A DNA stretch of 62,544 bases, the filler included, from Candidatus Zapsychrus exili (GTDB lineage Bacteria > Omnitrophota > Gorgyraeia > Zapsychrales > Zapsychraceae): assembly GCA_030765585.1 (NCBI GenBank). It is 5 parts of 5 records of this genome, joined end to end, with 100 filler letters (N's around TTAATTAATTAA, not from the genome) between each part and the next. Parts side by side here need not be neighbours in the genome. Positions count along the whole stretch, not along the records: positions 1 to 28,441 come from JAVCCJ010000021.1; 4 more parts are not named here. One strand, given 5' to 3'. Of the stretch, positions 1 through 62,544 are shown one piece after another. The position numbers were made by a program, and so were the translations under genes. Below the pieces are notes generated by a model. The model saw only the letters and a list, made by a program, of their open reading frames with translations, made no database searches and had not been told where the DNA came from. Every line of letters begins with the position of its first letter. The stretch's first letter is position 1.

Positions 1-11
1 ATGTCGTCCAT
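1..11 (-). CDS. 5' end of a gene running out of the window (M-D-D...)
   Basis: Minus-strand ATG at 11 preceded by AGGAG (complement of ctcct at 18-22). Only three codons are visible. Confidence 0.35.
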
Positions 12-182
12 AGTTGTCTCCTGAAATCTACATTAATATTTATTGTTAATAAGAGATATTTTATAGTAAACATATTGGTATTTATAGTTTTTTTCCTTTT
101 TTTTATTTTGATTGTGCAAGTTGTTTGTTTGCAATAGCTTAAAAGTTTGTCAAAGTTGTTTTTATGTGTTATATTTAAATTA

Positions 183-339
183 GCCGATAAAGGTAAACTC
201 GAGGAAACTCGGGGACACAAAACCAACAGGCCTACATTGTCTAAAACCGGGAAGGCTCGAAGAAGCAGATTGGGCAAATCATCCGATATGAGGAAGAGGG
301 TTGAGGGGCGATACGGTGGCTGGGTTGCCAAAGTGCGGT
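183..339 (+). promoter_or_regulatory. c-di-GMP-I (GEMM-I) riboswitch aptamer with an enlarged P3
   Basis: GGTAAA-CTCGAG-GAAA-CTCGGG-GACACAAA (192-221) is the P2 GNRA hairpin core, with G193-C218 and U194-A217 covarying relative to the GGCAAA/GACGCAAA consensus. The receptor-like GCCTAC...TACGGT and the closing GGCTGGGTTGCC (318-329) are also present. Confidence 0.88.
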
Positions 340-375
340 GAGGGAGACATCCTCATCTTTATCGGCTCTTTTTTT

Positions 376-398
376 ATCCTCGAAATGAGGATTTTTTT
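376..398 (+). terminator. Putative intrinsic terminator in the riboswitch expression platform
   Basis: ATCCTC-GAAAT-GAGGAT followed by a T run. Confidence 0.5.
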
Positions 399-428
399 AT
401 GTCTTACCGCTGTAGCTAAACATAATTC

Positions 429-457
429 TTGACAATATATTTTAAAGTTAGTATACT
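429..457 (+). promoter_or_regulatory. Sigma70-type promoter
   Basis: TTGACA (429-434), 17-nt spacer, TATACT (452-457). Confidence 0.7.
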
Positions 458-683
458 CACCTTTACTTTATTAAAATACATATTAATATTTATACTTATC
501 TAATATGACTTCTTATAAAAACTTTTCTTTTACCACGCCATTTTCTTTAAAAACATTAAATATTTATATAAAATTGTATGTGGAGCAGTATTGGCATAAA
601 ATGCTCATATATATGGATAATATCCCACAGAAAATATATTTATGCAATATTAGCGGGTCAATATACCGGGGAGATACTGTAAT

Positions 684-1358
684 ATGAAAATAAAAAGTAA
701 ACATTTTCTATTCATTGTACCAATAGTGATGTTTTTTGTGTTAATTTTAGTAAATAATACAATTTTTGCAGATGATATAGGCAATGTTGACGAGGATATT
801 CATACACTAAGGAATCAGCTAATAAAAAAAGAGGAAACTTTAAGAAATGCAGAAGGCACTATTAAAGTTTTAGAAGGGCATGTTCAGAGTTTAAGAAATC
901 AAATATCTTCAATGGATAAAAAAGACGAAGATGATGTTGAGATCTTTAAACAAGTAGAAGGTAAACTTTCTGGTAAACAAAAAACACTTATAGGTCATAA
1001 TAGAACTTTAAAGCAAAAAAGAGACGAGTTGATGAAGACAGTAGAAGGCCTTAAGAAGCAGATTTTTGTCAAAGAAAAGCAATTAAAGAAAGTTATAGCA
1101 TCTAAGAAGGGTGAAATAGAAAAAGCTAAAAAAAGTTTTGCGAGCAAAAGACAGTCTGTAGTAAAAGATAACATTTTAAAAGAAAGAGAAATAGCGAGTT
1201 TTTTAAAACAGCTGGATATCGCATCAAAAGAAAAAGATAGACTTGCAAGAAGATTGGGCAATGTAGAGGAAGAATTGGCTCAGAGAAAAGATCTTTTAAT
1301 GAAGAAAAATGATCTTAAAATTATTAGTGAGTCTGCACAAACAGGTAGACGCAAATAA
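684..1358 (+). CDS. N-terminal half of a signal/TM-anchored coiled-coil protein; probably one frameshifted gene with 1309..2538
   Basis: Hydrophobic N-terminus, GGGAG RBS and a heptad Lys/Glu-rich sequence. The coiled coil continues in the +1 frame near 1332. Confidence 0.7.
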   Translation: MKIKSKHFLFIVPIVMFFVLILVNNTIFADDIGNVDEDIHTLRNQLIKKEETLRNAEGTIKVLEGHVQSLRNQISSMDKKDEDDVEIFKQVEGKLSGKQKTLIGHNRTLKQKRDELMKTVEGLKKQIFVKEKQLKKVIASKKGEIEKAKKSFASKRQSVVKDNILKEREIASFLKQLDIASKEKDRLARRLGNVEEELAQRKDLLMKKNDLKIISESAQTGRRK

Positions 1359-2538
1359 AAAGATAGTAGTCGGTAAAGATAAAGTAATAGCAAAATTAGA
1401 AGAAGACCTTTTAAGCGTTCGAAATAAGATTGATGAAGTAGAGCAAGATGTTAGTAAAAAAATAGAAGATTATAATATCCATATAGATAGTCTAAATGAG
1501 CAGATTAAGAGTAATTTAAATGATATAAAAAGAATAGGAACTGAACTGTCTTCGGCTAATAAGAAACTTAAAGAAAAGAAAGAGTCTGAAGAGAAGCTTA
1601 AGGAAAAAACAGTTTTATTAAGAGATGCCGCAAAAGAACTTAAAGGGGTCAAAAAGCAACTAGGGTTTCTAGGCAAGGAAAAGGCAAGTTATGATAAGGA
1701 GACGAAAGGGCTTAAGGCGCAAATCCTTAACTTAAAAGCAGAGATAGCCATAAAAGAAAAGTCGCTAGACGAGGAATCGCAAGAGAAAAATATGCTTAGT
1801 ATGGAGATAGCTGGGATGGAAGAATATATTGTGCTTATGAATAAGAATATAGCGGCAAAGGATAAAGAGATAGATGCTTTGAGAAGTCAACTTGATCTCG
1901 TTGACGATAGTTCTGATGCTCAAAAACAAAAATTGCAGACTTTAAAAGGAAAAACAGAAAAACTTATTGTTAAGCAAGAGAAACTTGAGTCCGACGTCGT
2001 GTCTTATATGGATGAATTAAAAAATGCGCGCGATAGGTTAAGTAGTGAATTTGATAAAGAAATAAAAGATTACAAGGTAAAACTTGATATTTCAAAAGAC
2101 AGGCTTGTAGTAACAGTTTTAGGTGATATTCTGTTTAGCCCTGGAAGTAACAAGATAAAAGATGATAGCAAATCTATATTAGATAGAATTGCAAGTGTGT
2201 TAAAAGGTGGAATAAGCGAACACCAGGTTATTATAGAAGGACACACCGACGATCAGCCAATTAAATTTTCTGGTTGGAAATCTAATTGGGAGCTTTCAAC
2301 TGCAAGGGCGTTATCTGTGGTAGATTATTTTATAAATCAGGGAGCAGTAGGCCCTAATAGACTTTCTGTTAGTGGTAAGGGAGAATTTGCCCCAGTGTCT
2401 GACAATGGGTCTGACGAAAGTCGTGCTAAAAATAGAAGAGTTGAAATAGTAATACTTCCAACAAAAATTCTTAAGATTCAAAAAGAAGAAGTGGTTGATA
2501 GTAATTTGGAACTTCAAATTAGACCATTGATAGAATAA
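1309..2538 (+). CDS. Coiled-coil plus C-terminal OmpA/MotB peptidoglycan-binding domain (C-terminal half of the frameshifted gene)
   Basis: IEGHTDDQPI, SNWELSTARALSV and RAKNRRVEI are MotB/OmpA-like motifs. Confidence 0.85.
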   Translation: MILKLLVSLHKQVDANKKIVVGKDKVIAKLEEDLLSVRNKIDEVEQDVSKKIEDYNIHIDSLNEQIKSNLNDIKRIGTELSSANKKLKEKKESEEKLKEKTVLLRDAAKELKGVKKQLGFLGKEKASYDKETKGLKAQILNLKAEIAIKEKSLDEESQEKNMLSMEIAGMEEYIVLMNKNIAAKDKEIDALRSQLDLVDDSSDAQKQKLQTLKGKTEKLIVKQEKLESDVVSYMDELKNARDRLSSEFDKEIKDYKVKLDISKDRLVVTVLGDILFSPGSNKIKDDSKSILDRIASVLKGGISEHQVIIEGHTDDQPIKFSGWKSNWELSTARALSVVDYFINQGAVGPNRLSVSGKGEFAPVSDNGSDESRAKNRRVEIVILPTKILKIQKEEVVDSNLELQIRPLIE

Positions 2539-2544
2539 ATAATT

Positions 2545-2847
2545 ATGAGCAAAAATCTGATAAGAGTATATAAAAAGAAAGATGCAAACGAAATAAAACC
2601 TCATTTAATGACGTATGGAGATTTGTCAGCATCTTGTGCTAATTGTAATCACATTGGCTTTAAGCTAGACGACAAAGCTTGTCCACAGTGCAAGGCAGAA
2701 TTTAAATATATTGCATTTCGTAATATAAGAACACATGTTCCTAAGGTTCATAAATTAATAGAAGAGAGAAGTGATTTAGAAATTATTGATTTTGAAGATT
2801 ATAAGAGAGCTTTAGGGGACTCTAAAGCTAAGGATTTTTTTGGATGA
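2545..2847 (+). CDS. Small zinc-ribbon hypothetical protein
   Basis: CANC...CPQC pair; tight operon spacing. Confidence 0.7.
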   Translation: MSKNLIRVYKKKDANEIKPHLMTYGDLSASCANCNHIGFKLDDKACPQCKAEFKYIAFRNIRTHVPKVHKLIEERSDLEIIDFEDYKRALGDSKAKDFFG

Positions 2848-3986
2848 TTGATAAGAAAAGATTAATTGCTACAACGCAAAAAGTTATATCTATAAATTCA
2901 GAAAATCCTCCTGGTAATGAACTGGTTTTATCTAAGTTTATAGAAAAAGATTTAAAATCTGCAGGATTAGAAGTTAAAACTTACACATATGCAAAAAATC
3001 GCCCTAATGTTGTCGCAATATTAAAAGGGAGTCTTCCTCGCAAGAAAGCTAAAGAAGAAGCTATATTAATTACACCTCATATTGATACTGTGCCTGTTGG
3101 TTCGGGTTGGAAGTTTGATCCGTTTGGAAGTCAAATTGTAGGAGGCAAACTTTATGGCAGAGGGGCAACTGATGATAAGGGAAACCTTGCAAGTTGTATG
3201 GAGGTTATGCGAAGTCTTGTTGAGGATAAAGTTAAATTAAGAAAAGATGTTATTATGGCTGCAACGGTTGATGAGGAGACAGGAAGTAAGTACGGAATTG
3301 TTTCCCTTTTAGAAAAAAGAGTTTTAAAAGCTAAGTTCGCCTTAGTTATGGACTCTGATGAATTTGATACAATTGTTGTGCAAAAAGGTTTGATGCATCT
3401 TCGCGTTCAAATTTTTGGAAAGAAAGCGCATGGTGCTTATAATTGGCTAGGAATAAATGCAGTTGAGATAGCAGCAAAGGTTATTGTTGCAATAAGTAAG
3501 TTGAAGTTTAAATATAAAAAACATTCAGTATTGAAACCTCCTACAATAAATATTGGCGTTATCAAAGGCGGGGAAAAAGTAAATATGGTTGCTGACTTTT
3601 GTGAGTTTACAATTGATTTAAGATTTTTGCCATTTATGGATCATAAGAATATCTTGAAAATAATAAAAGATACAATAAAAAAAGAAACAAATAGATTTAA
3701 AATATTAGTTGATGACATTCAATTTCCATACGAGATTGATAAGGAAAATAAATATGTTAGAGCCTATATTGATACGGCGAAGAAAATGGGATGTTCGGCA
3801 AGGTGTAAGGGAAGTGAGGGCGCAACTGTTATATCGTTGTTTAAGAAATACAATATTCCAGCTTTTGCAACAGGTTTTGGTGCGCACTCAACAGCGCATG
3901 CGACAGATGAATATATACATGTAAAGTCTTTATGCAAGGGAACAAAGGTACTAGAGCGATTTATAAGGGAGTATGATTTAATATGA
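2844..3986 (+). CDS. M20 family metallopeptidase (ArgE/DapE-like)
   Basis: HIDTVP, GRGATDDKG, DEETG and C-terminal AHATDE. Confidence 0.92.
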   Translation: MIDKKRLIATTQKVISINSENPPGNELVLSKFIEKDLKSAGLEVKTYTYAKNRPNVVAILKGSLPRKKAKEEAILITPHIDTVPVGSGWKFDPFGSQIVGGKLYGRGATDDKGNLASCMEVMRSLVEDKVKLRKDVIMAATVDEETGSKYGIVSLLEKRVLKAKFALVMDSDEFDTIVVQKGLMHLRVQIFGKKAHGAYNWLGINAVEIAAKVIVAISKLKFKYKKHSVLKPPTINIGVIKGGEKVNMVADFCEFTIDLRFLPFMDHKNILKIIKDTIKKETNRFKILVDDIQFPYEIDKENKYVRAYIDTAKKMGCSARCKGSEGATVISLFKKYNIPAFATGFGAHSTAHATDEYIHVKSLCKGTKVLERFIREYDLI

Positions 3987-4417
3987 AGCCGTCTCACCAT
4001 GCAGTTATATCAGCGTCAGCAGGTATCGGTTTAGCTCTTGTTTTAAAATCGTGGCTTGTAGGTATTGCATGCTTTATTGGCGGCGTTGCAATTGATGTGG
4101 ATCATTTTATTGATTATTATATAATGGAAAAAAGATTACCTCAAGGTATAAGTACATTCTTCGATTATTATAAAAAATATAAACAGCCAAAAATGTATAT
4201 TATTTTTCATTCCTATGAGATTTTGGTGCTATTCTATGTTGTTGGGCTTTATTTTTTGTCTGGAAACTTATGGATAGGATTTTTTGTAGGAATGGCGCTA
4301 CATATATTTTGTGACCAGATGTATAATCCGGTTAAATCTTTTAATTATTTTCTTGTTTATAGGATAAGACATGACTTTAAAAAAGAAAAACTACTTAAAG
4401 AAGAATTGTTTAAATAA
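3983..4417 (+). CDS. Membrane-bound putative metal-dependent hydrolase (YdjM-like)
   Basis: N-terminal HH, IDVDH, FHSYE and HxxxD in a hydrophobic protein. Confidence 0.65.
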   Translation: MKPSHHAVISASAGIGLALVLKSWLVGIACFIGGVAIDVDHFIDYYIMEKRLPQGISTFFDYYKKYKQPKMYIIFHSYEILVLFYVVGLYFLSGNLWIGFFVGMALHIFCDQMYNPVKSFNYFLVYRIRHDFKKEKLLKEELFK

Positions 4418-5099
4418 AAATATAATTTTTATTTGTATGTTATTAGGTTGTATGTTTATTTTAAGCCCATCTTATGCAAGTGTTTCTGGCGAGATAATAA
4501 CGTACAATATAAAGAAACTAGGTTTAAAGGCAGGTGAAACTACTATTGTTTATGGTGGTCCTACAAAATTAGATGGTAAGGACACCATTCTTATTACTGT
4601 CACAGCAGATGGTTTTAATTTCTTTGATGAGGAAAAGATATACTTAGATCCAGTAAGTTTTTATCCTGTTGTCGTAAAACGGAATTTAAATATTTTTGGG
4701 AATAAAGAAAAGATAAATGAATATTACGACCAGCAAAAGAGTGAGGTTAGGATAGTAAATATAACTAAAAAAGAAGAGTTGGTTATAAAAAAGAGTGGCA
4801 AGATAGATAATATATATGGGTTTATTTATAGATATAGAAATAAAGGCGAGTTTGAGATTGGAAAGAAAATTGATATGCAGCTTCCAACGCAGGATGTATC
4901 TTTATCTTTTAAAAAAAGAACAACAATAAAAGCAGCTGGTCTTAAATATGATGCTTTTTATATGCAAGGAAACCCTGGCAATATAAAGATATGGTTTGAT
5001 TTATCAGATGAAAAGATACCTGTTCGCATAGATGGCGCGATTGGATTTGGCAGTACAAAGATGATTATGAAAAGATACGAGAAAGCTTCGCAACCTTAA
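4371..5099 (+). CDS. Secreted DUF3108-like protein (start uncertain)
   Basis: Signal peptide ending SYA, GEIITYNI...GLKAGE start and IWF...KIPVRI end. Confidence 0.6.
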   Translation: MTLKKKNYLKKNCLNKNIIFICMLLGCMFILSPSYASVSGEIITYNIKKLGLKAGETTIVYGGPTKLDGKDTILITVTADGFNFFDEEKIYLDPVSFYPVVVKRNLNIFGNKEKINEYYDQQKSEVRIVNITKKEELVIKKSGKIDNIYGFIYRYRNKGEFEIGKKIDMQLPTQDVSLSFKKRTTIKAAGLKYDAFYMQGNPGNIKIWFDLSDEKIPVRIDGAIGFGSTKMIMKRYEKASQP

Positions 5100-5127
5100 A
5101 ATTGTTAGAAAAGCGAAGATTCCTTGG
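5080..5127 (+). repeat. Dispersed repeat, copy 1 (encodes KASQP-stop)
   Basis: agaaagcttcgcaaccttaaaatt..ttagaaaag..aagattccttgg, also found at 27044-27092. Confidence 0.85.
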
Positions 5128-5256
5128 AGCGAAGCAGGATTATTAAGGAGGGACCATGGGCTTGCCCATGGGGCTCCATTTATATATTTTTCTGTGCGAC
5201 AAGAAATAACTTCGCTTAAGTTTTTGACATAAAGCCTTTATTGTGTTTAAATAATT

Positions 5257-5299
5257 AGGTGCCAGGCTCCTAAAAGAAATTTGCAGGTGCCTGGCACCT
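5257..5299. repeat. GGTGCCAGGCACC-type palindromic repeat pair
   Basis: AGGTGCCAGGC ... GCCTGGCACCT, 11-bp perfect arms just upstream of trpB. Confidence 0.7.
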
Positions 5300-5312
5300 T
5301 TAGGATATAAAT

Positions 5313-6491
5313 ATGAAAATACCAAATAAAACAGGACATTTTGGAGAGTTCGGCGGACGCTTTGTTCCGGAGACTTTGATGTCTATGCTAGAAGATCTTG
5401 AAAAAGTATTTAATAGCTTAAAGACTGATAAAAAGTTTAAAAAGGAATTTAATTTCTATCTTCGCGAATACGCAGGTCGCCCAACCAATCTTTATTTAGC
5501 AGAGCGTTTAAGCAAGCATTTAAAGAGTTTAAAGGTTTATCTTAAAAGAGAAGACTTGCTACATACCGGTGCGCATAAAATAAACAATACTTTAGGTCAG
5601 ATACTCGTTGCAAAGAAAATGGGCAAGACTAGAATTATCGCAGAAACAGGAGCTGGTCAGCATGGAGTTGCAACAGCAACAGCAGCAGCTTTGATGGGTC
5701 TTGAGTGTGAAGTTTATATGGGAGCTGAAGATGTTAGGCGACAAGCGCTAAACGTGTATCGTATGAAATTGCTAGGCGCAAAGGTGACATCTGTCACAAG
5801 TGGTTCGAAAACACTTAAAGATGCTATGAACGAAACGATACGAGATTGGGTGACTAATGTAAACAATACTTTTTATATTATAGGTTCAGTTGCAGGACCA
5901 CATCCGTATCCTGTAATGGTTCGTGATTTTCAATCTTGTATAGGAAGAGAATCTAGAAGACAATTTTTAGCAAAAGAAGGCAAGCTTCCTAATTATTTAG
6001 TTGCCTGTGTTGGTGGCGGAAGTAATGCTATGGGATTGTTTCATGCATTCTTTAACGATAAGAAAGTTAAGATGATAGGTGTTGAAGCATCAGGTCTAGG
6101 ATTAAATACAGACAAGAATGCAGCCCCTCTTGCTCGTGGAAACGTAGGGGTTTTACATGGAAGCAAAAGTAAGCTATTACAAACTAAAGATGGTCAAGTT
6201 GTAATTGCTCATTCTATTGCAGCAGGATTAGATTATCCTGGAGTAGGACCTGAGCATTCTTATTATAAAAATATAGGAAGAGCAGAATATGTCTCAGCGA
6301 ATGATAAAGAAGCTATTAGCGGATTGAAATTATTGTCTGAAATAGAAGGTATAATTCCTGCCATGGAAACATCTCATGCTATTTCTTATTTAGAAAAGTT
6401 GGCTAAAAAAGTGAGCGGCAAGAAAACTGTAATTTTATGCTTGTCTGGACGTGGAGATAAAGACGTAGATGAAATTAAGGAAATAATATAA
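5313..6491 (+). CDS. trpB: Tryptophan synthase beta chain
   Basis: [40 protein letters not shown] and LSGRGDKD. Confidence 0.98.
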
Positions 6492-6545
6492 AAGCAGGTG
6501 TTATGGGGCATAGACCCTAGCAGCTAGAACCTAAACCCTAGAAAA

Positions 6546-7331
6546 ATGAGTCGAATAGATAGAAAATTTAAAAGTTTAAAAAAAGAGAACAAAAAGGCAT
6601 TCATTGCTTTTATTACAGCAGGCGATCCTGATATTAAAACAACAGAAGAATTAGTGGTTTCTTTTGAGAGGTCAGGCGTTGACATAATAGAGATTGGTGT
6701 TCCTTTTTCAGATCCTCTTGCAGATGGTCCAACAATACAGGCCTCATCGCAGCGCGCTTTAAAAAAAGGTATTAATTTAGATAAGATATTTGAAGTTGTT
6801 AAGCGTATAAGAAAAAAGACAGAGGTTCCTATTGCGCTTATGACTTACTATAATCCTGTTTTTTATTATGGTGAGGTAAAATTTATTGAGAAGGCCAAAG
6901 AAGCAGGGATAGACGGTATTATTGTGCCTGACTTACCTCCTGAAGAAGCAAAGGTATTGATAAAAGAGGCAAAGAAAAAAGATATATCAACTATTTTCTT
7001 TTTGTCTCCAACGACTAGTAAGAAAAGAATCAAGATAATAGTTGAATCATCTTCTGGTTTTATCTATTATGTTGCTCTAACTGGTGTAACAGGCGCACGC
7101 AGTGAGATCTCTTCGGATTTATTAGTTAAGATAAAAGAAGCGAAGAAGTATACAAGCAAGCCTATTTGTGTTGGCTTTGGCGTATCAAACAATTTTCAAG
7201 TTAAGAAAATATGTAAGGCAGCTGATGGCGTTATTGGTGGAAGCGCCATTATAAATGAAATTATAAAAAATAAAGCTAAGAAAAACTTGGTCAGAAATGT
7301 ATCTAGTTTTGTCCACAAGTTAGCTTCCTAA
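6546..7331 (+). CDS. trpA: Tryptophan synthase alpha chain
   Basis: TAGDP, EIGVPFSDPLADGPTIQ, GVTG and GFG; follows trpB. Confidence 0.98.
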   Translation: MSRIDRKFKSLKKENKKAFIAFITAGDPDIKTTEELVVSFERSGVDIIEIGVPFSDPLADGPTIQASSQRALKKGINLDKIFEVVKRIRKKTEVPIALMTYYNPVFYYGEVKFIEKAKEAGIDGIIVPDLPPEEAKVLIKEAKKKDISTIFFLSPTTSKKRIKIIVESSSGFIYYVALTGVTGARSEISSDLLVKIKEAKKYTSKPICVGFGVSNNFQVKKICKAADGVIGGSAIINEIIKNKAKKNLVRNVSSFVHKLAS

Positions 7332-7346
7332 TTCTAATCAACTAAA

Positions 7347-8618
7347 ATGTATAAAAAAGAAACCTTATCTAACGGCATAAGAGTTGTGACTAATAATATA
7401 AAACAAAGAGATAGCATTGCTCTAGGTTTTTGGATTGGTGCAGGCGGTCGCTATGAAGAAGATTCGCAAAAAGGAATTGCGCATTTTCTAGAACATATTG
7501 TGTTTAAAGGAAGTCAGAAGTATTCTTGTAGTCAGATAAAAGAACTTATTGAAGGCGTGGGAGGCACTCTTAATGCCTTTACATCAGAAGAGCAAACTTG
7601 CTTTTATGCAAAAATCCCCTCTAAACACATTGATAGTACTTTTGATGTTCTTTCAGACATGACGTTTTATCCAAGAATTAAGCCTACTGATATAGAAAAA
7701 GAGAAGGGTGTTATAGTTGAAGAAATAAAAATGTATCGTGACCTTCCGCAGTATTTTGTTATGGAACTTTTAGATGGGCTTCTTTGGCCTGATCATCCAC
7801 TGGGAAAGTTTTTAGCAGGCGATCCTAAAACAGTATTAAATTTAACGAAGAGTGATATAAATAAATTTCATAAGACTTATTATAATCCTAGCAATATTGT
7901 TGTTTCTGCATGCGGCTCTTTAGGTCACAAGAGAATAGCTGCTTTAACAAAAAAGAAGTTAGGTGTAATGAAGAACGCTAGAAAGAGCGAGTATTTAAAG
8001 GTAGGGGAAACGCAGGACAAACCTAGGTCTTTGTTCTTTAGGAAAGATATTGAACAAATGCATCTAGCGCTAGGTATTCCAGCTTTAGATGAAAACCATA
8101 AGGATAGAAATGTTTTAAATATGCTTAGTACGATCTTAGGCGGAAATATGTCTAGCAGGCTTTTTGTTGAGGTAAGAGAGAACAAGGGATTAGCATATTC
8201 CATTTCATCATCTTTTAAGGCTCTTCATGATACAGGGATGTTTATGGTTCGCGCTGGTATTGAGGTTGGGCGCACAGAAGAAGCTGTTGGGGTAATACTG
8301 AAGGAGCTAGACAAGATTACACGCCTTGGGGTTAATGCTTCAGAATTTAGAAGAGCTAAAGATTATCTGTTGGGACAGCTTTTACTTGGGCTTGAAGATA
8401 CTATGGATAACATGCTTTGGCTAGGAGAGTCAGTTATTGCGAGAGATAAGATAAAAACTATAAAGATGTTGATTTCTGAGTTCGATAAGATCAAAATAGG
8501 TGATATAAAGCGCGTCGCTAAGAATATATTGGATAAGAATAAATATAATTTAGCAATTGTTGGACCTGTTACTGAAAAGCAAGAAAAGTCTTTAAACAAA
8601 CTACTTTCAATAAAATAG
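7347..8618 (+). CDS. M16 (pitrilysin) family zinc peptidase
   Basis: Inverted zincin motif HFLEH, LNAFTS and SSRLFVEVRENKGLAY. Confidence 0.95.
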   Translation: MYKKETLSNGIRVVTNNIKQRDSIALGFWIGAGGRYEEDSQKGIAHFLEHIVFKGSQKYSCSQIKELIEGVGGTLNAFTSEEQTCFYAKIPSKHIDSTFDVLSDMTFYPRIKPTDIEKEKGVIVEEIKMYRDLPQYFVMELLDGLLWPDHPLGKFLAGDPKTVLNLTKSDINKFHKTYYNPSNIVVSACGSLGHKRIAALTKKKLGVMKNARKSEYLKVGETQDKPRSLFFRKDIEQMHLALGIPALDENHKDRNVLNMLSTILGGNMSSRLFVEVRENKGLAYSISSSFKALHDTGMFMVRAGIEVGRTEEAVGVILKELDKITRLGVNASEFRRAKDYLLGQLLLGLEDTMDNMLWLGESVIARDKIKTIKMLISEFDKIKIGDIKRVAKNILDKNKYNLAIVGPVTEKQEKSLNKLLSIK

Positions 8619-8655
8619 TATATTAAAAAAGACAAAAAGTAAGCGTGTTTTACAA

Positions 8656-8684
8656 TTGACAAGACGAAGATTATGAGATAGACT
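8656..8684 (+). promoter_or_regulatory. Sigma70-type promoter of the 56-aa ORF
   Basis: TTGACA (8656-8661), 17-nt spacer, TAGACT (8679-8684). Confidence 0.65.
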
Positions 8685-8728
8685 CATAACAATATTTAAA
8701 ACAACATTGATTAAAATAGGAGGTAACG

Positions 8729-8899
8729 ATGGAAGAATTGTCATTTTACGATGTAAAGACTAAAGCAAAATTCACCGCAACTGAATATGATGTAAGAGAA
8801 AAAAGTGGAAGATTTTTCGCTGTTACTAAATCACAAGCTGGAACTCACGAATGTTGGAGAGTTTTAGGCAAAGAACAAGCTGCAAAATTAAAACAATAA
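8729..8899 (+). CDS. 56-aa small basic protein, putative Cc1-like chromatin/nucleoid protein (absent from the ORF track)
   Basis: AGGAGGT RBS at 8718-8724. Translation: MEELSFYDVKTKAKFTATEYDVREKSGRFFAVTKSQAGTHECWRVLGKEQAAKLKQ. The coding call is firm; the family call is from recalled similarity. Confidence 0.8.
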   Translation: MEELSFYDVKTKAKFTATEYDVREKSGRFFAVTKSQAGTHECWRVLGKEQAAKLKQ

Positions 8900-8961
8900 T
8901 AGATTTAGGCCTTTCATAAATAGCCTTTGCGTTTCTTTTATTTGGAAAGGATGTTTCAAGT

Positions 8962-9324
8962 ATCGTTAAAGTAGATTTAACTTCAAGAAATACAGCCAAA
9001 TTAATCGCTAAGTTTGCATCTGACAAAAAATCTGAGGATATTATCATCTTAGATATGCGTGATATTGTAAACTTTTGCGATTATTTTGTAATCTGTTCAG
9101 GTAATACTGAAAGACAAGTTCATGCGATTGCTAACGGTATTGATGAAGGATTAAGTGTTGCTGGGACTCATCTTAAACGCAATCAAAAACTAAAGAAGTC
9201 AGATTGGATAGTTTTTGATATGGGAGATGTGGTTACCCATATTTTTCAGAAGGATTTGAGGGAATTCTACAAATTAGAGTATTTGTGGCAAGAAGCTAAA
9301 AAGGTAAAGTGGGAAAGTACATAG
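8962..9324 (+). CDS. rsfS: Ribosome silencing factor RsfS (Iojap); N-terminus extends upstream of the called ATG at 9055
   Basis: DKKSEDIIILDMR...DYFVICSG...WIVFDMGDVVTHIF...REFYKLEYLW. The ATC start at 8962 is inferred. Confidence 0.9.
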   Translation: MVKVDLTSRNTAKLIAKFASDKKSEDIIILDMRDIVNFCDYFVICSGNTERQVHAIANGIDEGLSVAGTHLKRNQKLKKSDWIVFDMGDVVTHIFQKDLREFYKLEYLWQEAKKVKWEST

Positions 9325-9350
9325 AGATATTGTAAGAAGAAGAATTATAG

Positions 9351-11015
9351 ATGTTAAATGATTTAAAAACACAAATACAAGTATGTTTAGAACAAGCCTT
9401 TAAACAGGCATATCCTTGCCTAGATTCATTACCAGAAATTCAAATAGAAACACCTGCTGATAAAGCGCACGGAGAGTTTTCGTGCAATGTAGCGCTTAAG
9501 TCTGCAAAGCTGCTTAAGAAATCTCCTCTAGAGATAGCCCAAACTATAATTGAAGTTTTAGATAAGTCGAACTCTCTTAAAGACAAAATATCAAAAACAG
9601 AAATAAAAGCACCTGGATTCATAAATTTCTTTATAGCAAAGACAAGCTTATATGAAATTCTTTATGACATTTCTGAAAAAGGTGATAATTATGGAAAATC
9701 TGATTTTGGCAAGTCTCAAACAGTACAGATAGAATTTGTTAGTGCTAATCCTACTGGGCCTTTAAGTGTTGCTCATGCAAGACAGGCAGTTGTCGGAGAT
9801 GTTCTTGCTAGCATATTGAACTTTACAGGGCATAAGGCGAGTAAAGAATATTATATAAACGATGGCGGAAATCAAATAAATATATTAGGTAATTCTGTAA
9901 GAGCACGGGCCCTTGAGATACTTGGTGGTGAAATTGATTTTCCTGAAGACGGATATCAGGGCGAGTATATAAAGGATATGGCTCAGCTTTATATCGACAA
10001 TAATAAGATAAAAGATACAAAGGGTTTAGACTCAACAAAAGATGCAGATATTTCTAAGTGGGCATCTGAATATCTTCTAGATGTTATAAAAAAAGATCTC
10101 AATGATTTTAGAGTTGAATTTGATTGCTGGTCGTATGAGTCTAAGATAGCAACGAAGGATAAAATAAAAGATATTTTAAAAGAGCTTAAAGGCAAAGACT
10201 TAATTTATGAAAAAGATGGAGCTCTTTGGTTTAAGTCAACGAATTTTGGTGATGACAAAGATAGGGTTGTGCAAAAGTCTGATAGTAGCTTTACTTATTT
10301 GGCCCCAGACATTGTTTATCACAAAGATAAATTTGATAGAGGCTTTAGTCGTCTTATAAATATTTGGGGGCCTGATCATCATGGATACATCCCAAGGATT
10401 AAAGCAGCAGCACAGGCTTTAGGCAAGGATAAAGAGGCGCTAGAGGTTTTAATAGTGCAGCTGGCAACAATATATAAAGATGGAAAAGTGCTCTCTATGT
10501 CTACAAGGCGTGGTCAGTACATTAGCTTACGTGAAGTTATTGATGAGGTTGGTATTGACGCTGCTAGATTTTTCTTTCTTATGCGTCATATCAAGGTTCA
10601 TTTAGATTTTGATTTAGAGTTAGCAAAAAGGCAAACGCCAGAAAATCCGGTGTATTATATTCAGTATGCATATGCAAGGATCAATAGCATAAGCAAAAAG
10701 GCAAAAGAAGTAGGATTAAAAGAACGAAAGTCTAAATTATCAAAATTAGCAGAGAAAGAAGAGTTAGACCTAATAAAAAAACTTGGAGAATTTGAAAATT
10801 CTCTTAAATTTTGTTGTGAGCAATTGCATCCATATCCGCTATTAAGTTATTTGCAAGAGCTTGCAAATGTATTTCATAGCTTTTATGATAAGCATCGTGT
10901 TGTAGATACGGATGTAGATTTATCCTCTGAAAGGTTAACTTTAATAAATGCTGCTAAAGTTGTTTTAGCTAATGGCCTTCGTCTTTTAGGAGTAACTATT
11001 CCCGAAAGAATGTAA
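9351..11015 (+). CDS. argS: Arginine--tRNA ligase
   Basis: EFVSANPTGP HIGH-like region, GPDHHGY, MSTRRG and YIQYAYARI; ends PERM. Confidence 0.97.
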   Translation: MLNDLKTQIQVCLEQAFKQAYPCLDSLPEIQIETPADKAHGEFSCNVALKSAKLLKKSPLEIAQTIIEVLDKSNSLKDKISKTEIKAPGFINFFIAKTSLYEILYDISEKGDNYGKSDFGKSQTVQIEFVSANPTGPLSVAHARQAVVGDVLASILNFTGHKASKEYYINDGGNQINILGNSVRARALEILGGEIDFPEDGYQGEYIKDMAQLYIDNNKIKDTKGLDSTKDADISKWASEYLLDVIKKDLNDFRVEFDCWSYESKIATKDKIKDILKELKGKDLIYEKDGALWFKSTNFGDDKDRVVQKSDSSFTYLAPDIVYHKDKFDRGFSRLINIWGPDHHGYIPRIKAAAQALGKDKEALEVLIVQLATIYKDGKVLSMSTRRGQYISLREVIDEVGIDAARFFFLMRHIKVHLDFDLELAKRQTPENPVYYIQYAYARINSISKKAKEVGLKERKSKLSKLAEKEELDLIKKLGEFENSLKFCCEQLHPYPLLSYLQELANVFHSFYDKHRVVDTDVDLSSERLTLINAAKVVLANGLRLLGVTIPERM

Positions 11016-11068
11016 ATGAATTCCTAGCTTACAGAGTGAAAGAGAATGTAAGTTGGATGAGAGAATTT

Positions 11069-11099
11069 ATCCCGACTTTGCGAAAGTAAATGTCGGGAT
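11069..11099. repeat. ATCCCGAC...GTCGGGAT palindrome
   Basis: 8-bp arms; the same arms are nested twice at 48187-48237. Confidence 0.7.
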
Positions 11100-11123
11100 T
11101 ATTAATATACAAAGGTTTATATT

Positions 11124-12812
11124 ATGCAAAAAAAATGGAAAATAAAAAAAGACGATACTGCTCTGCAGTCTAAACTAAGCGAAGAGCTAGGCATATCTTT
11201 AGTAGTGGCTAAACTTCTTGTTAATCGTGGAATTGTGTCCACTTGTGATGCTAAACATTTTTTGTATGGAGGAATTTACGATCTCCATGACCCATATCTT
11301 ATGAAAGACATGGGTTTGGCTGTTGATAGAATAAAAAAGGCTAAAAAAGACAAGGAAAGAGTTTTGGTTCATGGAGACTATGATGTTGACGGTGTCACGT
11401 CATCAGCTCTTCTTATAAATCTTTTGGATAGTATGGGCATTGATGTCGTAAATTATATACCACACAGAGTTGATGATGGATATGGACTTAATCAGAATAT
11501 AGGAGAGTTGGCTAAAAAACAGGGAGCAAAACTTGTTATAGCAGTTGATTGTGGCGTTACGTCACTTAACGAAATCGATGTATTAAACAGTCTTGGAATA
11601 GATACAATAATTATAGATCATCATGAGCCGGCAGAAACGTTACCAAAAGCAATAGCTGTTGTTGATCCTAAAAGAAAAGATTGTGAGTACCCATTTAAGC
11701 ATTTGGCTTCTGTAGGGTTAGTTGCGAAGTTAATACAGGCGATAAATGGAAAGGTTTCAGAGGAAGTTTTAAATTTAACCGCACTTGGTACTGTTTCAGA
11801 TGTTGTTCCGTTGCGTGGAGAAAATCGTATTTTCGTAAAAGAAGGATTGGCCAATATTCATAATACAAAAAATAAGGGTCTTCAAGCATTATTTGATGTC
11901 GCTAAGATTCAAGGGAAAAAGATAGGACCTTTTCATATAGGATTTGTTTTGGGACCAAGATTAAACGCTGCAGGCAGAATGGATTCTGCGCAAAAGTCAT
12001 TAGATCTTTTTTTAAGCGAAGATTTTGATTCTGCATATAATTTAGCAAAAGTTTTAGATAGTCATAACTCAAGGAGGCAGAAGATACAGAGAGAGGTTAT
12101 TTCAGAGGCTATTGATTTCGTTGACACAGAAGTTAATTTTAACGAGCAAAAAGTTATAGTTTTGAGTAAAGAAGGGTGGCATAAGGGCATATTAGGTATT
12201 GCGGCATCTAGAATAGTTGATAAATATTGTAGGCCTGCAATTGTTATATCGGTTGAAGACGGAATAGGAACTGCATCGGCTCGTTCAATTGATGGATTTA
12301 ATTTGCATGAAATGTTAAGCGCTTGTTCTGAATGCTTAGAAGGTTTCGGAGGACATAAGGGCGCTGCAGGCTTGACTATAAAAGAAGAAAAAATAAATTC
12401 TTTCAGAGAAATGATTAATAGCGTAGCGGAAGATAAATTAGTTGAGAATAGATTGGTTCCGACCGTTTCTATTGATTGTAAGCTTTCTTTATCTGATATA
12501 AATATGGAATTGGCTGACACAATAAACTTGATGGAACCTTTCGGCGAAAAGAATCCAGTTCCTGTTTTTTGTTCTAAAAATTTAAAGGTTAAAGGTAATC
12601 CTCTTGCTTTAGGAAGAGATACTTTAAAATTCTGGGTTACTGATGGAAAGAATTCAATTTCTGCTGTTGGTTTTTCAATGGCAAAGCAGAGAGATGCAGT
12701 CGCATCTTGTAGTAAGCTTGATCTTGCCTATGAGATATCTATTGATGATTGGAACAAAGCTCCAACCCCACAGCTTAAAATAAAAGATATAAAAATCGTA
12801 GAAAACGCTTGA
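11124..12812 (+). CDS. recJ: Single-stranded-DNA exonuclease RecJ
   Basis: GDYDVDG, DCG, DHH, PRLNAAGRM, SARS, GGHKGAAG and EPFGEKNP. Confidence 0.97.
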   Translation: MQKKWKIKKDDTALQSKLSEELGISLVVAKLLVNRGIVSTCDAKHFLYGGIYDLHDPYLMKDMGLAVDRIKKAKKDKERVLVHGDYDVDGVTSSALLINLLDSMGIDVVNYIPHRVDDGYGLNQNIGELAKKQGAKLVIAVDCGVTSLNEIDVLNSLGIDTIIIDHHEPAETLPKAIAVVDPKRKDCEYPFKHLASVGLVAKLIQAINGKVSEEVLNLTALGTVSDVVPLRGENRIFVKEGLANIHNTKNKGLQALFDVAKIQGKKIGPFHIGFVLGPRLNAAGRMDSAQKSLDLFLSEDFDSAYNLAKVLDSHNSRRQKIQREVISEAIDFVDTEVNFNEQKVIVLSKEGWHKGILGIAASRIVDKYCRPAIVISVEDGIGTASARSIDGFNLHEMLSACSECLEGFGGHKGAAGLTIKEEKINSFREMINSVAEDKLVENRLVPTVSIDCKLSLSDINMELADTINLMEPFGEKNPVPVFCSKNLKVKGNPLALGRDTLKFWVTDGKNSISAVGFSMAKQRDAVASCSKLDLAYEISIDDWNKAPTPQLKIKDIKIVENA

Positions 12813-12830
12813 TAGGATTTTGTTAGTTAA

Positions 12831-12866
12831 AAAAAGACCACATAGATTAATCTATGTGGTCTTTTT
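12831..12866. terminator. Bidirectional terminator between convergent recJ and rpmB
   Basis: Perfect palindrome AAAAAGACCACATAGATTAATCTATGTGGTCTTTTT. Confidence 0.85.
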
Positions 12867-12880
12867 AATAAATTTAATGT

Positions 12881-13108
12881 TTATGCTTTTGTGACTTTTC
12901 CTGCTTGAATACAGCTAGTGCAAACGTCAATTCTTTTAATAGTTCCAGCTATATTTGTTTTAACCCTTTGAAGGTTAGGTAGGAATCTACGCAAAGTCTT
13001 GCCGACTATTTTAGAACCAGCACCGCCTTTTCTTTTGATCATGCCACGTCTTTTATATTTGACACCAGGAATAGCGCCTTTTTTGCATATTTCACATATC
13101 TTTGCCAT
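12881..13108 (-). CDS. rpmB: 50S ribosomal protein L28 (zinc-binding, PVC-type insertion)
   Basis: MAKICEIC...RRFLPNLQ...VCTSCI; RRGMIKRKGGAG insertion. Confidence 0.95.
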   Translation of the reverse strand: MAKICEICKKGAIPGVKYKRRGMIKRKGGAGSKIVGKTLRRFLPNLQRVKTNIAGTIKRIDVCTSCIQAGKVTKA

Positions 13109-13168
13109 CTTCTTAGTCCTTATTTCAACCCCAATTAGGGAATTGTTAGTTATATGTATCGAGTTAGA

Positions 13169-13196
13169 AGTATACTTAAAAACTATGATTTGTCAA
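13169..13196 (-). promoter_or_regulatory. Sigma70-type promoter of rpmB
   Basis: Minus strand TTGACA, 16-nt spacer, TATACT. Confidence 0.6.
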
Positions 13197-13504
13197 GCCA
13201 ATAATTGGGCCATTTTATTTTTGTTTGAATAAAATGGCCCTGATTCCAAAGATTTAAAAAAACGATTACACTGATTTCTTATTCTTTTGATCTGTGCAAT
13301 TCTTAGTTTAATCCGCGTAATCATGCATCGGAATAATAAATTTAAAATTCCGACGTACTAAATTAATTTATTTTTTTAGTTTAGTGATTTTTAATTATGA
13401 TATAATAATTCATTGAAAGTAAATAAAAGATAATAGAAGCGGCGTCAGACATCTGCAGTTTTCTTCTGGGTGCCTGGAATCACAAATTCGTAAGGTAAAT
13501 ACAA

Positions 13505-14076
13505 ATGAAAAGTTTATTATTTTATTGGGAATATTCTTATTAGCAGCATCTTTGAGCTATGCAGCCAGTGGAAACATAGCAACAGAAGAGCAGATAACAA
13601 ATCTTAAGAGGGATCTTTTGGGCGGATTGGTTCAAACTGGAAAAACTAGGATTAATGAAATAAAGCAGGCCTATGGAGAAGCTGCTACAATCGATGATTC
13701 TAGCAAAAAAGTTGTTTATGATTATGGCGGACTTAAAGTAACATTTGAAAAGAAGAGATATCTTAGAGATTGGGAGTATGATTATTCTCATAAAACAGCA
13801 TATACTGATGATGTAGATAGTTTGCGTTCTGATCTTGAGAGCCAAGAGATAGTTGGAGATTTTATAACCTTGGTTGAAATTAAAAAAGATTATGATGAGC
13901 CAACAGAGGCTTACGAAACATATGAGGACGGCGGAACATCGATTTATTATTATGGCGAAATAAAACTTATATTTGAAAACTACATTGTTATTCAAAAATG
14001 GAAAGGCCAAGGCCTAGACGAGATTGAAGATTCAAAAGTTTTTCAAACAGAATCTACAGAACTTAAAGAAGAGTAA
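13505..14076 (+). CDS. Secreted hypothetical protein with a duplicated domain; frameshift right after the start codon
   Basis: ATG at 13505 joins the 13525 frame if the A4 run gains one base, giving the signal peptide MKKFIILLGIFLLAASLSYA. Two L..DL...EIK..Y.E...Y.YG..K..FE repeats. Confidence 0.7.
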
Positions 14077-14164
14077 TACGCGTTACCCCCGCAATTTTTT
14101 AATTCTTAACAATATATCTGAGATTGGGAATATGTGCCTTTGGCGCGTGTTCCTTAGTTAATCA

Positions 14165-14719
14165 ATGAAAGCAAAGATAAATAAAAAAGCTAAAAAGATT
14201 GTACTAAAAGAAGGTAAGTTTATAAGATTTCTCAAGAAGGGCGAATGGGAGTATGTCGAGAGAAACAATTGTACCGATATTGTAATCATTCTTTCTATGA
14301 CAAAAGACAAAAGGGTTGTTTTTGTCGAGCAATATCGACCTCCAGTAGGCAAGAATGTAATTGAATTTCCTGCAGGATTAGTTAATGACAGGAATTTAAA
14401 GAAAAAAGAATCTTTATTCTCTGCGGCAAAGCGCGAACTTTTAGAGGAAACAGGGTATAAGGCAAAAAGGATTACAAAGGTCATAAGTGGTCCAGCTTCA
14501 AGTGGTTCTAGTTCAGATATTTTAAGTGTTGTGATGGCACATGATATTGAGAAAATAGATGATGGCGGAGGAGATGAGCTCGAGTCAATTGTGGTGCACA
14601 CAGTACCAATTAAAGAAGTTGATAGATGGCTTAAAAGCCAAGAAAGAAAAGGGAAATTAGTTGGCCCAAGAATTTATGCTGGACTTTATTTTTTTAAAAA
14701 ATATAATAGGTTATCTTAA
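14165..14719 (+). CDS. NUDIX hydrolase (ADP-ribose pyrophosphatase-like)
   Basis: QYRPP, EFPAGL and the Nudix box AAKRELLEETGY. Confidence 0.92.
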   Translation: MKAKINKKAKKIVLKEGKFIRFLKKGEWEYVERNNCTDIVIILSMTKDKRVVFVEQYRPPVGKNVIEFPAGLVNDRNLKKKESLFSAAKRELLEETGYKAKRITKVISGPASSGSSSDILSVVMAHDIEKIDDGGGDELESIVVHTVPIKEVDRWLKSQERKGKLVGPRIYAGLYFFKKYNRLS

Positions 14720-14753
14720 ACGTAGTTAATATTAAAATTAGAAGGAGAGCGAA

Positions 14754-15761
14754 ATGGTATCGTACAAAGAATTAGGATTGTCTAACACAAAAGAAATGTT
14801 TAAAAAAGCTGTTGATGGCAAGTTCGCTGTTCCAGCTTACAACTTCAACAATATGGAGCAAATACAAGCTATTATCGTGGCTTGTGTTGAGACACAATCT
14901 CCAGTTATTTTGCAAGTTTCATCTGGGGCTAGAAAATATGCGAATCAGACTTTATTGACGTATATGGGTCAGGGCGCAGTTGAAATGATGAAAAATATAG
15001 CAAAAGAAAAAGGTCTTAAAGAAATTCCGATTGCACTTCATTTAGATCACGGAGATACATTTGAATTGTGTAAGTCGTGTATAGAGTCTGGTTTTTCATC
15101 TGTTATGATAGATGGTTCACATCATTCTTTTGAGGATAATATTGAACTCACTAAAAAGGTTGTTGAATATGCACATCAATATGATGTCACAGTTGAAGGT
15201 GAACTAGGAGTTTTAGCAGGAATAGAAGATGATGTTGTAGCTGAGAAATCAACATACACAAAGCCAGAAGAAGTTATTGAGTTTGTCCAGAAGACAGGAG
15301 TCGATTCTCTAGCTATATCTATAGGAACTTCTCATGGAGCAAATAAATTTAAACCAGAGCAATGTACTAAAAATGAAGATGGTGTTTATATTCCGCCAGC
15401 ACTTCGTTTTGATATTTTGCAAGAAATAGAAGAAAAGATTCCAGGATTTCCTATTGTTCTTCACGGATCTTCTTCTGTTCCTATGGAGGCTGTTAAAATA
15501 ATTAATGAAAACGGCGGTGCGCTTAAAGATTCTGTTGGAATACCTGAGTCGCAAATTAGAAAAGCAACTGAGTCAGCAGTATGTAAGGTAAACATTGACT
15601 CTGATGGTCGTCTTTGGATGACAGCAGCTATCAGAAAACATTTTGCTGATAGCCCAGCTGATTTTGATCCTAGAAAATATTTAGGACCTGCAAGAGAAGC
15701 GCTCATTATAATGTATAAGAGCAAAAATGAAAACGTTCTTGGTTCAGCAGGAAAAGTATAG
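14754..15761 (+). CDS. fba: Class II fructose-bisphosphate aldolase
   Basis: LHLDHG, SSVMIDGSH, VEGELG, GTSHG, VLHGSS and FDPRKYLGPAR. Confidence 0.97.
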   Translation: MVSYKELGLSNTKEMFKKAVDGKFAVPAYNFNNMEQIQAIIVACVETQSPVILQVSSGARKYANQTLLTYMGQGAVEMMKNIAKEKGLKEIPIALHLDHGDTFELCKSCIESGFSSVMIDGSHHSFEDNIELTKKVVEYAHQYDVTVEGELGVLAGIEDDVVAEKSTYTKPEEVIEFVQKTGVDSLAISIGTSHGANKFKPEQCTKNEDGVYIPPALRFDILQEIEEKIPGFPIVLHGSSSVPMEAVKIINENGGALKDSVGIPESQIRKATESAVCKVNIDSDGRLWMTAAIRKHFADSPADFDPRKYLGPAREALIIMYKSKNENVLGSAGKV

Positions 15762-15775
15762 GTAATATGTTAAGG

Positions 15776-15811
15776 ATAATGTGGTAAAGGCTTCTGTCTT
15801 TACCACATTAT
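15776..15811 (+). terminator. Stem-loop after fba
   Basis: ATAATGTGGTAAAGGC-TTCT-GTCTTTACCACATTAT. Confidence 0.65.
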
Positions 15812-15849
15812 GTTATTGCTTAAAGTTAGACCAAAGAGAAGAAGGTAAA

Positions 15850-16605
15850 ATGAAGCATACCATCACATCTACAATAGCCCTCGTTTTAATAAGCACTCAC
15901 ATATCTTTTGCTGCTCCATTTATTGATAATCCAAAGCAGTTTAAGGTAAATAATCCCGACGGAAATAAGTATAACTTTGTAAAGAATTATTTAAATAGCT
16001 TAAGCCATTTAAAAGAAAATGCTAAGCGCAAAAAAAGTGCAGCCTCAGTAGATTTTGCTGACTTTATAGATCCTGATAGAATTATTTTAGCGAGCGATAA
16101 TCTTGTTTTGGATAATGTGAATTTACGTGTTGCTAGAAACTTCTTGCAGAAACATAAGGAAAATGAAAATAAGCTTATTTTAAAAGTGATAGATATGTTT
16201 GTTATTTCTTGTGATGAGCAGATTGATCAAAACAATGAAGAGAGAAAAATTTTAGAAAATTTGTATAAGGCGCTTGCTAGAGAAAAGTTTGATGAATTAG
16301 AAGCAGAAGCGCTTAAAGATAAATTAAAAGACATAGAAGTAAGAAGGAAAGAATCTTACAAGACATTACTAGAAACAGCAATGTTAACTACTAAGGTCTT
16401 GGTTAGCAGCAATCCTAACAGAAGAGGTAGATTTGTTAGGTTAGGAGTTACAGAAGAAGAGCGTGATAAATTGCTCTTTAAGCTAGATAACTTCTATGAA
16501 GAGCAATATCAGGGAGAAGTAAGAGAAGGCCAGACGTTTTTAGAGGCAAGCATTTCTGTTCTTCGCGAGGCATTAGAAGACCCTACCTTAGGCGTAATCA
16601 AATAG
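15850..16605 (+). CDS. Secreted helical hypothetical protein
   Basis: Start moved to ATG 15850 (GAAGG RBS, signal peptide MKHTITSTIALVLISTHISFA). Confidence 0.7.
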   Translation: MKHTITSTIALVLISTHISFAAPFIDNPKQFKVNNPDGNKYNFVKNYLNSLSHLKENAKRKKSAASVDFADFIDPDRIILASDNLVLDNVNLRVARNFLQKHKENENKLILKVIDMFVISCDEQIDQNNEERKILENLYKALAREKFDELEAEALKDKLKDIEVRRKESYKTLLETAMLTTKVLVSSNPNRRGRFVRLGVTEEERDKLLFKLDNFYEEQYQGEVREGQTFLEASISVLREALEDPTLGVIK

Positions 16606-16620
16606 CAATATTTTTACAAA

Positions 16621-16650
16621 TTGACATAAAGGCCCTTAAAGTGCTAAAAT
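16621..16650 (+). promoter_or_regulatory. Sigma70-type promoter with extended -10
   Basis: TTGACA, 18-nt spacer ending TGc, TAAAAT. Confidence 0.55.
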
Positions 16651-16671
16651 AGAGGTACTTAAGGAGCATTT

Positions 16672-16914
16672 ATGAAAAAAGAACTTAAAGAAGAGTTACT
16701 TAGAGATACTAAGGTTCGTGAAGAAATATACAGACATCTGTGGATAGAGAGCGAAAGGCTAGGATGTGATGTCGGATTTGACACTGCCGCAGAAGATTGG
16801 CTCAAGCATTTCTCAAAAGCATGGATTGATTATTATATGCCCAAAAGAAGTTCAAAATTCAAACCAGAATCATTAATCAAGAAGATACTTTCTTCTAATC
16901 CTTCCAAAGCATAA
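16672..16914 (+). CDS. Small DUF4032-like protein
   Basis: EI.RH.W.ESE..G.DVG...A..DW pattern; AAGGAG RBS. Confidence 0.7.
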   Translation: MKKELKEELLRDTKVREEIYRHLWIESERLGCDVGFDTAAEDWLKHFSKAWIDYYMPKRSSKFKPESLIKKILSSNPSKA

Positions 16915-17037
16915 AAATTTGAATATAATAATTTATTAAATAGTATTAAACTTTCTTACCTTTACTTTTTATATATAATGTGTAGAATACTCATACTTAT
17001 ATTAAGTAAAACTTTTAATTGTTGGGAGATAGAAAAA

Positions 17038-18663
17038 ATGCGAGATAAATTAAATAAAATAGAGAATTTTAAGGGTCGTTCTGGACCGTTACTTTTTATA
17101 ATCATGGATGGGGTTGGAATAGGAAAACAAGATGCCTCAGACGGAGTTTATGAGGCTAAAACGCCATGTTTAGATGCTCTAGCCAAGCTTAAGCTTTCAA
17201 CAAAACTTCAAGCTCATGGCACGGCGGTTGGCATGCCTTCTGATGATGATATGGGAAATAGTGAAGTTGGTCATAATGTGCTTGGAGCAGGTCGTGTTTT
17301 TGACCAAGGAGCTTTGCTTGTAAATCGATCAATTGAGGACGGTTCTATTTTTGCTTCTGAAACATGGAACGATCTTGTTTCTCGCACAAAGACAGATAAG
17401 ACAATGCATTTTATGGGCCTTTTATCAGATGGCAATGTACATTCTCATATAGATCAGCTTTTTGTTCTTGTTAAAAAATCAGTGGAAGATGGTGCAAAAA
17501 AAATAAGAATACATGCACTTCTAGACGGTCGCGATGTTTATGAAAAGTCAGCGGTCGAATATATTACAAAAACAGAAGAATTTATTGAAAAATTAAATCA
17601 AGAGTTTCAGGTAGATATTAAAATTGCTTCAGGTGGTGGCAGAATGATAACCACTATGGATAGGTATAATGCTGATTGGTCGGTGGTTAAGAGTGGGTGG
17701 GATGCTCATGTTTTAGGAAAAGCCCGTTTTTTTAAATCTGCCAAAGAAGCTGTAGAAACATATTATGCGGAAGATGACAAGGCAACTGATCAATATCTTG
17801 ATTCTTTCGTTATTGAAGAAGACGGTACTCCTGTTGGAACAATAGAAGATGGGGATTCTGTTGTTTTCTTTAATTTTAGAGGAGATCGTGCAATTGAAAT
17901 ATCAAGAGCATTTGAGGAAAAAGATTTTTCTGAATTTGACAGAGAAAGAGTTCCAGATGTTTTGTATGCAGGTATAATGGAGTATGATGGTGACTTGCAT
18001 GTACCAAAACATTATTTGGTCAATCCTCCCCAAATAGAGAATTCTGTAACAGAATATATATGTGATGAAGGTATAAAGTCATTTGCTATATCAGAGACTC
18101 AGAAATATGGTCATGTCACTTATTTTTGGAATGGAAACAAATCTGGATATGTTAATGAAGCCCTTGAAACTTATATTGAAATACCTTCTGATAGAGTAAG
18201 GTTTGATCAAGCGCCTAAAATGAAGGCAAAAGAAATAACAGAGAAAACCATAGATCTTCTAAAAAGTAAGGAGTATAAATTTGGCAGACTTAATTTTGCC
18301 AATGGAGATATGGTTGGACATACTGGATCAGAAAGCTCAATAATTGAGGCTATGGAGACAGTAGATGAATGTGTATCTAAATTAATAGATGTTGTAATGG
18401 GTTTAGGAGGAATTGTTGTTGTAAGCGCTGATCATGGCAATGCTGACGAGATGTATACCGTTAAGAATGATAAAAAGGTTGTTAGCACCGCGCATTCTTT
18501 AAACAATGTTCCTTTTTCTATTATTGATTCAGGCTATAAAGAAGAGTATGAGTTAGCAGAACTTCCTCAAAAAGGACTTTCTAATATAGCATCAACGCTT
18601 TTAAATCTTCTAGGTTATCAAAAACCAGAAGATTACGATCCGTCATTAATAATGTTTAAATAA
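17038..18663 (+). CDS. gpmI: 2,3-bisphosphoglycerate-independent phosphoglycerate mutase
   Basis: MGNSEVGH, SDGNVHSH, NFRGDRA, ETQKYGHVTYF, NGDMVGHTG and ADHGNA. Start moved to ATG 17038 (GGGAG RBS). Confidence 0.97.
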   Translation: MRDKLNKIENFKGRSGPLLFIIMDGVGIGKQDASDGVYEAKTPCLDALAKLKLSTKLQAHGTAVGMPSDDDMGNSEVGHNVLGAGRVFDQGALLVNRSIEDGSIFASETWNDLVSRTKTDKTMHFMGLLSDGNVHSHIDQLFVLVKKSVEDGAKKIRIHALLDGRDVYEKSAVEYITKTEEFIEKLNQEFQVDIKIASGGGRMITTMDRYNADWSVVKSGWDAHVLGKARFFKSAKEAVETYYAEDDKATDQYLDSFVIEEDGTPVGTIEDGDSVVFFNFRGDRAIEISRAFEEKDFSEFDRERVPDVLYAGIMEYDGDLHVPKHYLVNPPQIENSVTEYICDEGIKSFAISETQKYGHVTYFWNGNKSGYVNEALETYIEIPSDRVRFDQAPKMKAKEITEKTIDLLKSKEYKFGRLNFANGDMVGHTGSESSIIEAMETVDECVSKLIDVVMGLGGIVVVSADHGNADEMYTVKNDKKVVSTAHSLNNVPFSIIDSGYKEEYELAELPQKGLSNIASTLLNLLGYQKPEDYDPSLIMFK

Positions 18664-18679
18664 ATTAAGGAGAGTTAGA

Positions 18680-19684
18680 ATGGGTTTTAAAATTCCAGAT
18701 ACGCCTGAAGAGCTTTTTAGGCAGACTCAAAATATTTCTGATTTAAAGATTGGACAATGGATACCTTTCATCGCTGTTGTTATGGTGATTGTGTTTTTCG
18801 CATTGACAAGTTTCTATTCTGTAGGTCCAGATGAGGTGGGAATAATAAGAAAGTTTGGAAAGTACGAAAGAGTGACCTCACCAGGGCTTCATTGGAAACT
18901 GCCGTTTAATATCGAAAAATTAGACAAAGTAAAAGTTAAAAGAATTTTTAAAGAAGAGTTCGGCTTTAGAACATTAGAAGCTGGTATTAATACTAGGTAT
19001 TCTACAAAAAATTATGATGAAGAAGCGATAATGTTAACAGGTGATTTGAATGTTTTAAATGTCACATGGATAGTTCAGTTTAAAGTTAAAGACCCTGTAA
19101 AGTTATTGTTTAACATAAGAAGCCCTCTAGAGACAATTAGGGATTTATCGGAAGCTGTTATGAGAGAGGTTGTTGGCGATAGTTCTGTGTCAGAGGCGCT
19201 TACAATGCGTAGGATTGAAATTAATCAAGAAGTACAAGATAAGCTTCAACAAACGCTTGATAGATACGATAGTGGAGTTCAAATAGAGACAGTTAAGCTT
19301 CAAGATGTTAATCCTCCAGACAAGGTTAAGCCTTCTTTTAATGAAGTAAACGAAGCAAAGCAAGAAAGAGAAAAGGTTGTTAATCAGTCTTGGGAGGCGT
19401 ACAACAAAGTAATTCCTAAAGCAAAGGGTCAAGCTTCAAAAACGATTAGTGAAGCAGAAGGTTATGCTTTAGCTAGAATAAATAAATCAGAAGGTGATGC
19501 TACCAGGTTTAAAGAAACGTGGGAAGCATATAAGGAAGCAAAGAATGTAACTAGAAAGAGGTTGTATTTAGAAGCAATTTCAAGAGTTATCCCTAAAGTA
19601 GGGAAAATATACGTATTTGAGCCTGAGGCAAATTCAGTGCTTCCGCTGCTTAACATAAGTGAAGGGATGGGAAAAAATGAATAA
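18680..19684 (+). CDS. hflK: FtsH modulator HflK
   Basis: SPFH domain: PGLHWKLP, MLTGDLN, QDVNPP..VKPSFNEV and TRKRLYLE. Confidence 0.93.
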   Translation: MGFKIPDTPEELFRQTQNISDLKIGQWIPFIAVVMVIVFFALTSFYSVGPDEVGIIRKFGKYERVTSPGLHWKLPFNIEKLDKVKVKRIFKEEFGFRTLEAGINTRYSTKNYDEEAIMLTGDLNVLNVTWIVQFKVKDPVKLLFNIRSPLETIRDLSEAVMREVVGDSSVSEALTMRRIEINQEVQDKLQQTLDRYDSGVQIETVKLQDVNPPDKVKPSFNEVNEAKQEREKVVNQSWEAYNKVIPKAKGQASKTISEAEGYALARINKSEGDATRFKETWEAYKEAKNVTRKRLYLEAISRVIPKVGKIYVFEPEANSVLPLLNISEGMGKNE

Positions 19685-20630
19685 AGTATTTAATGTTTTT
19701 ATTTTTATTGCAATTCTTGCAGGAGTGCTTGCTTTTTCCGGGATTTTTTATACGGTAGATGAAACACAACAAGTAGTTGTAACGCAGTTTGGTGAGCCAA
19801 TAGGTGATCCAATTTCAGATTCTGGTCTACATTTTAAAATTCCTATCACCCAGAAGGCCAATTATTTTGATAAACGAATTTTGCAATGGGATGGAGAGCC
19901 GAATCAAATACCTACAAGAGATAAGAGGTATATTTGGGTAGACACTATGGCAAGATGGAGAATTGTTGATGCACTTAAGTTTATGCAGTCAGTAAGAACT
20001 GAAAATAGTGCTCATGCAAGATTAGATGATGTTATCGATGCTGCAACGCGTGATGTTATATCTGGTCATAATTTGTCTGAAGCTGTAAGAAGTACGAACA
20101 GATTATTAGAATTAAGTAAAGATTTGGGATCTGAAGATTTCCAAATAGATGAGATGTCTTTAGAGCATTTAAAAGTTGGACGTGATGGTTTAAATAAGGA
20201 GATATTAAGAAAAGCTTCAGAGATTGCTCCTAATTATGGAATAGAATTAATTGATGTAAAAATAAAGAGAATCAATTACGTAAGAGAGGTTCGTGACAAA
20301 GTATACGACAGAATGATATCCGAAAGAAGACGTGCTGCTGAAAAATATCGTTCTGAAGGTCAAGGTAAAAAAGCAGAGATAGAGGGTAAAATGGCAAAGG
20401 AGCTAGAGCAAATACGTTCTGATGCTTATAAAGAGGCTGAAGAAGTAAAAGGTGTTGCTGATGCAGAGGCAATAAAGATATACGCAGAAGCCTATAACAA
20501 AGACCCAGAGTTCTACTCGTTCGTAAAGACGCTTGAAAGTTATGAAAAGACATTGGGAGAAGACACTACTTTGATTTTGTCAACAGATAACGAATTCTTT
20601 AAGCGTTTAGATGGAACAAGTTTAGAATAA
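19677..20630 (+). CDS. hflC: FtsH modulator HflC
   Basis: GLHFKIP, FDKRIL, RMISER and DPEFYSFVKTLESY; follows hflK. Start moved to ATG 19677. Confidence 0.93.
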   Translation: MNKVFNVFIFIAILAGVLAFSGIFYTVDETQQVVVTQFGEPIGDPISDSGLHFKIPITQKANYFDKRILQWDGEPNQIPTRDKRYIWVDTMARWRIVDALKFMQSVRTENSAHARLDDVIDAATRDVISGHNLSEAVRSTNRLLELSKDLGSEDFQIDEMSLEHLKVGRDGLNKEILRKASEIAPNYGIELIDVKIKRINYVREVRDKVYDRMISERRRAAEKYRSEGQGKKAEIEGKMAKELEQIRSDAYKEAEEVKGVADAEAIKIYAEAYNKDPEFYSFVKTLESYEKTLGEDTTLILSTDNEFFKRLDGTSLE

Positions 20631-20642
20631 ATAACGTTACAA

Positions 20643-21056
20643 ATGCTACAAGATAAAGACAAAGAGCTTGCAAAGAGAATGCGCGCCGCAAAGATCTTTA
20701 AGAGAGATATAGAGGAGAGCTTTGTTCTTTCTTCAGGTCCTGGAGGTCAAAATGTCAATAAGGTGTCTACCTGCGTTTTTTTAAAGCATATTCCAACAGA
20801 TATTAAAGTGAAATGTCAGAAGTATCGTACGCAAATTGCAAACAGATACTACGCTAGATTATTGTTGGTTGAGAAAATAGAACAACAGAAAGAGAAGCGA
20901 GATAGAAGTGTCATTGCACTTAAAGAAAAGAAGAGGCGCGAGAACAGGAAAAGACCAAAATTCTTAAAAGAAAGAATCTTAGAGCAGAAAAAACGACGCT
21001 CTAAGATAAAAACCTCTCGCAAGAAAATAGATATTAAAAAAGCGGACTCACTATAG
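20643..21056 (+). CDS. GGQ peptidyl-tRNA hydrolase, release-factor-like ribosome rescue protein (C12orf65/ArfB type)
   Basis: SSGPGGQNVNKV followed by a long basic C-terminal tail; no codon-recognition domain. Confidence 0.88.
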   Translation: MLQDKDKELAKRMRAAKIFKRDIEESFVLSSGPGGQNVNKVSTCVFLKHIPTDIKVKCQKYRTQIANRYYARLLLVEKIEQQKEKRDRSVIALKEKKRRENRKRPKFLKERILEQKKRRSKIKTSRKKIDIKKADSL

Positions 21057-21072
21057 GAGATAGTCGTAAGAT

Positions 21073-22680
21073 ATGGTGTTTTTTGAATCAGAGAAATTAA
21101 AGAAAATTGTAATTTTATCCCTCATTCTTATCGTTGCCATAGGAGTATTCTTCAGATTTCATAATATAACAGAAAATCAATTTTTTTATTATGATGAAGG
21201 CATGTGGTTAAATGCAAATAGAGGCTTTGTTTCGGTTGTTAGCAATAATCCGCCTCAGAATTTTGGCGAAACATTAAAGATTTTAAATGTATCTTTAAAG
21301 CTTTCGTTGTCTAGCGCTAAGTCTTTGTGGCTGTTTTTATCCAACTTAAGAGGTTTGTTTGCTTCTGGAGATTCTTGGTATTTTTCTAGAATATTATCTG
21401 CAATATTTGGAACGCTTACGCTTTTACTCGTATTTCTTTTTAGTAAAAGATATCACTCTTCAAATAGGATAGCATTGTTATCTGTCGCATTATTAGCTAT
21501 TTTACCTAGCCATGTATACTATTCCCGCCTAGCATTACAAGAATCTTTGAGCACATTTTGTTTTTTAGCAGGATTATATTTTTATGTATTTCCTCGCAAG
21601 TTTAGCATTAGAACGTTTATATCTGGGGCATTCTTTGCGCTCGTGTTTTTTTCTAGTTACAGGATGATAATAATACCTGTTATTATTGGGTTTTGTGAGT
21701 TTTTTATTAGTTTTGCAGAAAAACAAAAGATTAATTTTAGAAAATATTTTTATAATACACTTACGTTTTTCTTTTTCATCTTTGTTATAGGTAGTATTAA
21801 TAACGGTGAAAATATTTACGTAACTTTCGCATGGATGTTTCATCAGTCTAATCTAGCTAGGGGACATTTTAGTTTTATAAATTTATTTTCATATCCTTAT
21901 TATTTGTTTAAATTGGAAAGTGTCTTTTTTGCACTTTTATTCTTTGCAAATGTGTATTTTATTAAGAAAAAAGAATATAAATGTCTTCTTCCATTTGCAT
22001 TAAGCATGTTTCTTATGGCGCTTTTTTCTTTTCCTCAAGAGAAGGGTGTTAGATATCTGTGTTCAGCAATGCCTTTGATGGTTTTGGCAGTATCTTCTGT
22101 AGTCGCTGTCTTACTAGACAGAAAAAGAAAAGACTTAACAAAAATAATCGCGATTTTCCTAGTTGTTTTCATGAGCTTGGTACATTTGGTAAAAGCCAGA
22201 GAAATAATTCAATTTAAAACAGATTATGAAACATCTGTAGAGGATATTGCTAAAGTTATGCCTAATGCTAAAATCGTATCCACGCAAGATATGGTGCAAT
22301 CTTTATATGTTGAAAAGCGTAGTAATGTTGTTGAGGCTCCGCGTGATTTCAAGAGACTTCTTACGTATTACGCTAAGGGATTTAGGTATCTGGTTGTATG
22401 CCCACAAGCTTATTTATCTTATACGGAAGATAAGGCGAGATTTAGTTCAAAGCTTGGAAATTATTTAAATTTTGTTACTTTAAACGTGCCCCCTGTAAAA
22501 GTTTATAAACACTTTAGCCCTGCGCTTCTTGAAAGATTTGTGCTTGAGCATAATGAAAATTTAATAAATTCAATTAAGTTTTTAAAATTGGCACAAGAAA
22601 AGAACTTTGGAAGTTTGAAAGTTTACAGTTTAAATCAATGTTTAGTAGTTATGCGAAAGTTAGCTGAGTCGCAAAATTAG
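21073..22680 (+). CDS. GT-C fold glycosyltransferase (ArnT/PMT, GT39/83-like)
   Basis: Multi-TM protein with YYDEG after the first TM, RILSAIFG and YYSRLALQE. Confidence 0.8.
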   Translation: MVFFESEKLKKIVILSLILIVAIGVFFRFHNITENQFFYYDEGMWLNANRGFVSVVSNNPPQNFGETLKILNVSLKLSLSSAKSLWLFLSNLRGLFASGDSWYFSRILSAIFGTLTLLLVFLFSKRYHSSNRIALLSVALLAILPSHVYYSRLALQESLSTFCFLAGLYFYVFPRKFSIRTFISGAFFALVFFSSYRMIIIPVIIGFCEFFISFAEKQKINFRKYFYNTLTFFFFIFVIGSINNGENIYVTFAWMFHQSNLARGHFSFINLFSYPYYLFKLESVFFALLFFANVYFIKKKEYKCLLPFALSMFLMALFSFPQEKGVRYLCSAMPLMVLAVSSVVAVLLDRKRKDLTKIIAIFLVVFMSLVHLVKAREIIQFKTDYETSVEDIAKVMPNAKIVSTQDMVQSLYVEKRSNVVEAPRDFKRLLTYYAKGFRYLVVCPQAYLSYTEDKARFSSKLGNYLNFVTLNVPPVKVYKHFSPALLERFVLEHNENLINSIKFLKLAQEKNFGSLKVYSLNQCLVVMRKLAESQN

Positions 22681-22692
22681 AGATAAGTCATT

Positions 22693-23733
22693 ATGAATAA
22701 AATATCTATAAAATGGATTGCGTTGTTTGTAGTAGTTGTTCTTATTGTTGCAGCTTTTTTCTTATTGTTTTTAATTGGTGATACGGAAAATGAAAAATAT
22801 AGCGAGACGAGCTTCGATATGGGTACTGTTATTCGTCTAGATGTTTGTGTAGATAAAGCAAATGAAAATATAATAGATGAGGTATATGATGCTGTCTTAA
22901 ATAGGATAGAGGATATATCGATAAAGATGAGTAGTTTTGACAAAAATAGCGATATATATAATATAAACAATTCAAACCTTAAGCCAGTAGTAGTTAGTGG
23001 CGATACTTTTTATCTCATAAAAAATTCTATTCGTTTTTCTCAGCTTACAGATGGAGCGTTTGATATTACTGTGGGGCCTTTAATTAAGTTATGGAAAAAG
23101 AGTGAAAAGCAGGGCATTGCTCCTATAGAGGAAAATTTAAAGGATGTTCTTAGGTATGTAGGATATGAAAATATTAAGACTTTAGTGAATAATAATTTAA
23201 AGCTACTGAAGCGCTCTACAAGCATTGATTTAGGTGCTATTGCAAAAGGATATGCAGTTGATGAAGCAGCGAGGATATTTAGAGAACATGGTATTAATAA
23301 TTTTCTTATAGATGCTGGAGGTGACATTTATGCTGGAGGGCTTAATTGTGATGGCGAGTTGTGGAAGGTTGGCATTAGAGATCCTCGTAATGGATTAGAG
23401 ATAATAGATATAGTTGAAATAAGTGATATGGCGATAACGACCTCCGGCGATTATGAGCAATTTTATGAAATAGATGGAAAAAAGTTTTCTCATATTATAA
23501 ACCCAAAAACAGGTTATCCTGAGCAAGAAATAATAAGCGCAACAGTAATAGCTCCAAAGGCAAAGGATGCAGATGTTTTTTCAACTGCGCTATGTGTTCT
23601 AGGCAAAAGAAGAGGCGCAGATTTGATAGATTCTTTGGGAGTAGGGTATGCAAGTTTTATTATAGAGCAAAGTGAAGATGGGCTTGATATGTCTGAAAGT
23701 GTACAATATAAAAATTTTAAAGCAAAAAATTAA
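22693..23733 (+). CDS. apbE: FAD:protein FMN transferase ApbE
   Basis: MGT, GAFDITVGPL, DLGAIAKGYAVD, TSGDYE and HIINPKTG. Confidence 0.95.
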   Translation: MNKISIKWIALFVVVVLIVAAFFLLFLIGDTENEKYSETSFDMGTVIRLDVCVDKANENIIDEVYDAVLNRIEDISIKMSSFDKNSDIYNINNSNLKPVVVSGDTFYLIKNSIRFSQLTDGAFDITVGPLIKLWKKSEKQGIAPIEENLKDVLRYVGYENIKTLVNNNLKLLKRSTSIDLGAIAKGYAVDEAARIFREHGINNFLIDAGGDIYAGGLNCDGELWKVGIRDPRNGLEIIDIVEISDMAITTSGDYEQFYEIDGKKFSHIINPKTGYPEQEIISATVIAPKAKDADVFSTALCVLGKRRGADLIDSLGVGYASFIIEQSEDGLDMSESVQYKNFKAKN

Positions 23734-23786
23734 GTATTTGCTATAATAAAAACTTATAAATAATTAAAATTAATAGGAATATTAAT

Positions 23787-24602
23787 GTGAAACAGTATCT
23801 TGAACTTATTAAATATATTATAGATAATGGGGAGAAGAAGGAAGATCGCACAGGAACTGGTGCGATAGCTGTTTTCGGATATCAGACAAAATACGATTTA
23901 AGGGATGGCTTTCCATTGCTTACCACAAAAAAAGTTTTATTTTCCGCTGTTGTTTATGAGTTGCTTTGGTTTCTTCGTGGCGCAACCAATATAAACGACG
24001 ATTTGGCAGAACATACTTCAATATGGAATGCTTGGGCAAATGAAGATGGTGAGCTTGGACCTATTTACGGATATCAATGGAGGAAGTGGGAAAAGTTTGT
24101 ACACGACAAAGAAAGCGATACATATCGTAAGGAGCATGTTGATCAAATAAGTGGCGCTATTGATATGATTAAGAATAATTCTAATTCAAGACGCATTATT
24201 GTAAGCGCTTGGAATCCATCAGATATAGATAGGATGGCTCTTCCGCCGTGTCATGCTTTTTTTCAGTTCTATGCAGTAAACGGCAGATTAGATTGTCAGC
24301 TATATCAGAGATCAGCTGATGTTGCGTTAGGTGTGCCATTTAATATAGCAAGCTACTCGCTATTGTTAGCTATGGTTGCTTTAGAATGCGGACTGACTCC
24401 GGGTATATTTGTCCATACTTTAGGAGACGCCCATATTTATTTAAATCATATAGATGGAGTAAATGAGCAGCTTACAAGAACTCCAAAAGTTTTGCCTAAA
24501 TTAAAGTTGGCTCAAAAAGATGTTCTAGATATGACTTTTGATGATATAGGCATTGAAGATTATAATCACGATTCATTTATAAAATTTCCAATTGCAGTAT
24601 GA
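23787..24602 (+). CDS. thyA: Thymidylate synthase
   Basis: [32 protein letters not shown] and HIYLNH. Confidence 0.98.
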
Positions 24603-25144
24603 GACCATTAAATATAATAGTTGCAGTAGATAAAAACTTTGGAATTGGCAAAGACGGGATACTTCCCTGGCATTTGTTAGCAGATTTAAAGCATTTCAAA
24701 GAAATTACTACAAATATAGATGGCGCTGGTAAAAAGAATGTTGTGATAATGGGCCGAAAGACATGGGATTCATTGCCAGACAAGTTTAAGCCTCTTGCCA
24801 ACAGAGTAAATGTTGTTTTAACAAGAAATAAAGACTTAGAGCTTCCATGCGGCGTAATTAAGGCTGAGAATTTAGATATTGCTCTTGAGCTTATTGAAAA
24901 GATTTCTGATTGCAAAATTGATAGAGTGTTTGTTATAGGCGGCACAGAATGTTACGAGGCAGCGTTATCAAATAACATTCTTGATAAATTTTACATTACT
25001 CATATAGAGCAAGATTTTATTTGCGACACTTTTTTTCCAGTAAAGAAGGAAGATTTAGAAAAAGATTACGAGAGACTATCTTTTACTTCTATGCATGAAG
25101 AAAACGATGCTGTATTTTATTTTGCTGAATATAGAAAGTTATAA
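24599..25144 (+). CDS. folA: Dihydrofolate reductase
   Basis: GIGKDG.LPW, IMGRKTW, PL.NR.N, IGG and CDTFFP; overlaps the thyA stop. Confidence 0.96.
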
Positions 25145-25147
25145 ACA

Positions 25148-26146
25148 ATGATTACAATGTTTGTTTTATTTATTGGTATAATTTTAGCTTCAGGGCTTTG
25201 CTCTATGTCTGAGGCAGCTGTATTGAGCCTTCCGTCGATACGCGCAAAAGTTCTTTGTCAACAAAAGAAGCCAAATTCAAAAGATCTTCTTTATGTAAAA
25301 GAGCATATATCGTATGTAGTAGCATCAATTGTCATTTTAAACAATGCTATAAATATCATAGGTTCTATTTTTATTGGTCAGCAGGTAATTGTTAAGTTTG
25401 GAAATCAATGGTTAGGCATTGCATCAGCGGTTATTACTTTTAGTATTATTGTTGCATCTGAGATAATTCCAAAGACAATAGGTGAAAGATATAAGACAAC
25501 AATATCTTTATTTGTTGCAAAACCGCTAAGGATTATTCTTTTTATTTTTAGTCCAATTGTGTTTGTAATAGTTAGGGCAACAAAAGTATTTTTAAAGTCT
25601 GATAGAAGATTTCCAAGAGTTACAGAGGAAGAGATTAAAATAATGCTTAAGTTGGCGCGCGATGAAGGGGAAGTAGAAATAGACGAAGAGGTTTTGTGCA
25701 ATCGTGTATTTAAGCTAAACGATATTCGTGCGGCTCAAATAATGAAGCCAATAGACAAAATTTATGCGTTGCCAGGGAATAAGACTTTAGAAGAAGTTAA
25801 AGATACTATAATAAATTCTCGCTACAGTAGGATAGCTGTTTACGATCGTGACCCTAAAGATTTTGTAGGCGTTGTCCAACAGAGAGTTCTTTTAAGAGAG
25901 ATAGCAAAAGATAATTATAAGGCATATGTTCGCGATTTTATGATAAAGCCTATATTTGTTAATTGGTTTATGAAAGCAGATACTTTGCTTGAAAAGTTTC
26001 AGGTCAACAATCAGCATCTTTTTATAGTACAAGATGCTCAGGGAAAAGACGTAGGCTTAGTTACGATGGAGGATGTTTTAGAGGAATTGTTTGGTGAGAT
26101 TTATGACGAAAAAGATGTCGCTCGTCAGGGAATTAATAAAACTTAA
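25148..26146 (+). CDS. CNNM/DUF21-CBS (hemolysin-like) membrane protein
   Basis: SEAA, EIIPKT, YSRI and GLVTMEDVLEELFGEIYDE. Confidence 0.92.
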   Translation: MITMFVLFIGIILASGLCSMSEAAVLSLPSIRAKVLCQQKKPNSKDLLYVKEHISYVVASIVILNNAINIIGSIFIGQQVIVKFGNQWLGIASAVITFSIIVASEIIPKTIGERYKTTISLFVAKPLRIILFIFSPIVFVIVRATKVFLKSDRRFPRVTEEEIKIMLKLARDEGEVEIDEEVLCNRVFKLNDIRAAQIMKPIDKIYALPGNKTLEEVKDTIINSRYSRIAVYDRDPKDFVGVVQQRVLLREIAKDNYKAYVRDFMIKPIFVNWFMKADTLLEKFQVNNQHLFIVQDAQGKDVGLVTMEDVLEELFGEIYDEKDVARQGINKT

Positions 26147-26156
26147 GAGAGGTATT

Positions 26157-26477
26157 ATGGAAGATTTAATAGCAAAGTCCTTAAATTTAATTGATCTAGT
26201 TGATTATGCTAAAGGCGCTGTTGTAAGTAAGCAAATTATAAAAGAAGAGAAGGGGAACGTTACATTGTTTGCATTTGATCAAGGTGAGGGGCTAAGCGAG
26301 CATACTGCTCCTTTTAATGCTCTAGTATATATTGTTGATGGAGTCTCTGAAGTAATAATAGAAGGTAATTCACATAATTTAAGTAAGGGGCAAATGATTA
26401 TTATGCCAGCAAATAAACCGCACGCTCTTAAGGCGATAGAGCGTTTCAAAATGCTACTTGTTATGATAAGGGCCTAA
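26157..26477 (+). CDS. Cupin domain protein
   Basis: TLFAFDQGEGLSEHTAP and MPANKPHAL. Start moved to ATG 26157 (GAGG RBS). Confidence 0.9.
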   Translation: MEDLIAKSLNLIDLVDYAKGAVVSKQIIKEEKGNVTLFAFDQGEGLSEHTAPFNALVYIVDGVSEVIIEGNSHNLSKGQMIIMPANKPHALKAIERFKMLLVMIRA

Positions 26478-26478
26478 T

Positions 26479-27063
26479 TTGAAGAATACAAAATTTGTAA
26501 TAATTTTAATTTGTATATTTTTTCTTACAGGGTGTATTTTCTTTAGAAAAAATCCTAAGAAGCTTATGAAAGTATCGTATGGCAGTCTTTATGATGTTAA
26601 AAGTGGTCAAATAATAAATAGTAGTTTTTTGAAAGGTGGAAAGTATGTGCTAGTAATACCGTTTAAAGCAGGTACTAGCGTTGCTGCAACGGAAGGCTTA
26701 GATAAAGTGTCTTTGATGATAGTAAGAGGAGTTTATGATGTGTTAAAAGAAGAAAACTCTAGACTAGAGGTTCTCGGCGCTGACAAGACAGAAAAAGGTG
26801 ATTTTCTTATAGAGGGTCATATAAAAAATATGCATAAGCTTAAAAGATTAAGTAAGTGGATATTACTGAGAAAGAAAATGGTCTTAGGGGTCCAGGGGAG
26901 AGTTACAGATATTAAAACAGGTGATATGATTTTAAGATTTGAAGATGAAATAATATCGAACACATCTAAACACTCTTATAAAGATTTAGGTCACCTTATA
27001 GGAAAAAATATAGGACGCTTTTTGATGCATGCTGATGGCGTTAAGAAAGCTTCGCAACCTTAA
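26479..27063 (+). CDS. Putative lipoprotein
   Basis: Lipobox LTGC after a hydrophobic stretch. Confidence 0.65.
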   Translation: MKNTKFVIILICIFFLTGCIFFRKNPKKLMKVSYGSLYDVKSGQIINSSFLKGGKYVLVIPFKAGTSVAATEGLDKVSLMIVRGVYDVLKEENSRLEVLGADKTEKGDFLIEGHIKNMHKLKRLSKWILLRKKMVLGVQGRVTDIKTGDMILRFEDEIISNTSKHSYKDLGHLIGKNIGRFLMHADGVKKASQP

Positions 27064-27092
27064 AATTTTTTAGAAAAGTAAAGATTCCTTGG
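27044..27092 (+). repeat. Dispersed repeat, copy 2 (encodes KASQP-stop)
   Basis: Near-identical to 5080-5127. Confidence 0.85.
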
Positions 27093-27155
27093 TGTAGATA
27101 AAAAGCGATGTCTCATATTGTCCTATTCGATAAGAAATAAAGAAAGGTAAGTTTT

Positions 27156-28127
27156 ATGTTTATTGTTACGGGAGCAGCTGGTTTTATAGGAAGTGCTATT
27201 TTAGCCAAGCTAAATGAATTAGGAATAAATGATTCAATAATTGTAGATTGGATGCAAGGAGAAGACGATCCTAAAGCAAAAAATATAGTTAATAAGAAAT
27301 ATTCCAAGTATTTAGATAAAGATGAGCTTCTAGATTTGATTTCAAAAGACCAGATAGACTCTAGCGTTGATTGTTTAATTCATATGGGTGCGTGTAGTTC
27401 GACCACACTGCAAGATGCTGAGCATTTTAGAACCAATAATCTTGAATATACAAAAACTCTTGCATACTGGGCGCTGAAGAATAATGTTAGATTTATTTAT
27501 GCAAGTTCTGCAGCAACATACGGAGCAGGTGAGGTAGGATACAAGGATGACGATGAAACTATATTAAAATGTAAGCCGCTTAATTTATATGGTCAATCTA
27601 AACAGGATTTTGATATTAGTGTGTTTGAACACGGACATCTGGATAAAATGGTAGGGTTGAAATTTTTTAATGTATTTGGTCCTAATGAATATCATAAAAA
27701 TGATATGAGAAGCGTTGTTGCAAAAACCTATAAAACAGTTGTTAAAGAGGGAAAAATAAAACTTTTCAAGTCTTATAAACCAGAATATGCCGACGGAGAA
27801 CAAAAAAGAGACTTTATATATGTTAAGGATGCGGTTGATATGGTTATGTTTTTTGTAGAAAATAGAGATATTTGTGGAATATTTAATGTTGGCACAGGTA
27901 ATGCGAGAACATGGAATGATTTAGCTAATGCTCTTTTTAAGGCAGCTGGAAAAGAGTCAAATATCGAATATTTTCCAATGCCAGAAAGTTTAAAAGCTAG
28001 ATATCAATATTTTACAGAAGCAGATATGAGCAAAATACGTAGTTGCGGATATGACAAACCATTTACAAGTCTAGAAGATGCAATTTGCGATTATGTGAGT
28101 TATCTTAAAGATAAAAGTTATTGGTAA
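27156..28127 (+). CDS. rfaD: ADP-L-glycero-D-manno-heptose 6-epimerase
   Basis: GAAGFIG, GACSSTT, YASSAATYG, YGQSK, GPNEYHK and YQYFTEAD. Confidence 0.95.
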   Translation: MFIVTGAAGFIGSAILAKLNELGINDSIIVDWMQGEDDPKAKNIVNKKYSKYLDKDELLDLISKDQIDSSVDCLIHMGACSSTTLQDAEHFRTNNLEYTKTLAYWALKNNVRFIYASSAATYGAGEVGYKDDDETILKCKPLNLYGQSKQDFDISVFEHGHLDKMVGLKFFNVFGPNEYHKNDMRSVVAKTYKTVVKEGKIKLFKSYKPEYADGEQKRDFIYVKDAVDMVMFFVENRDICGIFNVGTGNARTWNDLANALFKAAGKESNIEYFPMPESLKARYQYFTEADMSKIRSCGYDKPFTSLEDAICDYVSYLKDKSYW

Positions 28128-28148
28128 TTAATTTAGGAGAATATTGTT

Positions 28149-28427
28149 ATGTTTTATCTTATTATAGTTTTTACTGCTGTGGCTTGTTTTGTTGCAGGAC
28201 TAATAATTATTGTTCGTGAATATCGCACTTCTAAGGTAAATGTACAAGCTCCATTAATTTCTGATGTGATAGGAGATTATGATGCAAATGTTTTAGATAA
28301 TGCGAAAGAGCTTAAAAAAGAAGCAGAAAGCTCTTCTATAGTAAAGCATATGATCGATGAGAATTTAGGTGCTAATAGCAAGCAAAAGTTTCTTTTATTA
28401 CAAAATCAAACTTTTGCTTGCTATTAG
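28149..28427 (+). CDS. Membrane-anchored hypothetical protein; C-terminus probably artefactual
   Basis: AGGAG RBS and an N-terminal TM segment. The stop lies inside a fold-back at the contig end. Confidence 0.55.
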   Translation: MFYLIIVFTAVACFVAGLIIIVREYRTSKVNVQAPLISDVIGDYDANVLDNAKELKKEAESSSIVKHMIDENLGANSKQKFLLLQNQTFACY

Positions 28428-28441
28428 CACCTAAATTCTCA

Positions 28442-28541
28442 NNNNNNNNNNNNNNNNNNNNNNNNNNNNNNNNNNNNNNNNNNNNTTAATTAATTAANNN
28501 NNNNNNNNNNNNNNNNNNNNNNNNNNNNNNNNNNNNNNNNN
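28442..28541. other. Artificial contig linker
   Basis: N run around TTAATTAATTAA (stops in six frames). Confidence 0.99.
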
Positions 28542-29131
28542 AGCTTTCCGAAAGATTCAGAAGCCAATGGATTAAGGTAAAGTTTTATAGAGACAAGCCG
28601 GATTTAAATGGTGCTAAAAGGTTAAAAAACGTAAGATTTTGTGAGGCAACCAAGGAAGCTATTACGCATCCTATTATTTTGGACAGAAACAGTATATCCT
28701 GTCCAGGAGCTCAGCGTGCTTTTGGATGGAAGAGTGAGCATGAAAACGGACTTTTAGAGAACTGTAGCGATAAACAACAAATCAAAAAAAGTGCTTTAAA
28801 ATCAATGCTTTCTGAGGTGCCGCATTTTAATAAACCTTTTAAGTATATAGGATTAAATACTGATGGAGAGCCAGATCTTGTTATGTCATATTTGGCTCCT
28901 TCTGATGTTATGGATTTTGTAAAGATATTCAATAATAAATGCGGTAAAAATCTCGAATGTTCATTATGCAGCATGATGTCAATCTGTGGCGGCATAGCAG
29001 CAACAACTTATTTAAATAAGAATATTAATATTTCTTTTGGGTGTAATGACTCGCGCAGATTGGCAGATATGAAAAGAGATAATTTGGCTATAGGCATCCC
29101 AAATAGATTATTTAAGGTATTTATTGATTAG
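28542..29131 (+). CDS. DUF169 family protein, 5'-truncated
   Basis: Frame open to the contig edge; RFCEA, SCPGA..AFG, CGG and SFGCNDSR. Confidence 0.75.
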
Positions 29132-29152
29132 ATTTATAACAAGAGGTAGAAA

Positions 29153-30043
29153 ATGAAGACATATTTAGATTGCATACCCTGCTTTTTTAAACAGGCTATT
29201 GAGGCCTCAAGGATTGCAGGTGCAAACCAAAAAACGCAAAAAAAGATATTAGATAAACTATCCAAAGTTTTATCAGATATTTCATTGACTTCCTCTCCAC
29301 CTGAAATGGGGCGAGTCATATACAAGTTGGTTAAAGAAATGACTTTTGAAAGAGACCCATATAAAAAGATAAAGGATAAAAGCAATAAGCTTGCCTTGAG
29401 ATTTTACAATAGATTAAAAGATAAAGTATCTCGCTCCAATGATAGATTATTGACTGCTGTAGAATTAGCCATTGCAGGGAATATTATCGATTATGGGGTG
29501 AAAAATTCTTTGGATGTAGGCAAAGAACTGAATAAGATTTTAAACGGAAAAAAGAAAGCTCCCCAAAAAAAAGATAAAGTTCATTTTGATTATTTTCATT
29601 TTAAGCAAGTTTTGAGTAAAAGCGAAAATATTCTTTACTTAGCTGATAATGCAGGAGAGACGGTTTTTGATCGTATTTTAATTGAGGAGATAAACAAGAT
29701 TTGGAAAAATAAGAATATTATTTATGCCGTAAAAGAAGAACCTGTAATCAATGATGCATTGGCTGAAGATGCATATAAATGCGGTATCGATAAGATAGCA
29801 GAGATTATTTCCTGTGGTTCGGATGCCCCAGGCACAGTTCTTTCTTTGTGCTCAAAGGATTTTTTAAAAATCTATAAACAATCCGATATGATTATTAGTA
29901 AAGGCCAGGGAAATTTCGAAGCATTATCCCAGGAGGAAAAACTAATCTTTTTCTTGTTTATGGCGAAGTGTCCTGTAGTTGCCAAAGATGTAGGATGTGA
30001 AGTTGGTGATATAGTTTTACTTTCCAATGCTAATAAGATTTAG
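29153..30043 (+). CDS. ARMT1/DUF89 damage-control phosphatase family protein
   Basis: DCIPC, DPY, AGNIIDYG, DNAGE.VFD, INDA, KGQGNFE and AKC. Confidence 0.92.
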   Translation: MKTYLDCIPCFFKQAIEASRIAGANQKTQKKILDKLSKVLSDISLTSSPPEMGRVIYKLVKEMTFERDPYKKIKDKSNKLALRFYNRLKDKVSRSNDRLLTAVELAIAGNIIDYGVKNSLDVGKELNKILNGKKKAPQKKDKVHFDYFHFKQVLSKSENILYLADNAGETVFDRILIEEINKIWKNKNIIYAVKEEPVINDALAEDAYKCGIDKIAEIISCGSDAPGTVLSLCSKDFLKIYKQSDMIISKGQGNFEALSQEEKLIFFLFMAKCPVVAKDVGCEVGDIVLLSNANKI

Positions 30044-30071
30044 AAACGAGGCATGGGGTTTACAAAAAATC

Positions 30072-30785
30072 ATGGATATTAAAATACTTTTTGATAGCGT
30101 GGCTTTAGATAATAAATTTTTAACAGGTTGGGGTGTGTCATATTTGATTGATGATAAGATTTTATTTGATACAGGAGAAGACCCTTATTTTTTGTTGAGC
30201 AATATGGCATGCATGAATGCAAAAATTGATGATATCACTACAGTTATTATTTCTCATGATCATTGGGATCACACTGGAGGCCTAGAGGGGATATTAAAGA
30301 CAAAGAAAGGAATAAACATTTATATTTGCCATGATTTTAACCAAAAATTTAAAGATCAAATTAAGAATTTACACGGAATAGCTATTGAAACAGATAAGAT
30401 TACTGAAATTCAAAAGAATATATTTACCACAGGAGAAATGTTTGGGATATATGATGGTGGATATATGCCTGAACAGGCGCTTATTGTAAAAACAGAAAAT
30501 GGTATTACTGTAATAACTGGATGTGCCCATCCTGGTATTTTGGAGATATTGGAAAAAGTTCAAGAAAACTTTCCTCAAGAAAAACTTTATTTTGTCTTGG
30601 GTGGGTTCCATCTCAAAGATACTAAGAGAGGAGAAATAGAAGGCATAGTCGCAAGGTTTAAAGATATGGGAGTCGAGAAAGTAGGAGCTAGCCATTGTAG
30701 TGGCAAAAAAGCAGAGGAGATTTTTAAAGAAGGATATGGTGAAAATTTTATTCCTATAAGAATAGGACAGACATTAAAAATATAA
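30072..30785 (+). CDS. Metallo-beta-lactamase-fold hydrolase (MJ0301/YqjP-like)
   Basis: LFDTG, SHDHWDHTGG, TGCAHPG, GGFHL and HCSG. Start moved to ATG 30072. Confidence 0.9.
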   Translation: MDIKILFDSVALDNKFLTGWGVSYLIDDKILFDTGEDPYFLLSNMACMNAKIDDITTVIISHDHWDHTGGLEGILKTKKGINIYICHDFNQKFKDQIKNLHGIAIETDKITEIQKNIFTTGEMFGIYDGGYMPEQALIVKTENGITVITGCAHPGILEILEKVQENFPQEKLYFVLGGFHLKDTKRGEIEGIVARFKDMGVEKVGASHCSGKKAEEIFKEGYGENFIPIRIGQTLKI

Positions 30786-30795
30786 GCGAGGTTAA

Positions 30796-31155
30796 ATGAA
30801 AAGATTTATACTTTATTTAGTTAGATGGCAATTAAGCACTCCTATACTTTGGCTGGTAATTAGGCATTTAGGGGCAGGCTTATGGCAAACTATGATAGCT
30901 AATTTAATAGGTGGAAGCATATTCTTTTGGGTAGATAAATTTATATTTACTTCCAAGGCAGCTGAGATGTGGCATTTTAAAGAAAAGGGTACATGCGATG
31001 ATTGTGGGAAAGAAACAAGCCTTTGGAGATTAGTATTAGCGCCCAATTATGATAAGAGAGAATCCGCACCTAAATTTTTCTGCATGGAATGTTCTAAAAA
31101 GAGAACGGATCAGTTAAGAAACAAAGGAATAAAAATAAGAGGTAAGAGTAAATGA
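30796..31155 (+). CDS. Small membrane protein with a C-terminal zinc ribbon
   Basis: GtrA-like hydrophobic N-terminus; CDDC...CMEC. Confidence 0.7.
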   Translation: MKRFILYLVRWQLSTPILWLVIRHLGAGLWQTMIANLIGGSIFFWVDKFIFTSKAAEMWHFKEKGTCDDCGKETSLWRLVLAPNYDKRESAPKFFCMECSKKRTDQLRNKGIKIRGKSK

Positions 31156-31787
31156 AGATATTTGAACAAATTTCCAGAGAATTAAGAATTCATGCACCTT
31201 TTACATTTTTTGGTGCGGCTACAGGCATAGTAATTATGATATTTTTTCAAAAATTGCCTGCTGGGACTTCTCGCGATATTTTCTATATACTTCATCCCAT
31301 TCATGTTGTTTTAAGTGCGCTTGTGACTGCGTCGATGTATGAACTTCATAGATGTGGGCGCATAGGAAGCAAATGCATTAGAGGTGAATGTAATTTTTGG
31401 ACTCTATTTATTATTGGTTATATAGGTTCTATTGGCATTGCTACCATGAGCGATTCTGTTGTTCCTTATATAGCTGAGACAATACTAAAGATGCCTAATA
31501 GAGGAATTCATATAGGTTTTATTGAGAAATGGTGGCTTGTTAATCCATTGGCCATAATAGGGGTGGCGATAGCGTATTTGAAACCTACAACGAAATTTCC
31601 ACACGCTGGACATGTTTTATTGAGCACATGGGCATCACTTTTCCATATTATTATGGCATTGGATAAGGGTCTCAATTTGTGGACATCTGTCGCAGTATTT
31701 TTATTCCTTTTTCTTGCAGTCTGGATACCTTGTTGTGTAAGCGATATTGCATTCCCTTTGCTATTTGTTAAAGAATCAAAAAGATGA
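31152..31787 (+). CDS. Conserved-looking membrane protein with His/Cys residues in TM segments
   Basis: HAPFT, LHPIHV, FPHAGHV and PCCVSD. Confidence 0.7.
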   Translation: MKIFEQISRELRIHAPFTFFGAATGIVIMIFFQKLPAGTSRDIFYILHPIHVVLSALVTASMYELHRCGRIGSKCIRGECNFWTLFIIGYIGSIGIATMSDSVVPYIAETILKMPNRGIHIGFIEKWWLVNPLAIIGVAIAYLKPTTKFPHAGHVLLSTWASLFHIIMALDKGLNLWTSVAVFLFLFLAVWIPCCVSDIAFPLLFVKESKR

Positions 31788-31812
31788 CATATATATAAAG
31801 GAGGTGAGTACC

Positions 31813-33141
31813 ATGTCTAAAGATGTAACATACAAGCAGCTTAACAAAGAATTGATACAATTGCGCACACAGCTTGCCGAACACCATTTACTTGAAACTC
31901 GAAGGAACTGGAGTTGTGGCAGAGTAAAGGTAGAAAGAAGAAAACTGGACACTATTATCAATTCTTTGCCTAATGGAGTGAGCATTATAAGCGATGATTA
32001 CAAAATACAATTTCAGAATAAATGGCTTAGGAGTATATATGGAAATATGACAGGAAAGTTTTGCTATAAAACATATATGCATAAGAACAATCCCTGTGAG
32101 AGCTGTTTTATTAAAAAAGCAATTGAACATGATAAATTGGTTGAGGGTAAAGTTACAACAGAAGATGGACATTGTTATAAATTAATCGCTTCACCTATTG
32201 GAAAATTTGAAGGCAAAACATCAGGAATAGAAATTATGATTGATATTACACAACAAGAAAGAGCGGGAAAACTTCATTCTCGAACCCAGCAAAGGTATGA
32301 AGACTTGATAAATAGTTTAAACATAGGAGTTTTTCAGACCACAACTGATGCAAAAGGACATTTTTTAGAAGCCAATCCAGAGTTGGTTTCTATGCTAGAA
32401 GCAGATTCAAAAGGACAGTTATTAAGGCACAGAGTTCGCGACTTTTATCAACTCCATAAGAAACGGAAAGAAATTATTGAAAAGGCATTAAAGTTTGGTT
32501 CTGTTAAAGATGAGGAAGCAAGATGGATAACAGTAAAAGGCAGGCAATTTTGGGCCTCAATAACATTAGTGAAGAAAGAAGAGGAAGATGGCAATGTTTA
32601 TCTTGATGGAGTTATTGAAGATATAACTAAGAGGAAGCAATTTGAGGAAAATTTACAGAACTTGTCGCTTATAGATGATCTTACTAGATTAAATAATCGG
32701 AGAGGACTTTTTACGCTAGCAAGCCATCAGCTTAAGATAGCAAAACGTCATAAGCTAAAAACAACACTTTTTTACATCGACTTAGATAATTTTAAAAAGA
32801 TTAATGATACCTTTGGCCATTCAGAGGGAGATAAGGCGTTGGTCGCAGTCGCTACTATTTTGAAAGATACGTATCGAGAGTCTGATATTATAGCACGGAT
32901 TGGTGGAGATGAATTTGCAGTTCTCGCAGTCGGATTAGGCAAAGAGAATGCCGATATGATCACGGCTCGTTTAAACAAGAAACTAGAAGAAGATAATTCA
33001 AAAGCATTGCATCCATATAACTTATCGGTGAGTATAGGCATGGCAAATTGTAGTTATGTTAAGTCTTGTCAAATCGATAAATTACTGGTAGAGGCTGACA
33101 AATCAATGTATGAACAAAAACTCAACAGAAAGGAGGTGTGA
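31813..33141 (+). CDS. PAS-PAS-GGDEF diguanylate cyclase
   Basis: DLDNFKKINDTFGH, RESD I-site five residues before GGDEF, Cys cluster in the first PAS. Start moved to ATG 31813 (GGAGGTG RBS). Confidence 0.93.
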   Translation: MSKDVTYKQLNKELIQLRTQLAEHHLLETRRNWSCGRVKVERRKLDTIINSLPNGVSIISDDYKIQFQNKWLRSIYGNMTGKFCYKTYMHKNNPCESCFIKKAIEHDKLVEGKVTTEDGHCYKLIASPIGKFEGKTSGIEIMIDITQQERAGKLHSRTQQRYEDLINSLNIGVFQTTTDAKGHFLEANPELVSMLEADSKGQLLRHRVRDFYQLHKKRKEIIEKALKFGSVKDEEARWITVKGRQFWASITLVKKEEEDGNVYLDGVIEDITKRKQFEENLQNLSLIDDLTRLNNRRGLFTLASHQLKIAKRHKLKTTLFYIDLDNFKKINDTFGHSEGDKALVAVATILKDTYRESDIIARIGGDEFAVLAVGLGKENADMITARLNKKLEEDNSKALHPYNLSVSIGMANCSYVKSCQIDKLLVEADKSMYEQKLNRKEV

Positions 33142-33142
33142 A

Positions 33143-33439
33143 ATGGTTACGGCTATAGTGCTTTTAAATGTAAAAAGAGATAAGGTAAATGAAATTGCAG
33201 AACAGCTTGCAGACATAAAAGCTATCAGCGAGGTTTATTCTATAGCAGGTGAATATGACTTAGCTGCAATTGTCAGGACGGAAAACAATGAGAGTTTAGC
33301 AGATTTAGTCACGGGACACATGCTTAAAGTAGATGGTATTTTAAAATCTGAAACACTCATTGCGTTTAGAGCATATTCTCGCCACGATTTGGAAAGCATG
33401 TTTTCTATTGGAATGGAGGAAAAGGTAGCGGCAAAATAA
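33143..33439 (+). CDS. Stand-alone Lrp/AsnC ligand-binding (RAM) domain protein
   Basis: MVTAIVLLNV, EVYSIAGEYDL and GILKSETLIAF; AAGGAGGTG RBS. Confidence 0.88.
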   Translation: MVTAIVLLNVKRDKVNEIAEQLADIKAISEVYSIAGEYDLAAIVRTENNESLADLVTGHMLKVDGILKSETLIAFRAYSRHDLESMFSIGMEEKVAAK

Positions 33440-33462
33440 AAATATAACAATGGAAATTTAAA

Positions 33463-34242
33463 ATGAGAAAAAAAGATTTCAAATACATTTATGGTCCAGT
33501 GCCTTCTTGGAGATTAGGGAGTTCTTTGGGAATAGACCCCGTTTCTAGAATAGAGAAGGTTTGCACTTTTGATTGTGTTTATTGCCAACTTGGGAAGACA
33601 AAAAATTTTACTGATGAAAGAAAAGTATTTATACCTATCATAGAAATTATCAAAGAACTTGATTTATTGCCGCCGGTGCAGATTGATTATATCACCTTTT
33701 CAGGTGCGTGCGAGCCAACGCTGGCAAAAAATTTGGGCCAGATGATAAAAGCAATAAAAAAAATAAGGAATGAAAAAATTGCTGTTTTAACTAATTCTTC
33801 TCTGTTAGACAGAGAAGATGTTCAGGAAGATTTGTTGTCGGCTGATTGTGTCGTAGCTAAACTTGATGCTAGTTCTCAAAAGGTTTTTGAAATAGTCAAT
33901 AACCCTATGGAGACAATAAAATTCGATAGTGTTTTGAAAGGGATAAAAGACTTCAAGAGTATTTATAAAGGGAAGCTGGCATTACAGATTATGTTTATTG
34001 AGAAAAACAAGAAATATGCAGAGGATATAGCAAGAATTGTAGAAGAGATTGCTCCTAGCGAGGTACAGATTAATACTCCTTTAAGGCCCTGCGCAGTAAA
34101 GCATTTATCTAAAGTAGAGCTGAGTAGCGTAAGGAATTGTTTTAATAGGGTAAATAGTATCTCTGTGTATGAAGAGAGCAAGAAAAAAGTTAAACCTATT
34201 AGCAATGAGGAGACATTAAAAAGAAGAGGCAAGATTAGCTAA
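33463..34242 (+). CDS. Radical SAM protein (COG0731/Tyw1-like)
   Basis: YGPVPSWRLG.SLGID, CTFDCVYC and EPTL. Confidence 0.9.
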   Translation: MRKKDFKYIYGPVPSWRLGSSLGIDPVSRIEKVCTFDCVYCQLGKTKNFTDERKVFIPIIEIIKELDLLPPVQIDYITFSGACEPTLAKNLGQMIKAIKKIRNEKIAVLTNSSLLDREDVQEDLLSADCVVAKLDASSQKVFEIVNNPMETIKFDSVLKGIKDFKSIYKGKLALQIMFIEKNKKYAEDIARIVEEIAPSEVQINTPLRPCAVKHLSKVELSSVRNCFNRVNSISVYEESKKKVKPISNEETLKRRGKIS

Positions 34243-34256
34243 CAAAGGAGATTGAG

Positions 34257-34475
34257 ATGCCATTTGGTTTTGGAAGAGGAAGGCACGGTTGGGGCAGAAG
34301 ACGAGGCCGAGGTTTTCGTAGTGGCAGGAGTTTTGGCCCTGGTGGTCCATCTAGTAATTGTATTTGCCCTAATTGTGGAACAATGGTACCTCATCGACCT
34401 GCATCACCGTGTTTTCAAACAAAATGCCCTAATTGTAATTCTCGCATGACTCGTCAGTTTGCCTATCAAGAGTAG
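34257..34475 (+). CDS. Small Gly/Arg-rich protein with a six-Cys metal-binding domain
   Basis: GRG repeats then CICPNCG...PCFQTKCPNC; AAGGAG RBS. Confidence 0.8.
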   Translation: MPFGFGRGRHGWGRRRGRGFRSGRSFGPGGPSSNCICPNCGTMVPHRPASPCFQTKCPNCNSRMTRQFAYQE

Positions 34476-34485
34476 GTAAAATGCC

Positions 34486-35769
34486 ATGGATACCAAAAGA
34501 GATAAAACTATAGAATTAAAACAAGGACAGAGAGTAGCTTTTATCGCTACTTTTGTAACTTTTCTTTTAGTAGTTATGAAAGCAAGCATAGGTTATTTAT
34601 TTAATTCAAAGATCTTGGTGGCAGATGCTTTCCATAGTGGGGCTGATCTTTTGGCTATCTTTGCCTCTGGGTTTGGTCTTTGGCTGGCTTCTAAAAAGAA
34701 AAGCAAAAGGTTCCCTTATGGTTTATATAAAGCAGAGACATTAGTTACTTTTATAATAGGTCTTTTAATTGTATGGGCTGGGATAGAACTTTTTAGAGAT
34801 GGTTATCAAAAGCTTTTTCGTATTGCTTTTTTCCAGGGATTTCCCTTTTTGCCAGTTATTGCCAGTATAATTTCTATTATTGCAGCATATTTTATTGCAA
34901 AAAAAGAAAAAGCTGTTGGCAAAAAAGTAGGTTCTCAATCTCTCCTTGCAAATGCAAATGAATCATTTTTGGATATTTTCACTTCAGTAGTTGTTTTAGC
35001 AGGAATACTATTAGCATATACAAAGATTCCTTATGTAGAAGGTTCTATCGTTATGTTAATATCGTTGCTTATTTTTAAATTGGGTATGGAAAACGTATGG
35101 ACATCTCTATTAGTTTTAATGGATGCAAATTTGGACCCTAAATTACAATCTGAAATTGAAGAAAAGATAAACGAGATTTATGGAGTCAAAGGCGGATGTG
35201 AAGTTAAGATACGTCAATCAGGGCCATTTAAAATGGTTGAGTGTACAATTGAAACTTCTCCAACACTTCCTTTATATAAGGCACATGAGTTAACAAATAA
35301 AGCAGAAGATTTTGTCACTAAGAATTATGAGCACATAGAGTCGGTCTTTATTCATGTTGAGCCGTCAAAGAGAAAGGCCGTTTCTGCCATTATCCCAGTT
35401 AAGGATATAAATGGGTTGGATTCTAAGGTTCATGGGCATTTTGGAAGGGCTCCTTATTATCTTATATTAAAACTAAAAGATAATGATGTGGAAATAGAAG
35501 ATTTTTATTATAACGAATTTCTTGGCGAGAAAAAGCATATTGGAATTAAGGTTATCAAAACTGCTATAAGATATAAGCTAGATTTATTATTTACATCTAA
35601 AATTGGAGAGATTTCTTTTTATATGCTTAAGGATAATTTCGTTGATATATATAGAGTTGAGGAGAGTCTTTCAGTGCGGGAGATCATAGAGAAATATCGT
35701 ACTGGTCAATTAGAATCCATTACAAAACCAACGCACCCTGTGGAAGAATCTAAGACAGGGCTATCTTAG
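34486..35769 (+). CDS. Cation diffusion facilitator fused to a NifB/NifX (FeMo-co binding-like) domain
   Basis: ADAFHS..D, FPYG..KAE and IHVEP, then HFGRAPYY. Confidence 0.9.
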
Positions 35770-35809
35770 TAGAAAAAGGAACTTAACATTAATAGATAGG
35801 GGGGGGAAA

Positions 35810-35909
35810 GTGGAGATGAATATTAATGATGTAAATTTTAGACAAGAAGTGCTGGAATCAGATATTCCGGTCTTAGTGGATTTTTGGGCAGAGTGGTGCA
35901 TGCCTTGTC
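35810..35909 (+). CDS. trxA: Thioredoxin, 3'-truncated (absent from the ORF track)
   Basis: [33 protein letters not shown] up to the contig end. Confidence 0.9.
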
Positions 35910-36009
35910 NNNNNNNNNNNNNNNNNNNNNNNNNNNNNNNNNNNNNNNNNNNNTTAATTAATTAANNNNNNNNNNNNNNNNNNNNNNNNNNNNNNNNNNN
36001 NNNNNNNNN
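35910..36009. other. Artificial contig linker
   Basis: N run around TTAATTAATTAA. Confidence 0.99.
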
Positions 36010-38908
36010 ACATAATACCTAAAACATCAGTATCAACAGTTGGAGTTAAAGTTCCAAGAGTAGCACTATTACTTCTTTGTAACCAAAATTCAGGAGCTTC
36101 ATTAACATCAGTACTATATCCTTTTATAGAAATATCTGCTGTTGTTCCAATTCCTGATACATCTAATTTTTTATCTGGATTCGCCGTCCCGATGCCGACG
36201 TTGCCTGAACTAAAATCACCCTGTATTAAAGGAACAACATTAATATTTGCTTGTTTAACAATAAACTGATTAGCAACAGTGTTGTCTTTTCCTGCTTGAT
36301 AACCAATTGCTACGACATCGTTTGCTGTATTACCATAACTTGCAGAATAACCAATTCCAGTAACTTGATTTCCTGTATTATCACGACCTGCAAGATAACC
36401 CAAAGCTGTTAAAGTATTCCCTGTATTATCACGACCTGAATTCATACCTATTGCTGTTAAAGAATTTCCTGTACTTGAAGCACCTGCATAATAACCTAAA
36501 ACAACAGCTTCGGTTCCTGTACTTGAAGCACCTGCATTATAACCGATTGCTGTTAAAATTGTTCCACTTGCACTACTTCCTGCTTGACCTCCAACCAAAG
36601 TATAATATTCATTCAAAGGTCCTGAACTATCTCCAATTGAAACAGATTTGTTTGTTGAATTTGTTTTAAAATTATCTGAATAAATTTGACCATTTACTTC
36701 TAGTTCGTGTGTTGGACCCACTGTTCCGATACCTACGTTACCATTTGCCAAAAATGCAACCTCATTTATGTCATCATTATCTGGGTCAAAAACAAGCCCG
36801 GCTGTCGCATCGCCATCTATTGAATTTGTTCCCATTTCTAAATCACCATCCATTGTAAATGTTCCCTCAACAGTCAGCGTATCAGTTACTGCATCACCCA
36901 ACCAAACACTGCCGTCTACTTCCAAATTACCAGTTACATACAAATCATCGCTGCCGCCGGCATTATCAAACGTTCCCATACCAACCTTCACATCCCCGCC
37001 AACAGTGTGCAAAATTCCTCCTGGTACAGTTGTACCAATACCAACATTGCCATTGTCAATTAGAACATCCTGACTACCATTTATTTTAATAGCACGTGTT
37101 CCATTGGTATATATACTCATTAAACCTGCAGACATATAAATATATTCATTACTTAAATCTCCTGCATTTGTTATACCAGAACCTCCAGCATCTGAATAAA
37201 TATATAGAGGGATGTCTCCTGTTGATTCAAATTTAGTAACATAAGAATCTGTACCACCATCCACATGCAATCGTACCTCCGGCGCGGTGGTACCAATGCC
37301 GACGTAGCCGGATGTTTCAATTATCATTGCTGGTGATACCAAATCTACATCCCCGCTCACAGAAAATCTCAAAGCGTCATTTGATACCAAGCCACCACCA
37401 ATTCCAGTATAATTTGCTAATAAATCAACATAATCTCCAGAATCTCTTTGAACTCTGATACCTTGAGCACCTGCATAAGAACCGTGAAAATATCCTTTTA
37501 TCTTATCATTAGTTTTAACATGAAGTAGATATCCGGGTGCAGTTGTGCCGATACCGACGTTGCCTGAAGTATCAATATTTATTCCAGAATTTGCCCCAGT
37601 AGTTATCTGTAAAGCTCTAACTGCACCACCACCTGTTTGAGTTGTTTTCATATAAGCTGTTCCAGCAGACGCTTGATGTTTTATTTCCATCCATTCATCA
37701 GTTGTTCCATACACTCTAAACGTTTGGGCATTTGTTGAATTTAATTGTCCAAGAATATTAGAACTAATGCGAGATAATTTTAAATCTGCTGTTCCTGCAC
37801 CATTATCCCAAGATAATACTCCTGTTGAAGCAAGAGTTAATAATGTTGATGGTGCGGTGGTGCCGATACCGACGTTACCATTCTCATCAAACACAATATC
37901 GTTTGTATTGTCATTATCTGGGTCGAAATGAAGGCCTTTTGTGGCAGAGCCGTCAATTGAGTTCTCACCCATTTCCAAATCGCCATCCATAGTAAAGCCA
38001 CCAGTAACTGTAAGCGTATCAGCTGCAGCATCGCCTAACCATGTGCTACCATCTACTTCTAAATTACCAGTTACATAAAGGTCATCTGAGGCACCTGCAT
38101 TATCAAATGTGCCCATACCTACTTTAACGTCACCGCCAACAACATGAAGCAAATCGCTTGGCGCACTTGTTCCAACACCAAGATTACCAGTTAATATGTT
38201 AAAACTCGACGCATTATGATACCACCTAACCATTTCTGTTCCAGTGCCTACCGTTATTCCTCCGTAAGTACCATCACTATTAAATCCTGTATAACTTGAA
38301 CCAGCATCAGCTGAATTAAACCTAATTAAACCACTCCATCCCCCTACTACGTGTAAAGGATTGGCTGGATTTGTTGTTCCAATACCAACATGACCATGAT
38401 CACCTTCGACAACTAGTTTGTTTGTGTCAACTGCAAAATCGTCTCCGGCATCAGAACCTAATGGGAATTCGTGACCACCGGTTCCGTTTGGAACAGCACC
38501 TGCGGTGCAGGGCAAAAAGATAAAGGCAAAAGTAAAAAGAACACACAACAGCATCGTCATTGCGAGCGAGGTATTAGCCGAGCGCGGCAATCTCATCTTA
38601 TTAAGAGATTGCTTCGTCGCTTTGCTTCTCGCAATGACAAAATCCCTTAAAGAAATAAGAAAAGAAAATACGAAGACTATTAGTATATTAAAAAGAGACT
38701 TCATGGAATAAAATAAAAAACCTTTGGTCATTGCGAACGAGGCATTAGCCGAGCGCGGCAATCTCATCTTGTTAAGAGATTGCTTCGTCGCTTTGCTTCT
38801 CGCAATGACAAGCATAGATGAAACATCCTCACAATGACAGACATTAGAATCTACACCCCTGTTGTCGGCTTTAGATAGTCTTTGGTTTTTTGTAATTTCT
38901 TTATTCAT
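36010..38908 (-). CDS. Giant secreted fibre/adhesin-like protein with GNVGIGT repeats, 3'-truncated (start uncertain)
   Basis: Eight G(N/H/Y)(V/L)G(I/V)GT..P modules, two near-duplicate ~100-aa blocks and 14-residue YadA-head-like TAIGY.AG repeats. Signal-like segment ends CTAGA. Confidence 0.85.
38556..38638. repeat. GTCATTGCGAG...CTCGCAATGAC palindromic element (CGTC-type REP dimer), copy 1
   Basis: 83 bp with terminal inverted repeats; three differences from 38727-38809. Confidence 0.92.
38727..38809. repeat. CGTC-type REP dimer, copy 2
   Basis: Near-identical to 38556-38638; a half copy lies at 52513-52559. Confidence 0.92.
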
Positions 38909-39154
38909 ACTGCTGTACTTAAGGTAAGGTTCAAAATTAATTTCAAATGACAAATATCAAATTTCAAATAAATATCAAAAAGCAAATTTCCAATCAAAAA
39001 GAATACAGCTTGGATTTTGTTATTTGAATTTTATTTGTCATTTGTCGTTTGAGATTTACGATTTACTATGTTTCGGTGTCTCGCACGCTTGATACGAGAA
39101 GTTTCTTATGGCGAGCAACCGCCGGATCCAGTGTGCAAAGAGAAAACTAATTAA

Positions 39155-39201
39155 ACACTATATAGTGGATATGCAAGTATGTAGGACCCTATATATTGGA
39201 T
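39155..39201. promoter_or_regulatory. Two NrdR-box-like sites 31 bp apart
   Basis: ACACTATATAGTGGAT (39155-39170) and ACCCTATATATTGGAT (39186-39201) versus consensus acaCwAtATaTwGtgt. Confidence 0.6.
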
Positions 39202-39240
39202 AATATAATATTTAATTAATTTTTATTCTTTACGATTCTT

Positions 39241-39268
39241 ATTATAGATTTATAAAGGGGCGAGTCAA
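39241..39268 (-). promoter_or_regulatory. Sigma70-type promoter for the giant protein gene
   Basis: Minus strand TTGACT, 16-nt spacer, TATAAT. Confidence 0.65.
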
Positions 39269-39443
39269 AAGTATTTTTAACTTTTTTTACCTTTTTTTTA
39301 GAGCTAATAAAGCTCGTGGACAAATAGACAAATTATAAAATGATAAAAACGGTAAAATAGTAGAAAATAAAGAGTTTAGAAGAAAATAAAAAGTAAATGA
39401 GTACATAGGTTATAGATTGAAGTGATATAACCTATGTACTCAT

Positions 39444-40448
39444 TTACTTTTTATTAAGAGCCATCACGACAACAAGACCTAAAACCATAAAAACAACTGC
39501 AAGAAGAAATTGGGGACTGTCCCCAGTTGCGGACTGTCCCCAAATATTAGGCAAGATATTATTTTGACTTATTATAATTATTTTTCCACTTCGTGACACA
39601 ATCGATTCTGTCACTTCTTTCCATGGCCAAATTTTAACCAATGACCCAACCACAATTCCTGCAATTGAGGCAATAGTTATGTCATGATATTTTTTAAAAA
39701 GAAAACTAAGCAGACGAACAAAAAGAATTATTCCAACTACCATGCCTAGCGAGAAGACTGCTAATACGACTAAATCTCTTTCATTGATAGCATTTAAAAT
39801 AAAGTGATACTTGCCTAAAATAACCAAGATAAATGACCCTGATATGCCTGGTAAAATCATAGTCGATATGGCAAGTGCGCCTGCTAAAAATATAAACCAA
39901 AGAGCATCGGGAGTTTGTGCGGGAGATAAAGAAACTATTGCAAGCATCACCCCAAGCGACACGATAAATGCAATCGTAGGGGCAACCCCCTGCGGTTGCC
40001 CATTATTATTTGGGCAGGCGTGGGAGCCTGCCCCCCCTACGTTAATAATCATTGGTACAGTTGCTAAAATCAATCCAAAGAAAAACGAATTAACTAAAAC
40101 AGGATAGCTTTCTAGCGACCAAATCATCGCACGGGATAAACTTATTATTGCAAAAAAAGCACCCAGCAAAATAGGGAATAAGAATTTTAGATTAATATGT
40201 TTAGAGGCAAATTTGAAACGATTTATCGTAGGGGCAACCCCATGCGGTTGCCCATTATTATTTGGGCAGGCGTGGGAGCCTGCCCCTACAAATAATATTT
40301 TTATCAATTTTAAATCAAACGCCTTGATTGATGTAATAAGCTCTTCATAAATTCCAAAAATGAACGCAAGCGTTCCACCCGATACACCAGGAATTATGTT
40401 TGCAATGCCAATTGCAATGCCTTTTAAGAAGAGTTTTATAAAATTCAT
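39444..40448 (-). CDS. DUF368 family membrane protein (PopT-like undecaprenyl phosphate translocase) with in-frame repeat insertions
   Basis: IPGVSGGT, FFFGLI, MILPGISGS and GSL.KIWPW. Start moved to ATG 40448. Confidence 0.92.
   Translation of the reverse strand: MNFIKLFLKGIAIGIANIIPGVSGGTLAFIFGIYEELITSIKAFDLKLIKILFVGAGSHACPNNNGQPHGVAPTINRFKFASKHINLKFLFPILLGAFFAIISLSRAMIWSLESYPVLVNSFFFGLILATVPMIINVGGAGSHACPNNNGQPQGVAPTIAFIVSLGVMLAIVSLSPAQTPDALWFIFLAGALAISTMILPGISGSFILVILGKYHFILNAINERDLVVLAVFSLGMVVGIILFVRLLSFLFKKYHDITIASIAGIVVGSLVKIWPWKEVTESIVSRSGKIIIISQNNILPNIWGQSATGDSPQFLLAVVFMVLGLVVVMALNKK
39976..40040. repeat. GTAG-type REP dimer (REPIN) inside DUF368, copy 2
   Basis: GTAGGGGCAACCCCCTGCGGTTGCCC...GGGCAGGCGTGGGAGCCTGCCCCCCCTAC. 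Confidence 0.92.
40228..40289. repeat. GTAG-type REP dimer (REPIN) inside DUF368, copy 1
   Basis: GTAGGGGCAACCCCATGCGGTTGCCC...GGGCAGGCGTGGGAGCCTGCCCCTAC. Confidence 0.92.
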
Positions 40449-40468
40449 ACTATAGAAAGTGTTAATTA

Positions 40469-41052
40469 TTGTTCCTGTGTGGCAGGAACCGACCACTTCC
40501 TTTTCTTTAAAGAAAAGGAAGCAAAAGAATTTGCTCTATCGAAACTCTTAACGGATTTCTTGATATATGAAAACACGGCAAAATAAACTCGTCTCGCCAT
40601 TTTCTAGTGGTGTCTGGCACCACGAAATAGCTCATCTCAAACAAAATTTTGCCTAGTGTGTTTTCGTAGAAAATCCTTGAGCTTCTCAACGAGCTTTAAA
40701 AAACATTAATTGTTGAGAATTTTCGCTTATCTAAATAATAAAGTAGCGAAGCTTACAACGAGCGAAAAACAACAACAACATAAAATTGTACAATGGCTAC
40801 TAAACAGCAAAAAAACAAAAACAACGGCAGTAAAGTTTTTAAAGGCCGTTAGAAAATTTTAATATGATTTGTACATCAAGCAAGCAGATACCATATCAGC
40901 ATTACTGTTTGAAGCCTCGCTTTAATGCGAGACGAGTTTAATGCGGCGTTAAGCGAGATGTATGAATTTTACTTTAAAATTTTCTTAGGCAAAGTTTTTT
41001 GCCTACTTTTTTTAAAAAAAGTAGGTGGTGCGTCCCTACCACATAGGGACAA
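40469..41052. mobile_element. ~580-bp non-coding palindromic MITE-like element
   Basis: Imperfect ~65-bp terminal inverted repeats (40469-40534 and 40989-41052), internal arms AAACTCGTCTCGC/GCGAGACGAGTTT, and an isolated end copy at 44888-44987. Confidence 0.65.
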
Positions 41053-41071
41053 AGTAAAGTGCTTGGCGCTT

Positions 41072-42349
41072 CTAATTATATTTCCTCTGAACTTCTTCTA
41101 TTTCTTTTTCTAAATCATCTAATGCATCACTTGTCTTATCAAGCGATTTATCTTTTTCAAAAAGCCTTTTTCGTACAAATGAAAGTTGCTCTTCAAGAAT
41201 CTTGATATTGACTATTTTCTCTTTTATACCCTTGCTGACATCACCCAGCTTTCCTTTATATATTTGTAAAATACCATTAAGCTCTATCAGTTTATCATCT
41301 TTAGACGATAAAATAAGCGCCAACTCTTCTCTTTGTTCAACTACTCTTTTCTTTAAAAGTTCCAAATCTTCTCTCGTGCTAGATATCTTTTTATCTTTAT
41401 CTTTCATTATTTTCTGACCTAATTCAAAACGTGACTCTAGCTCTTGTAATCTACCATTAAGCAAACTTATCTGTTCCATTCTTTCTCTTAATCGCATTTC
41501 TTTTTCTGTAAGTCGAAGAGCTGTATCCATCAAACTGCGTGCTAACTTCTCAACTCTTTTTTCCTTTAAGAAAACTTCCGACTTTAAATTATCCATATGC
41601 TCTCTTACAAGAGAGAATTGCCTTCTATATACATCAGTCATATCTTCTTTTTTCTTTATTGCCGCCCTTTGATATGCTGATAATTGTGCTTTGTTTAAAA
41701 AAGCCTCCCTTACCCTTCCTTTTTCTTGAATTTTCTTAAGCGCTACATTTTGTTCTTTTAAATAATCTAACTCTACGCTCAAATCATTTTTTTCTTGTCT
41801 TAAAATATCATTTAATATTACCAACGTATCTTTATTGTACAAAAATTCTGACTGCCATCTATAGCTTGGCTTAGATGACGAACTTATCGTCTGCATTTTT
41901 ATCTTAAGCATATTTTCTTTAATGTCATCGCTCTTATAACCAAGAGAAACCAGACGTCTCTTTAATTCTCTATTTTTGTTTGCATAATATCCGACCTTTT
42001 TTAATAAATTATCTGTCATAGAAAAAAGATCTTCTAAGAGAAAAAGTGTCGCTTTTGTATTTGCTTTAATATTTTTTGTATGAGCTATGTTAGATAGGGC
42101 GATTTGAGCGCTTTTAGAATAAAGATCGAGCAAAAGAGCCTGACTAAAACTAGATATAGCAGCCTCTGTATCTCCTTTTAATACCATATCTTCTGCGTGC
42201 TGAATTAAAGATTCAACAATGCTGCTGGTATCTTGATCTTCTTTGCTTTCTTCCATTTTAAAAGTAGGAAGATCCAGCATTTTAGAAAATGCAGGGTTAG
42301 TGAACAATAGAATAGTTAATAATATTGCGAATGTTTTTGTGAATTTCAT
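41072..42349 (-). CDS. Secreted coiled-coil protein with a TPR-like N-terminal segment
   Basis: Signal peptide, A...FSQALLLD helix pair and a long heptad region. Confidence 0.75.
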   Translation of the reverse strand: MKFTKTFAILLTILLFTNPAFSKMLDLPTFKMEESKEDQDTSSIVESLIQHAEDMVLKGDTEAAISSFSQALLLDLYSKSAQIALSNIAHTKNIKANTKATLFLLEDLFSMTDNLLKKVGYYANKNRELKRRLVSLGYKSDDIKENMLKIKMQTISSSSKPSYRWQSEFLYNKDTLVILNDILRQEKNDLSVELDYLKEQNVALKKIQEKGRVREAFLNKAQLSAYQRAAIKKKEDMTDVYRRQFSLVREHMDNLKSEVFLKEKRVEKLARSLMDTALRLTEKEMRLRERMEQISLLNGRLQELESRFELGQKIMKDKDKKISSTREDLELLKKRVVEQREELALILSSKDDKLIELNGILQIYKGKLGDVSKGIKEKIVNIKILEEQLSFVRKRLFEKDKSLDKTSDALDDLEKEIEEVQRKYN

Positions 42350-42528
42350 TTTTTAAAAGTATTAGGAGTTAAATATCGAATGTTGTGTAAGCTATGCCAC
42401 AAGCATATCATTTTGATTTGATAATTACAATATTGAATTATATTAAATGCGCTATTTTGTAAAAACGTGTCCTGTTCCTTTTGCCCTTTGCCTTTTACCC
42501 TACCCCTTACACCCAGCGTGGTGAGGGG

Positions 42529-42906
42529 TTACTCTATAACTGCTATATTTCTTTCAATTGAATCAAGTAATTCATTTAGCGTGCTAGGTTTTGCAACAAA
42601 AGGATATCCGCCAATATTGCTGTTTAATACATCCGCTTCACTCTTTCTGATAGTTGCAGTAAGAAAAACAATTGGAACGTCTTTTAACACATCATTATTT
42701 TTAAGAGCAATTGCAACATCAGGACCTTCCATATTAGGCATTATGATATCTAAAAGAATAAGTTGCGGCCTATGTTCAAGCGCTGCATATATGGCCTTTC
42801 GAGGGTCGTCTTCAACCCGTACATCATATTTGCCCGTCGCTTCAAGATTCAACTTAAGCATAGAAGCAAATCCCTTTTCATCATAAATAATTAAAATTCT
42901 TTTCAT
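42529..42906 (-). CDS. Single-domain response regulator
   Basis: LILLDIIMPNMEG, FLTA and KP. Confidence 0.92.
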   Translation of the reverse strand: MKRILIIYDEKGFASMLKLNLEATGKYDVRVEDDPRKAIYAALEHRPQLILLDIIMPNMEGPDVAIALKNNDVLKDVPIVFLTATIRKSEADVLNSNIGGYPFVAKPSTLNELLDSIERNIAVIE

Positions 42907-42919
42907 ATCTGCACCTCCG

Positions 42920-44113
42920 TTACTGTATCTTAAAAATTATTCTTGCCTTTGCGCCGCCTTCTTTGTTATTTACCAAGCATATATCTCCGTCATGTGTTTC
43001 CATTATGTTTTTACATACAAATAACCCTAATCCTATTCCACCAAATTCTCTCTTTGTTGAATAAAATGGATTAAATACTTTATCTAATACATCCTCCTCC
43101 ACGCCAATGCCTTCATCATCCACCTCCAATGCTACCGCCTTGCCTTCGCATTTAAAGGTTAAATTTCTCTGCTTACAACTATCAACATTTTCGCACTCAC
43201 AAACAAATGTTTTTAATTTAATCTCAGAACCCGAAGAACTTGCCTGAGCTGCATTTAATATCAAATTAACCAAAACCTGTTCTATTCTATTTATATCAAT
43301 TAATACCAAAGGAAGATCTTTGCCCAAATCTTCTACTACGACTACATGACTTTCATTAAGTTTGTGTTGCGTTAAAGACAAGGCTTTTTTGACTACCTCA
43401 TTTAAAGCTGCAGGTTGCCTGTCTAACTCGTGAAGTGTAGAAAAATCAAGCAAATCCGTAATAATGTCGCTTGCACGTGTAGCTCCTGTTTGAATATTCT
43501 CCAAAACATCTTTTACTTTTTTATCATCACTTTTTAAATTATTAACCAGATAACTTGTTCCATAAAGAACTATCGAGAGAGGATTTTTAACTTCATGCGC
43601 AACGCCGCTTGCCAAATCACCTACCAATTTCATTTTCTCTGCCTGTATAAGCTGTGTCTGTGTTTCTCTCATTTGCTCTTGAGTTTGAACTAGCTCGACT
43701 TCAAGCTTTTTTCTTTCAACCGCATAATGCAGCGTTTTATTTAACACATAAGGTGTATATTTTCCTTTGACAAGAAAATCTTGTGCGCCAAATCCAAGAG
43801 TTTCTAACCCTGACTCTTCTTCATAGGCGCCTGTATTTACAACTATAGCTATATCGGGAAAGGCTTTGTTAAGGTTTCTTATCGTATCTTGATCTTTACT
43901 ATCTGGAAGATTTAAATCGAGGATAACAACATCAAATTGTTTGCTTTCAAGAGATTTGATAGCATCTTCTAGAGTCTCGACCGTTTTTGTATAAGACGCA
44001 TACTTCTGAAATGATGTAAGCGTTGATTCGAGTATCTTTTTGTCTAAAGAATTGTCTTCTACTATTAACACTCTTAAAGGTTCTGAAAATTTAGATTTTA
44101 TATCTTGTCGCAT
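42920..44113 (-). CDS. Hybrid REC-histidine kinase
   Basis: VEDN...LDLNLPD, AHEVKNPL, NLILNA, DEG.G and GIGLGL. Confidence 0.94.
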   Translation of the reverse strand: MRQDIKSKFSEPLRVLIVEDNSLDKKILESTLTSFQKYASYTKTVETLEDAIKSLESKQFDVVILDLNLPDSKDQDTIRNLNKAFPDIAIVVNTGAYEEESGLETLGFGAQDFLVKGKYTPYVLNKTLHYAVERKKLEVELVQTQEQMRETQTQLIQAEKMKLVGDLASGVAHEVKNPLSIVLYGTSYLVNNLKSDDKKVKDVLENIQTGATRASDIITDLLDFSTLHELDRQPAALNEVVKKALSLTQHKLNESHVVVVEDLGKDLPLVLIDINRIEQVLVNLILNAAQASSSGSEIKLKTFVCECENVDSCKQRNLTFKCEGKAVALEVDDEGIGVEEDVLDKVFNPFYSTKREFGGIGLGLFVCKNIMETHDGDICLVNNKEGGAKARIIFKIQ

Positions 44114-44478
44114 ATGAACATCCTTCTTGCTCCAAAGAATCTCAGCTTTTCTAGCTTCAAACGGTAACCGAGCTTACTTTAGGAACCATGATTATATACC
44201 TTCTTTAATAAAATTCGAAATCCTAAATCCGAAATACTAAACAAATCCTAAATTCAAATAATAAATATTTAAACCTTTAAAATTCCGATATTTGTGTTTC
44301 GGGTTTTTAAAAAATAACCACGCACTTCGCTTTTAAACGATATCCGTGGCTTTTAGATTGATAATAAGTAACGGTATTCATAACAAAAGCACTGTTTACG
44401 CTCCCTGTTGACCCCCCCCCACTAATTATATATTTATATTAAGAATACTATATATAATAAAGTATGTCAACCTAACGC

Positions 44479-44874
44479 CTACTCGTGATACGATAATCTT
44501 ATTTTTTCTGCTGTTTTTGCTAAATCTTCACTAGACATTTCTTTAGCATTTGCAAAATTAAGGTCGCTTATGGCGTTCATTGGGATAAGGTGAATGTGTG
44601 TATGGGGCACTTCTAGTCCTGCAACCATAACACCTACTCTCGTGCAGGGAACCTGTTTCTTTATAGCAATAGCAACTTCTTTTGCAAAGACCATTAAACC
44701 TGCTAACAAATCATCGCCACAATCAAAAATATAATCAATTTCTTTCTTAGGAATAACAAGAGTATGACCTGCATTAATAGGCTTGATATCCAAAAATGCC
44801 AGATAATCGTCGTTTTCTGCTATTTTATGAGCAGGAATCTCGCCGTTTATTATTTTTGTGAACAGACTAGTCAT
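44479..44874 (-). CDS. HIT family nucleotide hydrolase
   Basis: FTKII.GEIP, GHTLVIPK and HTHIHL. Confidence 0.95.
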   Translation of the reverse strand: MTSLFTKIINGEIPAHKIAENDDYLAFLDIKPINAGHTLVIPKKEIDYIFDCGDDLLAGLMVFAKEVAIAIKKQVPCTRVGVMVAGLEVPHTHIHLIPMNAISDLNFANAKEMSSEDLAKTAEKIRLSYHE

Positions 44875-45023
44875 AGTACCTTTATTAAAGCGCCAAGCGC
44901 TTACAATTGTTCCTGTTTGACCCGTAAAGTCCCGTTGGGACCACGTCCCTTTACGGGTAGGAACCGACCACCTACTTTTTTAAGAAACTTAATCATAATA
45001 TTATTATTTATATTTGATTCATT

Positions 45024-45141
45024 GTGGCGGGTTTGTAGCCCACCCAATTATAAAATCATTGATAAAAAAAATAATCACAATAACAAATACGATAAATCGA
45101 AATTTTGTTCTTATTCGGGTGGGTTACAAACCCTCCCCTAC
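45024..45141. repeat. Intergenic GTAG-type REP pair, one arm degenerate
   Basis: Minus strand GTAGGGGAGGGTTTGTAACCCACCCG (45116-45141) faces GTGGCGGGTTTGTAGCCCACCCA (45024-45046). Confidence 0.75.
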
Positions 45142-45167
45142 GTAAATCTTTTGATAAAAATCTTACT

Positions 45168-47639
45168 TTATTTACACTCAATTCCCCAAATATCGTGAGA
45201 GTATTCTCTAATTGTTCTATCAGATGAAAATTTTCCAGACCTTGCAACATTTGCTATCGAACGCCTTGCCCAGTCATGTTTATCCTGAAACTTAAGCGAC
45301 GCTATATCTTGCATAGCACAATACGAATCAAAATCAGCACAAACTAAATAATTATCTTTATGGAAAATTGATTCTAAAATAGATCTGAATATACCTTTTT
45401 CGTCTTTAGAAAAGAAATCTGACTTTATCATTTTGTATATTTCTTTAAGTTCGGCAGACTTATCGATATATTCACTAGGATTATATCCGCTAGACTTAAG
45501 GTCTTGCACTTCATTATCTTTTAATCCAAATATAAAAATCTCATCAAAACCCAGAAGCTCTGCCATTTCAACGTTGGCTCCATCCAATGTTCCAACAGTA
45601 AGAGCACCATTTAACATGAACTTCATATTTCCTGTGCCCGATGCTTCTGTTCCTGCTGTTGATATTTGTTCTGATAAATCACTTGCAGGAAACATCTTTT
45701 CAGCTAATGATACTCTATAATTTTCCATAAAAAGAACTTTCAACTTTCCATCAGTATCTTTATCTTTGTTTATAGTAGCTGCGATGTTATTTATAAACTT
45801 AATAATAAGTTTTGCCATTGCATATCCAGGAGCCGATTTACCTCCTATTAAACATGTTCTTGGTTGAATAAATTTACCTGGATCACTTTTGATCTTTAGA
45901 TATTCTCTGATAATATACAAAGCAAATAGCATCTGTCTTTTATATTCATGTATACGCTTAATTTGAACATCAAACATAGAATTTGGATCAACCAATAAAC
46001 CGCTAGTCTCTTTAATATAATTCGCAAGGTAAATTTTGTTATCAAACTTTACCTGATTCCAACTATCTTTAAATTGACTATCATCCTTATAATCTAGCAG
46101 CTTTCCAAGTTCATCTCGGTTTGTTATCCAACCATCACCTATACGAGAAGTAATAAGACTAGACAATAGTGGATTAGATTTAAGAAGCCATCTTCTCTGA
46201 GTTATACCATTTGTTTTATTGTTTATTTTGCCTGGATAAAATTCATCAAAATCCTTAAATAATCTGGATTTGATAAGCTCGGTGTGTAGGGCAGAAACTC
46301 CATTTACAGAAAAACTTCCCACCACAGAAAGACTTGCCATTCTAACAAAATTTTCTTCACCTTCTCCTATTATAGACATTCTCTTTAAGCGATCTTTGTC
46401 TTTTGGAAACTTTTCTTTTACTCTATCTAAAAACCAATTATTAATTTCATATATAAGCTCAAGATGTCTCGGTAAAACCTTACCTAAAAGCTCAATAGAC
46501 CAGCATTCAAGCGCCTCTGGCATAAGGGTGTGATTAGTATAAGCAAATAATTTCTGAGTTATTTTCCACGCCTTTTCCCATTTAATATCAAAATCATCTA
46601 TTAAAACTCGCATCATCTCGATAATACCTAAGGAAGGATGAGTATCATTAAGCTGCATTACAGCCTTTTTAGGAAGATCTGCAAAATCTAAATTATCCGC
46701 CCTAAATCTACGAATAATATCTGCAATTGATGCTGCCGTAAAAAAGTATTCTTGTTTTAACCTGAGTTCGCGACCAGCGTTCTGAGAATCATTTGGGTAG
46801 AGTACCTTTGAAATATTTTCTGAAAATATTTTCTGATAAACAGCTTGCTCGTAATCTCCATGGTTAAAATACTCAAGATCAAATTCTTCCGTACTTCGTG
46901 CCGACCAAAGTCTCAAAGTATTTACAACATCATTCTTGTATCCTGGTATAGGAACATCATAAGGAACCGCTAAAACCTTTTCAGTATCTAGCCAAGTTGA
47001 TCTTGTTTTATTGTATTTATCTTTCTTTTTATCAATCTTACCGTAAAAATTAATTGTCACGGTGTATTCTGGTCTTGGAAATTCCCAAGGACAACCTAGT
47101 CTAAGCCACTCATCAGGAAGTTCTATTTGATAACCATTTACAATTTTTTGTTTAAATATTCCATAATCATAACGAATGCCATATCCGTGTGCTGGAATTT
47201 CTAAAGTCGCCATTGAATCTAAGAAACATGCAGCTAGTCTTCCTAAACCACCATTTCCAAGACCTGCATCAAGCTCTTGCTCTCTTAAGTCTTCTAAACT
47301 ATGACCGAGCTCGCTTAACGCATCAGGAAGAACATCTTGTAATCCTAAATTGTATACATAATTACCCAACAAACGACCTATCAAAAATTCCATCGAAAGA
47401 TAATAAGCGCGTTTCACATTTGTCTTATGATAGGTTTGTTGAGTCTTTATCCATCTCTCTACTATTCTATCTCGTACTGTTATGGCAAGAGCTAAATACT
47501 TATCATAATCTGTTGAAGAATATTTATCTTTTGCTAAAGGATAAAGTAAATTGTGTTTAAAAGAATTTTTTAAATCTTCAATCGCAAATCCTTTATGGAA
47601 ATCTCCAATAGAAGAACTATCGTCTTTTGGTCTTATCAT
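45168..47639 (-). CDS. glgP: Glycogen/alpha-glucan phosphorylase
   Basis: LGNGGLGRLAACFLDS, QLNDTHP, KRIHEYKRQ and EASGTGNMKF. Confidence 0.98.
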   Translation of the reverse strand: MIRPKDDSSSIGDFHKGFAIEDLKNSFKHNLLYPLAKDKYSSTDYDKYLALAITVRDRIVERWIKTQQTYHKTNVKRAYYLSMEFLIGRLLGNYVYNLGLQDVLPDALSELGHSLEDLREQELDAGLGNGGLGRLAACFLDSMATLEIPAHGYGIRYDYGIFKQKIVNGYQIELPDEWLRLGCPWEFPRPEYTVTINFYGKIDKKKDKYNKTRSTWLDTEKVLAVPYDVPIPGYKNDVVNTLRLWSARSTEEFDLEYFNHGDYEQAVYQKIFSENISKVLYPNDSQNAGRELRLKQEYFFTAASIADIIRRFRADNLDFADLPKKAVMQLNDTHPSLGIIEMMRVLIDDFDIKWEKAWKITQKLFAYTNHTLMPEALECWSIELLGKVLPRHLELIYEINNWFLDRVKEKFPKDKDRLKRMSIIGEGEENFVRMASLSVVGSFSVNGVSALHTELIKSRLFKDFDEFYPGKINNKTNGITQRRWLLKSNPLLSSLITSRIGDGWITNRDELGKLLDYKDDSQFKDSWNQVKFDNKIYLANYIKETSGLLVDPNSMFDVQIKRIHEYKRQMLFALYIIREYLKIKSDPGKFIQPRTCLIGGKSAPGYAMAKLIIKFINNIAATINKDKDTDGKLKVLFMENYRVSLAEKMFPASDLSEQISTAGTEASGTGNMKFMLNGALTVGTLDGANVEMAELLGFDEIFIFGLKDNEVQDLKSSGYNPSEYIDKSAELKEIYKMIKSDFFSKDEKGIFRSILESIFHKDNYLVCADFDSYCAMQDIASLKFQDKHDWARRSIANVARSGKFSSDRTIREYSHDIWGIECK

Positions 47640-47896
47640 TTAATGCCCCTAAATATATGGTTAGTTGTACGATCTACTTATCGCTTGTACGACCATATTA
47701 TACCTAATAAGTTAAAAGGATAAAGGTAAAAGTGAAAAAACTTAGAACGTTTTACCTTGCTCCTGCCCTGCTTCGCCGTAGCGAAATCCGTAAGGCTTCG
47801 CAGAGGCGAGTGTGGCAGCCTGCCTACCGTGTAATTCTTCTACTATTTTGGTAACAAATTAGTAGAAGAAACGATTGATTTCAAAAAGAAATTTTT

Positions 47897-47999
47897 CCTC
47901 TCCCCTTTGGGGAGAGGGTTAGGGTGAGGGGCTTTTATTCTTACCCCTCATCTCTGTCTTCCTAAAGAAAGACAGGCCTTCTCCCCATAGGGGAGAAGG
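47897..47999. repeat. BoxC-like CCTCTCCCC..GGGGAGAGGG palindromic pair
   Basis: CCTCTCCCCTTTGGGGAGAGGGTTAGGGTGAGGGG followed by the inverted CCCCTCATC...CCTTCTCCCCATAGGGGAGAAGG. Confidence 0.75.
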
Positions 48000-48289
48000 A
48001 AAAAAGAATTGTTAAATAATTTTAAAAAATCTTCAACGGCGTTTAACATCCAAAACAACCAAAATAACAAAAAAGGTGTCATTCCTAAGCCTTACAAAGG
48101 CCGCAACAATAGACTAAAAAATAAAAACAACTCCTATCATTCCGACTTGCGAGCGTAAATGAATAATGCCGGAATTTCCTTATGAGATCCCGACAATCCC
48201 GACTTTTGCTTTTGAAAAAATGTCGGGATGTCGGGATATAATTCGCACTTATGGCTTACTCTCCTTTTAGTCGTGTAAGCCATGTGCTC

Positions 48290-49312
48290 TTAATACTTAA
48301 ATGCAATGCCGCGCCTCACACAATTCTTACAAATTTCAATAGCACCACGACCTTTTGTTTTATGAATGCGTCTCATCTCTTTAACTTTCTTTCCATTAAA
48401 AATATCCGCTATGCTAGAGGTACCTACCTTAAACTTTTCGTATCCATCTAAATTGCTCCAAATAACATAATCGCAACATGGCATAACATCTCCATCAAAA
48501 TTTACCGACAAAGTTTTGTACAGCCAATCGCAAGATATATTTATTGTTTGTGATCCTTTATTCTGAGGAGGCTCACCGCCTTCTAAACCTAAAGGGTTTC
48601 CTGGTCGTACGCTTAACATAACACCTTCGCTTTTGCAAAACTCTTGAACTTGCGGCAACTGATGTTTATTAAAATTATAGAGCATATAATCCACCATAAT
48701 AACAGCACCATAATTACCTTGCCTGTTTAGCTTAACAAAATTTGAAATATTTGCTTTTATGGTTTCAACATTTCCAAACCTAACTTCCCGACTATAAGTA
48801 TCTTGTGTAAAACCGCTTATTGCTACTTTTATAAAATCAATGCCCGAAGAAAGAAGTTTATGGCTATTACTTTCGGTTAATAAAATTCCGTTTGTTGCAA
48901 TCATTGAAGGCACATTGTTGTTTGTTGCAAAAGCAATTGCACGATATATATCTTTGTACATAAGCGGCTCGCCGTTTATGTACAAAGTTGCCATTAAAAT
49001 ATAGTCCTTAGCCTGACTTAAAATGTCTTCATACATTTTAATAGGCATTTGACCCTTTTCTATGGCACCTGAACCTCTTGGGTTTTGATCAAAAATAGCA
49101 CCTTTTCCATCTCGACAAAATAAACAATTTGCATTGCATTCATTGCCCAATTCAAAACTTATAAGAAGAGGAAATTTTGCAGAAGTTTCAAATCTAAAAG
49201 CGTACGCAAAGAAACAATAAAAAGCATTAAGCAGCTTCTTTATTGTTATCTTCCGCCTTTTTATAAGATTAAGAATTATTTTTGCACGAGCGATTATGTA
49301 GTAATTTTTCAT
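48290..49312 (-). CDS. Radical SAM/SPASM protein
   Basis: CNANCLFC, GEP, TNG and C-terminal C..L...DGDVMPCC...CKNC. Start moved to ATG 49312. Confidence 0.9.
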   Translation of the reverse strand: MKNYYIIARAKIILNLIKRRKITIKKLLNAFYCFFAYAFRFETSAKFPLLISFELGNECNANCLFCRDGKGAIFDQNPRGSGAIEKGQMPIKMYEDILSQAKDYILMATLYINGEPLMYKDIYRAIAFATNNNVPSMIATNGILLTESNSHKLLSSGIDFIKVAISGFTQDTYSREVRFGNVETIKANISNFVKLNRQGNYGAVIMVDYMLYNFNKHQLPQVQEFCKSEGVMLSVRPGNPLGLEGGEPPQNKGSQTINISCDWLYKTLSVNFDGDVMPCCDYVIWSNLDGYEKFKVGTSSIADIFNGKKVKEMRRIHKTKGRGAIEICKNCVRRGIAFKY

Positions 49313-49315
49313 ATC

Positions 49316-49689
49316 TGTCATTCCAGTTTTTTTGGCGTGAGCCAAAAAAACAGGAATCTCCTTTTAAAAATCCTCAGATAAATCTCTCCATTGTGAATTA
49401 ATTTTATTAATTTCCCTATCTTTAATTTCTCTTTTCCACTTTTTCATTTGCTTTTCTTTTAATATAGCGCCTTCAATGCATTCTGTGTGCTCAAACCAAA
49501 CTAATTTATCGCAATTGTATTTCTTGCTGAAACCATCAACCAACTTGTTCTTGTGCTCATATACTCGTCTTTCTAAATTATTTGTTACACCGGTATAAAG
49601 AACATTATTATGTTTATTTGCTAGCATATAGACATAATAATCATTGTCTCTCATATCTTTAAGGGATTCCTGCCTTCGCAGGAATGACA
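49316..49689. mobile_element. GIY-YIG gene enclosed by a GTCATTCC/GGAATGAC palindromic repeat pair (candidate autonomous REP element)
   Basis: Terminal IR TGTCATTCC (49316-49324) / GGAATGACA (49681-49689); each end forms its own ATTCC..GGAAT hairpin. Confidence 0.6.
49364..49654 (-). CDS. Stand-alone GIY-YIG nuclease (UPF0213/COG2827-like)
   Basis: YYVYML, LYTGVTNNLERRVYEHK, AILKEKQMKKWKR and N.QWRDL. Start moved to ATG 49654. Confidence 0.93.
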   Translation of the reverse strand: MRDNDYYVYMLANKHNNVLYTGVTNNLERRVYEHKNKLVDGFSKKYNCDKLVWFEHTECIEGAILKEKQMKKWKREIKDREINKINSQWRDLSEDF

Positions 49690-49759
49690 ACGGAAGTGAA
49701 ACATATATTCTTTCCTTCTTATTTCTACCTTCTACCTTTTGCCTTAGATTTAAAGGGTT

Positions 49760-50732
49760 TCACTCTTTAAATCCATAGGTGCTGTCGATAATATAATTGG
49801 GACGTTTTTTTGTTTCTTCAAAGATGTTGGTAAGATAAAAACCTATTATTCCTAAGCAGAATAAAATTATGCTTCCTACAAAAAATATTGCAGCCACTAT
49901 TGATAGTACGACGGCATTGGCTTTAAACATAAAAGAAGCGATAAAAAAACCTATAGACGTCACTATCAAGAAAACCGCAAAAATTGACGATACTTGAAGT
50001 GGTGTTGATGAAAAAGATATTAAAGCGGATTCTAAGAAATTGCTTATAACTTTTAACCCGAACACAGAAAATTTTGTTTTGCCAGCTGCTCTTGGAGGAC
50101 GAACATAAAAAACTCGCGCTTGATTAAAACCAATCCAGCAAACAAGACCACGAATAAACGGCCTCTTTTCTTTAAAAGATATCAAATGATCAATAGCGCG
50201 ACGAGTTAGAAGCTTAAAGTCTCCTGTTTCAATAGGAATTTTTAAAGAACTTATACTATGAAGGATTCTATATCCTATCTTAGTTATAAGAAGCTTTATT
50301 TTGCCTTCACCTCTTCTTTTTGTTCTGACAGTATGAACCACGTCGATATTGTCACCCTTCTTCCAGGCGTCTAAGCTCTGAGATCAATTCTGGCGGATCT
50401 TGAAGATCAGCGTCCATATAGACGACTAAGTCGCCAGACGCTTTTTTCATTCCAGCTAAAACACAAGGAGATACACCAAAATTTCTTGACATATTTATTA
50501 TACGAATATCTTCTTTAGATTTATCTTGCTCCATCAAAACATTAACTGAATTATCAGTTGAGCGATCATTAACAAAAATAAGCTCATAATTAGATACTGT
50601 GCCTTTTTGCTGCTCATCCTTTAAAGCTTTTCTTGTTCTTGATATTAGCTGCGGCAGGACTTCTTCTTCGTTAAAAAACGAAAAGACAATAGACAGTGAA
50701 ACTGGAGTTTTTGGCTGGTTTACTTGTTCCAT
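49760..50732 (-). pseudogene. GT2 polyprenol-phosphate glycosyltransferase (ArnC/GtrB-like) split by one frameshift
   Basis: NEEE, DRSTD, SRNFG and DADLQDPP in 50352..50732 continue in another frame as DAWKKGDNIDVVHTVR...TGDFKL...FIRGL. Confidence 0.85.
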
Positions 50733-50863
50733 GATGTACTATTTACAAAATAAGCTCGCCTTTTAATTTTGCGGGCTCACAACTATTTTATTGAGCATAA
50801 GAATTCCTTTGGAATTCCTATACAATATCAATATTATTATTACAAGTCAATAGCAATACAAAG

Positions 50864-52303
50864 TTAACAATAATTCTTCTTATCTATGCGAAAAACTTGT
50901 GCTGCTAATGCGAAAAATGATTTAATCGATTTCTTAAATGGCCACACCCTCATATTCTGATAATTTCTTACCAAAAATCCAATAAAATCAAAGATTATAT
51001 TTGTTCGCCAATATATAAAATGTCTCACAATAAAACCTCTTAAAATTGGAGCACAATTAGCTACTGGAGCAAGTAGCAGGATATTTCTATGTATTTGCTT
51101 TTGCTTTTCTGTTACATGATTTAAACATGAGGATTGTTGCATACTTGTAGGCATCTCATCCTCAAGAAAGTCTTGATTATCAAGATAACCTTTTTCTTTG
51201 CATAAACGATACAACTCTGTACCTGGAAAAGGAGTAAAAACAGAAAAGCCAGAATAATATGGTCTACAATCAAGCGTGAAGTTCAAGGATTCCAAATCAT
51301 CTTTTAAAGTTGTACCTGGAAGTCCGAGCATCGTATTGCTAAATACTTTTATACCAAAATCATTGAAAATTCTAAAAGCATTTATCATCGCTTTATTTGA
51401 CACGCTTCTTTTTAGAACATCTTTTCTTAAAGCCTCATTACCTGCTTCTATTCCCATCATCACAGAATGACACCCGGCTATTTTTAATTTATTCACAAGA
51501 GCCTCTGTTACAAAATTAGGATTAATAAGAAAATAAAAAGGTATTGTTATTCGCTTAGAATATTTATCAACAAACTCATCTAGCCACTGATCATCTTTCG
51601 CAATAAAAACATCATCTCCAAATCTGATGAAATCTATCTCACTCTCTGCCTTTACCTTTTCTATCTCTCTAATCAAACTCTCAGGCGACCTTCTTCTTAA
51701 AATGCGACCCTTATCTCTATACAAATCGTTGTAGGCACTATTAAAACAATACCCACAAACATAAGGACATCCACGTGTTGCAAAAAATGTTTTCATTCGA
51801 ACGTGCTTAAATGGATATACGTCTTTTAACAAATTTCTATCAGAAAATGGGAGCTCATCTAAGTCTTCTATAAAATTCCTAACAGCATTCTTTTTGCTTT
51901 CAGTATGAACGTTTGGTATATCTGATAAACTTTCGCCTTCAGTTAATGCATTTATTATATCTACTATTGGCAAATCTCCTTCGCCTACAACGACAGCATC
52001 AATAGGCCAAGTGTCTACTATTTGTGGAAAATATGTCGGGTGCGGACCACCAACTATTATTTTAATGTGCGGCAGTTCTTTTCTTATATTTTCTGAAAGC
52101 TCTCTAAATGCCTTACTTTCAGTCGACATAATACTCAAAGCAACAAGATTGATTTCTAAGACCTTAATCTTCTTTATTATATTATCTTGATCAATTGATG
52201 CGACAAAGCTTTTAGCTCCAAGGGATTTTGTTATTGCAGAAAGTTGCAGAATGCCCATAGGCTCTACAACAGAGAAAGTTTTAACAACATATAGGATGTT
52301 CAT
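50864..52303 (-). CDS. B12-binding radical SAM protein
   Basis: EPMG, GGPHPT, GEG, TRGCPYVCGYC and GLPG. Confidence 0.93.
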   Translation of the reverse strand: MNILYVVKTFSVVEPMGILQLSAITKSLGAKSFVASIDQDNIIKKIKVLEINLVALSIMSTESKAFRELSENIRKELPHIKIIVGGPHPTYFPQIVDTWPIDAVVVGEGDLPIVDIINALTEGESLSDIPNVHTESKKNAVRNFIEDLDELPFSDRNLLKDVYPFKHVRMKTFFATRGCPYVCGYCFNSAYNDLYRDKGRILRRRSPESLIREIEKVKAESEIDFIRFGDDVFIAKDDQWLDEFVDKYSKRITIPFYFLINPNFVTEALVNKLKIAGCHSVMMGIEAGNEALRKDVLKRSVSNKAMINAFRIFNDFGIKVFSNTMLGLPGTTLKDDLESLNFTLDCRPYYSGFSVFTPFPGTELYRLCKEKGYLDNQDFLEDEMPTSMQQSSCLNHVTEKQKQIHRNILLLAPVANCAPILRGFIVRHFIYWRTNIIFDFIGFLVRNYQNMRVWPFKKSIKSFFALAAQVFRIDKKNYC

Positions 52304-52633
52304 TTTTTTAAAATTTGGTTAAGTGGTAGAGTGATAAAGAGGTACAGTGGTAAGATATGAGATATCTACAAATAAGGATATTTAAAAACTTAGCTATCTA
52401 GAAGATAGATATTTGAAAATTTGTGCATTTGAAAACTTTAAAATAATTTCCCAATAATCTAATATCCTAGCATCCTTCATCCTGATTTCCAAATAACCAG
52501 ATATCCTTTTTTAGATTGCTTCGTCGCCTTGATTAACCGATTAGCTTCTCGCAATGACAGCATTTTTTATTTTTTGCTTTCATTACCACTTTATCACTAG
52601 CCCGTTTTTAGGCGATACCTCTCTACCTCTCAT

Positions 52634-52793
52634 TTAATATTTCTTCACAAATACTTCTCTTATGGTCTGATAAAGAAATACAGCTCCCCAGCGCCAAATT
52701 TGAAGTTTGCGCTCTCCACCTATCCGCGCTGGTTCGTCGCCAGGTATTTCTGATATCTTTAGTTTTCTTCTAGCTGCTCAAATAGACAGCAAT
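52634..52793 (-). pseudogene. 3' fragment of a GT2 glycosyltransferase paralogous to 58531..59235, with an in-frame TGA
   Basis: LLSI*AARRKLKISEIPGDEPARIGGERKLQIWRWG aligns to LLSIRAAKRNLKVAEIPGDEPEREGGERKLQVMRWG. Confidence 0.8.
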
Positions 52794-52893
52794 NNNNNNN
52801 NNNNNNNNNNNNNNNNNNNNNNNNNNNNNNNNNNNNNTTAATTAATTAANNNNNNNNNNNNNNNNNNNNNNNNNNNNNNNNNNNNNNNNNNNN
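52794..52893. other. Artificial contig linker
   Basis: N run around TTAATTAATTAA. Confidence 0.99.
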
Positions 52894-53772
52894 ACTTCCT
52901 AAAGGATCAGAATCAAGATACACAGCATTAAAAACTCCGTTTATAGAAGCTAAAGGATGCTCATCAGATATTAGAGTTGGATGCACTCTGGCCTCGATAC
53001 CGCTCTCTTCTTTTTTAGCAATTGCCAAAAGTTTTATTTTGAGACCTAAGTTTTCGGCATATTCAATATCTTCATAAGATATTTGAGTTATGCCTTCAGT
53101 GTAGATGTCTTTTACTTTTATGAATTTTCCGAAAGCAAGGTATATCAATATTGCAAGTTTGTGAGCAGAATCCATTCCATTTATATCAAGAGTTGGATCA
53201 GCTTCTGCAAATCCTTTTTCTTGCGCTAGCTTAAGCGCATCAGCGAAAGTATAGCGATTTTTGCTCATCTCGCTAAGAATAAAATTACAAGTCCCGTTTA
53301 TAATTCCATAAATGCCATTAAACTTATTGCCAACAACACCTTCTGTAATGCTCTTTATTATAGGTATTCCAGCTCCTACGGAAGATTCAAAATATAGGTG
53401 GCAATTTTGTTTTTTAGCTAGCTGAAAGAGCTCTTTGCCAAAGCTAGATATTAAAGCCTTATTTGCAGTAATGACGTGCTTTTTATTTTGCAACGCTCTT
53501 ACAATAATCTCTTTTGCTGGATTTAACCCTCCGATAAGTTCAATTACGACATCTATTTTAGGATCGTCTACTATATCGTTAAATTTTGTTGTGAGGGATG
53601 TCTTTTTAAATCCCTTAGTATTTCTTTTAGATATTGCTATGTCACAAATTTTACTTACGACAAACTCTGCCTTAAATCTATTTTTTATATAGTTTTTTCT
53701 TTTAGCAAGTAGTTTAACCACTCCAGAACCAACGATTCCGTATCCTATTAAACCAATGTTTATTTTATTCAT
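52894..53772 (-). CDS. hom: Homoserine dehydrogenase, 3'-truncated
   Basis: GYGIVG, TANKA, GIINGTCNFIL and AQEKGFAEADPTLDING.D..HK. Start moved to ATG 53772. Confidence 0.96.
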
Positions 53773-54157
53773 GATCGTTTTCCCCTCCATTGACGAAAAC
53801 TTCTATCATTTTAGTTATCAAATGTTCTGCCTGTGGATTAAGGCTATCAAATTCTAATCTAGTTAGATAAAGAATATCTTTTAATTTTTCTCGTGACTCT
53901 AAGACAACGCCTTCTAAGTACGTTGTATCAGATAAGTATGGAGTCTTTAGCTCTACACCTATCTTTGTATCGGGCAAGAATGCTTTAGTTGTAATAAAGC
54001 AAATCCCCCCTTTGCTTATATTTTTAAGTTGGGTAATTTCTATTTTTTTATCAGGATTAGCTTTATCGAAATAAGTAAGTATAAAAGTTTTATTTATGCG
54101 TTGATATTTTCTGCGTTCTTTCCATTGATTTTCTTGGCTTTGAGCTTTTTCGTCCAT
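53765..54157 (-). CDS. Stand-alone PilZ domain protein
   Basis: RxxxR (RRKYQR) and NxSxxG (NISKGG) c-di-GMP motifs. Confidence 0.88.
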   Translation of the reverse strand: MDEKAQSQENQWKERRKYQRINKTFILTYFDKANPDKKIEITQLKNISKGGICFITTKAFLPDTKIGVELKTPYLSDTTYLEGVVLESREKLKDILYLTRLEFDSLNPQAEHLITKMIEVFVNGGENDHE

Positions 54158-54186
54158 TATGCCCTCTTTGCTTTTAAGTTTTTATA

Positions 54187-54263
54187 TGGTCGGAACGGCA
54201 GGGTTCGAACCTGCGACTTCTTGTACCCCATACAAGTGCGCTAGCCAACTGCGCTACGCTCCG
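54187..54263 (-). tRNA. tRNA-Pro(GGG)
   Basis: CGGAGCGTAGCGCAG..., anticodon arm CTTGT-ATGGGGT-ACAAG, GGTTCGAACC T-arm and encoded CCA. Confidence 0.96.
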
Positions 54264-54340
54264 TTGATACGTATTAGATATATAAACTATCTTTTTTATT
54301 ATTATAAGTAGTAATATAAATAATCTAAAAATTGGAGTTA

Positions 54341-54368
54341 ATTATACTATATTATGCGTGGTATGCAA
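54341..54368 (-). promoter_or_regulatory. Sigma70-type promoter upstream of tRNA-Pro
   Basis: Minus strand TTGCAT, 16-nt spacer, TATAAT. Confidence 0.5.
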
Positions 54369-54406
54369 AGGAAAAAAGTCTTATAGGTAAGAAGCTCTTT
54401 TTAAGC

Positions 54407-54583
54407 TTAAAATAGGCCTGCTGGAGGAAATGGAAGTTTGCCGACTATATCTACAACGCCCTGCAGTATTCCAAACGTCCCTTGTATTATGGCTGTAGGT
54501 AGCTGAAGCAAGGAACATCCAGATTGTGTTAAGATAATAACTACACAAAATATAAATATTGTTAAAGTATTCCTTTTTAGCAT
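54407..54583 (-). CDS. 58-aa putative lipoprotein (absent from the ORF track)
   Basis: MLKRNTLTIFIFCVVIILTQSGC lipobox followed by an amphipathic helix. Confidence 0.65.
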   Translation of the reverse strand: MLKRNTLTIFIFCVVIILTQSGCSLLQLPTAIIQGTFGILQGVVDIVGKLPFPPAGLF

Positions 54584-54638
54584 AATTGCGCTAATGAAAC
54601 AGAAGATGTCTTTTCTTTATTTAAATGGTAATCTTAGC

Positions 54639-55295
54639 TTAAGGCGCGTAAGCGGGATAGCAAAGATTGCTGCTGCATACAACTTGTAGTGCTCCCGAGC
54701 TACTTCCGTCGTTAACCCATAATTCACCACCAATAGTTGTTTTGCCGGAAATAGTTGTTGTGCCGGGAATCGTTACGGCACCGTCTTTTGTTATTTTTAG
54801 TCTGTCTGTTGCATTTCCAATTTTAAAATTGCTGTTCGCTTGAGCTGAAATTTGCCAATCATTATTTCTATTAGAGTTGTTGAATTTAATAAGGTTTGCG
54901 TTGCTTCCTTTGGCAGTTGTTGTTAAGGTTACGCTTGTGTTGGTAGCAGATTTTATTTCAAGCTCAGAAGATGGAGCCGTAGTGTTTATTCCAACTTTAA
55001 CATCCTTTTGAGTATCAACCAAAAATACGTCGTTAGCAACTTGTTTCCAAGCAAAAGCTGGTCCTGTATCCCATTGTTCAATTGCTCCGCAAATATGAAA
55101 GAAACCTTGTTGATCAACGTACATGGTTCCTGTGTCGCAGGCTCCGCTTAAAAGATTTTGCGGCATTAGGCGCACTTTACTATATACTCCAGAAGGAGAA
55201 GGGTAATATGTTTTGAGTGTAACTTGTCCCGCAAGTGCAGGCATAGCAATTAGTAATAAGAAAATTATTGAAAGTGTAAGTATTTTTAATTTCAT
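54639..55295 (-). CDS. Secreted small fibre-like protein (TYYPSP motif, VGINTTAP module)
   Basis: GGGAGG RBS before ATG 55295, signal peptide ending ALA, and a module related to the giant protein repeats. Confidence 0.75.
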   Translation of the reverse strand: MKLKILTLSIIFLLLIAMPALAGQVTLKTYYPSPSGVYSKVRLMPQNLLSGACDTGTMYVDQQGFFHICGAIEQWDTGPAFAWKQVANDVFLVDTQKDVKVGINTTAPSSELEIKSATNTSVTLTTTAKGSNANLIKFNNSNRNNDWQISAQANSNFKIGNATDRLKITKDGAVTIPGTTTISGKTTIGGELWVNDGSSSGALQVVCSSNLCYPAYAP

Positions 55296-55398
55296 AATGA
55301 TACCTCCCTTTAGTTTAAGTATATAATAACATAGTATATTTGACAATGTTATTAATGTAAATAAAAATTTAAACTATTTTTTAAAAATGAGTATATTC

Positions 55399-56406
55399 TT
55401 ATTCCGACTTCATCTTGCGCGTCATAAGATCAGATACAGCTTTAATTGGCTTCTTGTTCTTATAAATTATGTTATAAACCTCTGTTGTTATTGGCATTGA
55501 TACGTTATGTTTTTTGCTTAAGCGATATACCGCCTTAACTGTTTCAACGCCTTCAGCAATCATATCCATTGAAGACAAAATGTTTTTAACCGATTTTCCT
55601 TTGCCTATCTCTTCTCCTACATATCTGTTACGGCTTTTAAGGCTAGTACATGTTGTGACAAGGTCGCCTAAGCCGCTTAGTCCAGAAAAAGTACTTGTCT
55701 TGGCTCCTAAAGCTTTCCCAAACTCTGACATCTCTTTTAGACCCCTAGTTAGTATCGCAGCTTTTGTGTTTGTTCCAAAACCAAGTCCATCGCATACACC
55801 ACAAGCAATGGCTATAATATTTTTTATGCTTCCCCCTACTTCAACTCCAGTAATATCATTATTTGTGTAAACTCTGAAGTTTGATGAGGAAAATATTTCT
55901 TGGATATTTTTTGCTGTTTTTGAACTTTTAGATGCAACAACTGCAGTTGAGGGAATTCCTTTTGCAACTTCACTTGCTATCGTTGGGCCTGAAAGAACAG
56001 CAAACGGAATATTTCCAAGCTCTTTCTTAACAAGTTCAGATATTCTTAAAAGTTTTGATGTATCAATTCCTTTTGTGACGCTTAAGAAAATTTTATTGGA
56101 AAGGTCTATTTTTTTTGTTTTTATGTCTTTTAGAACTTTTAAAGTATATTTAGATGGAATAGCAAATACTATTAAGTCGGTGCTGTCAATAGATTCCTTA
56201 AGGTCGTGAGTTATAATAATCTTCTGCGGAATTTTAAAGCCAGGCAAAAATTTTGAATTGTACCTATTTTTATTTATTTTCTTTATATACTCAGGAAAAG
56301 GTCCCCACAGGTTAACAGAATTTCCTTTGCTTGATAAATGTATAGCTAAAGTTGTGCCCCAGCCACCATCTCCTATTACAGCTATATTGTTTATATTCTT
56401 TTTCAT
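55399..56406 (-). CDS. gpsA: NAD(P)H-dependent glycerol-3-phosphate dehydrogenase
   Basis: GDGGWG, LSGP, KNIIAIACG and GLGDLVTTC.S..SRN. Confidence 0.97.
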   Translation of the reverse strand: MKKNINNIAVIGDGGWGTTLAIHLSSKGNSVNLWGPFPEYIKKINKNRYNSKFLPGFKIPQKIIITHDLKESIDSTDLIVFAIPSKYTLKVLKDIKTKKIDLSNKIFLSVTKGIDTSKLLRISELVKKELGNIPFAVLSGPTIASEVAKGIPSTAVVASKSSKTAKNIQEIFSSSNFRVYTNNDITGVEVGGSIKNIIAIACGVCDGLGFGTNTKAAILTRGLKEMSEFGKALGAKTSTFSGLSGLGDLVTTCTSLKSRNRYVGEEIGKGKSVKNILSSMDMIAEGVETVKAVYRLSKKHNVSMPITTEVYNIIYKNKKPIKAVSDLMTRKMKSE

Positions 56407-56595
56407 TTCTATTCTTTTATATAAATATTTTTTATTTATTGTAAATCCTAAGCTCTAAATCCGAAATTCTAAACAAATCCAAAATTTAAATGACAAAAAT
56501 TTTAAACAATATTTTTAATGTTTAAGCTTTTTGTGTTTTAAGTTTATCTCGAGTTTAGGATTTCAAATTTTTATATTTATTATTATATGGGATTA

Positions 56596-58509
56596 TTATT
56601 GATTGGCAATAACTTTAAACAAGGAAAATATTTCGTTTGAATAAATATGTTTTAGGATGCTGTTGTCTTCTTTCGGGGCGGCATATCTCATAAAAACAAT
56701 ATAATCTACATTGTATTTTAGTATAGCGTTTTTAATCGCACTAGCTGTAGATTCTTTTACTAAGAATTTAAAGTTTTTGATGTCCCTTATCCTTTCTTTC
56801 CATGAAAGAGTTGCTGGATAATCAAACCCAATAATTCCACAGTCTCTGTATGATGCGATGATTTTTCTTTCAGATAAGATTCTAAACCCTCCCATTTCAA
56901 GGTTGTACGGGACAAGTAGCAGTGAGTCTTTGGGAGTATTTTCCCTTACTATTTTTTGCATATGTTCCCAATTTCTTTGCATTTTCCAAAAGCCACCACC
57001 ATGATTTTCTTTATTAACTCTTATGTGCTTATAGTGAGTAAATTGTATAAAAAAGATAACAAAAGGAATGATAATAAATAAACGTCGTAGTATTAGATAG
57101 TATTTTTTATCTTTTATAAAATAAAAAGTAGTATAGTTTGCCAAGAATAGTGCGCCTATTGATGTGTACATCCATTTTGCCGACAAGACAGTAAAAAACT
57201 TTTTAAAGATCGAAATTATTATAATTATAATTATGGTAGCTACAAAAGAAGATAATCCTGCGTAGATGTATTTTGCCTTATTGTTTTGCTGCAATGTTTT
57301 TTTGGATAAAAGTATGAATATTAACGCAAGAACGGAAAGTATCTTCACGGATATATCAAATTTTAATAGACAAAAAAGAATTGCGAACAGTATGCATAAG
57401 AAGCGATTTCCTTTTTCTATTGAATCGATTAATAGGATGGTTGTAAATCCTGAAAGTAAGAATAAGAGAAATTGCATTGCACGAGTTAAATTTAGGTCAA
57501 TTGCAAATTTACTTGGATAGAAATATGTAAAAATAAGACATCCTAAGAGTAGTCCAAAACAAGTTGCGCAAAATATTCTAGCTTTTTTGTTTTCTCTAAA
57601 GTTATTGTTGAAAAAGAAGTTTACGATAAATAATGCAGCTAAGAATATATAGTGTTCAAGCGCATAATATAAGACATTTATGTCTCCTATTAACTTCTCA
57701 AATGGAATTTGTGGAAATTGGCTGAAAAAGAAATTTTGAGGACATGCTGAAATAAAAAGTGGTAGCCACTGTTCTTGGCTTGTCGAAGGAATTAAGTGTT
57801 GGGGGAATAATCTGTTTCTTAAAACCCAGACTATAAAGGGTAAACTCGTTATTATAAATGCAAGAGAAGTTTTTATAAGTGTATATTTTCCGTATTTCTT
57901 AATTTCGCATGTTAGGTATATTCCTATAAATAACATTGGAAATAAACTATATAGTCCATGGAAATTTGCTACTAAACCTAGAAGAAATGCTGCTAAAACA
58001 AATCTATTTTTAAAGAAATAATATATGCCTGCAAAAATAAAGGCAAGAGCAAATTCTTGATGAGAAAATGTTCTATATAGAAACTCCATTACAGGAAGTA
58101 TGAGAATAAATACTAAGCTGCAAGAGAATGCCTTGAATTTGCTTTTTGATAAAAGGAGCCATATTTTATATATCCAGAAAAATAAGAAGTAGCGAGAAAT
58201 AAGATATAAGAAGAAATATGTTTGCGGTATTTGTTTGACTGTTATAAATTTGCTAAGTATTGGATAAAAATAAGAAGGAAAATTTATTTTTAGGCTTTCT
58301 ACATAGTAGTCGCCTGTGTAAAGACTGTTGTCAATTAAGCTTTTAAGAAGAGGTATTTCTAGGTGTTGGTCATCCCAGCCATATTTGTAGCTAGTCGTAG
58401 AAAGAAAAATAACTAAAAGGATTATAGCTATAAACCAAGGCGACAGTATAGCTTTTAAAATCTTATCTTTAGATGTTATATTTTGTAGACGCGATAATAA
58501 ATTATTCAT
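56596..58509 (-). CDS. Large polytopic membrane protein, possibly GT-C-like (DUF6798-like)
   Basis: Many TM segments; YGWDDQH...LY.GD loop and C-terminal TPKD...P...FR..SER...W.ER domain. Confidence 0.65.
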   Translation of the reverse strand: MNNLLSRLQNITSKDKILKAILSPWFIAIILLVIFLSTTSYKYGWDDQHLEIPLLKSLIDNSLYTGDYYVESLKINFPSYFYPILSKFITVKQIPQTYFFLYLISRYFLFFWIYKIWLLLSKSKFKAFSCSLVFILILPVMEFLYRTFSHQEFALAFIFAGIYYFFKNRFVLAAFLLGLVANFHGLYSLFPMLFIGIYLTCEIKKYGKYTLIKTSLAFIITSLPFIVWVLRNRLFPQHLIPSTSQEQWLPLFISACPQNFFFSQFPQIPFEKLIGDINVLYYALEHYIFLAALFIVNFFFNNNFRENKKARIFCATCFGLLLGCLIFTYFYPSKFAIDLNLTRAMQFLLFLLSGFTTILLIDSIEKGNRFLCILFAILFCLLKFDISVKILSVLALIFILLSKKTLQQNNKAKYIYAGLSSFVATIIIIIIISIFKKFFTVLSAKWMYTSIGALFLANYTTFYFIKDKKYYLILRRLFIIIPFVIFFIQFTHYKHIRVNKENHGGGFWKMQRNWEHMQKIVRENTPKDSLLLVPYNLEMGGFRILSERKIIASYRDCGIIGFDYPATLSWKERIRDIKNFKFLVKESTASAIKNAILKYNVDYIVFMRYAAPKEDNSILKHIYSNEIFSLFKVIANQ

Positions 58510-58530
58510 TATGTTGATAGGTGGGTAAAA

Positions 58531-59235
58531 TTATTTCCAGAAAAAGATTTCTCTAAAAACTTCAAACATATAAGCTGCTCCCCAGCGCATTACCTGCAAT
58601 TTTCTTTCTCCGCCTTCTCTCTCTGGCTCGTCTCCTGGGATTTCTGCAACTTTTAGATTTCTTTTAGCAGCTCTTATAGATAGCAAAGGTTCCCAGCTTA
58701 TGTTGGTTTTGAAAAGCTTCTCTTCTATTTCGTAGCTAGAGTTTTTGTCTAAATCCAAATCGTGTATTAATTTTGTAGGATATGCTCTGTAGATTACCAT
58801 TGCATCAGTATATTTTCCGCCGTGTAATAAGTTTATAAAAGTTGTAAACATTTTGTTTCCAAAGGCTGTTACATTGTCATCATCATAGCTTTTTGCATTA
58901 TCCTTATATCTTGACACGATAACCATATCATAGCCTTCTTTTAGTTTGTTTATGCAGTTAGGAATAAGTTCTGGAATTGAATTTCCATCAGGGCTAAATG
59001 TTAAAATAACGTCGCCTGTCACATGTGGCAGGGCTTCCATGTAGGCGTGTCGCATACCTTTTTTCTGTTGAACGACTACTTCATAGCCTTGGCTTTTTGC
59101 ATATTCGATAGTTCCATCAGTAGATTGTCCATCAATTATAAGAAGTTGATCATACCACTCGGGTTTGATTTTAGGCATTATGGCTTTCATGCCATCTATT
59201 TCATTAAGAGTGGGAATTAGAAGAGTGACTTTCAT
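58531..59235 (-). CDS. GT2 family glycosyltransferase (DPM1-like)
   Basis: IPTLNE, DGQSTDGT, SPDG and DMVIVSRY. Confidence 0.9.
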   Translation of the reverse strand: MKVTLLIPTLNEIDGMKAIMPKIKPEWYDQLLIIDGQSTDGTIEYAKSQGYEVVVQQKKGMRHAYMEALPHVTGDVILTFSPDGNSIPELIPNCINKLKEGYDMVIVSRYKDNAKSYDDDNVTAFGNKMFTTFINLLHGGKYTDAMVIYRAYPTKLIHDLDLDKNSSYEIEEKLFKTNISWEPLLSIRAAKRNLKVAEIPGDEPEREGGERKLQVMRWGAAYMFEVFREIFFWK

Positions 59236-59413
59236 TTGAAGTTTTCCTTAGTTCGATATGATTTAGGGACATACATTTTTAGGGGCATGTTGTACTAGCT
59301 CACTAATTCGGTAACTCTTTTTAGTTTATCAAAAGGGGTCTCATAGTTCAAGCCCCCATGTCTACGAAGATGATTATATTCAAAAATATAATTACCTAAG
59401 TTAAGCACAATAT

Positions 59414-59513
59414 NNNNNNNNNNNNNNNNNNNNNNNNNNNNNNNNNNNNNNNNNNNNTTAATTAATTAANNNNNNNNNNNNNNNNNNNNNNNNNNNNNNN
59501 NNNNNNNNNNNNN
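59414..59513. other. Artificial contig linker
   Basis: N run around TTAATTAATTAA. Confidence 0.99.
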
Positions 59514-59967
59514 CAAGGAATCAAAAACTGTGCTAAAACCACTTCCAAAGAATAATCGCAATAAAGGTACTTCCTTAAATATTAAAAGGAGTAAAACTCC
59601 TAAACCAGCGGCAAAACCACAAATGAGTATGGAACATACACTCGCATTTTTGGACGCCGATGGTTATATCCCTGGAGACCACTTCTCCGTGGCAAGATTT
59701 CGCAGTTTATTACATCAATTATCTTCTACCTATAATGCAGATAAGGATCGAATTGGAAATGCTACTGTTGCGATACAAAATCAATTAAAAAAGAAAGGGA
59801 TACATGTAACCCTTTTGAATATACTGGAAGGAATGAATAGAATTTATACAACCGGCAAGGCAAATCAAACATACGAAGAATGCGGGGCAGCATATATAAT
59901 TCTAAGGGATAAGGGGCATTCCCATAGGGAAACTATTAATACGCTTAAAGCATTCCTTAACAGGTAG
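59514..59967 (+). CDS. Hypothetical protein, probably 5'-truncated
   Basis: Frame is open to the contig edge; no recognised motif. Confidence 0.5.
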
Positions 59968-60336
59968 TTGGATAGATGACCCTTTTCCATTACTTTTCTC
60001 CCTTAAGGCCTGATTTTATTAGTTTTATTGGTTCCATTTTGGCTCCTTCCTAAAAACGCTTGAGGGGGGGGGTACGATTTCCCGATTATTGACTATAAGC
60101 TATTGATTTAATAACAATTTAAATTGTAACATAATTTTAATAATTATTTGTTTCAAGCCACAGGCAATTCTCACCACATGCCTTGCATTATTTATTTCCC
60201 TTATTGCTGAAAAAGTTAGAACAATATGTTATGTAATGTTTCAGACGTGCTGGAGGCAATCTGCAATCTTTAAAAGATAGCCAAAAAATAAGATCCTATA
60301 TAATATATAAGCTAGGTAATATTAAAAGGTATAAGT

Positions 60337-61716
60337 GTGGAGATGATCTTCCCAATCATAGCATTAATATGTTTAGTGGGAATGATAGTATTCGCCCTCT
60401 TATGGTATGAGAGGTCCCGTTCTTACAATGATATTTACACAAAATACCAAGATATTATTGATATAAACAGTGAAATCAAAAAACTGAATGCCAAGCATCA
60501 AGAGATGCAAGATTCTTATAAGACTAAAAAAGAAGAATTTACACAACAGGAGCTTCAACTAAAATCTAAATACCGGGAGAAAATGAAGCATTATGATAAA
60601 CTTCTCCTTGAGATTAGCATTGTTGAGGAAAACATTGAGATGAAGTCTTTCGGTGCTTATGAACCGCACTTTGATTTTGATACTTCAGAGGAATATAAAC
60701 AGGAAGTTATCAAAGTTCGAAATAGACAGAAAAAGTTAATAAGAGAAAAACAAGCTGCCCTATGTAAAATCGAATGGGAGGTAGGTGGAAGTAAAGCAGA
60801 AGGAAACAAGATGATCATACGAAATATTAAACTCATACTTAGAGCATTTAACAATGAATGTGACTCAGCTATATTAAAAGTGAGGTGGAATAATGTTCTT
60901 AAAATGGAGGAACGTATAAAAAGGGCATTTGATGCAATAAATATTCTCGGGGAATCGAACCAAATACATATTACTAGTAGCTATTTGCAATTAAAATTAG
61001 ACGAGCTTCATCTTGCCCACGAACAGCAGGAAAAACTTTATGATGAAAAAGAAGAACAGAAAAGAATTCGAGAGCAAATGCGGGAAGAAGTAAAGGTAAA
61101 AAGAGATATCGAAAAAGCACAACAGGATGCATTGGCCGAAGAACAACGATATGAAAATGCCTTAGGAAAAGCAAAAGCCGAATTAGCTCAAGCTCATGGA
61201 GACAAAGTTCTTCAATTAAAGGCTCAAATGGAAAAATTGCAAATAAAACTGCAAGAAGCGCATGAGCTAAAAGAAAGGGCTATTTCAAGGGCTCAATTGA
61301 CAAAATCGGGACACGTATATGTTATTTCCAATATAGGTTCGTTTGGATCAAAAATATTAAAAATTGGAATGACTCGTAGACTGGAACCATTGGATCGTGT
61401 CAAAGAGTTGGGAGATGCATCAGTCCCATTTAGTTTTGATGTTCATGCGATGATTTACTCGGAAAATGCTCCTAAATTAGAAAGCAAATTGCATAAAATA
61501 TTCAATAGAAGAAGATTAAACTTAATCAATCAAAGAAAGGAATTCTTTTATGCAACCCTGGATGAGATCGAAAGAATCGTGAAACAGAACAAAGGAGAGA
61601 TCGAATTTACAAAAATAGCCGAAGCAAAAGAATATAGGGAAACATTGGCGATACGTGAAAAAGCAAAATTGCAGAAGCAACAACAATCTCCTCAAAAAAT
61701 CCCAGCTGCAATTTAA
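60337..61716 (+). CDS. DUF4041 / T5orf172 (GIY-YIG superfamily) membrane-anchored coiled-coil protein, prophage-associated
   Basis: LRAFNNECD, GHVYVISNIGSFG, KIGMTRRLEPLDRV.ELGDASVPF.FDVH and RKEFF. Confidence 0.9.
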   Translation: MEMIFPIIALICLVGMIVFALLWYERSRSYNDIYTKYQDIIDINSEIKKLNAKHQEMQDSYKTKKEEFTQQELQLKSKYREKMKHYDKLLLEISIVEENIEMKSFGAYEPHFDFDTSEEYKQEVIKVRNRQKKLIREKQAALCKIEWEVGGSKAEGNKMIIRNIKLILRAFNNECDSAILKVRWNNVLKMEERIKRAFDAINILGESNQIHITSSYLQLKLDELHLAHEQQEKLYDEKEEQKRIREQMREEVKVKRDIEKAQQDALAEEQRYENALGKAKAELAQAHGDKVLQLKAQMEKLQIKLQEAHELKERAISRAQLTKSGHVYVISNIGSFGSKILKIGMTRRLEPLDRVKELGDASVPFSFDVHAMIYSENAPKLESKLHKIFNRRRLNLINQRKEFFYATLDEIERIVKQNKGEIEFTKIAEAKEYRETLAIREKAKLQKQQQSPQKIPAAI

Positions 61717-62070
61717 AGACTAACAGTCGTATTCAGTCGGCACGTAACACGGAAGCTTCTTGAGTGTTTTTCGATGGGAAAATCAATTTTATGTTTCAGT
61801 TTCAGTTGATGCTACGGGCGGCTGATACAAATGTTTGACCAAAAGTTTCAATTACGGCTATGAATCTTCAATTTTTATACACTCTCATAGAGTTATGATT
61901 GCCTTATGCTATATGCAGTAATTTTCGTGTATGCCTTCGTGTATTTTTATTTGCAAAATGGTAACAAAATACACAAAAACTACACAAATTCAACAGTGGC
62001 ATTATGCAGGAAACGGCCCAATGTAGCGCCTTTCGGGCATTTGCAGAGATTCATAAAAAGTGTGTCATCA

Positions 62071-62116
62071 GCCTTTCACGCCGGCAACAGGGGTTCGAAT
62101 CCCCTTGGGGACGCCA
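62071..62116 (+). mobile_element. att core: 3' half of tRNA-Glu(TTC)
   Basis: GCCTTTCACGCCGGCAACAGGGGTTCGAATCCCCTTGGGGACGCCA has the anticodon loop, T-arm and CCA but no 5' acceptor strand or D-arm. Confidence 0.88.
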
Positions 62117-62132
62117 TAATAATATCAAGGAG

Positions 62133-62544
62133 TTATCCGCTTTTAGGATCAACTCCTTTTTTGTTTCGTGTATGGTCTTCGTGTATTTTTATTTCAGAAA
62201 GCAGATTCATCGTGGCTTTCATGTCTGAGTCTATGTTGTAAACATACTTCTCTGTTGTTCTCAAAGAACCATGCCCAAGTATGAATTGAATCTTCTTCAA
62301 ACTGACTTTATGTGTGTCTGCTAAAATGGATGCAACAAATCTCCTTAACGAATGAAAACCAAATGGCTTTACTCCTGCCCTCTTACATAGACCTTTCATG
62401 AAAAGTCTACGTGCTGTATATGGTTTTCCATAATACGGCCCAGGTTGATCAACAACGAATACATACGGACTGTTTTTAAAAGTTCTGTTTTTCCACCACC
62501 ATGAAAGTGAATCATACAACTCATCTGACATATCGAGCCAATGG
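62133..62544 (-). CDS. Tyrosine recombinase/integrase, C-terminal part (start beyond the window)
   Basis: HSLRR, LGH and TEKY catalytic motifs; the stop lies next to the att core. Confidence 0.93.
   Translation of the reverse strand, partial: HWLDMSDELYDSLSWWWKNRTFKNSPYVFVVDQPGPYYGKPYTARRLFMKGLCKRAGVKPFGFHSLRRFVASILADTHKVSLKKIQFILGHGSLRTTEKYVYNIDSDMKATMNLLSEIKIHEDHTRNKKGVDPKSG

Follow-up and report, generated by a model that had tools for sequence, protein, structure and literature searches.

The window, which is the whole stretch of DNA that was analysed (62,544 nucleotides, filler included), is made up of contigs of the Candidatus Zapsychrus exili genome separated by runs of N. A gene encoding a protein of 56 amino acids lies within one of these contigs, of 28,441 bases (C14), and is present as a single copy in the host genome (2.04 Mb, 96% complete, 34% GC). 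The gene is flanked by an M16 peptidase on one side and by rsfS and argS on the other (Table 1), an arrangement that was given in a preliminary description of this DNA and is confirmed here by Pfam matches, and recJ follows argS in the same neighbourhood. The reading frame of rsfS is open from the first base listed in Table 1, and its first canonical start is found at position 9055.

Table 1. Features of the locus of the 56-residue protein, with positions counted along the whole window.
Feature	Position	Strand	Remarks
M16 peptidase, upstream neighbour	7347..8618	+	Pfam PF00675 and PF05193; upstream in 38 of the best 80 loci
-35 hexamer, TTGACA	8656..8661	+	Conserved upstream in Omnitrophota-type loci
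-10 hexamer, TAGACT	8679..8684	+	17 nt spacer after the -35 hexamer
Shine-Dalgarno sequence, AGGAGGT	8718..8724	+	4 nt 5' of the ATG
CDS of 56 aa, putative zinc-free CC1-like small basic protein	8729..8899	+	ATG start, TAA stop; five strands and a C-terminal helix in the model
rsfS, downstream neighbour	8920..9324	+	Pfam PF02410 from profile position 22; directly downstream in 51 of the best 80 loci
argS	9351..11015	+	Pfam PF00750, PF05746, and PF03485; present in 49 of the best 80 loci

The encoded protein has a mass of 6474 Da and a pI of 9.21, with 11 lysines and arginines against eight aspartates and glutamates (net charge +3), and a single cysteine (C42). The promoter and the ribosome-binding site were already part of the preliminary description, and the comparison of related loci bears both of them out. 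The 8400-9400 region has eight promoter-like sites, against 4.3 +/- 2.0 in shuffled sequences, and a promoter match within the window alone is weak evidence in AT-rich DNA. Upstream sequence of 100 nt or more is present for 52 of the 53 Omnitrophota-type loci, and in these, by contrast with a background of 10 matches in the 725,280 bases of the same loci (0.0028 per 200 nt), the pattern TTGACA-17-TAnnnT is found within 200 nt upstream of the start in 47, with the -10 hexamer reading TAGACT, TAAACT, TACACT, TAGAAT, or similar, and GGAG is found 3-16 nt 5' of the start in all 52. The reading frame is a real gene, which would be transcribed independently. The C-ending codons, which had been taken as a sign of high expression, are a weak argument for it, given that four of the 10 codons for F, Y, H, N, D, and C end in this base, against a genome mean of 0.189, a bias that is not significant (binomial P = 0.10).

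Conservation and distribution of the family

A search of public genomes with a 12-row alignment as the query recovered 177 stretches that code for a relative, of which the best 80 were retained. By record title, these 80 loci comprise 51 from Omnitrophota, 13 from Bacteroidota, 12 from archaea, and four others. Many of the Omnitrophota loci are labelled "uncultured Planctomycetales" in the records.

Of the 53 Omnitrophota-type loci, 51 have the gene directly upstream of rsfS-argS-recJ, and the other two end at a contig edge; the M16 peptidase, trpA, and trpB usually precede it. Across the syntenic loci, the identity to the window protein is 68-91%, in comparison with 37-71% for rsfS, 51-63% for argS, 48-62% for recJ, 50-62% for the M16 peptidase, and 68-79% for trpB, which makes the small gene the best-conserved of its neighbourhood. 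The conserved synteny, together with an identity above that of the neighbouring genes, excludes both contamination, which had been judged unlikely from the position of the gene within a single contig, and a chance reading frame.

The family is large. All 834 candidates retrieved from a collection of 5.8 billion proteins are relatives at E <= 0.01, and the best 120 of these 834 are 75-100% identical to the window protein, with those that carry a name being called "hypothetical protein". An exhaustive phmmer search of cluster representatives gave 67 matches at E <= 1e-3, among them a WD40 protein, which was taken for a false positive and excluded from the alignments. Of 3649 candidates for a DPANN-type profile, 1660 proteins were matched at E <= 0.001. 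The members are 48-67 amino acids in length and follow the consensus LxFYDVKxKxKFxxxxYxxxxKxGRxFAVxKSPxGxxECWRxLxK, in which K10 and K12 (numbered as in the window protein) are invariant in the 12-sequence alignment. The single 56-residue sequence had no match in Pfam (E <= 10), in NCBIfam, or in a sequence search of the PDB, which was also the case for the family profile in the PDB, for any of 45 family members in Pfam, and for the family in PADLOC and PHROGs.

The distribution of the family is patchy. It was detected in 14 of the 201 genomes sampled from Omnitrophota, that is, in all 10 genomes of the host's own order and in four genomes that represent three further families of its class, and was not found in the remaining genomes of this sample. 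It was also detected in 27 of the 401 DPANN genomes sampled. The Bacteroidota loci are truly bacterial, and in one of them, for example, the family gene has a family-4 glycosyltransferase gene (PF00953) on one side and murD on the other. A locus titled Dojkabacteria may be mis-binned, given that an archaeal DUF424 gene adjoins the family gene, which groups with the DPANN rows in the family tree. This tree (106 rows, 57 columns) has little resolution; a single supported clade takes in 12 of the 13 Bacteroidota rows, and the archaeal rows, which are the most diverse, are scattered over at least three places. Such a pattern would fit several transfers between the domains, at a resolution too poor to name the donor. 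A tblastn search of phage and plasmid collections found no relative.

The steady position in front of rsfS, which encodes a ribosome silencing factor, and argS is what keeps alive the main rival to a role in chromatin, namely that the product is a small RNA-binding or ribosome-associated protein, involved in translation or ribosome hibernation, with its barrel in contact with rRNA or some other RNA. Small basic proteins derived from zinc ribbons are common among the parts of the ribosome. The lack of an intrinsic terminator 3' of the gene, where none was found before rsfS and the sequence folds no better than its shuffles (z 0.21), is also consistent with this role, as is the presence of DUF424 directly downstream in three of 15 non-Omnitrophota loci examined, once with the ribosomal protein L15e adjoining. 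These positions, next to rsfS-argS and, in some DPANN loci, to DUF424 or L15e, would suit a role in translation no less well. The conserved promoter of the gene's own argues against it, however, as do the low counts in Omnitrophota and DPANN, which are unlike those of a ribosomal part, and the synteny itself, which is not common to the loci outside Omnitrophota among the best 80 of the 177. On this balance, and on that of the fold comparisons below, a translation-related role appears unlikely, and a role in the binding of DNA is preferred here.

Probable relationship to Cc1 and to the zinc ribbons

The preliminary description had likened the protein, from end to end, to Cc1, a small archaeal chromatin protein. 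Hocher et al. (2022; PMC7613761) describe the Cc1 of Thermoproteus tenax as a protein of 56 amino acids with a pI of 10, and state that, given the lack of an HMM for Cc1, its homologues were collected by jackhmmer from the UniProt entry G4RKF6 at E <= 1e-5. Table S1 of that study holds 230 CC1 rows, and its rows include proteins from Thermoproteales, Desulfurococcales, Thaumarchaeota, and Bathyarchaeota, as well as proteins of 48-76 amino acids from Woesearchaeota and Pacearchaeota (PMC7613761).

The link between this published set and the window protein runs through a DPANN homologue, a reading frame of 67 amino acids from the sample of 401 DPANN genomes, which is 53% identical to the window protein over 53 ungapped residues (E 3e-22) and matches the family profile at E 7.3e-27. 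Its length and pI (9.76794) coincide with those of the CC1 row PIN74733.1 (67 amino acids, pI 9.76795, E 6.5e-15), a coincidence that would not be significant if it stood singly, with some 30 comparisons made at a collision rate of 1.5-4.2%. The only Alba reading frame of the same DPANN genome (102 amino acids, pI 5.66249) also coincides with the Alba protein PIN75058.1 (102 amino acids, pI 5.66251), which is the only other row for that assembly in Table S1. Given this double match within one genome, of a Cc1 homologue and an Alba, the DPANN protein is very likely to be the listed Cc1 homologue PIN74733.1, as judged from the length and pI fingerprints. The fingerprints of 310 proteins from the family searches and of further loci gave no match to the Cc1 rows that were compared.

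Because this DPANN protein is listed there and is 53% identical to the window protein, the window family would be the one that was counted as Cc1 homologues in the Cc1-seeded search, which is an indirect route to membership, as the published set was built by iterative jackhmmer and could have drifted. The window protein is most probably, therefore, a member of the CC1 family as this family has been drawn in print. The proposed resemblance to Cc1 holds to this extent, by way of the DPANN homologue, but the solved fold that it clearly matches is that of Cren7.

A second relationship, to the DUF5679 zinc ribbons (PF18930), was suggested by a protein-atlas search, in which the lead was a cluster (score 0.89) where 17% of the members carry DUF5679. 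Twelve DUF5679 proteins of 46-56 amino acids, with the pattern CxxC...CxxC, were aligned and compared with the family by hhalign. The alignment is full-length and collinear (P 0.074 and 0.0022 for two family alignments, at a probability of 0.75-12.9%), and places D8 and T11 of the window protein at the first CxxC, whereas S35 and G38 fall at the second by manual reading of the alignments. In the same register, the DUF5679 relatives have lysines at the positions aligned with K10 and K12. The signal is weak, though above that of the controls. A DUF5679 HMM scored at least 5 bits on 12 of the 45 family members and at least 10 bits on three, against 16 and none, respectively, of 1845 shuffled or reversed controls, and the highest score across the HMMs of the two groups was 14.7 bits. 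The model of a DUF5679 protein (pLDDT 85) has five strands, and the first row of its fold list is Cren7 (Z 4.0), level with the zinc ribbon of NrdR (Z 3.9).

These comparisons point to a family that is probably a DUF5679-type zinc ribbon without its four zinc-binding cysteines. At E <= 1, none of the 45 family members matches PF18930, and no cysteine-bearing intermediates were found among 310 proteins from the family searches. DUF5679 itself was not found in the host genome (E <= 10) or in five carrier genomes, and exceeds the cut-off in 40 of the 151 genomes of another sampled phylum.

Predicted fold and likely function

The AlphaFold (AF2) model, built from 45 sequences (pLDDT 87.1), has five strands and a C-terminal helix. 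Foldseek returned nothing from the PDB at E <= 0.001, with the 53BP1 Tudor domain as its best match (E 0.43). In an alignment-based comparison with 48,161 PDB representatives, one entry only reached Z >= 5, a Cren7 bound to double-stranded DNA (4r55_A), which superposes on 51 of 53 residues at an rmsd of 2.2 A with Z 5.9, and the next row was at Z 3.9. A Z below 8 may mean no more than a similar arrangement, and function does not follow from a likeness of fold. In a second look, the top eight entries were all Cren7 (Z 5.5-5.9), followed by Tudor domains at Z 3.4, with Sac7d and Sso7d at Z 2.6-3.0. A Cren7-like five-stranded SH3-like barrel is thus predicted, and the match extends over the full domain, clearly separated from the other entries. 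To this extent the comparison with an archaeal chromatin protein in the preliminary description is borne out by the model, with Cren7 as the sole solved counterpart.

The weaker matches to this model bear on two other explanations of the protein. The ribosomal protein L44e and other zinc-ribbon ribosomal proteins are found among them (Z 2.5-3.3), which speaks for a role in translation, although the best match, by a clear margin, is the DNA-bound Cren7, and the characterised namesake, CC1, has been reported to bind both single- and double-stranded DNA (PMC4200833, which cites Luo et al. 2007). The Tudor, chromo, and SH3-like domains that fill the list below Cren7 (Z 2.5-3.4) would suit a specific regulator, or a small SH3- or Tudor-like adaptor that binds another protein or a peptide, in which the likeness to chromatin proteins would be one of shape only. 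The mild basicity of the window protein may be read in the same way, and one relative is fused to a defence-type TIR domain, in which the small domain could have a sensing role. The family has no conserved partner gene across the phyla, however, and no counterpart in PADLOC or PHROGs. The invariant K10 and K12, the lysines of the zinc-ribbon relatives, and the lysine-rich tails of some fusions fit the binding of nucleic acids better, and the adaptor or regulator appears improbable, even more so than the role in translation.

The fusions offer further hints of the binding of nucleic acids. In two relatives, the domain is found behind lysine-rich tails of the KKxxAKK type, with membrane segments, and in three others it follows N-terminal stretches that are coiled-coil-like by eye, for which Pfam gives weak, sub-threshold matches. 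Kaur et al. (PMC5906684) describe Cren7 domains behind CdvA-like coiled coils. The binding of nucleic acids is the favoured reading of the Cren7-like model, the K10 and K12 residues, the lysine-rich and coiled-coil-like fusions, and the DNA binding reported for CC1. Candidate residues for a binding face are K10, K12, K14, R28, K34, W43, and R44.

On this reading, the product would be a mildly basic, all-beta protein of 6.5 kDa that would have arisen from a DUF5679-type zinc ribbon by the loss of its four cysteines. Its family, which is large and has no name, is found in one order and a few further families of Omnitrophota, in Bacteroidota, and in DPANN archaea. Without zinc, the product would close into a Cren7-like barrel of five strands, and its most likely function would be the binding of nucleic acids without sequence specificity, of DNA in the first place, as an accessory nucleoid protein beside HU. 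A rough probability of 55% is assigned to this main reading, of a DNA-binding accessory nucleoid protein of the CC1 type with a Cren7-like barrel, in which the DNA binding, the abundance, and the membership of Cc1 are all presumed.

The extent of such a role is limited by HU. The HU gene (PF00216) is present in the host genome, on contig C71 (223-492), in all 14 of the carrier genomes, and in 195 of the 201 Omnitrophota genomes. A strong conserved promoter and Shine-Dalgarno sequence, together with an extreme conservation of sequence, might be expected of the main chromatin protein of the lineage, in replacement of the HU system, but the presence of HU in these genomes makes such a replacement very improbable. 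As HU is found in every one of the 14 carriers, the small protein does not replace it, and would be, at most, an additional nucleoid protein. The one published estimate of abundance for the Cc1 homologues of a mesophile puts the two of Nitrosopumilus maritimus at 0.071% and 0.025% of the proteome (PMC7613761), and this scarcity, like the modest pI of the window protein, argues against a major role in the chromatin. The suggestion of the preliminary description, that a bacterial lineage may use an archaeal-type chromatin protein in its nucleoid, is thus strengthened in part, by a real and constrained gene with its own promoter and a predicted fold of the archaeal chromatin type, and is narrowed by the retention of HU in all 14 carriers.

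A wider scenario, in which the CC1-type protein works as a second nucleoid protein in one Omnitrophota order, and in Saprospiraceae and other Bacteroidota, having moved several times between DPANN archaea and bacteria while staying 65-80% identical, is possible, if rather doubtful. Bacteria would then have, at the side of HU, a working small barrel chromatin protein of the archaeal style, the first for which this is known. The usual chromatin proteins of bacteria are HU/IHF, H-NS, Fis, and Dps. Two papers of 2018-2020 (PMC7325993, PMC5906684) regard Cren7, Sul7d, and CC1 as inventions of the archaea, for the most part of Crenarchaeota, and still call CC1 crenarchaeal. No paper on bacterial members of the family was found in a search that omits most subscription journals, and the motifs FYDVK, FYDLK, and FYDIK had no occurrence in the literature searched.

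If the protein binds DNA, the CC1-type chromatin proteins would be extended to the bacteria, and the family would provide a second, independent conversion of a zinc ribbon into a zinc-free DNA-binding barrel, in a protein of 56 residues that would be an easy target for biochemistry. If it does not, the family still ranks in conservation near the top of the small unannotated proteins in these uncultivated lineages. It comprises well over a thousand sequence clusters with no family name, annotated at most as "hypothetical protein", is more conserved than the adjoining aminoacyl-tRNA synthetase, and is common to the DPANN archaea and to bacteria of two phyla or more.

Comparison with known systems

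HU (PF00216) is the usual nucleoid protein of bacteria. Like HU, the window protein would bind DNA without specificity and be abundant, if this role is correctly assigned. The two folds are unrelated, and HU is present alongside the 56-residue protein in every carrier.

The window protein resembles the CC1 of T. tenax (UniProt G4RKF6) in its length, which is the same 56 amino acids, and in being a basic, beta-rich protein of about 6 kDa (6474 Da and pI 9.21, with five strands in the model). It differs in its host, which is a bacterium with a mesophile-type genome of 34% GC, and in its lower pI (9.2 rather than 10). Only the T. tenax protein is known to bind single- and double-stranded DNA and to be highly abundant. 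With Sul7d, Sac7d, and Sso7d, the window protein would have in common a small size, basicity, a beta-barrel that serves in chromatin, and a helix at the C terminus, although the fold match is weak (Z 2.6-3.0), and no sequence similarity to these proteins was detected.

The likeness to DUF5679 (PF18930) lies in the full-length collinear alignment, the similar size, the five strands, and the Y-x-V-K-x-K-x-K start and G-R/K middle that are common to both. The window family differs in the replacement of all four cysteines, and none of its members reaches the Pfam threshold.

The comparison with Cren7 (PF11520; PDB 4r55, 6a2i, 3lwi, and 2jtm) is primarily one of structure. There is no sequence relationship between the two, with 6-8% identity in the structural alignments, and PF11520 had no match to the window protein or in the host genome, in a search in which the Sulfolobus control was matched. 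The model also has an extra C-terminal helix. The predicted fold, nevertheless, superposes on that of Cren7 over 51 residues at 2.0-2.4 A, the proteins are of similar size, and both are zinc-free barrels thought to be derived from zinc ribbons. Kaur et al. (2018; PMC5906684) propose that Cren7 arose from a zinc ribbon through the loss of its metal site, and the family described here looks, by analogy, like a second case of this route from zinc ribbon to barrel.

The start of rsfS

When the ORF is called from the ATG at 9055, the Pfam RsfS match begins only at profile position 22, on the third residue of that ORF, and the approximately 45 codons that precede this ATG in the rsfS frame resemble the N-terminus of RsfS. 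No ATG, GTG or TTG is present among these ~45 upstream codons. The rsfS gene probably either starts at a non-canonical codon or encodes an RsfS with a shortened N-terminus.

Coordinates of the rsfS frame and contig joins in the window, and of the DUF424 genes in public-genome loci (L)
Feature	Location	Strand	Remark
rsfS	8920-9324	+	reading frame open from 8920
N run	28442-28541		contig join in window
N run	35910-36009		contig join in window
N run	52794-52893		contig join in window
N run	59414-59513		contig join in window
DUF424 (PF04242)	L064:4196-4489		directly downstream of small gene
DUF424 (PF04242)	L070:4350-4643		directly downstream of small gene
DUF424 (PF04242)	L076:4200-4490		directly downstream of small gene

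Contigs and codon usage of the genome

The window is composed of the separate contigs C14, C20, C22, C23 and C28, linked by paired N runs. Contig ends share a repeat, since a 40-base probe taken from window position 28601 was found on two contigs of this genome, C15 and C20. Elsewhere, six of the 16 ORFs that top the genome for their share of C-ending two-fold codons lie on contig C48 (14502-46603), which could mean that highly expressed genes are grouped there, or that the composition of this region is foreign.

Titles and neighbours of the relatives

The records titled “uncultured Planctomycetales bacterium” (loci L003, L004, L008, L015, L025, L029, L033, L043, L051, L061 and L072) share with those titled Omnitrophota the same complete order, trpBA-M16-small gene-rsfS-argS-recJ, and the rows of the two groups are intermixed in the family tree. 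The Planctomycetales titles are probably the result of coarse automatic labelling.

In three loci, the small gene is followed directly by a member of DUF424, an archaeal family of unknown function, which precedes the gene of ribosomal protein L15e in L064. Locus L070 is titled Dojkabacteria, and may be a mis-binned archaeal contig, given this archaeal neighbour and its clustering with the DPANN rows in the tree. In the DPANN genome G389, the family gene is present twice with identical sequence (C14:11-193 and C11:550-732), on short contigs of 4052 and 3726 bases; either the gene was duplicated recently or the assembly contains it in duplicate.

Longer proteins carrying the small domain

The small domain also forms the C-terminal part of some longer relatives. 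It is preceded by membrane segments and long Lys-rich tails in P0154, P0175 and P0130, and by N-terminal stretches that appear coiled-coil-like by eye, with only weak, sub-threshold Pfam matches, in P0168, P0181 and P0185. In P0170, a defence-type TIR_2 domain (E 1.4e-25) occupies this position.
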